From NCBI GenBank assembly GCA_001179505.1, contig CDMY01000897.1, positions 1-64,000 on the forward strand: a DNA stretch of 64,000 nt, in the 5' to 3' direction. This document shows positions 1 through 64,000 of the stretch, one piece after another. Each line of letters starts with the position of its first letter. Positions within the stretch are counted from its first letter, which is position 1. The position numbers and the translations under genes were made by a program. The notes under the pieces are model-generated. The model was not told the DNA's origin and did no database searches. It saw only the letters and a list, made by a program, of their open reading frames with translations. Source of the DNA: Vitrella brassicaformis CCMP3155. Lineage: Eukaryota > Protista > Chromerida.

Positions 1-615
1 GGGGGGACGGCCCTGGGGGTGCATATCGACGTCGTCAGGCGCCGCGCATCGGGCAGCGGCAAGCGGGGCAGGGAGACCGGGTGGCGGCACTGGGGCCGTC
101 TCTCGAGGGGAGTCGTCCGAACTCGTCGCAGCCCAACGGCAAGGCCGCCCGGCCGCTGTCCGCTGTACCAGGTGACGGCGGCTTTCCTTTCGGCCGCCTC
201 TGCGGCGCTTGGGGCGCTGCTGCTGGGAGGGGGTGGCCGGAATGGGGGTCCCGGGAAGGCGGGTGTTGTGCCAACGGCGAGAGCGCCGAAGCCCGTCGGG
301 GCCGCTGCCGAGTAGCCACGGTGCGTACGCATCTTGGATAGCGTCGACGGCTGAGGACGGCAGCTCCAAGGCGGTGGCGAACTCGTCGATGCCGGAGCGC
401 AGGAAGGCCACGGCTGATGCGCCAGGGTCTGCCTCCCAGGTCTCCATGGCCCATTGGTGGAAGCCGCTGGCGATGTCGAGGGGGATGCCAGTGTCCGCCA
501 ATGCCGCAAGGGCGGCAGAGGATGCGTTGCGTGGGGCGGGGAGGGGTGAGGAATCATCCGCCGGGTAGGGCGGGGAGGAGGGCAGGGGGCCCATGGGCGG
601 GAGGGCGGACGCCAT
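1..615 (-). CDS. Possible 5' part of a hypothetical Pro/Ala-rich protein, open to the window edge
   Basis: Stop-free minus frame from ATG 615 to base 1 (MASALPPMGPLPSSPPYPADDSS...AVAFLRSGIDEFATALELPSSAVDAIQDAY...). It is absent from the ORF track because it has no stop in the window. Below ~310 other frames look equally protein-like, so it may be frameshifted or degenerate. Confidence 0.25.
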   Translation of the reverse strand, partial: MASALPPMGPLPSSPPYPADDSSPLPAPRNASSAALAALADTGIPLDIASGFHQWAMETWEADPGASAVAFLRSGIDEFATALELPSSAVDAIQDAYAPWLLGSGPDGLRRSRRWHNTRLPGTPIPATPSQQQRPKRRRGGRKESRRHLVQRTAAGRPCRWAATSSDDSPRETAPVPPPGLPAPLAAARCAAPDDVDMHPQGRPP

Positions 616-770
616 GGGGTCGGCGCCGTCTCCCGTGGGAGCCTCGAGCGCGTTCAGTGGGCAGCGCAGGTCTACCCGAATGTGTCAGGCATCAGATGCG
701 GAACGGGTTCAGTTCCCGAGGAAGACTCTTTTGGCAGCGACGGCCGTCGAACAGCCCGAGCGAAGCGAGG

Positions 771-888
771 GCACCTGTGAGTCAATCAGCGATGAACGCA
801 CCTGTGAGTCAATCAGCGAGTGAACGCACTCCGTTCAGCGCGGAGTTCGGGGGTGAGAGGAAGATCTGCACTCCGTTCAATGCGGAGT
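771..888. promoter_or_regulatory. Repeated motif cluster between divergent ORFs: two 22-bp direct repeats and two palindromes
   Basis: GCACCTGTGAGTCAATCAGCGA at 771-792 and 798-819, each containing TGAGTCA. ACTCCG-N7-CGGAGT at 828-846 and 870-888. The regulatory role is inferred from position only. Confidence 0.35.
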
Positions 889-1046
889 TGCACCAATATC
901 TATATTTCGCATCCTTCAATTCATTCCATCCGCAATCTCAAAGCCAAGCTCGCATGGAGTTGCTGGGCGAAAGGAAACACTGGACGGTGCAACAGCCTGG
1001 GCACAGGTGTAGGAAAGAGCATCATTCCGTTTTGCATCTGTGACAA

Positions 1047-3765
1047 ATGGCGAGGGAAACGTCTCTGCTGAGCGTGAAAGTTCTTTATTTCCTGCAAGCA
1101 GGGTCTGCCGCCTGCTTCTTCCGGTTCTCGGTGGTCTTCTTCAACTACATCGGGCTGCCCGCACACTTCATCGGCATCCTCGAGTCCATGGGACCTCTCG
1201 TCGGCTTCGTCGGCGGCCTGGTCTGGAGCGGCGTGGCGGACTACCTAGGGTGAGCGAAGGGGAGGAGAGGAGAGATGACGCCCCGCAATGAGGCAGTAGT
1301 GCGGATCTGATCTGGATCTCTTGCGTATGCGTGTGTGTGTGCGTGTGTGTCTGTGTTGCCTCAGTGACAGGAAGCTTGTGATAGTGTGCACCAATATCTG
1401 TGCGGTGAGTGCGTGGACGTCCCTGCTGCTGCCCTTCATCCACAGCCACTTCGCCCTCACATTCCTCACCGTATTCATCGCCACCTCATGCGGCTCGGCC
1501 TACGGACCCCTCGCTGACTCCCTCGTACTCGAGGCCATCAAGCGGCACAGACTTAAGCAGCTGACCGAAGACGAAACCGCCACTGACGCAGACAGGACGC
1601 AGTACATCAGCAGCAGCAGCAGCGGCATCAGCCCGGAGGAGTCCACCACGTCTGTGGAGAGGGTGACGCTGCAGCTGGAGGATGGTGTGAGTGGTGGTGT
1701 GGCCGACAAGAGGCGGCAGCTGGGTGAGCCTTTGCTGCTGGCGAATGGGGAGGTGACCCCGATGTCGCGGTATCCATCCTTGAGCCGCTTCATCAGCCGG
1801 CGGTTCAGCTGGAGGGGACAGCAGTTCCGCACCGCTGCAAGGAAGGCGTCATATGGCCACCAGAGGTGCGGTGCGAATGTATGGTCGGTGGCTGCAGCGT
1901 GGGATGATTTTGGTTGTCGGCGTGTGTTGTGTTGTGTTATGTTGTCCATGGTGTGTCTGGTCTGTCTGGTCTGTTTGTTGCAGGTTGTGGGGTGCGGTGG
2001 GGTGGGGGATGTTTTCGCTGCTGACCGGTCTGCTGGTGGACCACCTGGGCATCCCCACCATGTTCGCACTCTACGCCACCGGGCAGGTCCTCGTCATATT
2101 GGTCAGCCAGCCAAACAAACTGACAACGCAGGCATCGAAATCATCTGCCTGGTGCGTTGCTCGACTACTGATGCTGTCTGTTTTGTTTCCCCCAGGTGCT
2201 CGTGACATCCTTCCCGTCGCCGCCTAAGAAGGTCCGCCCACTAGTGGCTCCGCAGAACCAGCAGACACATCCACCTGAACCGACTGAACCATCACAAGCC
2301 GCCCCCGAGCACCCCCTCAGGAAGCGCTCGGAGTCGCTCTCTCTCGGCGGCGCGTACAGCCCCTTCCCAATGTGTGAGGTCTGCCTGGCCCCCTGTGCAC
2401 ACCAACACATGCCGCAGCAAGATGAAGGAACCCAGACGTCAGCCGGGAGCAACGTCGAGGAGGTGAGGTGGCAGAACGGCGGTTTCCTGGCGTCGACCGG
2501 CAACAGTGACAACAACAGTGTGTGGCCTGAGGCGGTGGATATGCGTGGCCTGCGGCCGATGCCGAGCACCTGCACCGCCTGCAGGGATGAGAAGGAGGCG
2601 ACGGTGCTGATCAACGGGTGGCGGGACAGACAGGGGAGGGCTCATGGGGATGGGGACGGCACGGGGAGAGAAAGCGAGCCTAAGCCGGTGACGCCATCGG
2701 CCGCGAGCGGCTCGCCGCGGTCCCCCAGGTCACTCAAGCGGCTGCTGAGATTCGAGATCATCTGGTGAGTGGAGATGAGGGATGCATGGACACACCACAC
2801 CACACCACACCACATGGCCCATTTATTCCATGTCTGTCTGTACGTCTGTCTGTCTCCCTGCCTGCCTGCCTACGATTGATGTGTGAGTGCAGGTTGCTGT
2901 TGAATCTGTTCATGTTTGGGTTTTGCATGAGCTTGGTTGAGCAGTACCTCTTTCTCTACCTGGTGCAGTACTTCCATGCCCCCACCTTCCTACTGGGGCT
3001 GTCCATCTTCATCATGACCGTCGCAGAGCTGCCTTTCTTCTACTACGCTGAGGACGTTGTCAGGCTGCTCAAGCCACAGGTGGGTGCGTCTGGTCTGTGA
3101 GGCTCAGGGAGGGAGGGAGGGAGGGAGGGAGGGGAGAGGGAAACCGTTAAGTGAGAATATCGTGAACGACTCTGGCGTGTTTGGTTTGTGGCTGGCGCGC
3201 ACTGCAGGGCGTGTTGACGCTGGCTCACGTGACGTACGCCGTGCGTGTCTTCATCTACACTCTCATACCCAAATCAAACCCATGGTCAGTGAGTGAAGAA
3301 GCAAGAGAGAACGCACGCACTTGCGCGCGCGTCGAATGGTCATGCTCTCTCTTTTCAGGTTGGTGTTGCTGTGTGAGCCGGCTCACGGCATCACGTTTGC
3401 GGCCATGTGGTGCACGGCCGTCTCGTACGCCAACCAGCTGGCACCCACCGGGCTCGAAACACTCATGCAGGGGTTCGTGGGCGGCTTCTACCGAAACCTC
3501 GGACAGGTAAGTAAACGAGTGGTGAAAATGGGACGGACAGAGAAGGAAGAGTGGCGCCGCCTCGCTCATTCTCTCTGCATCCATGTGTGTGTGTGCATGT
3601 CAGGGTCTTGGTTGCATCGTGTGGGGAGCGTTGTGGAAGACGGTGGGGGCTGACGTGCTGTACCGCTCGGCGGCTACATTTGTGCTGCTGTGGTCGGTGG
3701 CATTCAACCTGGTCCCATACCTCAGGAACAAGCGGCGGCGGCACATTGAGGCAGACCGTCACTGA
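1047..3765 (+). CDS. MFS transporter, MFSD6/MFS_1_like family (about 8 exons)
   Basis: Spliced peptides include MARETSLLSVKVLYFL...WSGVADYLG, YGHQRLWGAVGWG (joined across the 1866-1983 intron), LFLYLVQYF...AELPFFYY, EPAHGITFAAMW and LGCIVWGALW. Canonical GT-AG junctions keep the frame. A long hydrophilic loop lies at 2198-2765. Confidence 0.85.
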
Positions 3766-4527
3766 GTGAGGTCGCTGCGCCTGCCAGCCAGAAACGGCAG
3801 CGCGTCCGTGTGTCTGTCTTGTCTGTGTGTACAGAAAGCTAGATGGCATGGCATGGGATGGGACGGGATGATTCCATCCATCCACACGCAATCAATCAAT
3901 TATAGCGTTTTTGCTCTTCCCGCTGCGGTGCGGCAGTGTCTGCGAGAGGAGGGGCTGTCTTTGTGTGAGTGGGCCGGGCCTGGCCTGGCTGGGCTGTCTG
4001 TCGGTCTTTGCATTGTTTGCCTGTCTGTCTGTCTGCCTTTGAAATGGTGGGTGGCTGTCTTGCGCCATACAGTGAACACAATGGCTTGTTTTGGCGTTCA
4101 TACGTGGGTTTCATTCCCGTGCTGTGTTGTGCCTGTTGATAGCTAGAGGTGGTTTGTCGCTCTTGTGTGCGTGAGGCGAGCCTCCTCACCCCCTGCTTAA
4201 TTGCGCGCAACACAAGGAAGCGTGTTGCCAGTCGCCATCGGTGCTACGCGCGAAGCGAAATTCAGAGTCGACAACCAACGATGCCCGAGAGAGAAGCGAA
4301 AACGGTCAAAATTGTACAGTGTAAGCCTGGTAGGTGATTTCGCAGCAAAGTTTACATTTGTTTACATTGGCAAAGCTATGTATTTAGGCGTTAGAGCGTT
4401 ATTGATCTTCCTTGGATTGTCTTCTGTTGACGTCCTGCTTTGCGTCGCGCGCCATCCTACTCCCCTCCTGCTTTCTTATCCTTGACTTCTCTTCTGTGCC
4501 TTCTCCTCCCTCCCTGAGCCCGCCAAA

Positions 4528-6946
4528 ATGCGTGTTCTTCTCGTCGCTGTGGCCCTCCTCGCGGCATTCCTCCCTGCCCTGGCAACACCTGCCCTGCAAG
4601 GGCAGAGCGGCCGGTTTTTGGCCGGCGACGACGTGAAGGTTGGAAACGTCATCTTCCTCCACGTAAGTAGACAGACACACACGCAGAGAGGCACGCGGCG
4701 CATGAGAGCTCTCGTATCTGTCTGTCTGTCTGTCTGTCTGTGTCTGTGTGTGTGTCTGTGTGTCTGTGTGTCTGTGTGTCTGTTTCATTCAGGCTTGCGG
4801 CACTGGCATGGTAAGCAAGCCCGTCCTTTCGCTTGCTTTGGTCGGTCTCGTGTGTGTGATCTCGTCTGTCTGTCTGTCTGTCTGTGTCTGTGTGTACGCG
4901 TGTGCACGGCAGAACACCTTGAATCTCGGGCGCACGTACTGGGCGGGCCCCGACGACCGCGAGAAGTGGAACTGGGACCAGATACCCGAGATGGCAGTGT
5001 ACAGAGCCCATATGAAGGACCAGCTCGTCGGCACCCACAACGGCGGCGCCACCATTCATGCCTTCGGTGAAACCGCACCACACAACACGAAGAGACACAC
5101 CCATATGACGTGCGTCCTGTCATGATGTCATTACTCAGGTTACAAAGTGGACGCCGACTCCTTCGGCCAAGACGGCGACCGCTCCATCAAGGCTCTGAGC
5201 GGCTTCCCTGGATCAATCTTGCGCGAGGCGCAGCACCATGGCATGCCCACGGCCCTGACGAACGACGGCAGTCTGGCTGTGCCCGGGACTGGAAGCTTCA
5301 CGTCAGAGGTCGACCCGGAGGCTCGGACCTCGGCAGAAATCGTTCGACAGATCGTCGACGGTCGCCCGGGCTTCGAGAATAAAGATTTTCCCCCTGAGGT
5401 GCTGCTGGCGGGCGGAGAGTCCCTCTTCCTTCCCGAGGGGACGCCCGAGTGCGGTGAGAAGATTACCCATGACTGTTTCGTCCATAAGGACCCGGTGAGG
5501 GACACGGTGACAGAGGGACACGGTGACACAGAGCGCGTCTCTGTGACCACACATCCTTATCTTTCAGGTATCCGGCGCGGGGCCCCAACGTACCGACGGG
5601 CGCAACCTCATCCGCGATCTCGCCAACAGAGGGTATACCGTCATCCGCACTCGCCAGGAGTTCGACGAGCTCCTGCACCGCATTGAGTCGGACCCTCACT
5701 TCTTTCCCAAGGTATGGAGGGGTGAGGGGGACAGACTATTTTTGACGTTATGGTGAGCTGGCTTCGCGCTCGTCGTCACGACACATGCCATGCTTGTTTC
5801 TGCCTGCGTGATCGACTCGTTCAGGTGCTGGGGCTCTTTGCGCGCGGCGACACTTTCAACGGCGAGACCGAGGAGCAGTTGATCGAGGATGGACTGGTGA
5901 TCGAGGAGAGAGCCGGCACCAAGGAGGGCCGCCTCCTCCTCTTCGGCGGTCGACCGGGCACGAGGTCCTTCAACCCGCCGTCCGCTGCAGAGCTGGGCAA
6001 GATGGCTCTTTTGCTCATCAAGCGCTTCAGCAATGCCGCCGGCAAGCCTTTCTTCGCCGCGCTTGAGTTGGAGAGCACAGATGACTTCCCTAACATCGCT
6101 AACGTAAGGCTTACGACAGTGACAATGGCAATCGACACTCGTATATAGTGCGCACGCCATTGTGTGGCTGTCTGGTGCTGCTGATGTCATGATGCAGGGC
6201 ATCGGAACGCTCAATGCCGTCAAGCGGGCGGATGACCTCATCGGCGTGGTGCGCGACTTCTTTGAGAACGTGGACCCACATTCGTTCGGCATCCTCCCCC
6301 CTGTCAAGTAAGCCAGAGAGGAGGGGGATGGGGCTGGGGGTGGGGAAGGAGCCGCGAAAGCGGCCAACGTCTGGTGTGCTGTGTGTGTGCCATGCGCGCA
6401 GTGACGCTGGTGGCCCCCAGTTGTTCATCCCAATCGTTGACGACGAGGGCAAGGTCACGATTACTGGCGGCAACCCGAGCCTCGAAAACGAGGTACAGAC
6501 TCTCTGTGTGTGTGTCGTGAGGGTGGCGGCACATGACCATCGCTGATTTTTTCTATTTCACAGCCTGTCGGGATCTTCCCACTTGACGGCTTTGAGGGCC
6601 GCAACACCCTTCCCTTCGAGTCGGCGCCAAACGCCTTCGGCTTCATCCAGAAATTTGCCATTGGTAAGTGGAGTGAGACATGCACATACGCATTCCTTGA
6701 ATGCAAGGCAGCTCTGACTGTTTCTCTGGGGTGTATTTGTTTTACTGTGCAGGCTACGTTGGCACTGAGGACGTCCATGGTGCGATTTTGGCTCGTGCAG
6801 GGGGCATCAATGCACACCTGCTGCGCGACAAGTTCTCCGTGTTTTTCGACAACACGGATGTCTACCGCCTCATGTACTTGTCGCTCTTCGGCAAATTCCT
6901 CCCTGAGTCCTACGGCCAGAATGCCCCCGACCGGGACGGCCATTAG
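4528..6946 (+). CDS. Secreted alkaline-phosphatase (PhoA)-fold protein with substituted active-site residues, 10 exons, about 526 aa
   Basis: Exons 4528-4662, 4793-4810, 4913-5066, 5139-5494, 5568-5711, 5825-6103, 6198-6307, 6402-6492, 6564-6663 and 6753-6946 total 1581 nt in one open frame. Signal peptide MRVLLVAVALLAAFLPALA. AP-like motifs: NVIFLHACGTG, GGATIHAFGYK, GRNLIRDLANRGYTV, LGLFA, FFAALELESTDD, DNTDVYRLMYLSLFG. Confidence 0.88.
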
Positions 6947-7002
6947 ACGGATGGAAAAGTGGCTAACTTTGTAACTTTTTTTTCTCGTAGTCGTACGGGA
7001 TG

Positions 7003-7498
7003 ACTGTTGCTGCCTCGTATGGAGCGCTGTGTGGGGAGCGTTGCATACGGGGTTTTGCACAGCGAGTGAAGGGGATGGTTTCGTACGAACGCATGTGAGT
7101 GAGAAGGGGTGTACGTGCCACTGGCTCGACAGCAAATGAGGGGCGTCACTGTCGCTGTTCTCGACAGCAAGCGCTGTTTTCGACGGCAAGTGAGGGGCGT
7201 CACTGTTGCTGTCTCGTGGTGCATGGAGCGGTGTGTGGGGGGGCGTTGCACACGGGGCTTGACAGCGAGTGAAGGAGATGTTTTCGTACGAGTGCATGCG
7301 AGTGAGAAGGGGTGTACGTGGCTTGACGGCGAGTGAGGGGCGTCACTGTCGCTGTCCTCGACAGCAATGCTGTCCTCGATGGCAAGTGAGGGGCGTCACT
7401 GTTGCTGTCTCGGTGCATGGAGAGTTGTGTGAGGGAGCGTCGCACACGGGGCTTGACAGTGAGTGAAGGAGAATATGTTTCGTACGAGTGCATGTGAG
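7003..7498. repeat. Degenerate tandem repeat, about 2.5 copies of a ~197-bp unit with internal sub-repeats
   Basis: Units start ACTGTTGCTG(C/T)CTCG at 7003, 7202 and 7398. Shared blocks include GAGTGAAGG(G/A)GA, TTTCGTACGA and GAGTGAGAAGGGGTGTACGTG. TGAGGGGCGTCACTGT(C/T)GCTGT occurs twice per full unit. Confidence 0.85.
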
Positions 7499-8383
7499 AT
7501 GTCCAGGACAAGCGGAGGTCGTCGCAAATTACCGTTTTTCATACCGTTTCCAGTGGAAAGAAACGCCATATTTGCTGTTTTTCTGTGCGAGTGGGGTACG
7601 TGGGGATGTTGCGTGCTTTCTGCCGTGGCTTGCGGCTGCCCCCCCCCCTCCCCGTCCCCCTCCCCGTCCCCCTCCCCTCTGCTCTCTGCTCTCTGATTTC
7701 TGTGCGCGCGCGACCCACTTGTCTGTCTGTCTGTCTGTGTCTATCTGTGGCGACTAACTCTGGGCAGCGGCTGTGAGTGTATGGCGGCCAGCGTCGTCGG
7801 TTCGACGACACTTTCATACTCTTAGCGGGCACCACTGTTGCTCCATTTTCCGTGCTGCCGTCGAATTTTCCGTGAGTGGGGTGGGGAGTGTGAGCATGTC
7901 TCACGTAGCGCGCTGTCTTTTAAGCCGGACAAATGCTCACTTGCGCATGTCGAGTGTGGCATGTCCTCGTGTTTATGAGGCCGGCTGTAATTAAAAGAAT
8001 GCGTGAAGTGAGACACCCACCCCGCCCACCCCACCGTGAGAATGGATAAGCAGGCAGGCAGGCTATGTGTGTTGTTTTGCTTTTGGAGTACCTTGCATTG
8101 CCTGACTAGAGTGTGAGTGTGTGTGGTTTCTGGGACTCGCTAGCGAACCTGTAATCAATACCATAGCCACCGTTGTCTCTCTGCCATCGACTCGATCACG
8201 CACCCACCACGCACCACCTCAGCGTGCGCACCACAGACATAACACACGTACACAGACATAACACCATGGCCATGGATCGATCGGCCTCTGTATACAAACG
8301 CATACGTACACATGTATAGTATACATGTACACAAGGCCAGGAGAGGATCGTGTCTCTCACCATCGCTTACTCGGCCGAGCCAG

Positions 8384-9076
8384 TCAAACCACCATCATCA
8401 AGAAAGCTACAACCCTGGGGGTACGTCCGCTGCGCATGCTGGTGTATTGTGAAGCAAAGACACACACACACGCAAAGACACACACACACACACAGACAGA
8501 GAGAGAGAGAGAGAGGTATCGTCCATCCATCCATCCATCCCATCTGTCCATCCATTCATCGGCCATGTCGCCTTCTCCCTGACGGCCACCGCCGCAGGCA
8601 AGAGAGCAACGTCGAAACATGGGACGGAGCGAGCTCAACAGAAAGGACATGTTATCGTCCAGCCGGGCGGGATTGTGCTGCAGAATCATTGACAGCCGGT
8701 CGATGAGCAAGATGACCCTGAAATACATGGCCCCCCCCCCACGAGCGTTGCCGCCGAGCCTCTCTCGCATGCGACACGGCTCTAGACGTCTGTTCTGTCT
8801 ATGTGTTGGTGTGTTGAGGGCGAGTGGGTACGTCCCGAATGTGCTGGTGGGCCAGAACACCGACCAATGCTCAAAGGTAGCGGTGCTCAAGGATATCCGC
8901 CTCCTTCTTGCCGTCATCACCGTTGCATGCGCAGCCTTCTCCTTCTTGGCACCGCCCACCGTCACCGTCACCATCACGTCGCCATGGCATTTCGGCGCTT
9001 CAATGTGATGTCGACGCGATGGATTCAGACGCGAGTAGGTCGGCATATACGTGCAGCTGACGCGCAGCGGCGACAA
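8384..9076 (-). other. Possible degraded coding remnant; strand and structure unresolved
   Basis: The 230-codon ORF has protein-like stretches (YFRVILLIDRLSMILQHNPARLDDNMSFLLSSLRPMF) but runs into microsatellite. Intron-like signals exist on both strands. Confidence 0.2.
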
Positions 9077-9233
9077 TTATTGTCGTATGACACTGAACAC
9101 TCTCGGTTGTCACTTGATTGATGCATACGTATACACGTCCGTATGTCTGTCGAATCATACATATACACACACACGTCCAGTGCAATGTCGGTCAGTCAGT
9201 CACCTAATACACCGCATTCTCCCTGGCCCCTGC

Positions 9234-9490
9234 TCATTCATCTTCACTCGGCAGCCCAGGCACGTCCTTGATCACCACTGCACTCTTCGCGACCGGCCTC
9301 CTCTCCCCGGGCAGCGTCACCAGATCGAACCGAACCCTTTCGCCAACAGTCAGCTCTTCACTGAAGTGCCTCTCCCCTCGCCAACATGACATCGTTCATG
9401 TGCAAAAAGACGTCTGGACCGCCGGTGGCTGGTTTGATGAATGCATAGCGCTTGTTGCGGAGCACCAAGCTTGACGCAGAAGCCATCCAC
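9234..9490 (-). pseudogene. Cold-shock domain (CSD/OB-fold) remnant with frameshifts
   Basis: Three frames combine to DGFCVK / LVLRNKRYAFIKPATGGPDVFLHMNDV / EELTVGERVRFDLVTLPGERRPVAKSAVVI. This matches the CspA pattern VKW..K.FGFI....G.DVFVH....L..G..V.F. The frame changes near 9470 and near 9360-9380. Confidence 0.55.
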
Positions 9491-9805
9491 GTTCTCGGCA
9501 GTTGTGGCAGCTGCAGACGGGGTCGTTCCAAGGTTGCGGGAGAAGGGGAGAGGAAGTCGTGCTCTCGCTGCAGCCTGCTGGATGGCCCTCATCCCTCATC
9601 TATGTACGACTCATCCCTGCATCAACCACAAGAAGATCGATGCATAATTCCATCTTCTTGTGCATTCAATCTTCTTGTATCTCAACGAATACACCGCCAT
9701 GACTGGTCGAGACAATTGTCCATGAGCGTATCACCGGCTCGTGTAGTCGTATGCTCCCCAATGCCAATGACATACTCCCATCAGTTGTCCACACTCTCAC
9801 TCTCA

Positions 9806-10528
9806 TCACTCATCATCAGCCCCTCCCGCAAGCCATGCGGGCCAGTCAACAGCATCTGGGGCCGGTTCAGGCAGCGATGCCCGGAGGGACGCCCACCAGT
9901 CAGCTGAACTTTCCGCTTGAGAGGCCTCCTTGATCACCTCTCTCGGGATATCCCTCAAATTCTCCCTGTCCAGCCCCAGCCCTTTCTGTCCCTCCCCCTG
10001 TGACAGCTTCTTGGTTGCCCGGAGGCGCCGCCCGCAGCCCCATGTCCCTGCTTCCACGCCATAGTCCATAGCGCAGGTCTTGCACGCACGGACGGAGGCC
10101 TTGTTCTTGATGTCCTCCCCGACGACACGCTGAGGGCATGTCAATCTCCACTCCCGCTTGTTGGGGTAGTCCTCGTCGGGCACGCCGCAGCCATTCGCTA
10201 TCACCTTGCTCATGCCACCACACTGTCTCATCTCATCAAGCTGCTGGTCAGTGGCCTGAAACCACACATGAATTACCCAGCAAATGTCCTCGAAGTCGGG
10301 GTTGAACTGAACGCTGATGCCGAGAGGTGCGTCCGTTGCGAGCAGGCATCGATCTCTGCGTCCGACCGCAGACTCCGCGCCGATGCTAAGGCCTGAATGC
10401 AGATCTCTCGTACCATGAAGATCCGCCGACTCATCCCCGTCACTCGCAAGCCTCAGCACAAAAAAGCAACGAGACGGCTTCATCTGCAAGCTCGGCGTGG
10501 GGGATGGTGGGGGCGCAGTCTCAGCCAT
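9806..10528 (-). CDS. Hypothetical protein, apparently intronless
   Basis: Uninterrupted frame of about 240 codons from ATG 10528 (MAETAPPP...) with coding-like composition (GISVQFNPDFEDICW...ASVRACKTCAMDYG). No family recognised. Confidence 0.4.
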   Translation of the reverse strand: MAETAPPPSPTPSLQMKPSRCFFVLRLASDGDESADLHGTRDLHSGLSIGAESAVGRRDRCLLATDAPLGISVQFNPDFEDICWVIHVWFQATDQQLDEMRQCGGMSKVIANGCGVPDEDYPNKREWRLTCPQRVVGEDIKNKASVRACKTCAMDYGVEAGTWGCGRRLRATKKLSQGEGQKGLGLDRENLRDIPREVIKEASQAESSADWWASLRASLPEPAPDAVDWPAWLAGGADDE

Positions 10529-10540
10529 CCAAGTCCAAGG

Positions 10541-12299
10541 ATGGTTCGGAAAGAGTATCAGCATCTGGAGCGTGCCTGCCGGCATGTGCTGCGGGAGAGA
10601 ATACGGTACTCGGAGCAACGGAAGAGGGACGTCAAGAGAGGTGAACGCTGAGTGACGCTTCGCCCGTGAATTCCTTCTTCATCCTGCTTTCATCTCGCCC
10701 GCAGGCACTCCTCTCACTATGGTCATCAGCACAGCAGCCACGTCAGCAGCCACCTCTGGGGCGGGGCCATCCACCCTCTCCGGAAGCCTCTCGCTGCCGT
10801 CCCTCACCCATGGTCCCTACGCCAACAGCCCATCCAAATTCGACAGGTAAGGAGAAAGACACAGCAGTTCCTGTGTTTCCATCCATGCATCATTCGATCC
10901 TGTCCGTATGCCATCTTCGGTCAGTGAGATGACTGAGCCCCTGCAGCTCGAGCCAAGGCGGCGCTTTGAACTTACGTACATCGCCACTCTGCAGTGCGCT
11001 GCCTCCCATCGTGCGCGATCATACGCACGTCGTGTCATCGAGGCGGAGCCATCGCTTAAGGTCTGAGACGAATGGATTCAGGCCACACATCCTCTCACGC
11101 AAGACAGTCATCAGGCCCGTCTGTGTGTCTCGTTTGGTTCGCTGGATATGCAGGAGAGTGTGCGTCCGGTTGAGGAGAGGCTGCGGCAAGAAGAGGATAT
11201 GATGGTCGTGTACAGCGACGCACTCGAGAGGGTCGCCGACCCCCTGTACAGGCCATTCCCGACGGAGAAGTTCGTGGCGATCTCCCTTGGTCGGTGAGAC
11301 ACGGTATCCGCTGTCAGTGTGGGTGGGGCATCGGTGCGTTGTATTTTAAAGGCAAAGGGCCATTTCCTGCCACCAGTCTTCCTCCGATGAGCATGTCTCT
11401 GCCGGCAATCCAAGAAGGGAGGTGAGTAAGCGAGTTTTCATTCATGTCTGTCTCCTTCTTACACCGAGAACGCATATATGTCTACAGGAGTTCCAGCCGC
11501 TCCACTTCATCGTCTTCGGCCTCGCGGGCAGAGGCGAGCCCACCGGCAGCCGGAGCAAAGAGGGCATCAGTTCAAAGGCGCGTCAGCCAGGAGAGCGACC
11601 AGCAGCAGACTGTGGTCATCCATAAGCCTCCGCGGACTCAGACAAGGCTCAAGTGGAATCAGTTGTTCACCTTTTACGACCAGCACATGAGCCACGCGGT
11701 CGATGAGGATCTGCAGAAGGCGGCGGCGCCCTTCCACACGGACGCCAACACAGTGATATCGGCCGAATTTGCGGAGCGCAGCCGACATGTGAAAGGGCAG
11801 CGCAGGAGGGAGCCGGAAGATGCCGAGACACCGGCGGCCTCTGACGAGGTATCCAATGCCAATGCATTCATCGAATGCATCATGCATAGCCCATTCGTGG
11901 TCCTGCTTCGTCTGATACTTGCAGAGGTGTGTGGTGACGGTGCGTCCGGTGAGGCCGAAGAAGAGAAGATTGCCGTCGCCACTGGACATTGCCAGACACG
12001 AGCATGAAGTCATGAAAGCCAGACAAGCCCGGTTTCGGGATCAGTCCATCTTGCCTCTCGAGCGGCGGATGGATGGAGGCTGGCACACGCAGTCGGTCGT
12101 AGAACTGCCGAGCTACTTCCCCCCTGGCCGTGTGGTTGACGGGCGTGATGGTCTCGACAGAGAGTGGCGGACACACTATTTGACTGAGACAGCCAGGCTG
12201 CACGAGGACGTCCTGCACACATCCAACCCACAGCTGTTCCAGCTGAGGGCCCAGGAGCACTTGCCTCCCATCAACAAGACGCTTGCTGTCTCACAATGA
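10541..12299 (+). CDS. Hypothetical multi-exon protein
   Basis: Frame-consistent splicing gives MVRKEYQHLERACR...KRG|TPLTMVIST...FDS|EMTEPLQLEPRRRF...SLK|ESVRPVEERL...LGR|LPPMSMSLPAIQEGR|SSSRS...SDE and a last exon ending PPINKTLAVSQ*. Confidence 0.55.
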
Positions 12300-12479
12300 C
12301 TACAATCAATGGGCGGCCTCGCTGCTTCTTGCTGTCCGTCTGAGGCTTGGCTTGCTCGCGGGTGTACATGTAATGTACACGTGTGCTTTTGTCTCGCTGA
12401 TCGACTTGGTGTGCTTGTTCGTGCTTGCCTGCACTGCTTGCTTCTAAGCTGTCGGAAGGAGTCAATCAATCAATCAATC

Positions 12480-13298
12480 ATGACGTCTATCTGTATCGTC
12501 CTGCTTTGTCTGATCATCTCTTGTGGTGTCGGCGCGTCCCGCCGCTCCCCGCCTCCCCCTGAGCTCATCCTCAACAATACACCCAACAGCAGACTGCACA
12601 TCAACCCCGACATCGAAGACACACGGCCCAGGTAGGTCCGAATGCGCAGAAACAGATTCAATGTGTCTGGGAGTCTGTCTGTCTATCTGTCTGTATGTTT
12701 TGTGCTCAGAATAATCATAAATCACGGTGCTCGTGCAATCATTGAGACCACGTTGCCGCAGAGACCAACGGCACACGAGAGTGAGAACCATTGCTTGTGC
12801 AACCATTGCTTGTGTGTCGGTGTGGTTGCTCATCAGCAACGAGAGAAGCAATGAGGAAGGACGCCCAGGATATGGAGGAGTTCAGACAGCTGACACACGA
12901 AATCACCAAGAACGAGCCGACAGAAGACAGAGTAAGAAATGGCGACAAGAGGGAGGGAGAGAGAGAGAGAGAGAGAGAGGAGGGCAGCATGATGGCAGCA
13001 TGGTGTGTGAGTCTCGGGGGACTTCAGTTGCACATCTCGTCGGACAAGACACCGAACGTCCAGATCAACAACGCACCCAACTCAATGTCAGCGAAGGAAG
13101 AGAGAGAGAGCAAAGGCGCCAAGAAAGCGATGAGACATGAAATGACATGGCATTGTGTGGCTGTGTGTGGATTTTGGTAGTGTGCGCGTGAGCAACCCAG
13201 ATCTCCATGTGCCGTCTGTGGTCATCAACAATGGCGAATCATCGGTCATCGAGGCGGCACAGACGACAGAGGAGATTCAGGAGAAGCCAGCCGAGTGA
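12480..13298 (+). CDS. Small predicted secreted protein with repeated (L/I/V)INN-like motifs
   Basis: Signal-like MTSICIVLLCLIISCGVGA. Exon peptides PELILNNTPNS, RIIINHGA, PNVQINNAPNS and PSVVINNGESS. Stop TGA at 13296-13298. Internal exon phases are not fully resolved. Confidence 0.5.
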
Positions 13299-14026
13299 TG
13301 AGCGTGCATCGATTGAATGCACAGCTACTAACCAACATGTGCAAGCATGATGACGATGATGTAACTAACACGTGTTACATGGGCCAGGCGGTTATATCGA
13401 GATGAAACGATTGTCCTCTCATGCATCGTGAATCCAGCCCTGTCCGTGCCTATGCATTTTTGCATCCACCCGAAATGCATGGCCACTGCTCGCGCGCAAA
13501 ACTGACCCAGATCGATCTAGGGAAATCATCTAATACAGACTAGAGTAGCCATCCATCCCTTGCCCCCTCCCTCCCTAGCTGCCCTCGACCCCCCTCACCC
13601 CCCTTACAATAAGTGCCCACCCCGGTCCCCTTAGAAAACACAAATTGACAGAGGTACGTAGTATATATGTGTGTATGTAGTCTGTGTGTGTGCATGTGTG
13701 TTTATTGTGTTGTGTTCGTACGTGTCTTTGTGCACTCGTGTCCATGTATGTATGTGTGTATCTGTAGCTAGATCGACGCACACGCACACGCACACTCATA
13801 GGAGGAGGCAGCCTGTACACAAAAACAACGAGGGGCCATGTCATGCATGTCATACCGTTATATGGTCGTATGAATGGATGCCATGCGCATGGATGCGTGC
13901 GACGTCAGGAGCTGATCGAGGTCAGGTCAGAGCCGGCTAGCCACTAATCAATTCATAGACCCACCCACCCTTACCACCCATTCCCCCTCCCCTCCCATTT
14001 CCTCCCCCTGTCTATCATTTCGATCT

Positions 14027-17000
14027 CTAGTATACGATCCTCTGTCCCTTGAGTAGGGTCTTGCCCATGATCCACCCCTGCGCCCGCCTCTCGCGCTCAA
14101 GCCCCTCCTTCCACAGCGCCAGTGCACCAGCCATCGTCCCCACACGCAGCATCAGCGGCGGCTCGATCCCCTCCACACCCGTTCGCACCACCACGGCATC
14201 GCTATCATAGTGCTGTTCCCTCGTCACGCCAAATGTCACCCTCGGCTCTGATGACCCGCGGCTCTTCTTGGTGTCACCACCGGGGGTGGCCTGGTGCTGT
14301 TGGTCACGGTCATGGTCAGGTAGGGGCATGGTGTGGCTGCCCGGCGACAGGAACTGCCTCGACGATGAGGAGGGGTACATGATATAGTCCCCTCCGCCCA
14401 CCTGGTCCGCTCCTGTCCCCACCGAGTCGACATCCCAGTCGCTGTAGTACTCTCCACCGCCGCCAGAGCCTCGCTCGCCGTCGCCGGCAAATGCGCTGCG
14501 GAATGAGGGCGCGTTGTGGCTGTTGTATGGGGCGAGGGGCGCGTTGACCACGATGGGCTCGTGATGCCCGACCGTGGGGCTGTTGGCCCGCGGCTCGTCG
14601 TCTATTATGGGACTGGAGATTGTCGCGGCAGGTGGGGTGATCGCAGGGGGATCCGATGCCGATCCTGGCGCGGGAGGGGGCGACGGCTGGTCGCCCCTGT
14701 CGTCCGTGGGGGTGTTGTTGGCCTGGCTGCTGGTGTGGGGGTGGCTGCCGCCGTCGGTGAAGAACTGGATGACGGCCTCCACCTCACGCTCGGCCTGACG
14801 CTCAATGTACGATAGCGCACTGCACAGACAGACGGACACAACATGGAAAGGAATGAGTACATCACACAAGGACAGGCATCCCCTTCTCACCTAATGGCTT
14901 CCTCCAGGAACGGTCGTGCCGTGTCCGGAGCAGCGCACTTCTCCTTGAGCCGCTCCATCAGCGCCTCCTCCTCGGGCGTCGCCCCCTCCCTCTTCATCCG
15001 CTGCCACTGAGCCCGCAGCGGCACCTCCCGCGTCGCACCGTCAATGCGCAGATGCAGACCCTCTACACTGCCCTCGCGCACGTTGCTATCATCTAATTGC
15101 TGCGTCTCGTCGGTCGGGAGCCGAGTGCTGAGACCCCCCAAACCCGCCGTCACCTGCCTCTCTCGCTGCTCAGGCATGTTCGTCTCGTCGGCACCCTGGA
15201 CAGTGCTGGTACCGCTGCCCGCCGGGCTGGGCCTTGCAGGTGCAGTGGGCGAGTGCACGAGGCCTCGATAAGCGGGGCTGTCTTTGGGGCGCTCGGTGGT
15301 GGTGGCAGCATCGGGTGATTTGTCTTTGATGGGTATGAGGTTGGCGGTGAGGGGAGGGAGAGCTGCCCCTTCCTCCTCGGTGGTGGCGTACTGCTGCTGG
15401 TCGGCGATGGGTGGGATGACGGGCTCGAAGGGCTGGTCGACGTGGTGGGCGCCCTCACCCAACTCCTCCAACTCAATGTCGCCCCACACCTCCAGAGGAT
15501 CCTCCTGCATGAAACACAGACAGAGAGACAGACGTTGTTGGGTGTTTGGCTTGATCCTCTTCGGTTGTGGCTGTGTGCTTACCAGCAGAGGGAGCCGATA
15601 AGTGCGTCCATTGGTTCTCTGGTCGCCCCCCTCGCCGGCGTCACCAGCCCCCGCCCCCGCCCCCTCCTGCCCATTGCGCCTCAGCACAAACACTCCCCTG
15701 AACCTCCTGCGCCCTCCCGAGGCCCTCTCGCCCCCCTCCAGGCCGCCCAAATTCACATTTAGGTTGATGTTGAAGTTCCGCCCGCCGCCCACCCGCTGGA
15801 TGGCGCGTGACGTGGAGCCCCGGAGGCGATCCCACGCGTGGCCGCCCTGCCTGACGGCCTCCTGTGTCATGGCAGCGATGGACTGCATGAGCAGTGATGT
15901 GGCCTGGGCAAACTCCTCCCATGTGACAGTCCACTCGGACGGCACGGCCGATGGCGGCAGGGGGCGGAAGGGAGGGGGGGCGAGAATGAGGTCCGTGGGC
16001 TGGAACCTGCACACCACACATGGCAAGGGCGGGTGAGTGGGTGGAACACTCATGACTCGTGTGAATGTCCCCAGCTCACTTGTATCTGGTGGGGGGCCCT
16101 TCCATGTCAGCCCATCGGTCCAGCACACGGCGGACGATGTGGGCCATCCTGCCGAACTGCAGCCCACCCACAGCCGGCAGTGAGGGGATTAGCGGCGAGC
16201 TTGCCGACACGGAAAGCGGCTCAGCGTCGCCCACACCCACACCCACACCAGCCTGACGGTTATCCGCCGAGAAATACCACAACCGATGTGCCCTGGCAGA
16301 GAGAACAAGACACATCAAACCGACGTCATCAGTCAGACCGTGAAGAGAGCTCACTTGATGGTCTCTGCAGTCATGTCCTGCCCCAGCTCCTCTCTGAGAG
16401 CCCGCAGCAGCCGCCAGTGTGGCGCTGAGACGACAGCAGCCGCCTTGCCGAACCCCTTGGCCGCCCCTGCCAGCTCCGGGGGAGGCGTGATGGGTGTGGG
16501 CTTTCCGTACCCGTTGGCTGCCGACGCCTCGCCGTCATTGGCGGTGGTGCTGGTGGTGGCGCCCTGGTGTGTGGGTGAGATTGAGGGTGGCAGGAGGTGT
16601 GCAGCTGGTATGAGTGTGGAGAGGTCGCCGCGGATGAGGGAGCTGGTGTAGCGCTGCACCACCTCGGTCAAATACCTGCAGGCAGCGCATCCGCATATGG
16701 ACGGACACGTGAGGAAGGTTGTTTGGGTGCGGTGCAACTGTGGGCGTGGCGGTGTGTTGGTTACGTATCGAGTTGTGTGGAGTCGTGTTCGTCCAGGAGG
16801 CCCTTGCTCTGTTTGCTGCCGCGGGCATACAGCCACGCACCTGCAGATCAGATGCGAAAGACACACCAGACAGACCATATTGCAGACCAGGCCCGTTGGC
16901 ACTTCTGTCATTCTCATCAGCTCACCTCCCGCAGCGACAATGAAGCACATGGAAGTCACTGACGACACACACACACACACACACGGATTCACTGGCCATC

Positions 17001-18711
17001 GGACACCATGTGTGTCAGTGCGTATGTGTTGGTGTACCTATATGGTATCCGGCGGTCCCTCCTGCGGGGTGCACGTCCAGCTGCAGGATGCCTGTAGTCG
17101 CCCATCCGGCTGCCACAGTTACGGCCGCACCGATCACCCACAGCGTGTCGTACGCGTGGGACTGCTTGATGTCCCAACCCACCCTAAACACACACACACA
17201 CACACACACTCTCAGACATGCACATCTACCGTATGTGGGCAGAGGGGGATTTGTTGCGGCCACTACACTAGCTGACCAGTTGTTGAGGGTGTTACTGAGG
17301 GCGGGGTGTCCTTTGCTCTCCATGACGATGGCGATCAGGACGCTGCCGAGCATCACGCGCACGCTGCTCAGACAGCGGAAGAAACGAACCACACCAAACG
17401 CGAAGATGAAAATCTAAACCAGACCAACACCACACAAAGCATCCACAGACGCAGGCAGGGTGAGAAGGCCTGCCTTCGGCTGCCGTCTGTCTGTCTGTCC
17501 GTTCGCCAACTCATCACTCACCACTGCCCACATGATGAGCACGAGCGGCCGAGTGACCACCTCCACGCGCCCAAGACGCATAAACGGGTAAGACGGCCCC
17601 ACCGCCCCCGCCTCGATCCCCACCTGCCCGCCGCCACCCTCACCCTCCCCACTCCCCTGCTCAACCTGATTGCCTCGGTGGTTCCCCTCGCCATTGTTCC
17701 CACCCACTGGGCTGTCTGTGAAGGTCCTGTAAGCATAGTCAGGGCCCTCTGGGCTGGCGCTGCCCGCCGCACTCCCACTGCCCGCGTTGGTCGACGTCGC
17801 GCCGCCGCCCTCACCCTCACCAGCGCGGGGCGAGCCCGACGACCGGCCGCCTGCTTTGTTTGTGGGAGGCTTCTCGGCCATTTGCGCTGCGTAGATGAGG
17901 ACTGCGAGGGAGATGGCCCGTGCTACTGCGGCTGAGAGGGCCAGGAGTGGGGCGTAGGGCATGTGGGGGGTGACGGAGGGGTGCCATGGGTAGATGCAGA
18001 GGACGAGCAGGGCGCCTGCAGACACACGCACATGGGATGGAAGGCGTGCTGTGCTGTCTGTGAGGATGTCTGTGTGGATGGATGTGTGGGGTCACTCACT
18101 GACGACTCACCTAGGAGGACGATGCCAGACCCGGCGACTTGTTTGAGCGATAGAGGGGGGAGAGATGGCGGCAGCAGGTGGGGGTTCATCTGGGAAAAGC
18201 AGTACGTGACGACCAGCTCAAGAGGCCAATCCATCAAAGCTGCACAACGCACACACACAATCCCGTCCAGAACAAAACGCCCTCCCTCCCTTCCTCCCTC
18301 CCTGGCTGTCCACTGACCTAATATGACCACCGCAGTGATGTCAGCCGACACAAGTGCCAGCAAGGCCATAACCGGCGCGCCCACACACCCCAGCGTCTGT
18401 GCCACGAACAGCGCACCGTAGAAGCCCACCGTCAGCTTCTTCAACTCTCGCCCCAGCCTCTTGAGACTGCGCCGCTCGTGCATCAGGCTGGCGATGGCGC
18501 AGCACAGCAGCGCCATGGTGGCCATCTGGATGGGCCAGAAGGACGCCATCTTCTTGGCCGTGGCCGTCGAGAAGGCCGCCTTGGCAATGCATGTGGTACA
18601 CGCCAAACTGAGGATGCCCAGGCCGGCGCTCCGCAGCTCCCGGGGTGCTGAGCGAGCTCGGTGGGATGCCTGGCGGTAAAACGAGGACAGCCGGGCCCAG
18701 AAGGACGGCAT
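14027..18711 (-). CDS. Multi-pass membrane protein (possibly DMT/EamA-like N-terminal half) with a very long, mostly low-complexity C-terminal region
   Basis: Hydrophobic exons at 18316-18711, 17470-18020 and 17040-17400, then exons at 16351-16680, 16080-16260, 14890-16010 and 14027-14820 ending GQRIVY*. It could be two genes, and the family call is tentative. Confidence 0.55.
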
Positions 18712-19499
18712 CTAGTTGCTCGACTGAGAGCCGGCGTTAGGCAGAGAGTCTCAGTTGCAGTTAGAGATTGAACTTAGCTTGGCGCAGGCGAAGGGCCGTC
18801 CCGCAAAACCGCCTCCAACATCGGCACAAGGGTATGGAGATGTGGTGTTCTTTGCCGGAGGCTCGGAGCTATTGCTATGTGCGAGCCGCCCTCACAACGT
18901 TTCACGCTCATGATTTAGGGTCCAATTGCCATGATTCCGAGTAAGGGGCACCCACTGCGTGGGCACCCCGGGCCGCGAATTGGGCGGGGGTCGAAAGCAG
19001 CGTGCGAGATGGCGTGAATTATGCGTCACAGAGACGTGCACAGCACGAGTGTTGGCGAGAAGCACACCGACGCATGCAACAATAGCGAGAGTGTCAAAAA
19101 CATGCAGACAAGAACGGTGGGAGCTTGAAAAACATGTAGGTCTCGAAGACAGACGTGGCGATAACACGCAGGTACTCAGAGTGCTGCAGTAAGAACACAA
19201 GACACGCCCTTGTTGAAGACGTGCTTCGCCAAGTATACCAATGCATCACTGGATACAATCGGATGTGCCTGTTGAAGGGGCTATCGAAGCCTGCCCTCGA
19301 TGACGGTCTATCGGCTTGTCAATCAAATGGGAGCCGCCAGGATCAGCCCAACGATGACCTGCACCAGCAACGCAACACGGCAAATGAAATCGGCCACAGC
19401 GCGCCACGTCAGATGAAGCAAGCCTCCTGAGTAGCTTCTCTTCGAGTCGAATCTCTTCACACACGGTGGTCACTCAATGGATGTGCCAGCCTCACACGA

Positions 19500-20040
19500 T
19501 TGCCCACTGGTCGATTGCGGGCGCAGCCGGCGTCCGCATTCAAGCCACCTGAGACGAGCGACGACAGGACCTTCTCTGTTCACTGGGCGAGCCGTTACCG
19601 ATTGAACGAAGAGCAGATGCGGGCGTTCCAAATCATCTGCAGCCACTTGCTGAACCACTACAAAGACCTGCGGGACAACAAATACGTCTCGCCATTGCGC
19701 ATGTGCCTGACCGGCGAGGGCGGCACCGGCAAAACACACGTCATCAAAGCTGTGAAGGCTTGTTCTGCTGAACTGCAATGCCGACACTGGCTGTGTCTGG
19801 CAGCACCTACCAATATCGAAGGCATGCACATCTTCGATGACTTCGAGAGTGGCGAGAAGAGGCTGCGGCGCAAGCGGGAAGCAGCAGACAGTCGATGGTA
19901 ACCGCATTTGCAGAGAGGAGTCTTGCAAGCATATCCACTACCAAGTCCATTGCACGATAGTCGGCGAGATCTCTTTCGTAAAGCGCCAGAAGCTCGACAA
20001 AGTCGATGCGGCACTGAGGGACCTGCGAAAAGGCACCCAA
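19500..20040 (+). mobile_element. Degenerate PIF1-family helicase fragment (Helitron-like or other PIF1-carrying transposon remnant)
   Basis: LNEEQMRAFQII...PLRMCLTGEGGTGKTHVIKAV (Walker A), then LAAPT-NIEG with an internal deletion. After a frame change comes IVGEISFV...LDKVDAALR (degenerate DEISMV Walker B). Intronless and interrupted by stops. Confidence 0.7.
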
Positions 20041-20525
20041 GAAGGACCAAGCTCAACCAGCTGCATGAACGGACAAGAGAAACATCCCATCCACCACAAA
20101 CTGGCGCGTTCGTGCGTTGTTCAGTCAGTGGATGCTTCTCGTTACGGATCTTGCTTTTTTTAAGAAGTTCGCGCCCAGAGAGACCCTTATTCGTTGATTT
20201 TCTCCGCGCAAAAGAACCGCGATCTTTTTCAAGCAGCAGCGGTTTCAGGCAGCACCCTAGACGGCCCGACGGCCAAGCTTTGTTCACTAACTTGCCGCTT
20301 TAGGGTACATCAGTTTTACGGTTACTTGTCCAAACGTGACAAAAAAACACAGAAGCTGTTCGACATATTCACGTGTCTGTAGTAGGGCGAGCAACACATC
20401 ATTGCTACCGATTCTCCTTTTTTCTTCCATACGATCGCGATCGAACGTTTTGTCTGCCGGACGTGTTGTTTCTTAAAGACGCAAATCGGGCACTAGTCCA
20501 ATTCGCTCCTGATCCGCAGCGAGCC

Positions 20526-23500
20526 ATGGAGAACGACGAGGGTCGAGGCGGTGATTCGCCTTCCCGGCCATCAGATCTGTCCAGAGGCGCTCCCACCACC
20601 CCGCGGCTCCCCGGTGCTTCGACTGCTGCTTCCCCAGGGAGCCACCCGGCAAGCTGCCCGATGGACAGGCTTGATCCCGATTCGTCGACAAACCTGCTCG
20701 GGTTCCTCGACTGGCGAGGCCTCAGCCGGCTGAATGAGGTGAACCGTCACTGGAATGGCGCGACGTCAGCCGAGGACAACCGGCTGTGGCAGCAGGCCTA
20801 TGAAGCCTTGGTGACGCTCGAGGAGGACGAGAGGGATGGCGGAGAGGGGGGAGGGTTGACGCCCCTCATCGACCGACCCTTCGGGTGGGGACAGAAAGAA
20901 AGGGCTTGCCAATGGGTGATGGTCTATTGCATCATGGTGTCTGTCTGTTTTGTTTGTGTGTGTGTGTGTGGATGTGCCAGGGATGCGGCGGTGGGGTGGC
21001 GCATTAGTGTGTACGACGAGTACAGCGGCAGGTGGAACGAGGGGGAGGTCCGGGCCTTCACCCAAGCCGAAGGTTTGTTCCGTGTGCAGTTTGACGATGG
21101 CAGGCTGGAATGGGAGTCAGAACAGGTACACACCTACACCCCACACCACACGCAGGAGGGAGGGAGGCAGGCAGGGAGGGAGCATCATCCATCATACACA
21201 CACCCAAACACATCTTTCTCGTTATTTGGTTTCTCTCTGTGTGTCAGCGTCGCGGCGATCGTTGGCATAATTCAGGCAAGAGTCGCATCTTCTGGCTCGC
21301 CCCGCCAGGCATCATCCCCCAGCAGCCCCCCCCACCCACACCACCCTCACCACTCATGCCGGTGCCGACAGGAATCCCACTGCAGGTGGGTGGAGGCGAT
21401 GAAGACCAAGATAATGCCCCCGAGCAGGATGAGGATGACAATGAGAATGACAACGATCTCCTGCTCGATGATGCGGAGTTCCCATTGCCGGCGCCGGCAG
21501 CGGCAGCGGCCGCTGCTTCTTCTTCTGCGGCGGCTGGTGTCGGTGTCGGTGGCTCTGATGGCAGGAACGATGCTGACGATGAGATAGATCTGGAGCTGAC
21601 GGTGGATGGGCGGTGGATCGGCCAGAACCCCCTCCGCGCCCGTGAGCCGCCACAGACACACCCCGAAGACCGGCCCGTGAGGCAAGAGAGCAGCCAGAGC
21701 AGGGGGCCGCACCGACCCCCGCCCATCCCATTCCCCCTACCGGCACGCAGCGCGTCAGCTCCGCCACCTGACGAGCCACGTGACGAGCCGTCATCGAGTG
21801 AAGACGAGAACGATGCCGCCGACCGCCCGCCCTCTGCACGGCCGCCGCGTGTGGACCCATACCAGCCAACGCCTAGGCAGGGATCGGCGGATCAGGTAGA
21901 CGGGGATGCGTCGCCCTACCTGCGGGCAGACGAGCACCGTCGTAGGATGAACCGGCAGCGGCTGCAGGAGTACGTGAGGCGGCCGACGGGCAGGGACGGT
22001 GGGCGGGGGCGTCTGTTGCCACCCCTCAAGTTTGTGCGGTGGCGTGACGAGGTGCGGCAGAATGTCACCTATGTGCCGACAGATCTCGTGATCGCAATCC
22101 ACCATCACGGAGATGAGGTGAGCAAGGGAGGGAGGGGGAGGGTTGCTGGCAGGGAAGTAGGACAATGGGTGCGTGTTTCTTGATGTCAGGTCTTGTATTG
22201 CTGCTTCTCGCACAACGGGCGTCTTCTTGCGTCGTGCTCGCGGGACGGAACGACCCTCATCTACAGGTGGGTGAGGCAGTCCGCCAGCCGTCGACCAGGA
22301 GTGAGTCGGTCACTAATCTCATCTGCTCTCCCTCTCCGCCCACTGATGTATTGTATGCAGAGTGAGCGACATCTTTAACTACGTCCAGGGCACCTCATCG
22401 CGCCCCGCCATCCCATCGCCACCCCCACCCCCACCGCACAAGCCCTTTGCACGCAGCAGCTTCTTGCCCTCGCCGTTGCGCGGTGGGCAGCCCCACCCGA
22501 GGCTGCCCCGAAACCCGCGGCCCGTCAGGCGCTTCATCCACAGCAACACCCCCTGTCGCTGCGTGTGGTCGCCCGACGACCGTTATCTGCTCGTCTGCAC
22601 CGAGGTAGGTGAGATGGAATGGCGGGTGGGGGGGAGGAGAAGGCGCGTAACTGTTGGTTGTGTGGTCCTTTGGCGGATATCTGTGTAAGGCCACGATGGG
22701 CGACTCGTTCGGCAGCCCGTCGAAGGCGGAGCTGTGGGACGTTAGGCGCAGGTGAGAGGAGGGTCGGGTGGAGAGAGGCTGTTCACCTGCCCCTCTCTCC
22801 GTCGTGTCGTGTTCTTCTGCGTGTGTTGCAGCGAGTGTGTGATCAAGACGGTGTGCAGCCCTTTCGATGTCTATGCAGTGTGGCTGTCCGGCGGGGGCCT
22901 ATCGAGCGGCCCTACTGCCGGCCCTGCCAGTAGTCCCGGTCCGTCTCCGTCTGGTCCTTCTGGTGGCGGTGGTGGGAGTGGGGGTGGTAGTGTGCCGTCG
23001 TATCGCTTCATGGCTACGGAGTCGGCCTCCTATGACTTCGCGCAGGACCGATGGAAGCAGGTCAGCAGGGGAGGGACACACATTGACGAGAGACACACAC
23101 ACATTTTGTTTGTGTTGTCTGTCTGTCTGTCTGTCTGTTTCCCGGTCTGCAGACGCTGGCCGTGAGTGACGTGAGGGGCCGTGTGCATCGCAGGCTGACC
23201 CTGCGGATGGAGGCCATGAGCTACGCCAGGTCGGTACAGTCAGTACCCACACACAAAACAACACACCACCACACAGCTCGGGAGCAAGGCGGGTCTTTCT
23301 GTCTCGTGTGTGTCTGTGGTGTGGGTGTGTTGACCCACACAGCAGGAACATAGAGGTGGAGGGCAATGACCATTTCGTGGCCTTCGTCGCGGGCTCGAAT
23401 TGCCACCTCAGCGACCTCATCTGCCTCATGCCCCTCAACAACGGTCAGCCAGCCAGCCAGCCACCACACCCACACACATACGTTTCCATCCATCCATCCA

Positions 23501-25691
23501 TCCATCAGGTGAGGGTGGGTGGGAGTCCTCCGAGGTCTATCGCACCGCCGCGGCACGGTCACGTGCATGGCTCAAGGAGCGAGCAGCACAACCACCACAA
23601 CCACAGCAGCAGCCACAACAGCAGCAGCTCCTGCCGGTCCCTCCAGGCGGCGACCCTCAGCCGCCCCCCACCCCACCCCCGACACAAGAGCAGGAGCATG
23701 CAGGCCTGGCGCGTGTGCTGCGCGAGAGCGGCAATGACGGGGTCAGAGACAGCCGTTGCAGGGGCGAGGGGAACGTTTACGTCGCCGACATCAGAGTGCA
23801 GGTGACAAGAGCACAAACGACACAACCACCCCACTGAGAGATAAGGAGAGGACATGTAATGTGTTGTGTTGTGTGGGCGCAGGATGATCGTTACCGCTTC
23901 TCATACCAGCGTGCGCCGACCCGCTCTCTCCGGGGCCGCAGCCTACTCCGGGGCGCCACAGACGATGAAATACGGATGCCTCCCCGCCCGCCGTCGCATC
24001 GCGCCCTCACCGACCACCAGGAGCCACCACCCACAGATGTGCGTGAAGGCCTCACCAGGCTGCGGCCACGCTTCCCCTCGTCCATCGTCCGCACCATCAA
24101 GCGACGCAGGAGCCAGCAAGCTACCAAGGATGCCGCTGAGGCCTCGGCTGGCCCATCGCTGAGGCCTCGGTCCGGCGTTTTGTCCTTGCTGCGTCGCCAC
24201 AGGCGTCGTGAAGACGGAGACAGGGACGGTGAGCACGATGACGACCATATGAGAGACGACCACCCCCCCTCACCCCCTGCAGCACCAGCAGCAGCAGCGG
24301 CAGCAGCACGGCCCTCCGTGTGTGACGACGACCGTCTGAGTCTGGCGTCGATCGATTCGGACTGGGCGGCCCATTGCCAGGCGCCCGATGACGAGGAGGA
24401 GTCGGAGGACAACGACGGCGTCTTCGGCATGCATCTCCCGACACCCCCACCACTCGGGCATCCACACGCACTGCCCGGCCCTCACCGGGCCACTGGCAGT
24501 GGCAGGGACGACGATCGCATGGCTGTGGACGAAGGAGAGGGGGAGGGGGAGGACCATGGTGGGGGGCCGTTAGTGGAGAGCGTGTCTGTGGAGAGCACCA
24601 ACGACTGGCGGCCGCTGGTGGTCATCGATGCGAGGGCGGGAGTGCTCACACTGCGGGTCACACAAGGTGACAAAATCAAGACCTGAATGGACGGAGGGAT
24701 GGAAAGGCCGTGTGCTTCGGTGGGGTGTGTGTGTGCGTGTGTGCAGATGGCCAGTTCCTGTTGGTCAACTGTCGTCCGTTTGAGGGCAGTCAGTACCTGC
24801 GGCTGCGGCTGCTGGACCGGCTGTCGGCGGTGCGGCAGCCGAAGCCCGACCTCAAGTCAGCCATGGAGGTGCACATCTACCATATACCCACACTCACAAA
24901 GGTGAGTGACGTGAGGAGGGGAACGCACCGACACCGACACACCCTCACACAAGCTCGAGAGAGATGTTAGTTGTCGTAATACGTATCAGGTAGCTGTGCT
25001 GAAGGGTCACGTGGCGTTCACCACCAAGGCGTGCCCCTTCCTCATCAACCTCATGGAGGGCGGGCCCGGACCAGACCTGCCCTTCCCACCCATACACCAC
25101 ACACGCGACACTCACGACCACCCCGCACCCAAACCAACACCATCATCGCCACCACCCGCAGCAGCAGCAGCAGCAGCAGCGGCGGCTCCCTCATCGTCTG
25201 CGCGTGATGCAGACGCAATGATGGACCAGGACGAGCCGTCAGACGGGCAGGAGCCCTCTTCATCCTGTGTTGAGGGTGCGAGGCGGCCGGCAGGGGTGTG
25301 TGGCCAACAGCAGCCGCCATGGCGGTGTTACGACTTCGTGGCGAGTGGCAGTGAGGATCACCGGGTGTACGTGTGGCACATGCGGCACCAGCGGCTGGTG
25401 AGCATCCTCGCCAACGGACACACCGACGTCGTCAACAGTGGTCAGCAAACATCACACGGGGGGATCAATGAGTGCGGCTGGAAGAGTCTGTATCTATCTG
25501 TGTGTGTGTGTGTGTGTGCAGTGAGCTGGAATTCTGGTGTGCCGGGCCTGCTGGCGTCGTGTGGCGACGAGGGCCATGTGTGTCTGTGGTCACCCAGGCG
25601 CCTCAAGCACCACATCATTAGACATGGCGCCAGTGCGCTGCCTTGGCGGAGAAACACAGCGGACCTGCCCGTGGCCAGGCGAGAGCAGTAG
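20526..25691 (+). CDS. FBXW5: F-box/WD40 repeat protein, FBXW5-like, with a Tudor-like segment and long low-complexity inserts
   Basis: F-box-like NLLGFLDWRGLSRLNEVNRHW...DNRLWQQAY. WD segments HGDEVLYCCFSHNGRLLASCSRDG, DGQFLLVNCRPF, GHVAFTTKACPFLI, DFVASGSEDHRVYVW, GHTDVVNSVSW and LLASCGDEGHVCLWSPR follow the FBXW5 motif order. Confidence 0.8.
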
Positions 25692-26014
25692 GTGTGTGAA
25701 TGCAGTGTAGTGGGTGGGTGTGGCGGGTGGTGTTTGGTGAAATGTGTGTGTGCGCGTGTGGGGAATACTTAATTGGGTGGTTAGCGAGGCCGCCGATAGT
25801 CGCGCGGCCGGTCCCTTGGTAAATTGAGTGTACGTGTGTACTATGCGCGGCCATTACAGAGGGACCGACACCGTCACGTATTCTAGATGAAGGAATTGCC
25901 TTCACTTGGCTGGCTTCGTGTTCATCAATCGTAGAGCCATCCATCCAGAGGCATGAACCAGTCAGTGTCCACACAAGATTCCACACAAGAACACGGCTAG
26001 GCCTGCAGCAATGT

Positions 26015-28301
26015 TCACTCCTTGAGCGGCTTGAGCCCCACCCTCTTGCGGACTTCGTTCCACTCAGACACAGACAGACCATCTGACACACGCACACACA
26101 CACAGAGAGAGAGAGAGGCAGTGTGTCAAGGTACATATGTACGTTTGTGTATTGACAAACGGTCCTGACCTTTGTCTTTGCCCTTGGCCTTGTCGGCGTC
26201 CTCCTTGCCCTTGCCCTTGTCCTTGTCCTTCTTTCTCTTCTTGCCCTCCCTCTCGCCATCATCACGCCGCCTGCAGACACATACAACCATACAGAATGTA
26301 GGACAGTGACACACCAGTGGCGTCTCCTGGCGTGGCGTGTTTACCGGTCCCTGTCGCCCCGTCGGGTGTCGCCTTCATCCTCATCCCGCCTGCTGCTGCG
26401 GAAGCTGCGGTCGCGGTCGCGGCTGCGGGACCTAAAGTCACACACACTCACGAGGTGAGCTTGTCTGCTGCATCGCCTCTCTGGCTGGCCAGCAAACCTG
26501 TCTCTGTCTCTCTCCCGTCTGTCACGGTCGTCTCGGTCCTAAGCACATCACACACAAGAGAGGGGTCCCTCCGCGGCTGTGGTAGTTGAGTGTGTGTGGT
26601 TGGTACCCTTCGCCTGAGCCGTTCCTCCGAGTCGTCTCGGCGGCGGTCCCTATCGCGCCTGTCGCGATCCCTGAACCAACGGTTGCAGCACATGTTGTCT
26701 TATGGCATGCCTCTGTGTGTGTGTTATAGTTGCCCACCTGTCTCTGTCCACATCCCTCCTGCTGCGGTCTCGGTCGTCGCGCTCACGACGGTCACTACCA
26801 GCAAACACAGCACACGATCCAGGACTGTCAGTCAATGCGCTCCCTTGCCTTGCGTCTTTCTCCTCTCTGCTTACCGGTCTCTATCTCTATCTCTGTCTCT
26901 GTCTCTGTCGGTGTCCCACGGTGTGCCCCTCTCACGCAGGTCCTCCCCATTGGCCCGGGCAGCGTCACCGAGCCGCCGGTCCTCAAACGGCTCCCCTGAA
27001 CGAACACATCAAGGAATCAGGAACTCCCTCCTGTACTGTGCTGTGCCGCAGTCCTGCAGGTGTGTCGTTATCATCTGCTATAGGGCTAGCCTACTTGGTC
27101 GCTTTGGTGGTTTTTCGTCTGCCTCCTGCTCGTCCATGTCCATCTCCATCTCAAGGTCGGCGTCCAACACTGACGGACAGACAGACAGACAGACGGGCAC
27201 GGACGTCTCTCTCTCTCTTGTGGCTTATGTGTGTGGCTTATGTGTCTGGCTTGGCACTTACGTGATGCCCTCTCCTTGAGCTGCCCGCCCTCCTCGAGAA
27301 TCTTCACACACACAACGCAACGCAACGCAACACAACGCAACGCAACGCAACATTGTGCGCGCAGGCATGCCAGACTTTTTTCGTTTAGCAGGTCGCTCAC
27401 CTGTCTGTTCTGGAGCTGAGGGAAGTCGACGTCGAGCAGGTGCTCCTGCCGCAGCAAATCGTCGACAAACTCATCCATGTGCCGCACCGTGAACTCTGAC
27501 CAACCATCACACACAACGAACGATACACACAAATGACAGACAGAAGTGGGCCCAGCAGCTGTCTGTGTGTGACGCTGCTCGTGTGTGTGTGTGAGGGCGC
27601 GCACTTCCGTCAAATCCCCGCAGTCTCAGTTTGCGGTAGTCACTCAGCATCGGCTCCTGCGACACACACACACACAGAGGTCGCGAAAGTCACTCCGTGG
27701 ACAGGTGAGGGGCGAGACGACGGGCGCGATGATGCTTACGAGATTCGAATAGACGTCCATTGCCGTTCCAGTCAACCGCCTGCATCACACACACAGAGAT
27801 ACCAGCCCGCGTCTGTCTGTCTGTCTGTCTGCGTGTGTGTGTGTGGTTACATACAGGTAGAATGCGCCGAGTGCCCTGAGGTATTTGAATTCCTCGTTCC
27901 TGACGTACTCGAGAACGATGTCCTTGTCGGGCTGTATCTGCAGCAGCTTGAGCACCAGGCAGATGAAGGGACTCGGCTTGCGGCTGCCGCCGTACGTCCC
28001 GCCAACGTACTGCAGCTCCACCGCCTTGTCCACTATCGTCTCAGCTGAATGAATGATGAATCAATGATCCACACACACACAAACAGACAGACAGACAGGC
28101 AGGAAGGCACACCATCTATCTGTTGCTCGTGTGCGTGTGCGTGTGTGTGCGTGTGTGTGTGTGTGGCGTACCGGTGAGGCCGAAGCAGTGTTCCTTCCAG
28201 TATTGGTTTTGGTATATCTTCATACGCACGATGCGCGACACCAGGAACTGCGGATTGGTGCCGTGCACCGTCTGGGCGCTGGGATCTGTGCGATTCGCCA
28301 T
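26015..28301 (-). CDS. PRPF38A: Pre-mRNA splicing factor Prp38 (PRPF38A type) with an RS/RD-rich tail
   Basis: MANRTDPSAQTVHGTNPQFLVSRIVRMKIYQNQYWKEHCFGLT, DKAVELQYVGGTYGGSRKPSPFICLVLKLLQIQPDKDIVLEYVRNEEFKYLRALGAFY, DEFVDDLL, an Arg/Asp-rich region, and C-terminal EWNEVRKRVGLKPLKE*. Confidence 0.95.
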
Positions 28302-28315
28302 CCTGAAGCCGCCGT

Positions 28316-28379
28316 GGACCCTTCTCCAGCAGCGGACCCTTCTCGCAGCGGTTTCAGTAAGCACCCTAGGACCCTTCTC
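28316..28379. promoter_or_regulatory. Triple 11-bp motif GGACCCTTCTC in the PRPF38A/PIGV divergent spacer
   Basis: Exact copies at 28316-28326, 28334-28344 and 28369-28379, 15-78 nt upstream of the PRPF38A ATG. Function is inferred. Confidence 0.4.
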
Positions 28380-28553
28380 GGGTTGCGAGCTTAGCTCGGC
28401 GATTCCGATCCAGATGTCTGGTGGTGTTCCGACGCTTTGAGGGCAGATGGATGGTGTGCGGAGGACCGACGTTGAAGGGCGATGGTGAGGCCGAGGCGTT
28501 GATTCATCTCTTTTGTGTTTCTCAGCTCATCCAGCTGCTGGCAGCGCTGTAGG

Positions 28554-29975
28554 ATGGCGAAAGAGTCTTCAGCATGGCGCGGCTATCTAACAATCGCCTC
28601 AATAGCAGTGGCGTCGCGCGTGGCGACAGTCATTTGGACGGCTTTGGCTCACCACTTCATCAGCGACTATGACACGGCCACCGAGCTGATGTTCGGAGAG
28701 CATCCGCCGTCCGCTGGCATCGCCGGCCGCCTGTTGGACACCTTTGTCTTGCCGCTGGTCCGATGGGACGCCCTGTTCTTCCTCTCTATCGCGTCTGACG
28801 GCTACCTGTATGAGCACCACCACGCCTTCTTCCCCGGACTGCCTTTGCTGATGCGGACACTCTCTCTCCCATTGCTGCCGTCATCAACGACGTCGGCACG
28901 CCGGCTCATTGCCGTGGTTGGCGTCATCCTGTCGAACGGGTGCTTTGTAAGCGCTGCTGTGGGACTGCTCCACCTGGCGAGGCAACTCGCGAATGACGGG
29001 CGGACAGCATTCTTCGCCGCGGCGCTGTTCTGCCTGCCTGCGAGCAGCGTGTTCATGTCATCTCTTTATACGGAGAGCGCCTTCTGCTGCTGTGCCTTCT
29101 GGGGACTGGCCTTGCTGTATCGGCGTCGCGTGACGGGCTCGTCAACGTGGCTGGGTGTTCTTCTGTTGTCGGCGGCGGCCTCGCTGCGGTCGAATGGGGT
29201 GCTGATGCTCATCCCACTGCTATTCTTCAACGTGCGCACGAGTCCACCGGTGGTCCCTATGTGTCGTGGTTGGGATTGGCGGCCTTTGATCTGCTTCATC
29301 GGCCACTGGTTGCGGGCATCCCTGCATGCATTTATCATTGTGCTGCCGACCGCCTTGACGCTCGTGTACGGCTTCAGTGTCCATTGCCGAGGCTGTGCTT
29401 TCCAGCAAGACAGCTGGCAATCATTCGTGTTGCGCCGAGCGGATGACATCAGTGGCATGATCTTCCCCTCTTCTGTCCACGGCCATGGTCACCATTATCA
29501 CTGTCGCCCCTGGTGCGTGCAAGTGGTTCCGAGCATCTATGGGTTTGTGCAGCGGCAGTACTGGGGCGTCGGGCCCTTCCTCTACTTCCAGCTCAAGCAG
29601 CTGCCCAACTTCCTGCTGGCCTTGCCGTGCCTCCTGATGGTCACATGGGCTCAAGGCGACACATGGAAGAGGACAATCGCAGCAGCAGCAGGGAATGGTC
29701 ATCATAGTACTACAGTGGATTGGCGGCTGGTGGGTGAGGCGGTGCAGCTGGCGGTGCTGGCCACCTTCACTGTCACGTGCGCCAATGTACAGGTCTTGAC
29801 GCGTTTAGTTTCATCGAGTCCCCTCTTGTGGCTGCACCAGGGGAGGTTGCTCGCTGACAGTGATGTGACCATGGGGCGGCGGGGCAAGTGGATGGCGTCT
29901 GTGTGGGTGGGCTGGTCGTGCGTGTACTTCTTTGTCGGACCTCTCATGTTTGGCAACTTCCTGCCTTGGACGTAA
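28554..29975 (+). CDS. PIGV: GPI mannosyltransferase 2 (PIG-V), intronless CDS
   Basis: Single ORF of about 473 aa with LVRWDALFFLSIASDGY..E...AFFPGLP, LSNGCF, YTESAF, RSNG, YGFVQRQYWGVGPFLYFQLKQLPNFLLALP, NVQVLTRLVSSSPLLW and FGNFLPWT*. Confidence 0.95.
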   Translation: MAKESSAWRGYLTIASIAVASRVATVIWTALAHHFISDYDTATELMFGEHPPSAGIAGRLLDTFVLPLVRWDALFFLSIASDGYLYEHHHAFFPGLPLLMRTLSLPLLPSSTTSARRLIAVVGVILSNGCFVSAAVGLLHLARQLANDGRTAFFAAALFCLPASSVFMSSLYTESAFCCCAFWGLALLYRRRVTGSSTWLGVLLLSAAASLRSNGVLMLIPLLFFNVRTSPPVVPMCRGWDWRPLICFIGHWLRASLHAFIIVLPTALTLVYGFSVHCRGCAFQQDSWQSFVLRRADDISGMIFPSSVHGHGHHYHCRPWCVQVVPSIYGFVQRQYWGVGPFLYFQLKQLPNFLLALPCLLMVTWAQGDTWKRTIAAAAGNGHHSTTVDWRLVGEAVQLAVLATFTVTCANVQVLTRLVSSSPLLWLHQGRLLADSDVTMGRRGKWMASVWVGWSCVYFFVGPLMFGNFLPWT

Positions 29976-30208
29976 GTGAATGGCAGAATCGGCCGAGGTC
30001 GATGCCATGCATAGAATGGCATTCAGGACACACGTGTATGTATTAACGTCCGTACCCCCTAGGTCCTTGCTTCTCACGCCACAGACGTCATGGCCGACTG
30101 AATGATGCATCCAAACAGACAGCCATATATGTGACCTCAATTTGGTGTAATCACAACGACGGCCTATCTGTCTATGGACCACGCAGGCCGGTCTGACTAG
30201 CTCTGCGT

Positions 30209-31479
30209 CTAGATCCGACCCGCATCCTTGCAAATAAATCCCACGCCACAAAACACGCGGTGGGTCTTGATTTCGTCAAATTGGCTTATCTTGTCCTGTG
30301 TCTCAAGGCAAGGCTTTGCCTCGGAACACTCTTCACCGATATGGCCGGCTTCGCGACAACGACCATACGAGTAACTCGGTAACTCGCCGTATCGCTGGAT
30401 GGCCTTGCTCGTCCCGTATTTTCTGCGGTGACAATGGAGCCCCGGGCCACATTTGAGCATCACATGAGCATCCTTCCTGGGAGAGTTCAGCTTCAGCACG
30501 GATGAAGGTTTGCACATGTCTCCTTTCTGTGCGCGTTGCTCGCAGCTGCCCGCCACACCATGCTGAGCAGCCAGCCAGACAGACGTCCATACGAGTGTCT
30601 TGTGATGTGTCCTTTGAAGGCTGCGTCTCTCTGCTCGCGCATGCCATAGGCTCCGCCTGGGTCAAGCTCTTCGACGACCTTGTCCGGCAAAAAGAATGTC
30701 CCTGCATAGGCGTATGCACACCTGCATCCAAGAAACATGCGTACAGTATGTACGTAGGACAAAATTATAAAACACATGTGTGTATACTTGAAGTCCTTTT
30801 TGGTGTTGCAGTGGCGTCCGTTCAGTGCGCAGGCGTCGCCGGTGGTGCCCCCCTCTTGCCGCACGCATTTTCCATAGTGACTGACCTGCGAGAGGACATC
30901 AGCAGACGAATAAGAAAGATGTCTCTTAAGAGGATAGACAGCTCTGACCGCTTTCCTGTGGAAGTCGGTGTCGAATTGTTCGCCATACACTCTCTTGGTC
31001 GAAGGCAGCCACATGAGTGTGTCCCGGCAGACCATCCGCTTCGCCGAGTCACTTCCCCCCCAGTCACACAGCTCTCCCACTTCCGCTACAGGCTGATTCA
31101 GAGGGCGGCAGCAGCCGTCGATTGGGTAACCCTTGTCATCAATGAGGGCGAAATTCGGTTCTTGGGAGGCAATCACAAATGGCTCAGGTTGAAAGAAGCC
31201 GGTCTGGGCGATGTCTCCCTGCATAGAGACTGGGATCTGGTCCTCCCATGCTTTGTCCCAGGCGAGGAAACAGGCGCTGCCTTTCTCGCAGCCAGCCTCA
31301 GCGTCGCCTTTCTGCAGCTTACAGGAGGAGCACGTTGCATGCTCCGAATCAGAGTTGGACAGGTTGATCAGGACAGTGGCTGATGTGTTCGCAACGATGC
31401 GACGTGTTGGCAAAGAGGAATGGGCCAGGGCAGCTGCTGCGGGCAAGCCGACACGGAAGACAGCGTGAATGAAATCCAT
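30209..31479 (-). CDS. Cysteine-rich, probably secreted protein (3 exons)
   Basis: Exons 30788-31479, 30593-30721 and about 30209-30545 join in frame. Hydrophobic N-terminus MDFIHAVFRVGLPAAAALAHS. Repeated G(E/D)xC...CxxG(L/F)xC units. Confidence 0.62.
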
Positions 31480-31579
31480 AAGTCGACGCATCGTAGTGTC
31501 TCCGAGTCCGACCCCGGGGGCAAGCTGGGGGCGGCGAAGGGACTCGGAGCCTCTGTCAGTGAGAGAACCGAAGGCAATT

Positions 31580-34500
31580 ATGGCGGATTCGGCAATTGAG
31601 GAGGCGACAGACCATCAGGACGCGCATATTGATGGCCCAAAGAGAGACTCAGTGAGTGCCGCAGTGGAGCCCATCCAACGCATGCCATCGCAGCCGGACT
31701 CTGAAGCGCTGGACGAAGGCACAATCCCATGCGAGGCACCGTTCACGACAGACGGCGACACGTCGGTGACACACACGGCGACTCAACAGCAGGTGCAAGT
31801 GACTGTAGAGAACGGCGTGAGGCTCCCAGAGGTGCCGGGGATTGTTCACGCTTCTGGCGGCGCCGAGGACGAGGATGAGGATGCTTCTCCTGTGCACGCC
31901 CGACCGGACCAGCTTGACCAAATCATGGCACCTGGATCGCCAAAGAAGATAAAGAAGTCTGTGACGGTACGTGAACGATGGGGCCAAGGGGTTGACGAAC
32001 GGATGGCTGCCTGCCTTTAATGTTTGTACAGGTTGCGCGCTCATTCATCTTGCACGACGAGAGAGAAGACAGCCTTCCGGTCCAGGCCTTCGAGAAGGGA
32101 AAGCCGAGCGGCTTGCCCGACGTCGACTTACGGGACCTCAGTCAAAGGAGCGGCTCAGTGTTTGATGGCCTCTACCACAAGACGCGGTCGCGTCTCTCCT
32201 CCTTTGTCTCGTCGGTAAGCGTATGAGAGGCTTCCGACCGGATGCATGGAGTGTGTGGCTTGCTCCGTCCATTCTTGCTTTGTCTTCTTCCCATGCAGGT
32301 CAAGGAAGCATTTGGAGACGATGATTCGATCATCACGACATGGGCTAGTCTGGAAGCTCGTCATGAGCGCTTCACTCATGCACGGTGTCTGTCCTGTGTG
32401 GCATATGCAGGTGATGGGAGGTGGTCACAAAAAGTACTGCGGCTGCGAAGGGCCACTGGGAGAGGTGAGTGAGCACAATTCACACAGCAGCGGTGAGCAA
32501 GTGGGGTTGACTGATCTATTGAGTCTCGCGTGCGTGTGTGAGTACAGATGCTGTTCATTGTCTCCCGGATTGCTCTTCTGATCGTGTTGCCGACAACCCT
32601 CGGACTCATTTGGTACCCATATGCTCACTGACTGCGGCATTTGTTGTCCCATTTGTGATTGTCTCTTGTCGTCTGTTTGCTTATGTCGCTCAGGAACACG
32701 CTGCCGCTTCACAATCAAAGGGATCCGTGGCACAAACAAATGCTTTACTTCTGGGGCTACCTACCGTAAGAGGGACTGTGCACCCACACACATATACCGA
32801 TGCAGCTGCCACGACAGTGATTTGTGTCCTGTCTTTTCTTCACTCAGAATGTTCCGCCTACTCATCGGGTCGCTGCCGTGTACGTGGATCCCCGGTGCGC
32901 AAAGTCGAATCATCAGCCGCACCGACCAGAACACATCCTTGTTCTGATGCACAGGCTTCTTGAACGAGAGCGTCACCCTAGCGACGTTCTCGATGTCCTT
33001 CTTTCCAGGGCTCCTCGGTCACGCAATCACACTAGCGATATCGGCTGCAGCCGACACCGTCGGTAGGTCAGCGGGCCAGCGATAGCGATGGATGACGATG
33101 TCGGCTATCCCTCTGCGTGTCTGTCCGTAGGTGTTCCGGCGCATGCCTTTCTCATAGGCATCCCTATTTTCGGAGTGCAGGTATCCCGATCTTCAGAGTA
33201 AACTTTGGACAGTACTCTTTGGTGCCGTGCTTCTGTGTGCTGTTCGCTCTGCCCAATTGGAAAGAGAAATATTGGAACAACCGACAGGTAGAAGACCAAT
33301 GGATGATGTCACCCACTTCATGTCTCTCCCTTCTTGCCGACGCAGGGCCGGAATCGTTGGTTGTTCTGCACAACTGTGTGCATGTTTGCTCCAGCGTTGT
33401 GGATGGCCGCCGTGTTTGTCACGTTCTTTGTGGTCTTGGCCGCAAGCAACGAGCTACAAGGTCGAACAAAGAGCCATCATCTTTTCATACGCTCGTCCTC
33501 TTGACCGACCAACCTGGTGCATGCAGTTGTGGAGTTTCTCCTTGTGTTCGCCTTCCCCTTCGTCGGCCACTATCTGGTGGAGTTCGCGAGAGCAGTCCTG
33601 AGACGCACTCGGCGCAAGATGGAGATAGGCGGGGCAATGCTGCCTCTGATGGTGACCACCATGTACATGTCCATCCTCTTCCCCACCATCCTCGAGTGGA
33701 TCTTCTGGGTATCGACTGTCGAGCGGTGTCTCTTCATCATTTACCCCGCCTACAAAATCATCACGGTCTGTCGTGCCCGTCCGCGCCTCCCCGCCCCACC
33801 ACATGTCTCCCTCTCCCTGCGTCCGCACTTCCTTGCAGGAGCACCATGCGTGCGTGCGTCGCATCACGGCGAGCGGCGTATACAAAGAGTTCCTTCCTTG
33901 CAAGAAGATGACATCCCTCACAGACATCCTCCAGTGCATCTCGCACAGCTTCCTGCTTATCTGCACCTTCGGATACGGCATGCCGCAGCGAGAGGTCGCC
34001 TTGCAATTCAACCCCACCAACGTCCAACAAATGGGCACTGACGCGCAGCAAGGGGACCGAGGGCAGATGTCCATGCCGGCCATGTCCGACAGACACGAGA
34101 GAGCAGCCAAGTACTTGCCGGACGACCACAATGCCGATATAGAGAAAGCCCTCAAAGACGACAAAGAGAAGAGCGAAGAGACGAAGCCCACACCAGAGCC
34201 ACCCCCAGAGGAGAGGTCACACCGAGATTCGATCAGCAGCCAAGGCGGCTCTGTACAGCCGGCAGAAAGAGAGGGCGAGGCAGAGGGCGAAGGTGGCCGG
34301 CGGAAGAGCGACGAAGAGATCAGAGCCGAGCGCGTGACCCAGAAACGGAGAACATCAGTGGTGGAGCTTGTTGCCTCCAATAGGCGTCGCTCTTCGGTGG
34401 CGTCCATTGTTCAGGTGGGAATGCTTCGTGCAGATGCGCACACGTGGGACGGTCTATGTCGGGCAATGCCTGTGGTGTTTGCAGGACCCTGCTGGCCACT

Positions 34501-35379
34501 TGCTGTCGATTTATACGATAGATGACAGCGTCTTCGAGAATGTGACACAACAGTTCGCCATTTTTCTCGTCCAGGCATTCACCGAGGTGACAGCAGACAA
34601 AGAGCCGCCACCTGTCCTCCCCTCATTGTTCTCGTATGTCTCTTTAGATCTTTGGGCCGTACGTAGCACACAGCCGGCCGCTGCCGTTTGTTTCCGTGTA
34701 CCCGGTGTCTCCGTGCGTTTGTGTGTCTATGTCTTTGTCAGGTTCCAGGTGCACATATATGTTCGGTACATTCGGGACGTCTCTCCCTCCTCTGAACTCT
34801 ACCCAGCCTTCACCGAGGTACATAAGTGAACACATGCACACGAATCCCGCCATGCAGGGGCATCTGGCTGGCGTCTGTCCGCGTATTGCCTAGCAGCTGA
34901 GCGATAAGGTCGCAACCCGGTTCATGTGGTTCACCGTCTTCACGACCTTGTTCAACACCGTCACCTCGTACATCGTGCTGTCTATCGTCAAACCATACCT
35001 GCCTGTCGCACGTAAGCACCAGCCATCGGATATCCGTGTCTCCCTTTTTTGTGTATTGACCTCTCTGTCTCCGTGTGTGTGTTCATGTTGGTACTTGCAG
35101 GCCGGAAACTGATCTTGCGATTTCTGGGAGACACGACGTTCTTTCTCGTGATGCTGGGCAGCCTCACTATCTCGCCCGTCTACCCGATTGTCCTCTTGTA
35201 AGTCGAGTCAATACCATGATCCACACACAGATGAGACGCGTATGGATGACTTTCTTCGTTGTTCAACATGCAGGACACCCCACAATCAGGTACCCCGCGG
35301 GCTGCTCACGAAGCCTCACGCCCACGCATACAGATGCGAACACGGAGAGGTCCATTCCATTGGATGGATTCGCGTGTGG

Positions 35380-35410
<31 letters not shown>

Positions 35411-35467
35411 TGCGTGTGTGTCATGCAGTTCCCCCTGGACTTGTCCGTTACGCGAACCGGGGACTGA
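31580..35467 (+). CDS. Unrecognised multi-pass membrane protein, paralog A
   Basis: A disordered N-terminus is followed by many hydrophobic exons (AFGDDDSIITTW, GVPAHAFLIGIPIF, RWLFCTTVCMFAPALW, HYLVEFARAVLRRTRRKMEIGGAM, FTVFTTLFN, ISPVYPIVLLTPHNQFPLDLSVTRTGD*). It is colinear with the paralog at 57807-61837. Confidence 0.8.
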
Positions 35468-35742
35468 CCGGTCGATTAGGAAGCTGTGTCATCCTGTGAT
35501 CTATGAGATTTCTTATCCTTTAAGACTGTGTGGTTGAGTCTTGAACGATAGGAGCGAGCATCAGATATAGCTAGGCATGTAGCCATGCAGGTTTTCTTTT
35601 TCTGTCATGCCTCTTGCCCCTCGTACTAGCCTTACTATTGCATTGACATGAATCCAATATGCTCAAATTTCGAGCCGCCTTAACGGCCTCTGTACAGTGT
35701 GGCGGCTTTGATCTTCGCAGACAGCGCCTCCACGCCCGGGCC

Positions 35743-36423
35743 ATGGTCAAGCAGAAGGCAGCCAAGCAGTCCGCAAAGAAGAAGGCGAAGGCGAAGGCGG
35801 CCGCAAAGAAGAAGATTGTCATCAAAAAGCCCCCCCATATCACAATCGACGCTTTCAAATATGTGCTCTGCTGGAAGGTCGAGGTCACTCGGACAGAGTG
35901 AGCTCACATTGGAAGACCATTGCACACAAAAACCTGGACAAAGACACGCACTGACGTTGTCACGTTGTGTATGCGTGTCCGGCAGACACATCAAGAAGGA
36001 CGATTTCGAGCGCGATGACTTATATCGCGAGGGTCGCTGCGAGAGGGAGACGGTCGGCTACTTTCGGTCGGTGCGTGAGGCCCGCAACGCTGCCCGTGAT
36101 CGATTGCGCCAGGAGGTAGAGGATGGGCTGATGTACGAGGAGTCCATAATGGTGTCTGACAAGGACGGCGTGTGGAGCTGCACCGGGTCGAGCGGCGACG
36201 ACGATGACGATGGGTTGTGGGGGGACGACGGGGAGTGGGAGGTTAAGGTGACGGTCCAGGAGGCCTATGCACCGGACAACCCGATTGACGATAGTGAGCC
36301 GCACGTTGACCGAATGAGGGGACGTGCAAGCACAGCGTGTGTGCGTGTACAGGTTGGGAGTTTGACCGTGAGGAGAAGCCTTTCGACGGCGAATATGGTG
36401 ACGACGAGGAGGAGGAAGAGTGA
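35743..36423 (+). CDS. Hypothetical protein with a Lys/Ala-rich N-terminus and an acidic C-terminus (3 exons)
   Basis: MVKQKAAKQSAKKKAKAKAAAKKK..., then HIKKDDFERDDLYREG...WEVKVTVQEAY, and a last exon SWEFDREEKPFDGEYGDDEEEEE* (TGA 36421-36423). Confidence 0.6.
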
Positions 36424-37088
36424 TGTAACGTATCCGTTCACAGGGTCGTGACGGGATAAAGATGGTCGTCTGTGGCTGGGGTGGGTATGGTGCGGTCTGT
36501 GTGACGAAGGTGTGACTGGTTCTAGCTTCTTGCTGCTCTGAATGCCTCCCTCCTAGGTGTGTGGGTGTGTCCATGAGTGTATTTGTAAGTGGTGGGCTGG
36601 GTGCGGACGAACACATGTTATACAGATGCGGCGTCAACAAGTCAGTCCTTCGCTCAACCGTACCGTCAGCTGCTCTGGTCGTCTATTGCATACCAACTGA
36701 GTACTACGAAAAAGCCGCTCGCACCAGCTGGGTGCGTCTATAGCGGCCGGGAAAAACGAAGCCACCCATCCACTCATCCATAGCACTGTACAATGACCAG
36801 CAATGAGGAGCCAGCACCATGCGCCACCAGTCTGTCTGCCTCTGTGTGCCCGTTGCACGGAAAAAGACCCCCTTGTGAGCCATGTGTGGTATGTATGACG
36901 CAATGTGAAGCGCTACTGACTCAACCGCAGGAAGGCAGAGGGAGGGAGGGAGGGAGGGACAGAGCACACAGTACAAGTACAATTACAAATACACATCTAT
37001 ACATACATACACGGTACATGTGCATGCATATGTTACGGATGCATACACACACACACATACGTGAGCTGTCTGTCTGTCTGCCGCTCGT

Positions 37089-39481
37089 TCATGAGGACGG
37101 CGGTGGCGGGGCGAGGGCGGGGTGGGCGGCCGGGAAGGATGTGTACGAGGATGCACCCGTCGCAGCAGGCATTCTCTGACGATATCGAATCAGCTGAACC
37201 TGAGGACCGACAATCGCCATAACCAGCGGAGGTCGGCTTATGCCTGTCTGTCTGTCTGGACACAGCACAGCCACGCACCTTCTTCATGGGCCCTCCCTGC
37301 ACAGGGTCGAATCTCGCCTTGAGGTATGTGCCGTCGGCACATAAGACTGCATTGCAGGCAATACCAGACACACAGAGAGAGGTCTCATGCAGCCACCGCC
37401 ACACCTGTCGCTCATGTGCATCCATCGTGCGGGCGCAGCCCCTACCGATGACTGAGTTGCGGTCGGCCCCAAATCCGCACACACAACGGCCGTCAGGCAC
37501 TCTGACCCACCACACACACAGAATAATGAGAGGCTCCCTGTCTGTGCCATTACTTCGTCAAGTCTGGCTCACTTACTTTAGCTGTGCAAAACTCCACTCG
37601 CTGGCAAAGTATGGCGTTGCCCAGGACAGGAAACGGAAGCTGGACCTGGGATTTGACGGCGACCCCCTGACACACACACAACACAGCCATCCATCCAGTC
37701 ATTCATCCATCCATCCATCATGCGGTTCATATCACATACTGTGAGCCTTGTGACGGCGACTCTCCAGCAGCGTGGGCATAGGGCCCCCTGGCAGACGCGG
37801 GGGTCGTCTGCGAGATGTCCTCAGCGCCGATAAGGCCCGAGGGAGGGGCCAACCGGGGCAGGGGGGAGAGGGGGAGGGATGCCGCGTCCGCAGGAAGGGC
37901 AAACGCGTGCACCGTGCCCTTGTCGGACGCAACCAGCAGCCTGGCACAGCACAACAAGTCGGTTGTCAGCGAGTGAGTGGTTGGTTTGGTATCTATCTAT
38001 CGTGTGGTCGTGTGGTTGTGTGATTGTGTTGCTCAGCACACCATGGTGCGGATGGGTGGAAGGCGATAGAGTAGATGTCGGCCTGGTCGGCGCCCCGCCG
38101 CAGCTCCCGCAGCTGCTGACCGCTGTGGGGAGTGAATAGACGGATTATCGTACCCTGACAGACACAAACACAAGTGGGGGGGAGGGGGAGGGCGAGGGCG
38201 AGAAAGATTCGTATGTAAGCGTTGTCGGCCCCTTTGCACCTTCTGTACCTTCTGTGAGGCCGTAGCGAGCAGCGTGGCATCGCTGTTGAGGGCCACACAA
38301 GCCAGGGGGGTCTCGTGGGCAGCTGGGAGAGACGACGGACGGATCAAGGAACAAAACAGCGTGTGGTGTCTGTCGATGCTCATAGATCTGTCTGTGCGTA
38401 CCAACCAACCTATGATAGCGACCGAGTTGGTGTGCCTCACATGCGTCACGTCGTGCTGCTGCCGGTCGGTCATCTCAGGCGACTCCTTCTCCTTCCCCTT
38501 CCCCTGTGCCGCTGGGCCCTCACTCCCGAACGCCTGGCTGTAGAAGACCACCAAAACACGGCCCCGCTGCAGCCCGGGACACGCCAGAACGATTCGCGAG
38601 TCGGATGGGCTGCTCGCCACGTCCATCAGACCTGCGACAAGACAGACGAGAATGAGTGCGTGAGTAAGCGCTTGTGTGGTGGGAATGTGCCGCCCACGTG
38701 GCGCCTGGCTGACCTCTTGGGTTTTGGATGGTGTCGACGGCCTCGATAAGCTGGAGGTCCCGGAAACGGTAGACAAACACCTTCCTCTCCAACGCCACCA
38801 CCACACTAAACCAACACAACACAGCACCAAACCACATCAACACAACACACCCACAACATGCGACTTCCTCCCTCAGCGCGTCCTGTATTACACTTCATTG
38901 AGCAGCTTGACGTTTCTGACGGTACTGGAGAAGGTCAGCTCCGCAATGCACCGGCCCAGCCGGTCGTCCCACAGCATCACTTGGGTGGGCGGCCATCTCG
39001 GTGTCGGGCCGCCGCCGACGAGCGCGAGCATGTTGCTGCGGTAGAGCATGGCGACGATGGCGATGCCGGCGGAGTCCGGGCTGAATCCGCCCGCGCTGTC
39101 GTGCAGAGTGCACTTGTGGTTGTCGGTCGCGAAGTCTGAAGGAGAGCGATAATGGGCGGGCGATTCGATGAGTGTGTTCATTCCTGTTGTGTGTTGTGTT
39201 TGATGATACCTACCTCGCTTGAACATCTCTTTGAACGGATCCTGAGGACAATACACACACATTGTGACGCACACAAGAGAGGCAGACGATTCATGGTGTG
39301 TCCGTTCCTCTGCTTCCTGCGGCTGCCGTCCGTCCTCCCTCCCTCCCTCCCTCCCCCTCCCCTCACTCACCGTGTTGAAGACCTGGAAGCCCGTCGTGGT
39401 GCCGCAGGCGAAGCATGAGTAATCCTGGTTGAATGATGGCAGGACGTCATCTGTTGGGTAGCTGGACTCGCCACTCATCAT
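37089..39481 (-). CDS. ATG18: PROPPIN autophagy protein, ATG18/WIPI family (LRRG motif, WIPI3/4-Hsv2 type)
   Basis: [41 protein letters not shown]...[37 protein letters not shown]...LRELRRGADQADIYSIAF, LLVASDKGTVHAF and YFASEWSFAQ. Confidence 0.92.
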
Positions 39482-39541
39482 GGTGTCCTAAGGGCTTTTC
39501 CGTGAGGAAAGGGGTCGCGCGACACTACACGCGCAAAGGAG

Positions 39542-39625
39542 AAACCCTGCTCGGTTTCTGGGTTCAATACCCTGAATAATGGTGACAGGGTTCGGCGAGC
39601 CAGAACCCTGAGCCGAGAAACCCTG
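39542..39625. promoter_or_regulatory. Cluster of telo-box-like AACCCTG motifs in the 162-bp ATG18/transporter divergent spacer
   Basis: AACCCTG at 39543, 39604 and 39619 (+) and at 39586-39592 (-). GAAACCCTGCTCG is repeated exactly twice. Confidence 0.4.
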
Positions 39626-39643
39626 CTCGTGTCGTCTAGCCTG

Positions 39644-42288
39644 ATGGAATCGCGGCTGCTGAGGCATGACACTTCTGTCGAACATGCTGCAACAAGGAGC
39701 TTTCTGCCGCTGAAGATCGATAGATCTGACGTATCGGATGGCAGCCCACTCTCTCCCTCCGGCACGCCCGACACCAGCACCAGCACAAACAGCAGCAACA
39801 GCACAGCTGAAGCAGACGAGCCGGAGGACGCAGCGGATGGAGCTGGCGAGGATGAGCCGATGATATCTGCAGATCCTCGGAGAGAGAGGGAGATTGAGAT
39901 GTCTGGCATGGTTGGGCGGGTGTTTCACGAGAGGAAGGTGGGTTGGCTGGAGGTGTGCAGTGAGCTGCTGCAGATGGCTGTGAGGCGGCCGAGTGAGTGG
40001 AAGGAGATGGGGCTGGGAGTGGGAATGGGAGGAGGGGGCCGTGGGTGGGGCATGATGGTCATGCGCGTCGTCACGCTGACGGTCCTCTATGCAGCCTACA
40101 TGGTAGGGAACAAGCACGACCGCAAGTCAGTGTCCCCCCGATGGCTGGCACTTGGTGCTTGTTGTGTGGTTCGAGCAGGGTTTGATGTACGCCCGTGGCG
40201 TGTTGGATGTGAGCAATGCGGCCATGAAGAATGACTCACAAACAACATGGGACTTCGAAACAGCCGGTACAGGCCGCGGCAGCAGCGCTCACACAACCGC
40301 ACACCCCCCAGCCACCCACCCACCTGCCCACTCATTGTGTCGCTCTTTCTCGATCAGGTGATGTGTTTGCGTGCGGCAACTACGCCTACTTGGTGGGCAA
40401 GCTGGTCTCGCCCCTCATGGTGGACCTAGCTGGCGCCCAAAGCCTGCTCGTGTACACTCTCGCCCTCGGCAGCGCCACCACCTTCCTGTTCGGCCTCAAC
40501 GGCTCGCCGTGGACGGCCGCCCTGCTGTGGGGCTTGTTTCGGTTTGGTCTGGCATTCGGGTGGCCTGCCCTGGGCCGCATCGTGTGTGCGTGGTGCCTGC
40601 CGACGCAGTATGGGCAGGTGTTCGGTGTGCTGTCGACGGCATCACGCACCGGTGAGTGGCTGGGATAAGGGGGATGGGATGTCCGAAGGAGAGAGAGATC
40701 ATGTGTCTGTTTGATTGTGTGTCAGGTGCGGTGATGGCGAGTTTAGTTGCGGGCCGGCTGCTGATGTGGGGGGTGCCGTGGAGGTCCCTCTTCATTGGGG
40801 CGGCGGCGCTCCTCCTCGCCCTCCTGGCCCTCACCAACGCCTTCCTGCGCGACAAACCCACAGGCACAAACACACACACACACACACACAGTTGTCACAG
40901 TTGTCCCAACACAGTCACCACACCTTTCGTCCACCCACCCTCTGTTCTGCAGATTGGGGCCTGGAGGAGGTGCATGCCAAGGGTCAGGAGCTGCTGCCTC
41001 TAATGGTTGTCGAGGAAGATGACACAGAGGAGAGCACCATGGAAGCTGGAGGGGCTGTCGACAACAGCACATCAACAGCAGCAACAGCAACAGCAGAGCG
41101 GTCGATGCACCAGCGGAAAGGGACAGCGAGGGGAGAAGTCGACGGCGGGTTTTGGCTGTGGAATGACGGCGGCGGCGGTGGTGCTGGTGGTGGAGACGGT
41201 GTGAAGGGCGGGCCGCGGCGCGCTGTGCGTCATGGTGAAGATGAGAGCCTCCTGACGGCCCTCGGCAAGTTCAGCCAAGGTGAGTGAGTCAGCTGGCTGG
41301 CTGGTTGGGGGAGGGAAAGGTGACCGATTGCATATTAATTAGTTCTGTGAGTGTGTGTGTTCAGAGGGTCATTTTTGGTTGATAAGTGTGAGCATCATGC
41401 TGATCACGCCTTTGACAGAGATGAACAGGTGCCTTGCCCTCACCATTGTACTATTGTGCGCGGTGCTGCATTCTTTGTGCGTGTGTGCGTGTGTGTGTGT
41501 GTGTGTTCAGTTGGTGGCCGAGCTATTTGTCTCATGTGCTTAAGCTCTCGCCGGGCGAGGCGGCATCCATCGCATCAGTTTTCCCCGCCGGATTTATCAT
41601 CTCTGTGCTACTCGGTCCGACACACACACACACTCACACACACACTCACAGGGCTCACAATATACTGTCCACACACACACGCCTTACAGGTGGATGGCTG
41701 TACGACCGTCTGTCGTCCCGGGGCCGCTTCGTGTTCATCTCCTCTCTCCTGCTGACCGGCACCTGTGTGGCGTTGGCTCTGCGGTTCGTGCACCCCACTG
41801 TGCTGCTGGAGCAGCTTGAGCTGGCCGTCGAGTCGCCCGACGCGTCCGTGTCGCGGGATGGCGACGGGATGGTCATTGTGGACCCTGCCCACCCCCACTA
41901 TGCCAAGCTGGTGGCTCTGCGGCTGCCACTGCTTGTGCTGGTGTTCCTGCTGGGATTCTGGTACGTCACTCAGTGAGTAGAGACACACGAGGGATGCACT
42001 AGGTGAATGTGTGTCTCTGTGTCTGTGGGCAGTTTTGGCCCGGCCTACTTCATCCCCACGTCTGTTTACTGTGCGAGCTTCGGTGGAAAGCGGCACTGCA
42101 GCACACTGGCGGGGCTGCTTGACGCGTTCGGGTACCTGTCGACGACGGCCTTCATGGTGGCTGTGGGTCACATAGCCAAGGCCAACCGGTGGGTGCAGGT
42201 GCTGGACCTGCTGTGGACGTCGCTGGCGTGCTGCACGCTCACCTACTCGCTCTTCATGTGCAGAAATGTCCAGCTGAAATACTGCTGA
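39644..42288 (+). CDS. MFS organophosphate:Pi antiporter-like transporter (GlpT/UhpT/SLC37 family)
   Basis: VTLTVLYAAYM, AYLVGKLVSPLMVD, GLAFGWPALGRIVCAW...YGQVFGVLSTASRTG, WWPSYLSHVL, GWLYDRLS, and STLAGLLDAFGY...QLKYC*. Confidence 0.83.
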
Positions 42289-42764
42289 GCTGAGGGAGTG
42301 TGGCATTCATTCATTTGTTTGTTTGTACTGTAAATATGGACGATCGAGCTTATGTGTCTCCTTAGTTACACACATTGAATTCTGTGTGCGGCCGATCTTT
42401 GCACGTCCTCACTGACATTTCTACAAAGACGAGATCGATGGTCCATCCCTTCACTCAGATTCAAGTCGATCTATTCGCCACGCAGCAGCGTCTGTGGCAA
42501 GCACACACACACACACATATATATACACACACACGTGTGCACGGACAAAACGCAGAGATGGACGCACCGGGTCTCAAAACCATCAATGATGCGGAAGCCG
42601 CTTGCACGCAACACACGCAGCCAGACACATAAACTTGAAGACACGAGAAGCCATCATGTCCAAGCTCTCTCGTCCTTCCTCCCTCCCTCCCTCCCTCCCT
42701 CTGCGATTGAGCACGCGGACACAAGACACAAAGCCTAACTCCACGCCAGCTCACGGGTCGCGGC

Positions 42765-44839
42765 TCACTTGAGGCTGAACTTTACCGATTTGAACTTTCT
42801 GAACCTCTCGATGTCGAACCGCTTGAGCAGCTGGAACCACTCCTCCACCAGCCGCTTTCGAATTGACATGTCGAGCCGGTCACGTCGCTCCGGCGCAGCC
42901 GACTCCTGGTAGAGCGCGGCGACTACCAGCGCATCTGCGGGCCGCACGACGATGAAGGCCGGCGAGTCCTCCCCTTTGCGGTGGCCGTACACGACCACAT
43001 ATCTGAGGGGGCGGCCGAAGGGGTGCCGCCGCTCAAGACCCAGATCGTGGAGCGCGTCGATGAGAAGGTAGTCCTTGCCGGTGTCGATGGGCTGTGTGGC
43101 GAGGGCGCGCAGCTTGGCGTCCATCGGGCCTTCGTATGTCATGAACATGTGGCTGTGCGGGTAGTCCTCGAAGGGCAGGGTGTGGCGGATGGCGAAGGAT
43201 GTGAAAGAGGGATAAACGAGCGACTCGCAGCGGACCACCGGATCGCTCGTCGAGTACGAGGCCTGTGCATAAAGAGTGAAAGTTAGGTGCAGTGAGAGAC
43301 ACAATCAGAACCAACACGCAACAAACTCACCTTGTAGGGGTGACCGGCCGGTAGGCTGGTCAAGGGCACGATCTCAAAACCCTTGCCGCGCAGTCGATAT
43401 TGGTCGCCTTGGTGAGTGTTGGTGTCGAAGTACGTGTCGAAGTGGCTACGGTCAGACGCTTTGGCCGACTGCTCAGCGCCCCTGCCGTCATCGCCCTCGT
43501 CCTTGGCTGCAAGCAGAGAAGCATCATTACACAACACATGATCAGAAGGCGCGGTGCGGTGCGGTGTGTGGTGCAATGAGAGAAAGGGGAGGCCTTCTCG
43601 TGTCTGTGCTCACCGCGTGTCATGAGCATCGCCCGACGATCCCTCAGGCTCACCCTGCGCGCAGCCATGGGACCCATGTGTGTGTTGCCTTGTCTTGTGT
43701 TGTGTATGTGCCTGCCTTCCTACCTCTGCGACGGGTCGAGCTCGATGACCTTATTGACGTCGGAGAGGGCGAGCCGCCACTTGCCCTGCTTCTCGTAGGC
43801 GCCGCTGCGACGCTGGTAGGCCTGCGCACGGAACAACGTACACACACGACGTAGACAGAGTAAGCGTGTGCCTGACCTTGATGTATCGTGGGTTGTTGAT
43901 GACGGCACTGGTGCAGTCGACGACGGCCGCGGCGTAGTTTCCCTGCTGTATGTGACAGGCAGCCCTGAGCAATGATTCGAAAAACAACACATCACCCAAC
44001 CCACCCAACAGGCAGGGAGACCCACACTTTCTCTCTCCCCTTGCCCTGCCCGCACACACCTGTTGGCGAGTATGATGGCCTTGAAGCCCTTCTCGTCGTG
44101 AGGGCACCTATCCGATGCATCTGAGAGCACAAACAAGCCTTTGCTCCGTGTTTCCCCGAGACCCCCATCACACACAAACTTGCACCCACTCACTTCACTC
44201 ACCTGTGTAGAGCTTGATGGCGTCGTCGTATCGCCCCTCACGGTAGTGGACGTTGCCCGCCTCCTTGAGCCGCTCGCACGCCGCTCTGTCCACCACCACC
44301 AGGGTCTGAGGCCGCCCATTGTTGGTCAGCAGTTGCCCGAATGTCTTGTAGATGCCCATGGCCAGCGGCAGCTGTTTGAAGGCTGTCGTGCTGGGGATGG
44401 TGTCCATGATGCCCTTAGGCGGCAGCCGTATCGGCAGCTGCTCCACCACCTCGAAGTTCTTGGCCACACGGGCGTACGGCGCCATCGACGGCCACACGGC
44501 CGCCCCTTCTTCAAAGACCCAGGCGCAGCGGGAGAGGTAGCCGAAGTAGGTGAGCCCATCGGGCATCACCACATCATCATGTGCATCTGTCGGGGCGCTC
44601 GTCGGGGCGGCTCCATCTGCCTCATCATCCTGATTGCTGTCCTCATCTTGAGGCTGCCGCTGGACGTCGAAGAGTCCGTCGAGGCCGTGGCGGGTCAGTG
44701 AGCCCTCGATGCGGCGGAGCATCACCGTGCTGTCGATGAGAGCTCCCTCAGTGCCGGAGATGCATCTGAAGGTGAGCATGTCATGGATGGTGCCGAAGCG
44801 GCTGCTCCGCCACAGATCCAGGGGCACCTGGTACGACAT
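42765..44839 (-). CDS. Protein with three central TPR motifs flanked by lineage-specific domains; N-terminus weakly F-box-like
   Basis: Exon 1 is 44203-44839. TPRs are LKEAGNVHYREGRYDDAIKLYT, AIILANRAACHIQQGNYAAAVVDCTSAV and YIKAYQRRSGAYEKQGKWRLALSDVNKVIELDP, in small exons 44060-44120, 43877-43964 and 43724-43821. The last long exon ends FSLK*. Confidence 0.8.
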
Positions 44840-45023
44840 GAGGACTGCGAGAAATGCACGGGAGATGCGAAAAGAGAAATGTCGGATTGTCTGAGGCAGC
44901 AGCGACGGAGTGCGAGCTAGACCTGGAGCTGCGAGCATAGCAGCAACGTCAGCAGGAGCAGCAGCTCAATAGCGGTTGGTGCGTGACTGGATCTTTTGCC
45001 TGTCCGTCTTGTGGGTTTGTCCA

Positions 45024-46227
45024 ATGGAGTCCGCATCTGCGGCGCCAGCGCCGCACCACTGTCCCGCTCCACAACCGCCTCAGAGCGCCACATCTCCCTG
45101 TTCATCGCTCCTCCGCCGCATTTTTGTCATCCACGCCGCTGCTCTCGTCGTTTTTTCTGACGGCTTTTCCCTCTCGCCAACGCTGACCCGACACCCGCCG
45201 CCCCATCTCTCCCCAGCTGCCAGGCGCAGCGGCCTCCTATCCCGGCTCCGCGCCAGTCCGCCTGAAACGGCCATTTCGTCAGCTGAGCGGGGCACGACTC
45301 GCCCAACGGTGCCTGTGGCTGATGCGGATGGAAGCGAGGAAGATGCCATTGTGGCGGGTGAGGTGCTGGGCGGCGAGGGGGATGAGATGTCTGTTGAGAG
45401 GCTGACTGAGGTGCGCGGGAGGATATCAACGATTCAGCGACAGCTCAAGAAAGCCGTCCAGACGGAGAATTTCTACAAGGTAAAGGGAGGGAGCCAGTCA
45501 GATGGACACACAACCTTGGAATGGGTTACGCATGACGCCGCATGGGCCTGTGCAGGCCGCGTCCCTCAAGAAAGAGCTCGAGAGGTGGCAATCGCAAGAC
45601 CCTCAGCTGCAGCTCGAGGAAGCGCTCAGCGCAGCCGTCGAAAGCAAAGACTTCCTCTCGGCCGCCCGCATCCGCGACCAGCGCGACGAGTTTCTAAGAC
45701 GGTGCCCCATACCCCAGATCAAGACCAACCGGCTGCTCGTGCTGACAAAGGACGCCGACATCGTCACGATGGATCCGTCGAGTGAGGAGGTGAGGGTCTT
45801 GTCAAGCAAGCTGAAGAGCTACAAGTCTGGCGCCAGGTGGGTGTGCCAGTGGCCGACCTGGTCGCATGACGGCACCAAGGTGGCGTGCACGGCGGCGCTT
45901 GTGGAGCCCACTAGGGCGGCCATGGGGGCATCGCCCATCAGTAAGACAGACACAGAACATCCATCCTTCCTCTCTTCGTCGGCAGACGTACGGGCGTGTG
46001 TCGCCTATTGTGTGTGGGTGTGTAGTTGAGATGCGTTTGGTGGTGTTTGACGAGGAGAGTGGCGAGGTGATTCAGTCGGTTGAGGTGAGCCAACCGCCCT
46101 ACTGCTACCTCTGGTCGACCGACAACACTCACCTCATCTACCTCTCAAACACCGACGACGACAAGGGAGCCGCACCCATCGTAAACAAGCACAGCCAGAC
46201 AGACAGACAGACTTTATGGTGGTGTCA

Positions 46228-46273
<46 letters not shown>

Positions 46274-48140
46274 ACGGATGCAGCCACTGGTTCAGTTGGT
46301 GGCTGTTGACATATCCAAGCCTGACGGGAGCGTCACCCTGCGGACACTCGACAAGTAAGTACCTGCGCAGCTGACTCCTCAATCGCCAGACAGCCGAGAC
46401 CCATACGCACCTGTGTGGTGTGAGTGTGCAGGGGGCGTCCACTCTTCTTCGCTTCGAGCAAACTGGACCGCCGGCACCCGAAGCTCATCGTGAACAACTG
46501 GTTGGCCGGGAGGCTGCGAGTGCTCAAGGACGAAGGCAAATGGGCGTCTGGCGAGGGCCGGTGGGAATCACTCACGGACGGGCCGGGCAAAATCGCGAAA
46601 TTCGCAGCCCCAAAGGCGCACACAGGTGGGTAGGGTAGATGTGTGGGCGCGCCACGCATGAGTGGATCGCTCCCTCTCACCGTGTGTGTCGTTGGTGTGG
46701 GTTGCAGCTGGGAATATGGACGGCATCGTTGCCGTCGAAAACGACTGGCTCATTTCCGTTTCGCTTGATGGTGCGCGACGATCGATGCGCCATTGTCCAA
46801 TTGCCCGTCTGCCTGTTTACCTGGCTGCCTGGCTGCGTGCAGGGAAGCATCGGAAGCGCATCATGCCCATCAGCAGCTCTGTGGCCATGCAGGTGTCGCC
46901 CGACAACCAACGCGTGGCGCTGCTCGAACAGCAGACCGGCAGCTGCAGAGTCATCGTCATCGAGGTCAGCCAGCCAGCCAGCCAGCCACAAACAATGGCA
47001 TGCGATGGCCGGCCAACGTACTTGTGTGTGTGGTTCCGTCAGGGTGAGCACGACTGGCTGGACCCCCGCAACCCTGATGCCAAGGTCAGCAGCTTCGACC
47101 TGCCGATAGGCCACATCACTGCGGCATTCTGGTTCAGGTACACACAAACACACACACACACACACACCATACCGTCTGTATGTTTGCGTTTCTCTCTTTG
47201 TGCGACAGCCCCGACAGCAAGAAGCTCTTGTGTTTCTCGACCAACCTAAGCAAGCCCGCCCTCTCCTCGATCTCACAGCTCGACCCCAGGATGCAGCCAT
47301 TCGCCGTGCAGGGACAAGTCAAGACCTTCTGGCAAGTCTACCACCTGGATGGCCACACCGCCGATGACATCCCCAACCCCCCTCAGCAACCAACAGACGA
47401 CAAAGCCGTCAGTGCGGCTGGATTCCGGTCGACCGACAGCAGTGGCAACCGCTTCACGTTTGGCTTTCAGGGGGGCCCCAAGTCTGACCAGCCCGAAGGC
47501 AACCCCGCCAGTCGGCTGACCAAGCTCTTCGGCGAGAACATGGGTGTGTTTCTGAGCTCGCCTGACGGGACGATATCCGGTGTGAAGACGGGCGGGTCGC
47601 TGCCCGATTTGGTGACGCCAATCACGCCCCACAGCAGGGTGGTCAGAGCGGAGGGCCGGAAAGAGCCGCTCAAGGTGCAGTATTGCCAGGAGTTCGTGCC
47701 GAAGAGCACATACCTGAATGTAAGGCAGAGACAAAGGGAGTGAGGGGAGAGGCCTCAGGACAACCATCTGGGTGTCATTCATCATATGATGTGTCTGTTG
47801 TGTTTGTGTGTGTGTGTGTGTTTATGGTGTCCTGCAGCTGTTCCTGCCCTTCTTCGACCAATACGCGCTGTCGATGACGCCATGGAGCCCTGACTCACAG
47901 GCGTTCTGCTACGTGACCAACGACGGGCCCTACATCCAGTACCTCACAGACGACGCCGACCCTTCACGGACACCCCCGGCAGAGAAGCTCGTGGCGAGGG
48001 GCGACCACTTCCCACCATCCCTCTCATACACACCGCCCATGGCCTCGCCCTTCGAGAGCTCCACCAGCCAGGAGGGCAGCAGCGAAGGCGACGACAACCG
48101 CCTGGAAGGAGCGGACCTGGTCGCCTGGAGCTGGTGCTAA
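45024..48140 (+). CDS. Protein with two UVR (UvrB/C) motifs and a TolB-like beta-propeller; candidate plastid-targeted
   Basis: QLKKAVQTENFYKAASLKKELE and LEEALSAAVESKDFLSAARIRDQ are UVR-like. Propeller-type turns WPTWSHDGTKVA, WSTDNTHLIYLS, VSPDNQRVALLE, SPDSKKLL and WSPDSQAFCY. The leader has a hydrophobic stretch ending SDG-F followed by a Ser/Arg/Pro-rich segment. Confidence 0.75.
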
Positions 48141-49200
48141 TGGATGCTGGATGGATGTATGGATGGATGGGGGGAGTGATGGGATTCACACCGGCGATGA
48201 GGGTGCGTACTGCTCAGGACGGAGGGAGGGCTTTAGTGACAGTAGGTGATGGTGGGGACTCATCATCAATGGTACAAGTAGCCAGCCAGCCAGCCGGCCA
48301 GCCTTGCAGCCAGTCATGTCGAGAGCGTTGGAGAGATGGAATGAGCGGAATGAAGTTTTTTCTTCTTTTGCCGCTGATTGTGGCAGACAGACAGACAGAG
48401 AGAGAGAGAGAGAGATAACATTGTGGATCGCCGTGGGCGCTTCCGCTTCCGCTTCCACTCACCGACCGAGTGCACAGACAGACAGTGTCCTTCTTTCTTC
48501 CGTGCACGTCAGACTGCAATTTGAAGCCTAGGCAGCCAACGAACGAGTTGTTAAGTCGTCACGTGTGCCCTGCCTGCCTTGTAGGGCCTTGTGGGCATGC
48601 GTATCAATGAGTCCCCTCTCTGCTCTCTCTTGAGGTGTGGCTGGCTGGCTGGCTCTTCGTTTCCTGCAGCCACTCGCTCAGTCGCTTCCCGCGTACCCAC
48701 CTACTTGTACAGACAGACATGTTTGTTCGTCAATGTGTGTGTGGTGAGCCGTGGCTTTGTGTGTAGAGAGAGGCCCCGATCTCTTGCTCAGCGGCCGCAG
48801 GCCTTCCCGCCCATCGAATGATTGGGAGGGGGAGCAGCGCCTCGTTGGATATCAATTTTGGCCGGGAGGCGGGTGGGCGGATGTGTGGGTTGTCGGGGGT
48901 TTATAGAGGGCTCTTTGTCCTTCACAGAAGTGTCCTTTCCTGACGTCGCTGTCTCTCCCTCTTCCTTCCTCGTCTCTCTCTTTCACCCTTCTAGACTCTG
49001 ACTCTCGCCCACTTGGTGGCGTCGGTGTGGGCTGCATCGGCCGATGGATTCGGTTGCTCGACTGTTCGTTCGTATGTGAATCGAATTGCTTCCAGCGCAA
49101 ATTAGTGTGTGTCCCCATGTATGGCTCCCTCATCAATCAATCAAGGCAGGCGGCCAGGCTGCGGCTTGTCGCTCAAACAAGATCACAATGCATCCACCAT

Positions 49201-51538
49201 TCACTTGTTGCTTTCCGAGGAATGCCCCATGAGTGTGGCCAATATGTCCGCCAAAAGGTTGCCGGTGAACGGCGCCTGCTTGGCCACTTCAGTCTCGCCA
49301 CCACCACCACCAGCCCTCCTCTCTTGCCCGTCGTGTCGCGCCATCTTGCCTTTGTCTTTCTCTCGTTCGGCCAGTGAGACACTCGCCGGAGGTCTCTCTC
49401 CTCTCACTTGGCTGTTGGGTGCTGGTTCCTCAGGCGCGTTGGCCATCATCTCGTCCAGGAGATTCTCAAGCGGCGCTGGTGCTGGCGGCACGTCATCATC
49501 GGTTTTGGGGGGGACCACCTCGTCTGCCTCTGTCTCTGTCTCTGTCTCTGTGTCGGTCTCCTCCTTGTTGCCATCAGCGGCTTCTGTGTCTCCTTGTTGT
49601 CTCTCTGTCTCTTCACCCTCTTGCTGCTGTTGTTGTTGTCGCTGTTGTTCTTTGGTGTCAGCCAGGGCCTCGGAGTGCATGTGCTCGAGCTCGATGGGCA
49701 TCATGTTGGCGGCGTCATCTTTCTCATTTGTGCTGTCCTCCTCGCCAGATGATGCCGATGCTTCATCTCTTCCACTAGCCGAAGAAGCGGGTGGCAGCTC
49801 GTTGCCGCTTGGCTCGGCGGACACCTCAGTTTTCTTCTTGTCCACAGCCAGGAGGGAGGAGTGCTCATTTGGGTCGGTCGGGGGCAGCGGATGGGAGGGG
49901 TTTGCCGTCTTGTTGGCCTTGTGCTGGTACTGCTGTTGTTGTTGTTGTTGTTGCACGGCTGCCTCCTGCTGTTTCAGCACGTCGATCGCCTCACGGATCT
50001 GGCGCAGCAGGGCGGCCTGCTGCTCGTCTACACCCTCATTCTCACTTCCCTCTCCCTTGTCGTCACTGTCAGCCGACGGCACGAACGCCTTCTTAAGAGC
50101 GTCCATCATGTCGCCCATCTCAGTCTCATGCTTGTCCTTCTGCCCCGCCACGTGCTCGGCGACGTCAGTGTCTTTCTTCTCGCTGTTCGTCTGCACCAGA
50201 GTGGCAGCCTTGGGCGGAAGACCCAGTGGGAAGAACGGTTTGGGAGGGAGGGGCAGCGAGCCAGTCATATTCAGTGGCGGCTTCTCATCTTCTTCTCTGG
50301 TTGAGGGAGACAGGATCGATGCAAGAGGGCTGCCGATGCTGCTCGTGGGTGGCTTGTCGGCACTCAGAGGTACTGGATGTGGCGGGTGTGGCGGGGCCGG
50401 GGGATGGTGCACCAGCGGCCCACCCATATGCACCTTTCGCGTCACGATCGGCGGGTGAGGCGCATCGGCCCGGTTGTCACCATAGCTGGACCAGGACATG
50501 GATGTGGGGAAGCCGTCAAGTGCAGGCGGCCTGGGGGGCCGATGCGGCGTCAGCGATGCGCGAAGAGGGACGAAATGGACCTGACCAGAGAATGCGATGG
50601 CGGGCGTGTGGCGCCTGAGGATGACCGGAGGGAGGGGGCGGGGCACGGTCAAGGGCATGGACATCGGCATCGGCTCGGGGAGGGGGCCGAAGGCCGATCC
50701 CTCAACAGTAGTGATGTTGTTCTGACAGACACAGACATACACAGGACGCGTTTGCCCGTCCGATTCTCGCTGGTGCCCTCACCCCATTCAGTGTGACGGG
50801 TGGCGTCTTGAGGCTCATCTCATAGGACCGCTCGCGCCGCAACCGCACCGGTATTCGCCTGAAGAAGCTGTCAGCCATGCGGCTGAACAGACCACCCAAC
50901 GCATCAACCACTGCACAGATGCACTCAGAAACATGGTACATGGCCAGCTTACACATGTGTTTGTCAAGGTGTGCCCGTCCCTCGTACCTTTGGCGTTACT
51001 ATTGCCTCCCCCGCCCTCCATCACGCCGTGGAACGTCACATTAGCGCGAAAAACAGGGGGCGAAGGGGGAGACACCGGCAGGGGCAGAGGAAGGGGCAGG
51101 GGAGCCGCGCGCACGGTGACGTCCGACAGGGGCAGGGAAACCTGCCTCGCTCTCTTGCACATGTAGATGCACTAAACATGAAACAGAAAAGCACACATGC
51201 GTACAATGACATCATTGTGGTGTGTTTGTCTCCATGATCTCCTTCCCGTAGATACATACGTGCAGTGCCATGTGCATGGTCTGGCGCGACATGAAATGGC
51301 AGTCGTGCAGATTTGTGCCCATCAGGTGCGTCGAGGAGGGCTCGGGAGGGCAGGGCAGGCCGACTTGCTGGGCGGCTCCGGTGGTGTCATTCCGCCCCGT
51401 GGCGTAGTGCAGGATGAGGCGCTGATACTCGCGGGCGCTGCGGAGGCGAGATCAGATGTCGTTGCTGCGGTTTGTTGACTGCAGCGAGGGCGTGACGCAG
51501 AAAACGAAGACGAAGACGAATGAGGATGGGGATAGCAT
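49201..51538 (-). CDS. Hypothetical Pro/Gln/Glu-rich protein, possible signal peptide; 3' end uncertain
   Basis: A 1.5-kb exon (49201-50725) is preceded by exons VDALGGLFSRMADSFFRRIPVRLRR and CIYMCKRARQVSLPL, and by a start MLSPSSFVFVFVFCVTPSL. A donor near 49203 suggests a further exon around 48800-49070. Confidence 0.5.
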
Positions 51539-51670
51539 GGTGGGATGCAGGGGGATAGCAAGGACGCGCAAGGGGATTCCACCGTGACCGCGGTGAGACT
51601 GCCTCAAGCTTGCAATGAACCCCCGTCTTGCCCCCATCCTTGCTCCCCCCGCCATCCGCGACAGAGCACC

Positions 51671-54002
51671 ATGGACGTGTGGAGGTCAAATCTGCCTGCC
51701 ATTCTGAACAAGCTGCGGCTGCAGCTGCACCACTCCGGCAGAGAAACATTCGCAAAGCTGAGGAACGGCATTCAGGCAAGCACGGAATGCCTGCACGGAA
51801 TGGCACGTGCGCCCCATGGTGCGAAGCATCCTTGATGCCTTTGTTTGTCAGGAGTTTGATAAGGATGGCTCTGGGACATTGGAACGTCGCGAGTGAGCAC
51901 AGATAGACAACAGGGGAGATGCATTTTGCGCGGCACTATTTGTAATGAAGGTTCGAGAAGCTCATGGGCTGGTGTGGCCTCTTCCTGACGACACAGGTGA
52001 GGTGCCTATAGAATACTGTACATATCACATCCACCAACCACCAACCACGTCGCCTTTTCCTTTTCACCCTTCAACTGACCCGTTCGCCTGCATTGGTTTG
52101 GGTGTCTTCTAGGAGCTGTCGACACTCTTCAGAGTTGTGGCTGGCGAGACGGAGCCTTCATGCATCGCCACCGTGAGCAAGGGGGACCTAAATCGCTTCT
52201 TTGAGCTCCTCCGTGGCTCCCTCCCTTCCGCCCGTGCCGAGATGGTCGAGTTTGCCTGGAGCCAGCTGGATATTGAGGGCAAGGGAGCCGTCGACCTAGA
52301 GTTCCTGATATCGGCCTTCAATCCGTTGAGACACCCACACGTCGAGGCCGGACGGCTGTCCCCTGACACTGCCATACAGCGGCTCAGGGATGCGTTCGCT
52401 GAACTGGGGTGGGGTCAAGGCAAGCAGAGAGGCTGACATGATCCCTGTGTCTGTCTGTGTCTCTTTCCACTAGGTGCACGGATGTGGTGACAGAGGACCA
52501 TTTCGTCAAGTATTTCGAGGAGCTTTCCGCCTGCACGCCTCCCGAAAAGGACCTGGTTTTCAGGAGATTGATGCTTGGCGGATTCAGCCTGGAGACCGGC
52601 CCGTTTGACGTGTCGGAGGAGCGCGTTGGTGACATTATCCTGGGAATGTACGAGAAGCTGCAGTGCCTGCAGCGTCAGAAGAGCCCCTCAGTCTACCAGG
52701 CCTGCCACAAGTGCTTCCATTTGTTTGACAAGGACGAGTGTGGCGCGCTCGACTTCAACGAGTTCTCGGACTTCATGAAGCATATTGGCGTGCTCGTTGC
52801 TCAGGTCACCAGGAGAGGGAGGACAAGTGATGTCTCCGTGATGTGTGCGTGTCTCGTGTTTCTCTAGCACGAGCTGGAAGCAGTTTTCGGTGAGTTCGCC
52901 GGCAGCCTGGACAGCAGAGTGGAGTTCCAACGCCTCTACGCCGTCCTACGGTCCACACAACCAAGAAAGGACCCCATGCCGTAATGCATGACATTTTCTT
53001 TCGTCGTGTCTCGCCCTTACAGTGAGATCAATGCAGGCCCCCACAGCGTTATCGCGCCAGGTGTGTCGTCATCCGGCATCCCTCGCGGGACGCTTGTCGG
53101 CAGCCCCGGCGGGAACGGCCCTCCCATGCCCGTCAACGCTATCGAAAAAATAAGGAGCCACCTACATCTCAAGGCAAAAGATGGTCAGCAAATCGGTGCA
53201 TGGGTGCGGTGATGAATGAGGGCACTCATGTACGCAGGCATGTCTGAGTTGTCTAAGGCCGTTCGGGCCGCCGACAAGGAGAAGAATGGTTACCTCTCAC
53301 CTGACGAATTCAAATGGGTACACACCATGCATGCGCTGCATGGTGAAACCACCTGTCTTTCTTCTCCTTATCTCTGTCTGTTTCCTCTGTGTCTGTGTGC
53401 CGTCTTGTAGGTGTTGCGTGAAGTTGGTGTGGAGATGGGCGGCGAGGACCTGCTCCGACTGATGCGAACCTTCGACACAAACCGGGACGGCAAGGTGTCG
53501 ACAGCCGAGTTTCTCATCGCAGTCAAAAACGATGTTCCGCCCAGACGATTCCAGCTCATCCAGGACGCGTGGAACAAGCTGGTAGCCATCCAAACATGAG
53601 CCCACACAGCAAAGAAGTGGCACCTCTGGCGTCTCTTTCTATTCACAGGTGACGCTGTCTCTCGGCCGTCCGCTAGAAGAAGGCGAGGCGACTCCCACGT
53701 ACGTGCCGGTTGAGCTGCTCGTCGGTGTCTATGACCCCGCAGCCCACCCAAAAGTGTTGAAAGCCACATGGACGAAGGTGAGAGCTCAGTCGATATGGTG
53801 ATGGGGTGTTATGTTTGTGTGTTGGTTGCAGGATGCCGCAATTGATAACTTCGTCGATTTCCTTGGGGAGGAGGCGGCGCTGGGCCGGGTGCAGGAGGAG
53901 GCCTTCATCGAGTACCTGGTGGATCAAAGCACTGGCATGAGCATGGAAGCCTACTTTGCACGATACATGAAGGTGGCATTCGGCATGGACGATGACTGCT
54001 GA
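51671..54002 (+). CDS. Multi-EF-hand calcyphosin-like protein with tandem modules
   Basis: EF loops FDKDGSGTLE, LDIEGKGAVD, FDKDECGALDFNEF, ADKEKNGYLSPDEF and FDTNRDGKVSTAEF. Calcyphosin-type FNPLRHPHVEAG and YDPAAHPKV segments, plus R...V..AW..LD motifs. Confidence 0.82.
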
Positions 54003-54104
54003 ATGCTAGAATGAATAGACATGACTTGATATGAATCAATTTCTTCAAGTGATCTCAAACAAATCTCTCATTCATGAGAGGAGCGAAACGATCGAGACGC
54101 CCCC

Positions 54105-54404
54105 NNNNNNNNNNNNNNNNNNNNNNNNNNNNNNNNNNNNNNNNNNNNNNNNNNNNNNNNNNNNNNNNNNNNNNNNNNNNNNNNNNNNNNNNNNNNNNNN
54201 NNNNNNNNNNNNNNNNNNNNNNNNNNNNNNNNNNNNNNNNNNNNNNNNNNNNNNNNNNNNNNNNNNNNNNNNNNNNNNNNNNNNNNNNNNNNNNNNNNNN
54301 NNNNNNNNNNNNNNNNNNNNNNNNNNNNNNNNNNNNNNNNNNNNNNNNNNNNNNNNNNNNNNNNNNNNNNNNNNNNNNNNNNNNNNNNNNNNNNNNNNNN
54401 NNNN
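54105..54404. other. Assembly gap (300 N) flanked by poly-C
   Basis: Run of n characters in the supplied sequence. Confidence 1.
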
Positions 54405-54437
54405 CCCCCCCCCCCCCCCCTGAATCTGAGACGCCAA

Positions 54438-57400
54438 ATGGCTTCTTTGAAATTGCTTCTCCCCCTGCTCTCCTTCGCTGCATGCGGCACCGGTGATGAC
54501 CGTCCCCTTGGGCCATCGTTTCTCCTCCAGTCCTCCAGGGACAACGCCACCCAGCCATTCTCGTTTGATGACGTGGACGCCCTTATGGAAGTCAATGACC
54601 CGTTCAGCCCGTCATTTCCCGTCCCTTTTACCAACATGGGGATCAGCGGTGGCGGGGATACAGCAGGCGAGTGGACACTTACCGAACTGTACAACGGCCT
54701 CCAGGTCTGTAGCAGTACTCGAGCCACTGCACACGTACAATCCCGTCTCCCGTTCGCTTCTCTGTGTCAGCCGCCCTTCAGCGAAAAAGGGCGAGGGGCG
54801 TGTGAGCATGTGAGAAGGCGACGAGTCTATCGACGGAATGGGCACAACTGTGATCGTCGCATTCTCTTTTTCGACCAGGTCAAAGAGTTGTTTTTTGAGA
54901 GGTGGGATGTGAGGGGGATCGTTAGGAAGCACGTGAACCGATACATTCTGGAGACAGCCAAGAAGCAAGACACCATTGTCCAAGGCGCAACGAGGGCCTT
55001 TTTGCTCAAAAGAGTTGCAACGGGGATACAGACCTACGTCGACAGTCACATCTGCGACGTAAGCACGTACAGAACCGTGGGCGACGAGACACAAGACACG
55101 TCCACGTGGCATCGATGTAGATTATCCCGTTTCTTGTGGGCCGGCATCCAGTGGTTCGGCTGTTGATAAGACAGGCAGCAAAGATACCGAAAGAAATCGC
55201 CAAGGATGTCCTCGCGTGGTACTCAGAGACGATCACAAAGACCGCCACGCAGCTGGGCTCCATTATGAGCGTGACAAGCGCCCAGGTACCTTCCCACCTA
55301 CCATCCCACCGAGGCTGTCTAATTGGTACATCATGTGTTTGTGGCTATTTCAGGTTTGCAAAAAGGACACTGACATAATACCACTGGACCAAGGGCCAAA
55401 GTGTCTCAATGACAACGGTGGGCAGGCAGCTGGACTTCTGGAAAAGCAACGTCGAGACACCGTTTGGGTGACTCCGGCTCTCTGTCTTGTGCATCTGTCG
55501 GGTCGACTGTGTGTTTGGTGCGATGCAGATAAGTTGTCGGCTTCCTGGTCATTGGGTGTCTTCGGCACCATCCGTGAGGCGCGGTGCTGCAGCGCACCAG
55601 GAAACATGAATTTCATGACTAAAAAGGGCGAGCTGAAGCGTGCTGCTGACTACCTAAAGCCGTCGCTGCAGCACAAGTAAGAAAGCATTCATCCCTGCAT
55701 GCATTCACGCAGCCAGTACGGGAGGACAAGGAGCCATATTTCCTGTCCTCTCTGCAGAGACATGTCTTACTTCGATTGTTCCTTCTTTGAGGAATTCCAC
55801 AGAGAAAAGACTGGAGAGGTGCGCGCAGATACCTGATACGGTACATACTCTATTTGGATGCATCATCAGATTCGCAAGTGCTGGTCGCCGTCGGACCCCA
55901 TTTCAGACATCCTTTCACTCAATCCTTCCAGCGCTGTCGACTACAAGTGCAAGTGCGTCGACAGAAAGACATTCGAGGCGGCAGAAGCGGCGGGGCAGCA
56001 GGCGGCCTACGACAACATCACTTCCGGCTCGTCACCAGACATGTGAATGGACTAACAGACGCTGGACTCCCTTGCATGCTTGGCGCTCGCTGTCCGGTTG
56101 TGTATGCAGCGTGGAGTTTGCCTTCCATTGGCTTGTGTCCGGGTTGATCAGCTCCTACCTCGTCGAAACGAGCGGCAGCAAACACAAAGATGCGGTCGAG
56201 TATGCCCAGTATTACCCAGCCAACAAGAATATGGCTTGTTCTGGTACGGGCGTCCTCCGACAAGGGCAGTGTTGGCCCTTCGATCCATGCCCGGCGGAGT
56301 ATCCCCATCTGTGCCTGTTTGCGTCTCGGTGTGCACGACATGCGTTCGCCTGCGCCGACGCTGTTGCAGAAGAGTGAGACACAGACAGACAGACAGACAG
56401 AGGGCAATGGCCGCTCTCCTGGCCGACTGATAGCGTCGGGAGGGTTGCGTCCGCTCTGCTCCAAATCCCACAAGCCGTTCTGGTGAGCAAGAAGGTTATG
56501 CTAACCGACACTGCGCTCGAGGTAAGTAAATGAGCAAGGCGTCCCGTTCGGTAAGGTCATATGCCTGTCTCCATGTGTGCCGATGTACCCCACACAGGTC
56601 CTCAAGACGATAGGGCTGTCTGCACGAATGCACTTTTTCCTCAAAGACAGCAAGGCGGCCATCGCTAAGGTGATGGAAAGAGTGACGATGCCGGCACTGC
56701 CGCCATTTGTTAAGAAGCCTCGCAAGCTGCACTACGTGGAGGCGGCTGCTCTGGTGTGGATGGCGTGGGCGCTGGTGCTGCTGAAATCTTCTCTCCTGGT
56801 GGCACACAAGGCCCAAAGTCTCATTGGCGTCCTGGCGGCCCCGGACTTCTGGGATGTAAGCGGCTGCAAAGATGCATGCAGAAAGACAGATAGACAGACA
56901 GACAGACAGGTAACACATGCAAAAATTAGCAGTTCGTGTCTCCCGTTTCTCTGCATGTGTCTTTCTTCTCTCTTTATGCACACACGGCCGTGTGCAGCTG
57001 TACGGCCTGTGGGAGGGATTTGGAGAGATCAGCCTTTCATCCGTGAGACCGAAAACGGGCTTGACAAACACATACTCACATCCATTGAGTATGTTGTGTG
57101 CAGGAGAAAGAGTCAAGGGCACCCTCAACAAGTGGCTCAGAAGATACGGCTACTTCCAAAAAGAAGACTTCGTGAAAGAGCACGAGTACGTGGTGGGCAT
57201 ACTCAGCAAAATCAAATGGACTAGCTTGCTCACGGGCGTCGCAGTCGCGGACCTCATCAGTAAGCGAGCGCTACAATCGCGAGCTGTATCGATGGCAACA
57301 ACTGCTGGGCTGTCTCTGTCTGTCTCTCTCTGTTGTGTTCCATACGGTGGTCAGAGGCCATTTCAAGTCTGCGCGGAGCTTTCAAGCAGATGGGACACTC

Positions 57401-57850
57401 GGAGCAGTGCGAGTATCCCGAGGTGGGAATCGACTGAGTGTGTGTGTTGCACGTCGTGGTATAGTAGTGAGACACATGTGGCCTCTGCTCGTGCTGCGAC
57501 CTATCTTATACATGTATGTGGGCATGAGGTGCTACGACCCTCACACATAGCAACCGAATTTGACCCCATCGAGGGCGCACAGCAGGTGATGTCACTCAGT
57601 CTTACACCCCACGCCGACCTTTGTATGGAAGACACAGACACAAGAAGGGAAAACCGGCACATTGCTTTCTTCCTATGGAGACGACAAAGGCCTGGACCCC
57701 AAGGCTCATCGCTGCAAACAGCAGACGGACAGGTGCGAGGCATGCAGGCCCTCTATGTGTCCTGCAGGCTTCTTTGGCCCCTGCATGGTTTGTGCAGCTC
57801 CCTTGCCTAGTCGCGTACACGGGTCACTGATAGGTCTGGATGACCGATAA
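54438..57850 (+). CDS. Large hypothetical Cys-rich, probably secreted or membrane protein (many exons)
   Basis: Signal-like MASLKLLLPLLSFAACG. Exons include CWSPSDP...CKCVD, CWPFDPCPAEYPHLCLFASRCARHAFAC and a hydrophobic AAALVWMAWALVLL. The likely last exon is DKGLDPKAHRCKQQTDRCEACRPSMCPAGFFGPCMVCAAPLPSRVHGSLIGLDDR*. Confidence 0.58.
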
Positions 57851-60800
57851 TGGTGGACAGAAACAACACGGAGGTCAGCAAAGATTGCTTTCGCCCTGAA
57901 AAAATGCCCGCTCAGCGTACCGAGCGGAAAGTGGTTATGCGGGGTCCTGACCAGAAAGAAAGTCCCATGAATCCGGAGGCTTTTGATCTGACGTGAGCTT
58001 ACAGGAGGACAATTGGATAGACAGGCGAGATCGTGAGAGAGCCCAACATGACAAGGAGAAACGTCCACTCGCCCAGGAACTTGGAGACAAGCATCCGCCC
58101 TGAACGCAATATACAGAGATACACACACACACACACATACGAACACACACGAACACACACACACACACACGCACACACACTGCTATTGGATGTCTCCCTT
58201 CCCTACTTGGTGTGGGCAGGTATGGCTTGCAGATGGACAGCACCAGGTAGGTGGTAATGCTGTTGAAGACCGTTGTGAAGACGGTAAACCTGTGGCAGCA
58301 AAGAGCACATTTTTGGTCAGATAGATAGAGAGGCAGACAAGATAGACGGATACATTCAAGTCAATTCCTTCCCCTTGTTCCCCTTTTGCGTACATGAAGA
58401 ATCTGTCGAATGCCTCTTGACTGAGGTCGGTGAAGGCGGGGTACAGGTGGCCAGATGGCGCTACGTTCCGTATGTACCACATGTAGAGAAACACTTGGAA
58501 TGGGCCGATTATCTGCACACAACCAACAGGCAATCAAGCCACCAAGGACAGGCAGATGCGCGATGCATGTCTCCCTCCCCCGCCTCACCAACCTCTGTGA
58601 AAGCTTGAATGAGGAAGGTACCAAAGGCGGCCGTCACGTCCTCAAAGATGCGATCGTCCAACGTATAGATGGACAGCAGCTCCCCCGTTCCCCCCCTCAC
58701 CAGCGACACAATTGCCGACGAACGGCGCCCTGTGGACGCCACAAGACTCTTGATCGACGACCGGCGCTTTGCTTGATACGCCTCGAGCTCCTTATCGAGC
58801 TGCTCCATCTCCTTCGCCTTCTCCGCGACTGTCACGCTCTTTCTCTGCGGGATCGGCTGCTGCTGCTGCTGCTGCTGCTGTGGGGGCTCATCGGATTGGG
58901 AGGAGGCTTGGAAATCGCTCGTCTGGCTCTGAGGCGACAGGACGTCGTCAGGCACGGCCTTGTTATCGGCGTGAAGGTGCCCGATGGTGACTTGTTTGAC
59001 CGGCGGCTGCATCGAGAACATGGCTGCCACGTCACTTTCCTGCTGCTGCTGCTGCTGCTGGTCTTCAGTGTTGCCATTGTCGGCTGCTGCTCCCTCTTCA
59101 ATGTCGTTGTGGTCCCTGAGATGTTGGGTGGTGTGTGCGGTAAGATACTTGGCTAGCGCGCTGTGGCGGCGAGACGCCATGAACGCCTCCGGGTTCTTCC
59201 TTTGAGTGTTTGGCGAGTGCACGTTTGGCAATGTCTCCATGCCGTAGCCTGCCGTATGTATACATCAACGCAAGACGATAAGAGCTAAGTACCCTGACTG
59301 CATGGAGATGTGTGTACCGACCGCATGTGAGGACAAGGAGCAGGTTAGACCACAGGCACCTGCAGCAGCTCTCCAGAGTGAAACTCCTCTGCGGCTGCTT
59401 GGCACGCCTGTACTCGCCTGTGGACGTCACGCGACGCACCGCTCTGTTGTGCTCCTGCATTGCATGCATGCCGTAGTCAGTCAATGAAGGAGGTGCGTAC
59501 TCGCTCTCCTTGGCTTTGCTTTGCTTGGTTCACCTACGCGGATGATGGTATAGGCCGGGTAGGCAAGAAACAGGCACCGCTGGAGCGCCGACATCCAGAA
59601 CTGGCATCATACAGACATACAAGTATGGACCATGGCTGCCTGTTTCTGCCTGTCTTACCACCCACACACGGATCGTTGGGAACAAGATAGACATGTACCT
59701 GTAGGCCAGGCAACAGATCGATCAGCCTGCGGGTCACTTACACAGTATGTCTGTGAGCGAACAGGTGTCAATGAGGTGCTCACATCGTGGTGACCATTTC
59801 AGGCAACCTAATGCAGAAAGAGCACAACGACATGATGAATGAGAAAGGTTTTTTGAACGACATATATATACAGACAGACATACATGGCTCCTGCGATCTC
59901 CATCTTCCTCCTGGTCTTTCTCAGCACGTTCCTCGCGAAGTAAACCAGGTAATATCTGCGGACAGACAGAGAAACAAATCGATGTGCATCCATCACTCAT
60001 GTCCCTCCGTTGGCCTGCCCGAATGTAGGAAAGATGAAGACCAGCATTCCCTCCACGAAGGCCTGCTTGTGCTGCGCGGCCAACACGACCAATGACGTGT
60101 ACAGCACCACCGCCAGCCAGAGGGCCGGCGCAAACATGCAGATGAAGGTGCAGAAGAGCCAGCGCTTGAAGCCCTGCAGACACGCATTCACCGCCGGCCG
60201 TCAGAGAGAGAGAGAGAGCAACAGCCATCCTGGGGTTAGCGAGCCCACCTACCCAGGAGCTGGTCCAGTAGCGCTCCTTCCACTTAGGCAGAGCAAAGAG
60301 GACGCAGAAACACCTACAAGGCCGGAAGTAACAAGAAATACGCGCATTCAATCCGTTCCTCGTGTATCTGGCTCACTGGACAACGAATATCGGTATTCCA
60401 ATGACGAAGGCATGCGCAGGCACACCTGGTAGGGAGAAGACGGAACCATGTCTCCTTTTAAGTGCGCCACGCCATATGAATTCGCTTTTGCGCCTTTTTC
60501 TGTGCTGAGGATAGGTCACCGGTGACTCCTGAGCCAGCACTGATGCCCAGGGTAATTGCTGGCCCTATGAGACCCGGAACGAATGACCACTGAATGAAAT
60601 GCAAGCAGGCAGGCCACAGATATGAATGCGTCCGTCTGTCTGTCTGTCTCTGACCAAGAGTGTCCAGAAGGTTATTTGCTCCGAAAGAAACCCGGGGATC
60701 CAGGTACAGGGTAGGGCACCTATCAACAGACGAAACTAGAGAGAGAGGGAGAGAGCCTGAGAAGGCAATATGTCTCTCAGTTTCTTGTCTTCACCATTGG

Positions 60801-61837
60801 CAGGTAGCCCCAAAAGTAGAGTATCTGGTCCTGTAGAACACGCATCCATTCCTCATCTATGGCCAGACATTGACAAAGATCGAAGGAAGGAATACGTTCA
60901 TCACCTGCCATGGCTGATCCTCCTGAACGCATAAAATTCAGAGAGAAAGAGAGAAAGAGAGAAAGAAAGAAAGAAACAGAATGAAGGAAAGAAAGAGACA
61001 CGGAGGTAGGTCGATCAAGTGTCTTACGTACATCTTTGAGGGGCATGCTATTCCATATCAGCCCCATCAACGTGGGGACGAGCGCCAGAAAAATGATGCG
61101 GCAGGACACAAACATGAGGTCGCCCACCGGCCCCGTGCAGCGTTCCCGCTGAGGGCTGTCCAGCACCCACGTGGTGATTATACTGTCGTCATCGCCAAAG
61201 GCCGACCTACAGATGCCACCAGATCCCTCCATGCAGACAAAACACATCCGGCTACTCTGCCCTCCCAATCAAGCATTTAAGGCCACCTGACGGCGTCGAT
61301 AAAAGCCACAACGCGCCCGCTCCTGAAGAAGCTGTCGAACAATGATCGCCGCGTCGACGCGTCTCCGCCCTCCTCCGACTGAAAAGCCTGTGACCCGCCA
61401 CTCGCAGCCAGGGCCTGGCCGTCCTCGCCCCTGCGCGACAGCATCACAGACTTCTTCTTGCTGTCAGGAGACGGCAGCGGCAGACTCGGTCCTGGCGCGG
61501 TCGTGTCTGTCGGGTGTGTGTCGACCTCTCCTGGAAGCCCCTCGAGCTCTGGCGCTGTCTCGTTGGTGTCAACGAAGAGAGCCTCGCCCACTGCAGGGAT
61601 GTTTGATGCCCATGTCGGGCTGTCTTCAAGTATGGACGCGGCTTGCGAATGGGCGCCTGGTGACGCATCGGTGTCGCCTGTGGGGAGGTGAACGGTCCTG
61701 TTGATCTCTTCATTTTCTTCCAGAGGGGGAGGGGAGGCAGGAGAGCCCATGGCTGGTCCGGGGCGGCTCAGCTTCTGGTTCTTGTCGGGTCGGATGACAA
61801 CAGAAACATCGTCTGAACGCGTGGGCCCTTCCGTCAT
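57807..61837 (-). CDS. Unrecognised multi-pass membrane protein, paralog B
   Basis: AFGDDDSIITTW, GVPAHAFVIGIPIF, FCVLFALPKWKERYW, RWLFCTFICMFAPALW, YYLVYFARNVLRKTRRKMEIAGAM, LLSIYTLDD, FTVFTTVFN and ISPVYPIVLLTPHNHFPLDLSVTRVRD*. Terminal exons are 57921-57946 and 57807-57835. Confidence 0.8.
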
Positions 61838-62041
61838 GACTCACAGATTGGGAACTCTATCGTCTTCTCTGGCGACACCGAAAGCAGCGACATGGTCACA
61901 CCAAAGAATGAACGCATGTCGTGCCAGGGCAGCCGGAGGGGGGCGTCGGGATCGGGCTCACACTAAGCTCGCAGGTAGGGTGCTCCCTGAAACCGCTGCC
62001 TGGCGCTTGCACAACCGCTCTCGAGGAAGAGATCTGGGAAG

Positions 62042-62991
62042 ATGGATGCGCAGTTCCTCTCTGCCAATTCGAAGCAGACGCCCTTCCATCCCGCCCACTC
62101 CAACAAGGATGACCAGAGGTCCACCTACTTCGGCAGGCACTCGCCCTCGCGTACGTGAGATCCAGAGGAACGCACGCGTACCTGCAGCCCCCCCACTCAT
62201 TCACAGATCCGTCATCTGGGATGTTTCTTGCTTGCAGCTGGTGAGCGGCGTGCTGGCGGCTTCACATCCCCCCGCCGCGACCGTCGCTCTGTGAGGGATC
62301 TGCCCGCGGAACTGTCGGAGTTCCAGCTTCCTAAGGGTGCTGATCGGGGCGCACAAACGATAGGAGGCTGGCAAGAGGGTATGCATGTGTTGTTGCCTGT
62401 ACTCCTTTCAGGCGCGTCGTGGCTGGAATGGACTTCGACGAAGGCTCCCCGGGAAGGCCTCACCAACGTCGCGGTGAGGAAGACACACACAGGAATGGCG
62501 TCAGTCAGTACTGTGCTGAGACGGCACTCGTGTGGGTGACGTATAGGTCAAGATCGAAGGCGTCAGGGGCGAGATCACCAAGGCAGAGCTGCACGAGGCA
62601 ATCAGTAAGGGCATCTATGCAGCCCCACAGAGCAGACGGCTTGCAGCAGACACCATCACGTCACTGTGGGGTGTGTGTGTCACAGAGGAGCTGATCACGC
62701 ACAGCGGTTTCCAGAAGATGTACTGTGCCGTTGACCCCACGCCCACGCAGTCGACCCTGCAGATCTATGTCACATTCACACTCGACGATGCCGGGTCAGT
62801 CAACAGCATTACAAAACACAGGCGACAAGGCACGTTCCCGTTCTGGCTTGTTGTCCTTCAGAGTTCGCCGCGCCGAGCGTGTCAAGACTCGCACCGACGG
62901 TGTGGATCAGGCCATTCTGGTGCCCAACGCATGGAAGGGCCGACTGGTCGCCTCAATGGGCACTCTCATCGTCCCCGACCAGCACAACTGA
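62042..62991 (+). CDS. Hypothetical protein (6 exons), possible degenerate RRM-like fold
   Basis: Frame-consistent splicing: MDAQFLSANSK...SP|GERRAGG...QEG|ASWLEW...NVA|VKIEGVRGEITKAELHEAI|KELITHSGFQKMYCAVD...LQIYVTFTLDDAG|VRRAERVK...PDQHN*. The RRM call is pattern-based only. Confidence 0.6.
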
Positions 62992-64000
62992 GCGAGGCGT
63001 ATTGTCTTGTCCTTTTGGCCTTCGCATTTCATTCTGTGTGCGTCACTCACGAGCTCGCTGCCTGCCTTGTCATATTGCGCCTGCCCGGTACTGGTCAGCT
63101 GCTCACTCAGCACAGTGTGGCAGCTGACAAGTGCGGGGCGGGGGTGGGATGACAAGGCGGACAGCGAGACCCGATCCCATGTCATATGTCCACCATCCAT
63201 GCGACTGGGCACTCGTCGGTACGTTTCCCATGGGTGACACGAACAGACAGACAAGGAACAGACAGACAGACAGGCGACACCAACAAGATGGTTGTGAGAG
63301 CAAACCTGTGGTATGCAGCGTATGGCGTACGTCGTACATGTGGGTCTATGGTATCTGTCGGTGTATGGTGTATAATAATGTATCAGAGAGGGGCAGGCAG
63401 CCTTTTTTGCTGTCTGTCCATATGAGCCCTGTGGTGTGGTGCTATATGTGGGTGTTTGTATGATACGCAGTGTGGCACATGTGGTGTGGATCCGATCCGG
63501 ATGCTATGCGATGCGATGCGGCAGGCCGCTTTTTCGGTCTGCTGCATCTGTCTGTGTGTCTCGTGAGTCTATCTCGTGAGTCTATCGCGGTGGTGGTTTG
63601 TGTATGCTGGCTGCATGTGGGTGTGGCGTGGGGTTGAACTGACACACACAGACTGACTGGTGGTGTGGTGGTTCGTTTCACTTGAGAAAAGATGTGTCCG
63701 CGCGTCCGTTCGTCTGTCAAATCTGTCACGATGATGTAATGTGTACGATCCCCCCCATCCCTCCCTCTCTCTCTCTCTCTCTCCCGTCCCTTGCTACGTG
63801 ACAAAACACCTCTTATCGGTCATGTCAGCGCACCCCCCCACCCCCCATACAGGCGTCACGTCAACACATCCAAGGCAGCCAGCCGCGCATGCACACAAGC
63901 AGTCTACCGAAGGGTCCTCCTTCCATCCATCCGCCTCTCTATCAGTCCGTTGGTTGGTTCGTTCGTTGTCTACATAGAAGCATAAAACACCAGCCCGCGA

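Follow-up and report, generated by a model that had tools for sequence, protein, structure and literature searches.

Alkaline phosphatases, which function as dimers, are a textbook case of catalysis with two metals and of active-site evolution in a superfamily. The mechanism of the family requires a metal-activated serine and two adjacent metals; in PhoA the two metal sites are M1 (Zn1), with the ligands Asp327, His331 and His412, and M2 (Zn2), with the ligands Asp51, Asp369 and His370, and Ser102 is the nucleophile.

Besides the enzymes of E. coli, Vibrio and mammals, Pfam family PF00245 (Alk_phosphatase) includes a mainly bacterial, histidine-poor branch marked by the motifs HPDGTG, GTSNGGAT, EPGT, ESTDN..N and AADSDAGG. 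Proteins of this branch are annotated as "alkaline phosphatase" in Chloroflexota, Cyanobacteria, Bacteroidota and Gammaproteobacteria; the bacterial genes are intronless, and some cyanobacterial forms have two tandem domains. Full-length relatives score 60–148 bits against the Pfam model, and a family profile built from 30 sequences matched the classical enzymes of known structure (1ALK, 3E2D, 1ZEB) with E-values of 1e-33 to 2e-39 (Vibrio 3E2D/7QOW, 2e-39; E. coli 1ALK, 1.6e-33), the equivalents of Glu322 and Asp327 being common to both groups. In the alignment the slots of His331, His370 and His412 (the last placed by spacing only) are occupied by residues other than histidine; therefore the entire subfamily is without histidine ligands, and its metals are perhaps hard ones such as Ca or Mg. 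A literature search on Vitrella alkaline phosphatase, pseudoenzymes of the alkaline phosphatase superfamily and characterised histidine-poor members returned nothing relevant. A large uncharacterised branch of alkaline phosphatases without histidine ligands is brought out here, and it bears on zinc-independent phosphorus scavenging.

The atypical alkaline phosphatase PhoAaty of dinoflagellates, haptophytes and Synechococcus is described as unrelated in sequence to classical PhoA and as lacking a defined HMM (PMC11098088; PMC4548154). It is likewise an alkaline phosphatase of marine algae, alveolates included. Identity with PhoAaty, which was compared by description only, was rejected because the family treated here is related to classical PhoA, as its PF00245 scores indicate.

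This report describes a gene of Vitrella brassicaformis CCMP3155 that falls in the histidine-poor branch, located in a window of 64,000 nucleotides (the whole stretch of DNA that was analysed), and compares it with a sister copy in the same genome. With these two genes a single organism provides a natural matched comparison: one has the invariant site and the other has its nucleophile and a whole metal site exchanged, yet is kept by selection. Comparing both proteins would tell whether a site of this kind turns into a module for binding, comes to regulate the active copy or acquires a new catalytic function.

Gene model, transcripts and sister copy

The gene extends over positions 4528–6946 of the plus strand and consists of ten exons (1581 nt, 526 codons and a stop) with GT-AG at all introns. 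Its features are listed below; statements on this gene come from exon-wise analyses, with the sister copy as proxy.

Exon 1, 4528–4662, plus strand: start codon, signal-peptide-like N-terminus and onset of the alkaline phosphatase domain (GNVIFLH); in transcript contigs X1 and X7
Exon 2, 4793–4810, plus strand: 18-nt microexon, ACGTGM; Cys (TGC, 4796–4798) in the Asp51 slot (M2/M3 ligand), where the family has PDGTG
Exon 3, 4913–5066, plus strand: LVGT-H-NGGAT; His (CAC, 5036–5038) at the slot of the Ser102 nucleophile
Exon 4, 5139–5494, plus strand: LAVPGT; Val (GTG, 5279–5281) replaces Glu of the invariant EPGT (Asp153/His153 slot)
Exon 4, Arg166-equivalent region: EVDPEARTS, with a one-residue insertion
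Exon 5, 5568–5711, plus strand: conserved segment R.DGRNL...G(Y/W).V.RTR
Exon 6, 5825–6103, plus strand: ELESTDDFPNIAN; equivalents of Glu322, Asp327 and the His331-slot Asn retained, Lys328-slot Asn changed to Asp
Exon 7, 6198–6307, plus strand: last residues GILPPV, then AA as the first two bases of a split codon; Val (GTC, 6303–6305) in the Asp369 slot, retained in L009
Exon 8, 6402–6492, plus strand: T completes the split codon (AA/T) to Asn at the His370 slot (family Ser), followed by DAGGPQ
Exon 9, 6564–6663, plus strand: conserved segment LDG.EGR...F
Exon 10, 6753–6946, plus strand: GTEDVHGA; His412-slot Asp retained (an equivalence of spacing counted by eye) and a new His two residues on; C-terminal helix FDNTDVYR; stop

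Judged by eye, the N-terminus at 4528 is signal-peptide-like (MR, a hydrophobic run and ALA/TP), and only about 15 residues separate this segment from the start of the conserved domain, so that a transit peptide has no space.

The gene is transcribed and spliced as modelled. The clean ten-exon reading frame claimed in an earlier note on this DNA was borne out by spliced contigs from runs X1 and X7, which belong to two studies: the seven GT..AG joints of introns 3–9 match the model exactly, and the gap between exons 1 and 3 in both contigs holds 16 letters and 2 ambiguous ones, that is 18, the length of the microexon. The His codon at 5036–5038 is covered by X1, X6 and X7 with no alternative letters, and variant letters are absent from every run; positions 4709–4905, including the Cys codon, were skipped as a repeat, so the RNA gives no letters there. 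Runs X5 and X6 appear to be genomic (unspliced). On both sides of the microexon the introns are rich in (TCTG)n/(TG)n repeats.

A search of the Vitrella genome (72.7 Mb, 1064 contigs) found a sole other similar locus, on the minus strand of contig C470. Its product (P0216) is a complete MMETSP transcript protein of 523 aa which clusters with CEM15790.1 / A0A0G4FNG2, annotated "alkaline phosphatase" and encoded on a 70,209-bp contig. The sister copy is likewise expressed, as a spliced transcript of the same strain (L010) that is 100% identical to it, and it too has a signal-peptide-like N-terminus. The two genes are 67.5% identical (summed over the exons compared) and have eight of nine intron positions in common; the sister copy is without intron 1, and hence without the microexon.

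Scanned exon by exon against Pfam and NCBIfam, the gene is almost blank: exon 5 is the sole exon with its own Pfam Alk_phosphatase match, and this is weak (E 0.032). Short exon pieces are too weak for such scans, and family placement was therefore taken from relatives. On this basis the gene is assigned to PF00245 by its descent, through the PF00245-bearing sister copy, more specifically from the HPDGTG/TSNGGAT subfamily, and it is predicted to have the PhoA fold, the model of the sister copy serving as proxy. This AlphaFold2 model (pLDDT 92.6, pTM 0.91) matched E. coli alkaline phosphatase in Foldseek with E 8e-23, probability 1.0 and TM 0.58/0.68; for 1ED8/1ALK the values are E about 1e-22 and TM 0.6/0.69. 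Searches against 1.84 billion representative proteins with an exon 4 profile of both copies yielded only 99 relatives. Word-index protein searches recovered the sister copy, never a full-length protein of this gene.

Residues at the active site

Profile alignment to the solved alkaline phosphatases gave the following equivalences, in the numbering of the sister copy: D43 = Asp51, S89 = Ser102, E146 = Asp153/His153 slot, R159 = Arg166, E344 = Glu322, D349 = Asp327, N350 = Lys328 slot, N353 = His331 slot, D391 = Asp369, S392 = His370 slot and D466 = His412 slot (spacing only). This alignment reproduced the four PhoA motifs that the earlier note had matched by eye, and the positions given in that note for the TGC and CAC codons are correct. 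The bacterial IHPDGTG/TSNGGAT subfamily that it named, poor in His with Asp and Ser kept, is real as well. The motifs of the two copies compare as follows:

Asp51 region: sister copy FLHPDGTGL, this gene FLH/ACGTGM (the stroke marks the exon boundary)
Nucleophile: sister copy LVGTSNGGAT, this gene LVGTHNGGAT
Asp153 slot: sister copy LAEPGT, this gene LAVPGT
Glu322–His331 region: sister copy EIESTDNLPN, this gene ELESTDDFPN
Asp369/His370 region: sister copy ILAADSDGG, this gene ILPPVNDAGG
His412 slot: sister copy GTDDVGGG, this gene GTEDVHGA

At the five sites that are altered in this gene the sister copy has the family residues Asp, Ser, Glu, Asp and Ser, and so do nearly all relatives. Among 237 domain instances aligned to the family HMM (96 after dropping those of >80% identity), the Asp51 slot, Cys in this gene, is Asp in 236/236; the nucleophile slot, here His, is Ser in 237/237; and the Glu of EPGT, here Val, is Glu in 236/237. 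The Asp and Ser of AADS (the Asp369 and His370 slots), here Val and Asn, are each conserved in 235/237, both exceptions being frameshifted entries. The family residues at these motifs are uniform in all 99 representatives covering them. The subfamily signatures PDG, TS(N/H)GGAT, EPGT and AADS are absent from this gene, which has ACG, THNGGAT, VPGT and PPVN instead.

Considered by site, all three ligand slots of M2 and the nucleophile that it activates are altered (Cys, Val, Asn and His against Asp, Asp, Ser and Ser in the subfamily), as are two contributors to M3 (Cys in the Asp51 slot and Val in the Asp153 slot). The M1 slots hold Asp, Asn and Asp, which is the subfamily consensus and differs from PhoA, the His412 equivalence being by spacing only. 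The equivalent of Glu322 is retained. The Arg equivalent to Arg166 is 100% conserved in the family, 13 residues past the Asp153 slot as in PhoA; in this gene it lies 1–2 positions out of register owing to the one-residue insertion. The scaffold is largely kept, with 123 of the 139 columns that are ≥95% conserved in relatives. The gene thus resembles the histidine-poor branch in domain length, scaffold and non-His residues at the His331, His370 and His412 slots; unlike it, the equivalents of Asp51, Ser102 and Asp369, which the surveyed bacterial members keep (bar the two frameshifted entries at Asp369), are replaced. In comparison with the E. coli, Vibrio and mammalian enzymes it is without the Ser nucleophile, Asp51, Asp369 and any His ligand.

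The Asp-to-Cys (GAC to TGC) and Ser-to-His (TCC to CAC) replacements take two base changes each, in agreement with the earlier note, and the remaining three (Val, Val, Asn) one apiece. That note had also listed Asp369/His370 to Val/Asn among the changes of this protein, and in its alignment an Asn stands against His331. The replacement of the family Asp by Val stands, as do the Cys and the His, as gene-specific features; the change of His331 to Asn and the losses of His370 (Ser in the family) and His412 are features of the whole subfamily, and at the His370 slot only the Asn belongs to this gene. Observations that go beyond the note include the Asp153-slot Glu changed to Val, the Lys328-slot Asn changed to Asp, the shifted Arg166 equivalent and the canonical sister copy.

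A sulfatase-like (formylglycine) reading of the Cys was rejected: this residue is at the Asp51 slot and not at that of the nucleophile, and its context, H-A-C-G-T-G-M, holds no C-x-P-x-R.

Constraint and descent

A diverged orthologue, L009 (ENA ERZ893784), was found on an independently assembled metagenome contig of 3170 bp that spans exons 1–7 only, so that exons 8–10 fall outside the comparison. Its exons are 91–98% identical to those of this gene and its introns 52–90%, with indels. The Cys codon (TGC), the His codon (CAC) and both Val are retained; the microexon has a single difference, ACT to ACG, which is synonymous, and the splice sites are unchanged. The two unusual residues of the earlier note therefore recur in an orthologue, and an assembly error is not indicated, the RNA letters covering the His codon only. 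When metagenomes were scanned with exon 10 for further orthologues, the only matches were bacterial relatives, at ≤68% identity.

Between the two orthologues dS is 0.101 and dN 0.026 (Nei-Gojobori, exon-summed, 397 codons), a dN/dS of 0.255, which falls to 0.19 in the mature part, without the signal-peptide exon (p about 1e-6, Fisher test). The introns diverge by 0.092, near dS. With dN/dS at 0.19–0.25 and introns diverging at about the rate of synonymous sites, the gene is constrained in its present form. The two signs of a recent pseudogene named in the note, a dN/dS near 1 or no expression, are contradicted by a ratio of 0.25 and by the transcripts.

The nearest proteins, from Chloroflexota, are about 62% identical to this gene and about 67% to the sister copy (exon-summed). 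With the nearest outgroups, unique changes number 72–78 in this copy and 28–39 in the sister (p ≤ 0.002), and in the 139 conserved columns (129 bacterial relatives) lone departures number 13 and 4, respectively. An earlier relative-rate test with distant outgroups gave no asymmetry, whereas the nearest outgroups together with properly placed fragments show a clear one.

No other eukaryote occurs among the best 120 matches of any search, which, with the high identity to bacterial proteins, suggests that the gene pair is of bacterial origin, with later intron gain and duplication. The gene, apparently bacterial in origin, now has 9–10 introns.

Possible roles of the altered protein

From its sequence, the gene is best explained as the more diverged of two sister copies of an alkaline phosphatase gene of the bacterial, histidine-poor type in V. 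brassicaformis. As the earlier note had it, the product is very probably not a conventional phosphatase: it descends from the PhoA family, and the residues altered are the most invariant ones of that family. The canonical mechanism with its Ser and two metals can be excluded with high confidence, because the whole M2 apparatus is missing from the protein; it would no longer be able to form the metal-activated phospho-serine intermediate. The preferred description is a secreted, non-catalytic pseudo-phosphatase, to which we give about an even chance. In such a protein the surviving pocket and M1 site would serve to bind phosphate or a phosphoester, or else a metal; alternatively, it would associate with the active sister copy and modulate it. 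The double-base changes to Cys and His count against a pseudo-enzyme, as they resemble selection for those residues more than random decay.

Cys and His are classic soft-metal ligands, and a possible reading, about half as probable as the foregoing, is that M2 was rebuilt as a Cys/His/Asn soft-metal site (Zn, Fe, Cu), or as a catalytic pair of Cys and His, beside a retained M1 in a neo-functionalised enzyme. The reaction would then differ: water might attack directly, an intermediate might form on a thiol, or the substrates might be of another class. It is consistent with this reading that the key replacements are exactly Cys and His, at two base changes each and both retained in L009, that the M1 equivalents and Glu322 persist, that a new His appears two residues past the His412-slot Asp in exon 10, and that purifying selection is strong. 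Against it, the Val residues at the Asp369 and Asp153 slots delete ligands instead of swapping them, the Arg166 equivalent is displaced by the insertion, and two codons conserved in one orthologue at a dS of 0.1 are weak evidence. An ordinary phosphatase acting through another nucleophile appears improbable, whether this is the adjoining Thr (GT-H-N), by analogy with NPP/PafA-type enzymes, or the His itself by way of a phosphorylated intermediate. The pocket scaffold and M1 are retained and a Thr that is conserved in the family directly precedes the His; however, the same Thr occurs in all active relatives, in which Ser is the invariant nucleophile, so it is no marker of a switch, and M2, by which the nucleophile is activated, is left with none of its three ligands. 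To our knowledge, no His nucleophile exists in the alkaline phosphatase superfamily. Least credible by far is an artefact or a dying gene, in which the microexon would have been misassembled or misannotated, or the gene would have become a pseudogene recently with its frame still open. The Cys does lie in an 18-nt exon between (TCTG)n repeats, where RNA letters were skipped; against an error there, transcript contigs from both studies carry exactly 18 letters at that place and L009, which was assembled independently, agrees in microexon and splice sites, and against decay, all ten exons are open and spliced and the dN/dS is well below 1.

If the rewired Cys/His site is true, its chemistry would be one not known in the alkaline phosphatase family. 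The purifying selection acting on the gene is compatible with new chemistry as well as with a binding role.

Origin of the two Vitrella alkaline phosphatases

Two alkaline phosphatase copies occur in the Vitrella genome:
window 4528-6946, + strand, 10-exon copy with the altered active site
G000:C470 (L003 3414-5759), minus strand, sister copy

Both are 62-67% identical to Chloroflexota proteins, and no eukaryote other than Vitrella is found among their best matches; these two observations suggest that the gene was bacterial in origin and later acquired 9-10 spliceosomal introns and was duplicated.

The histidine-poor subfamily

The positions of PhoA His331, His370, and His412 are occupied by Asn, Ser, and Asp throughout the subfamily (alignments A3 and A6) so that, judged from sequence, histidine metal ligands are absent from the entire subfamily. 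Many cyanobacterial members (proteins P0100-P0215, about 1050 aa, labeled "glycerophosphoryl diester phosphodiesterase" by JGI) contain a tandem pair of histidine-poor alkaline phosphatase domains. The Asp/Ser motifs are intact in each domain of the pair, and some of these proteins additionally carry hemolysin-type Ca-binding repeats (PF00353). In exon 10 of the window copy, CAT at 6776-6778 encodes a new His two residues past the Asp of the His412 slot (the slot being placed by spacing); this His is a feature of the window copy, which reads GTEDVHGA whereas the subfamily reads GT.DVAGG.

Intron 1 and the surroundings of the window gene

Intron 1 is present in the window copy only, being absent from the sister copy, and the 18-nt microexon of the window copy is its product. 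Both introns 1 and 2 are filled by a microsatellite:
window 4663-4912, introns 1 and 2 region, (TCTG)n/(TG)n

Their lengths differ between the window and the metagenome contig L009, which bears a diverged orthologue. From 3111 onward, L009 and the window run collinear. Upstream lies a neighbour on the same strand:
window ~400-4100, + strand, neighbour gene including ORF 2765-3100

This ORF matches Pfam MFS_1_like (E 6.5e-07), which makes an MFS-type transporter gene of several exons the probable identity of the neighbour. A short way downstream of the alkaline phosphatase stop codon, a 196-bp tandem repeat (2.5 copies, 84% matches) occupies window 7003-7498.
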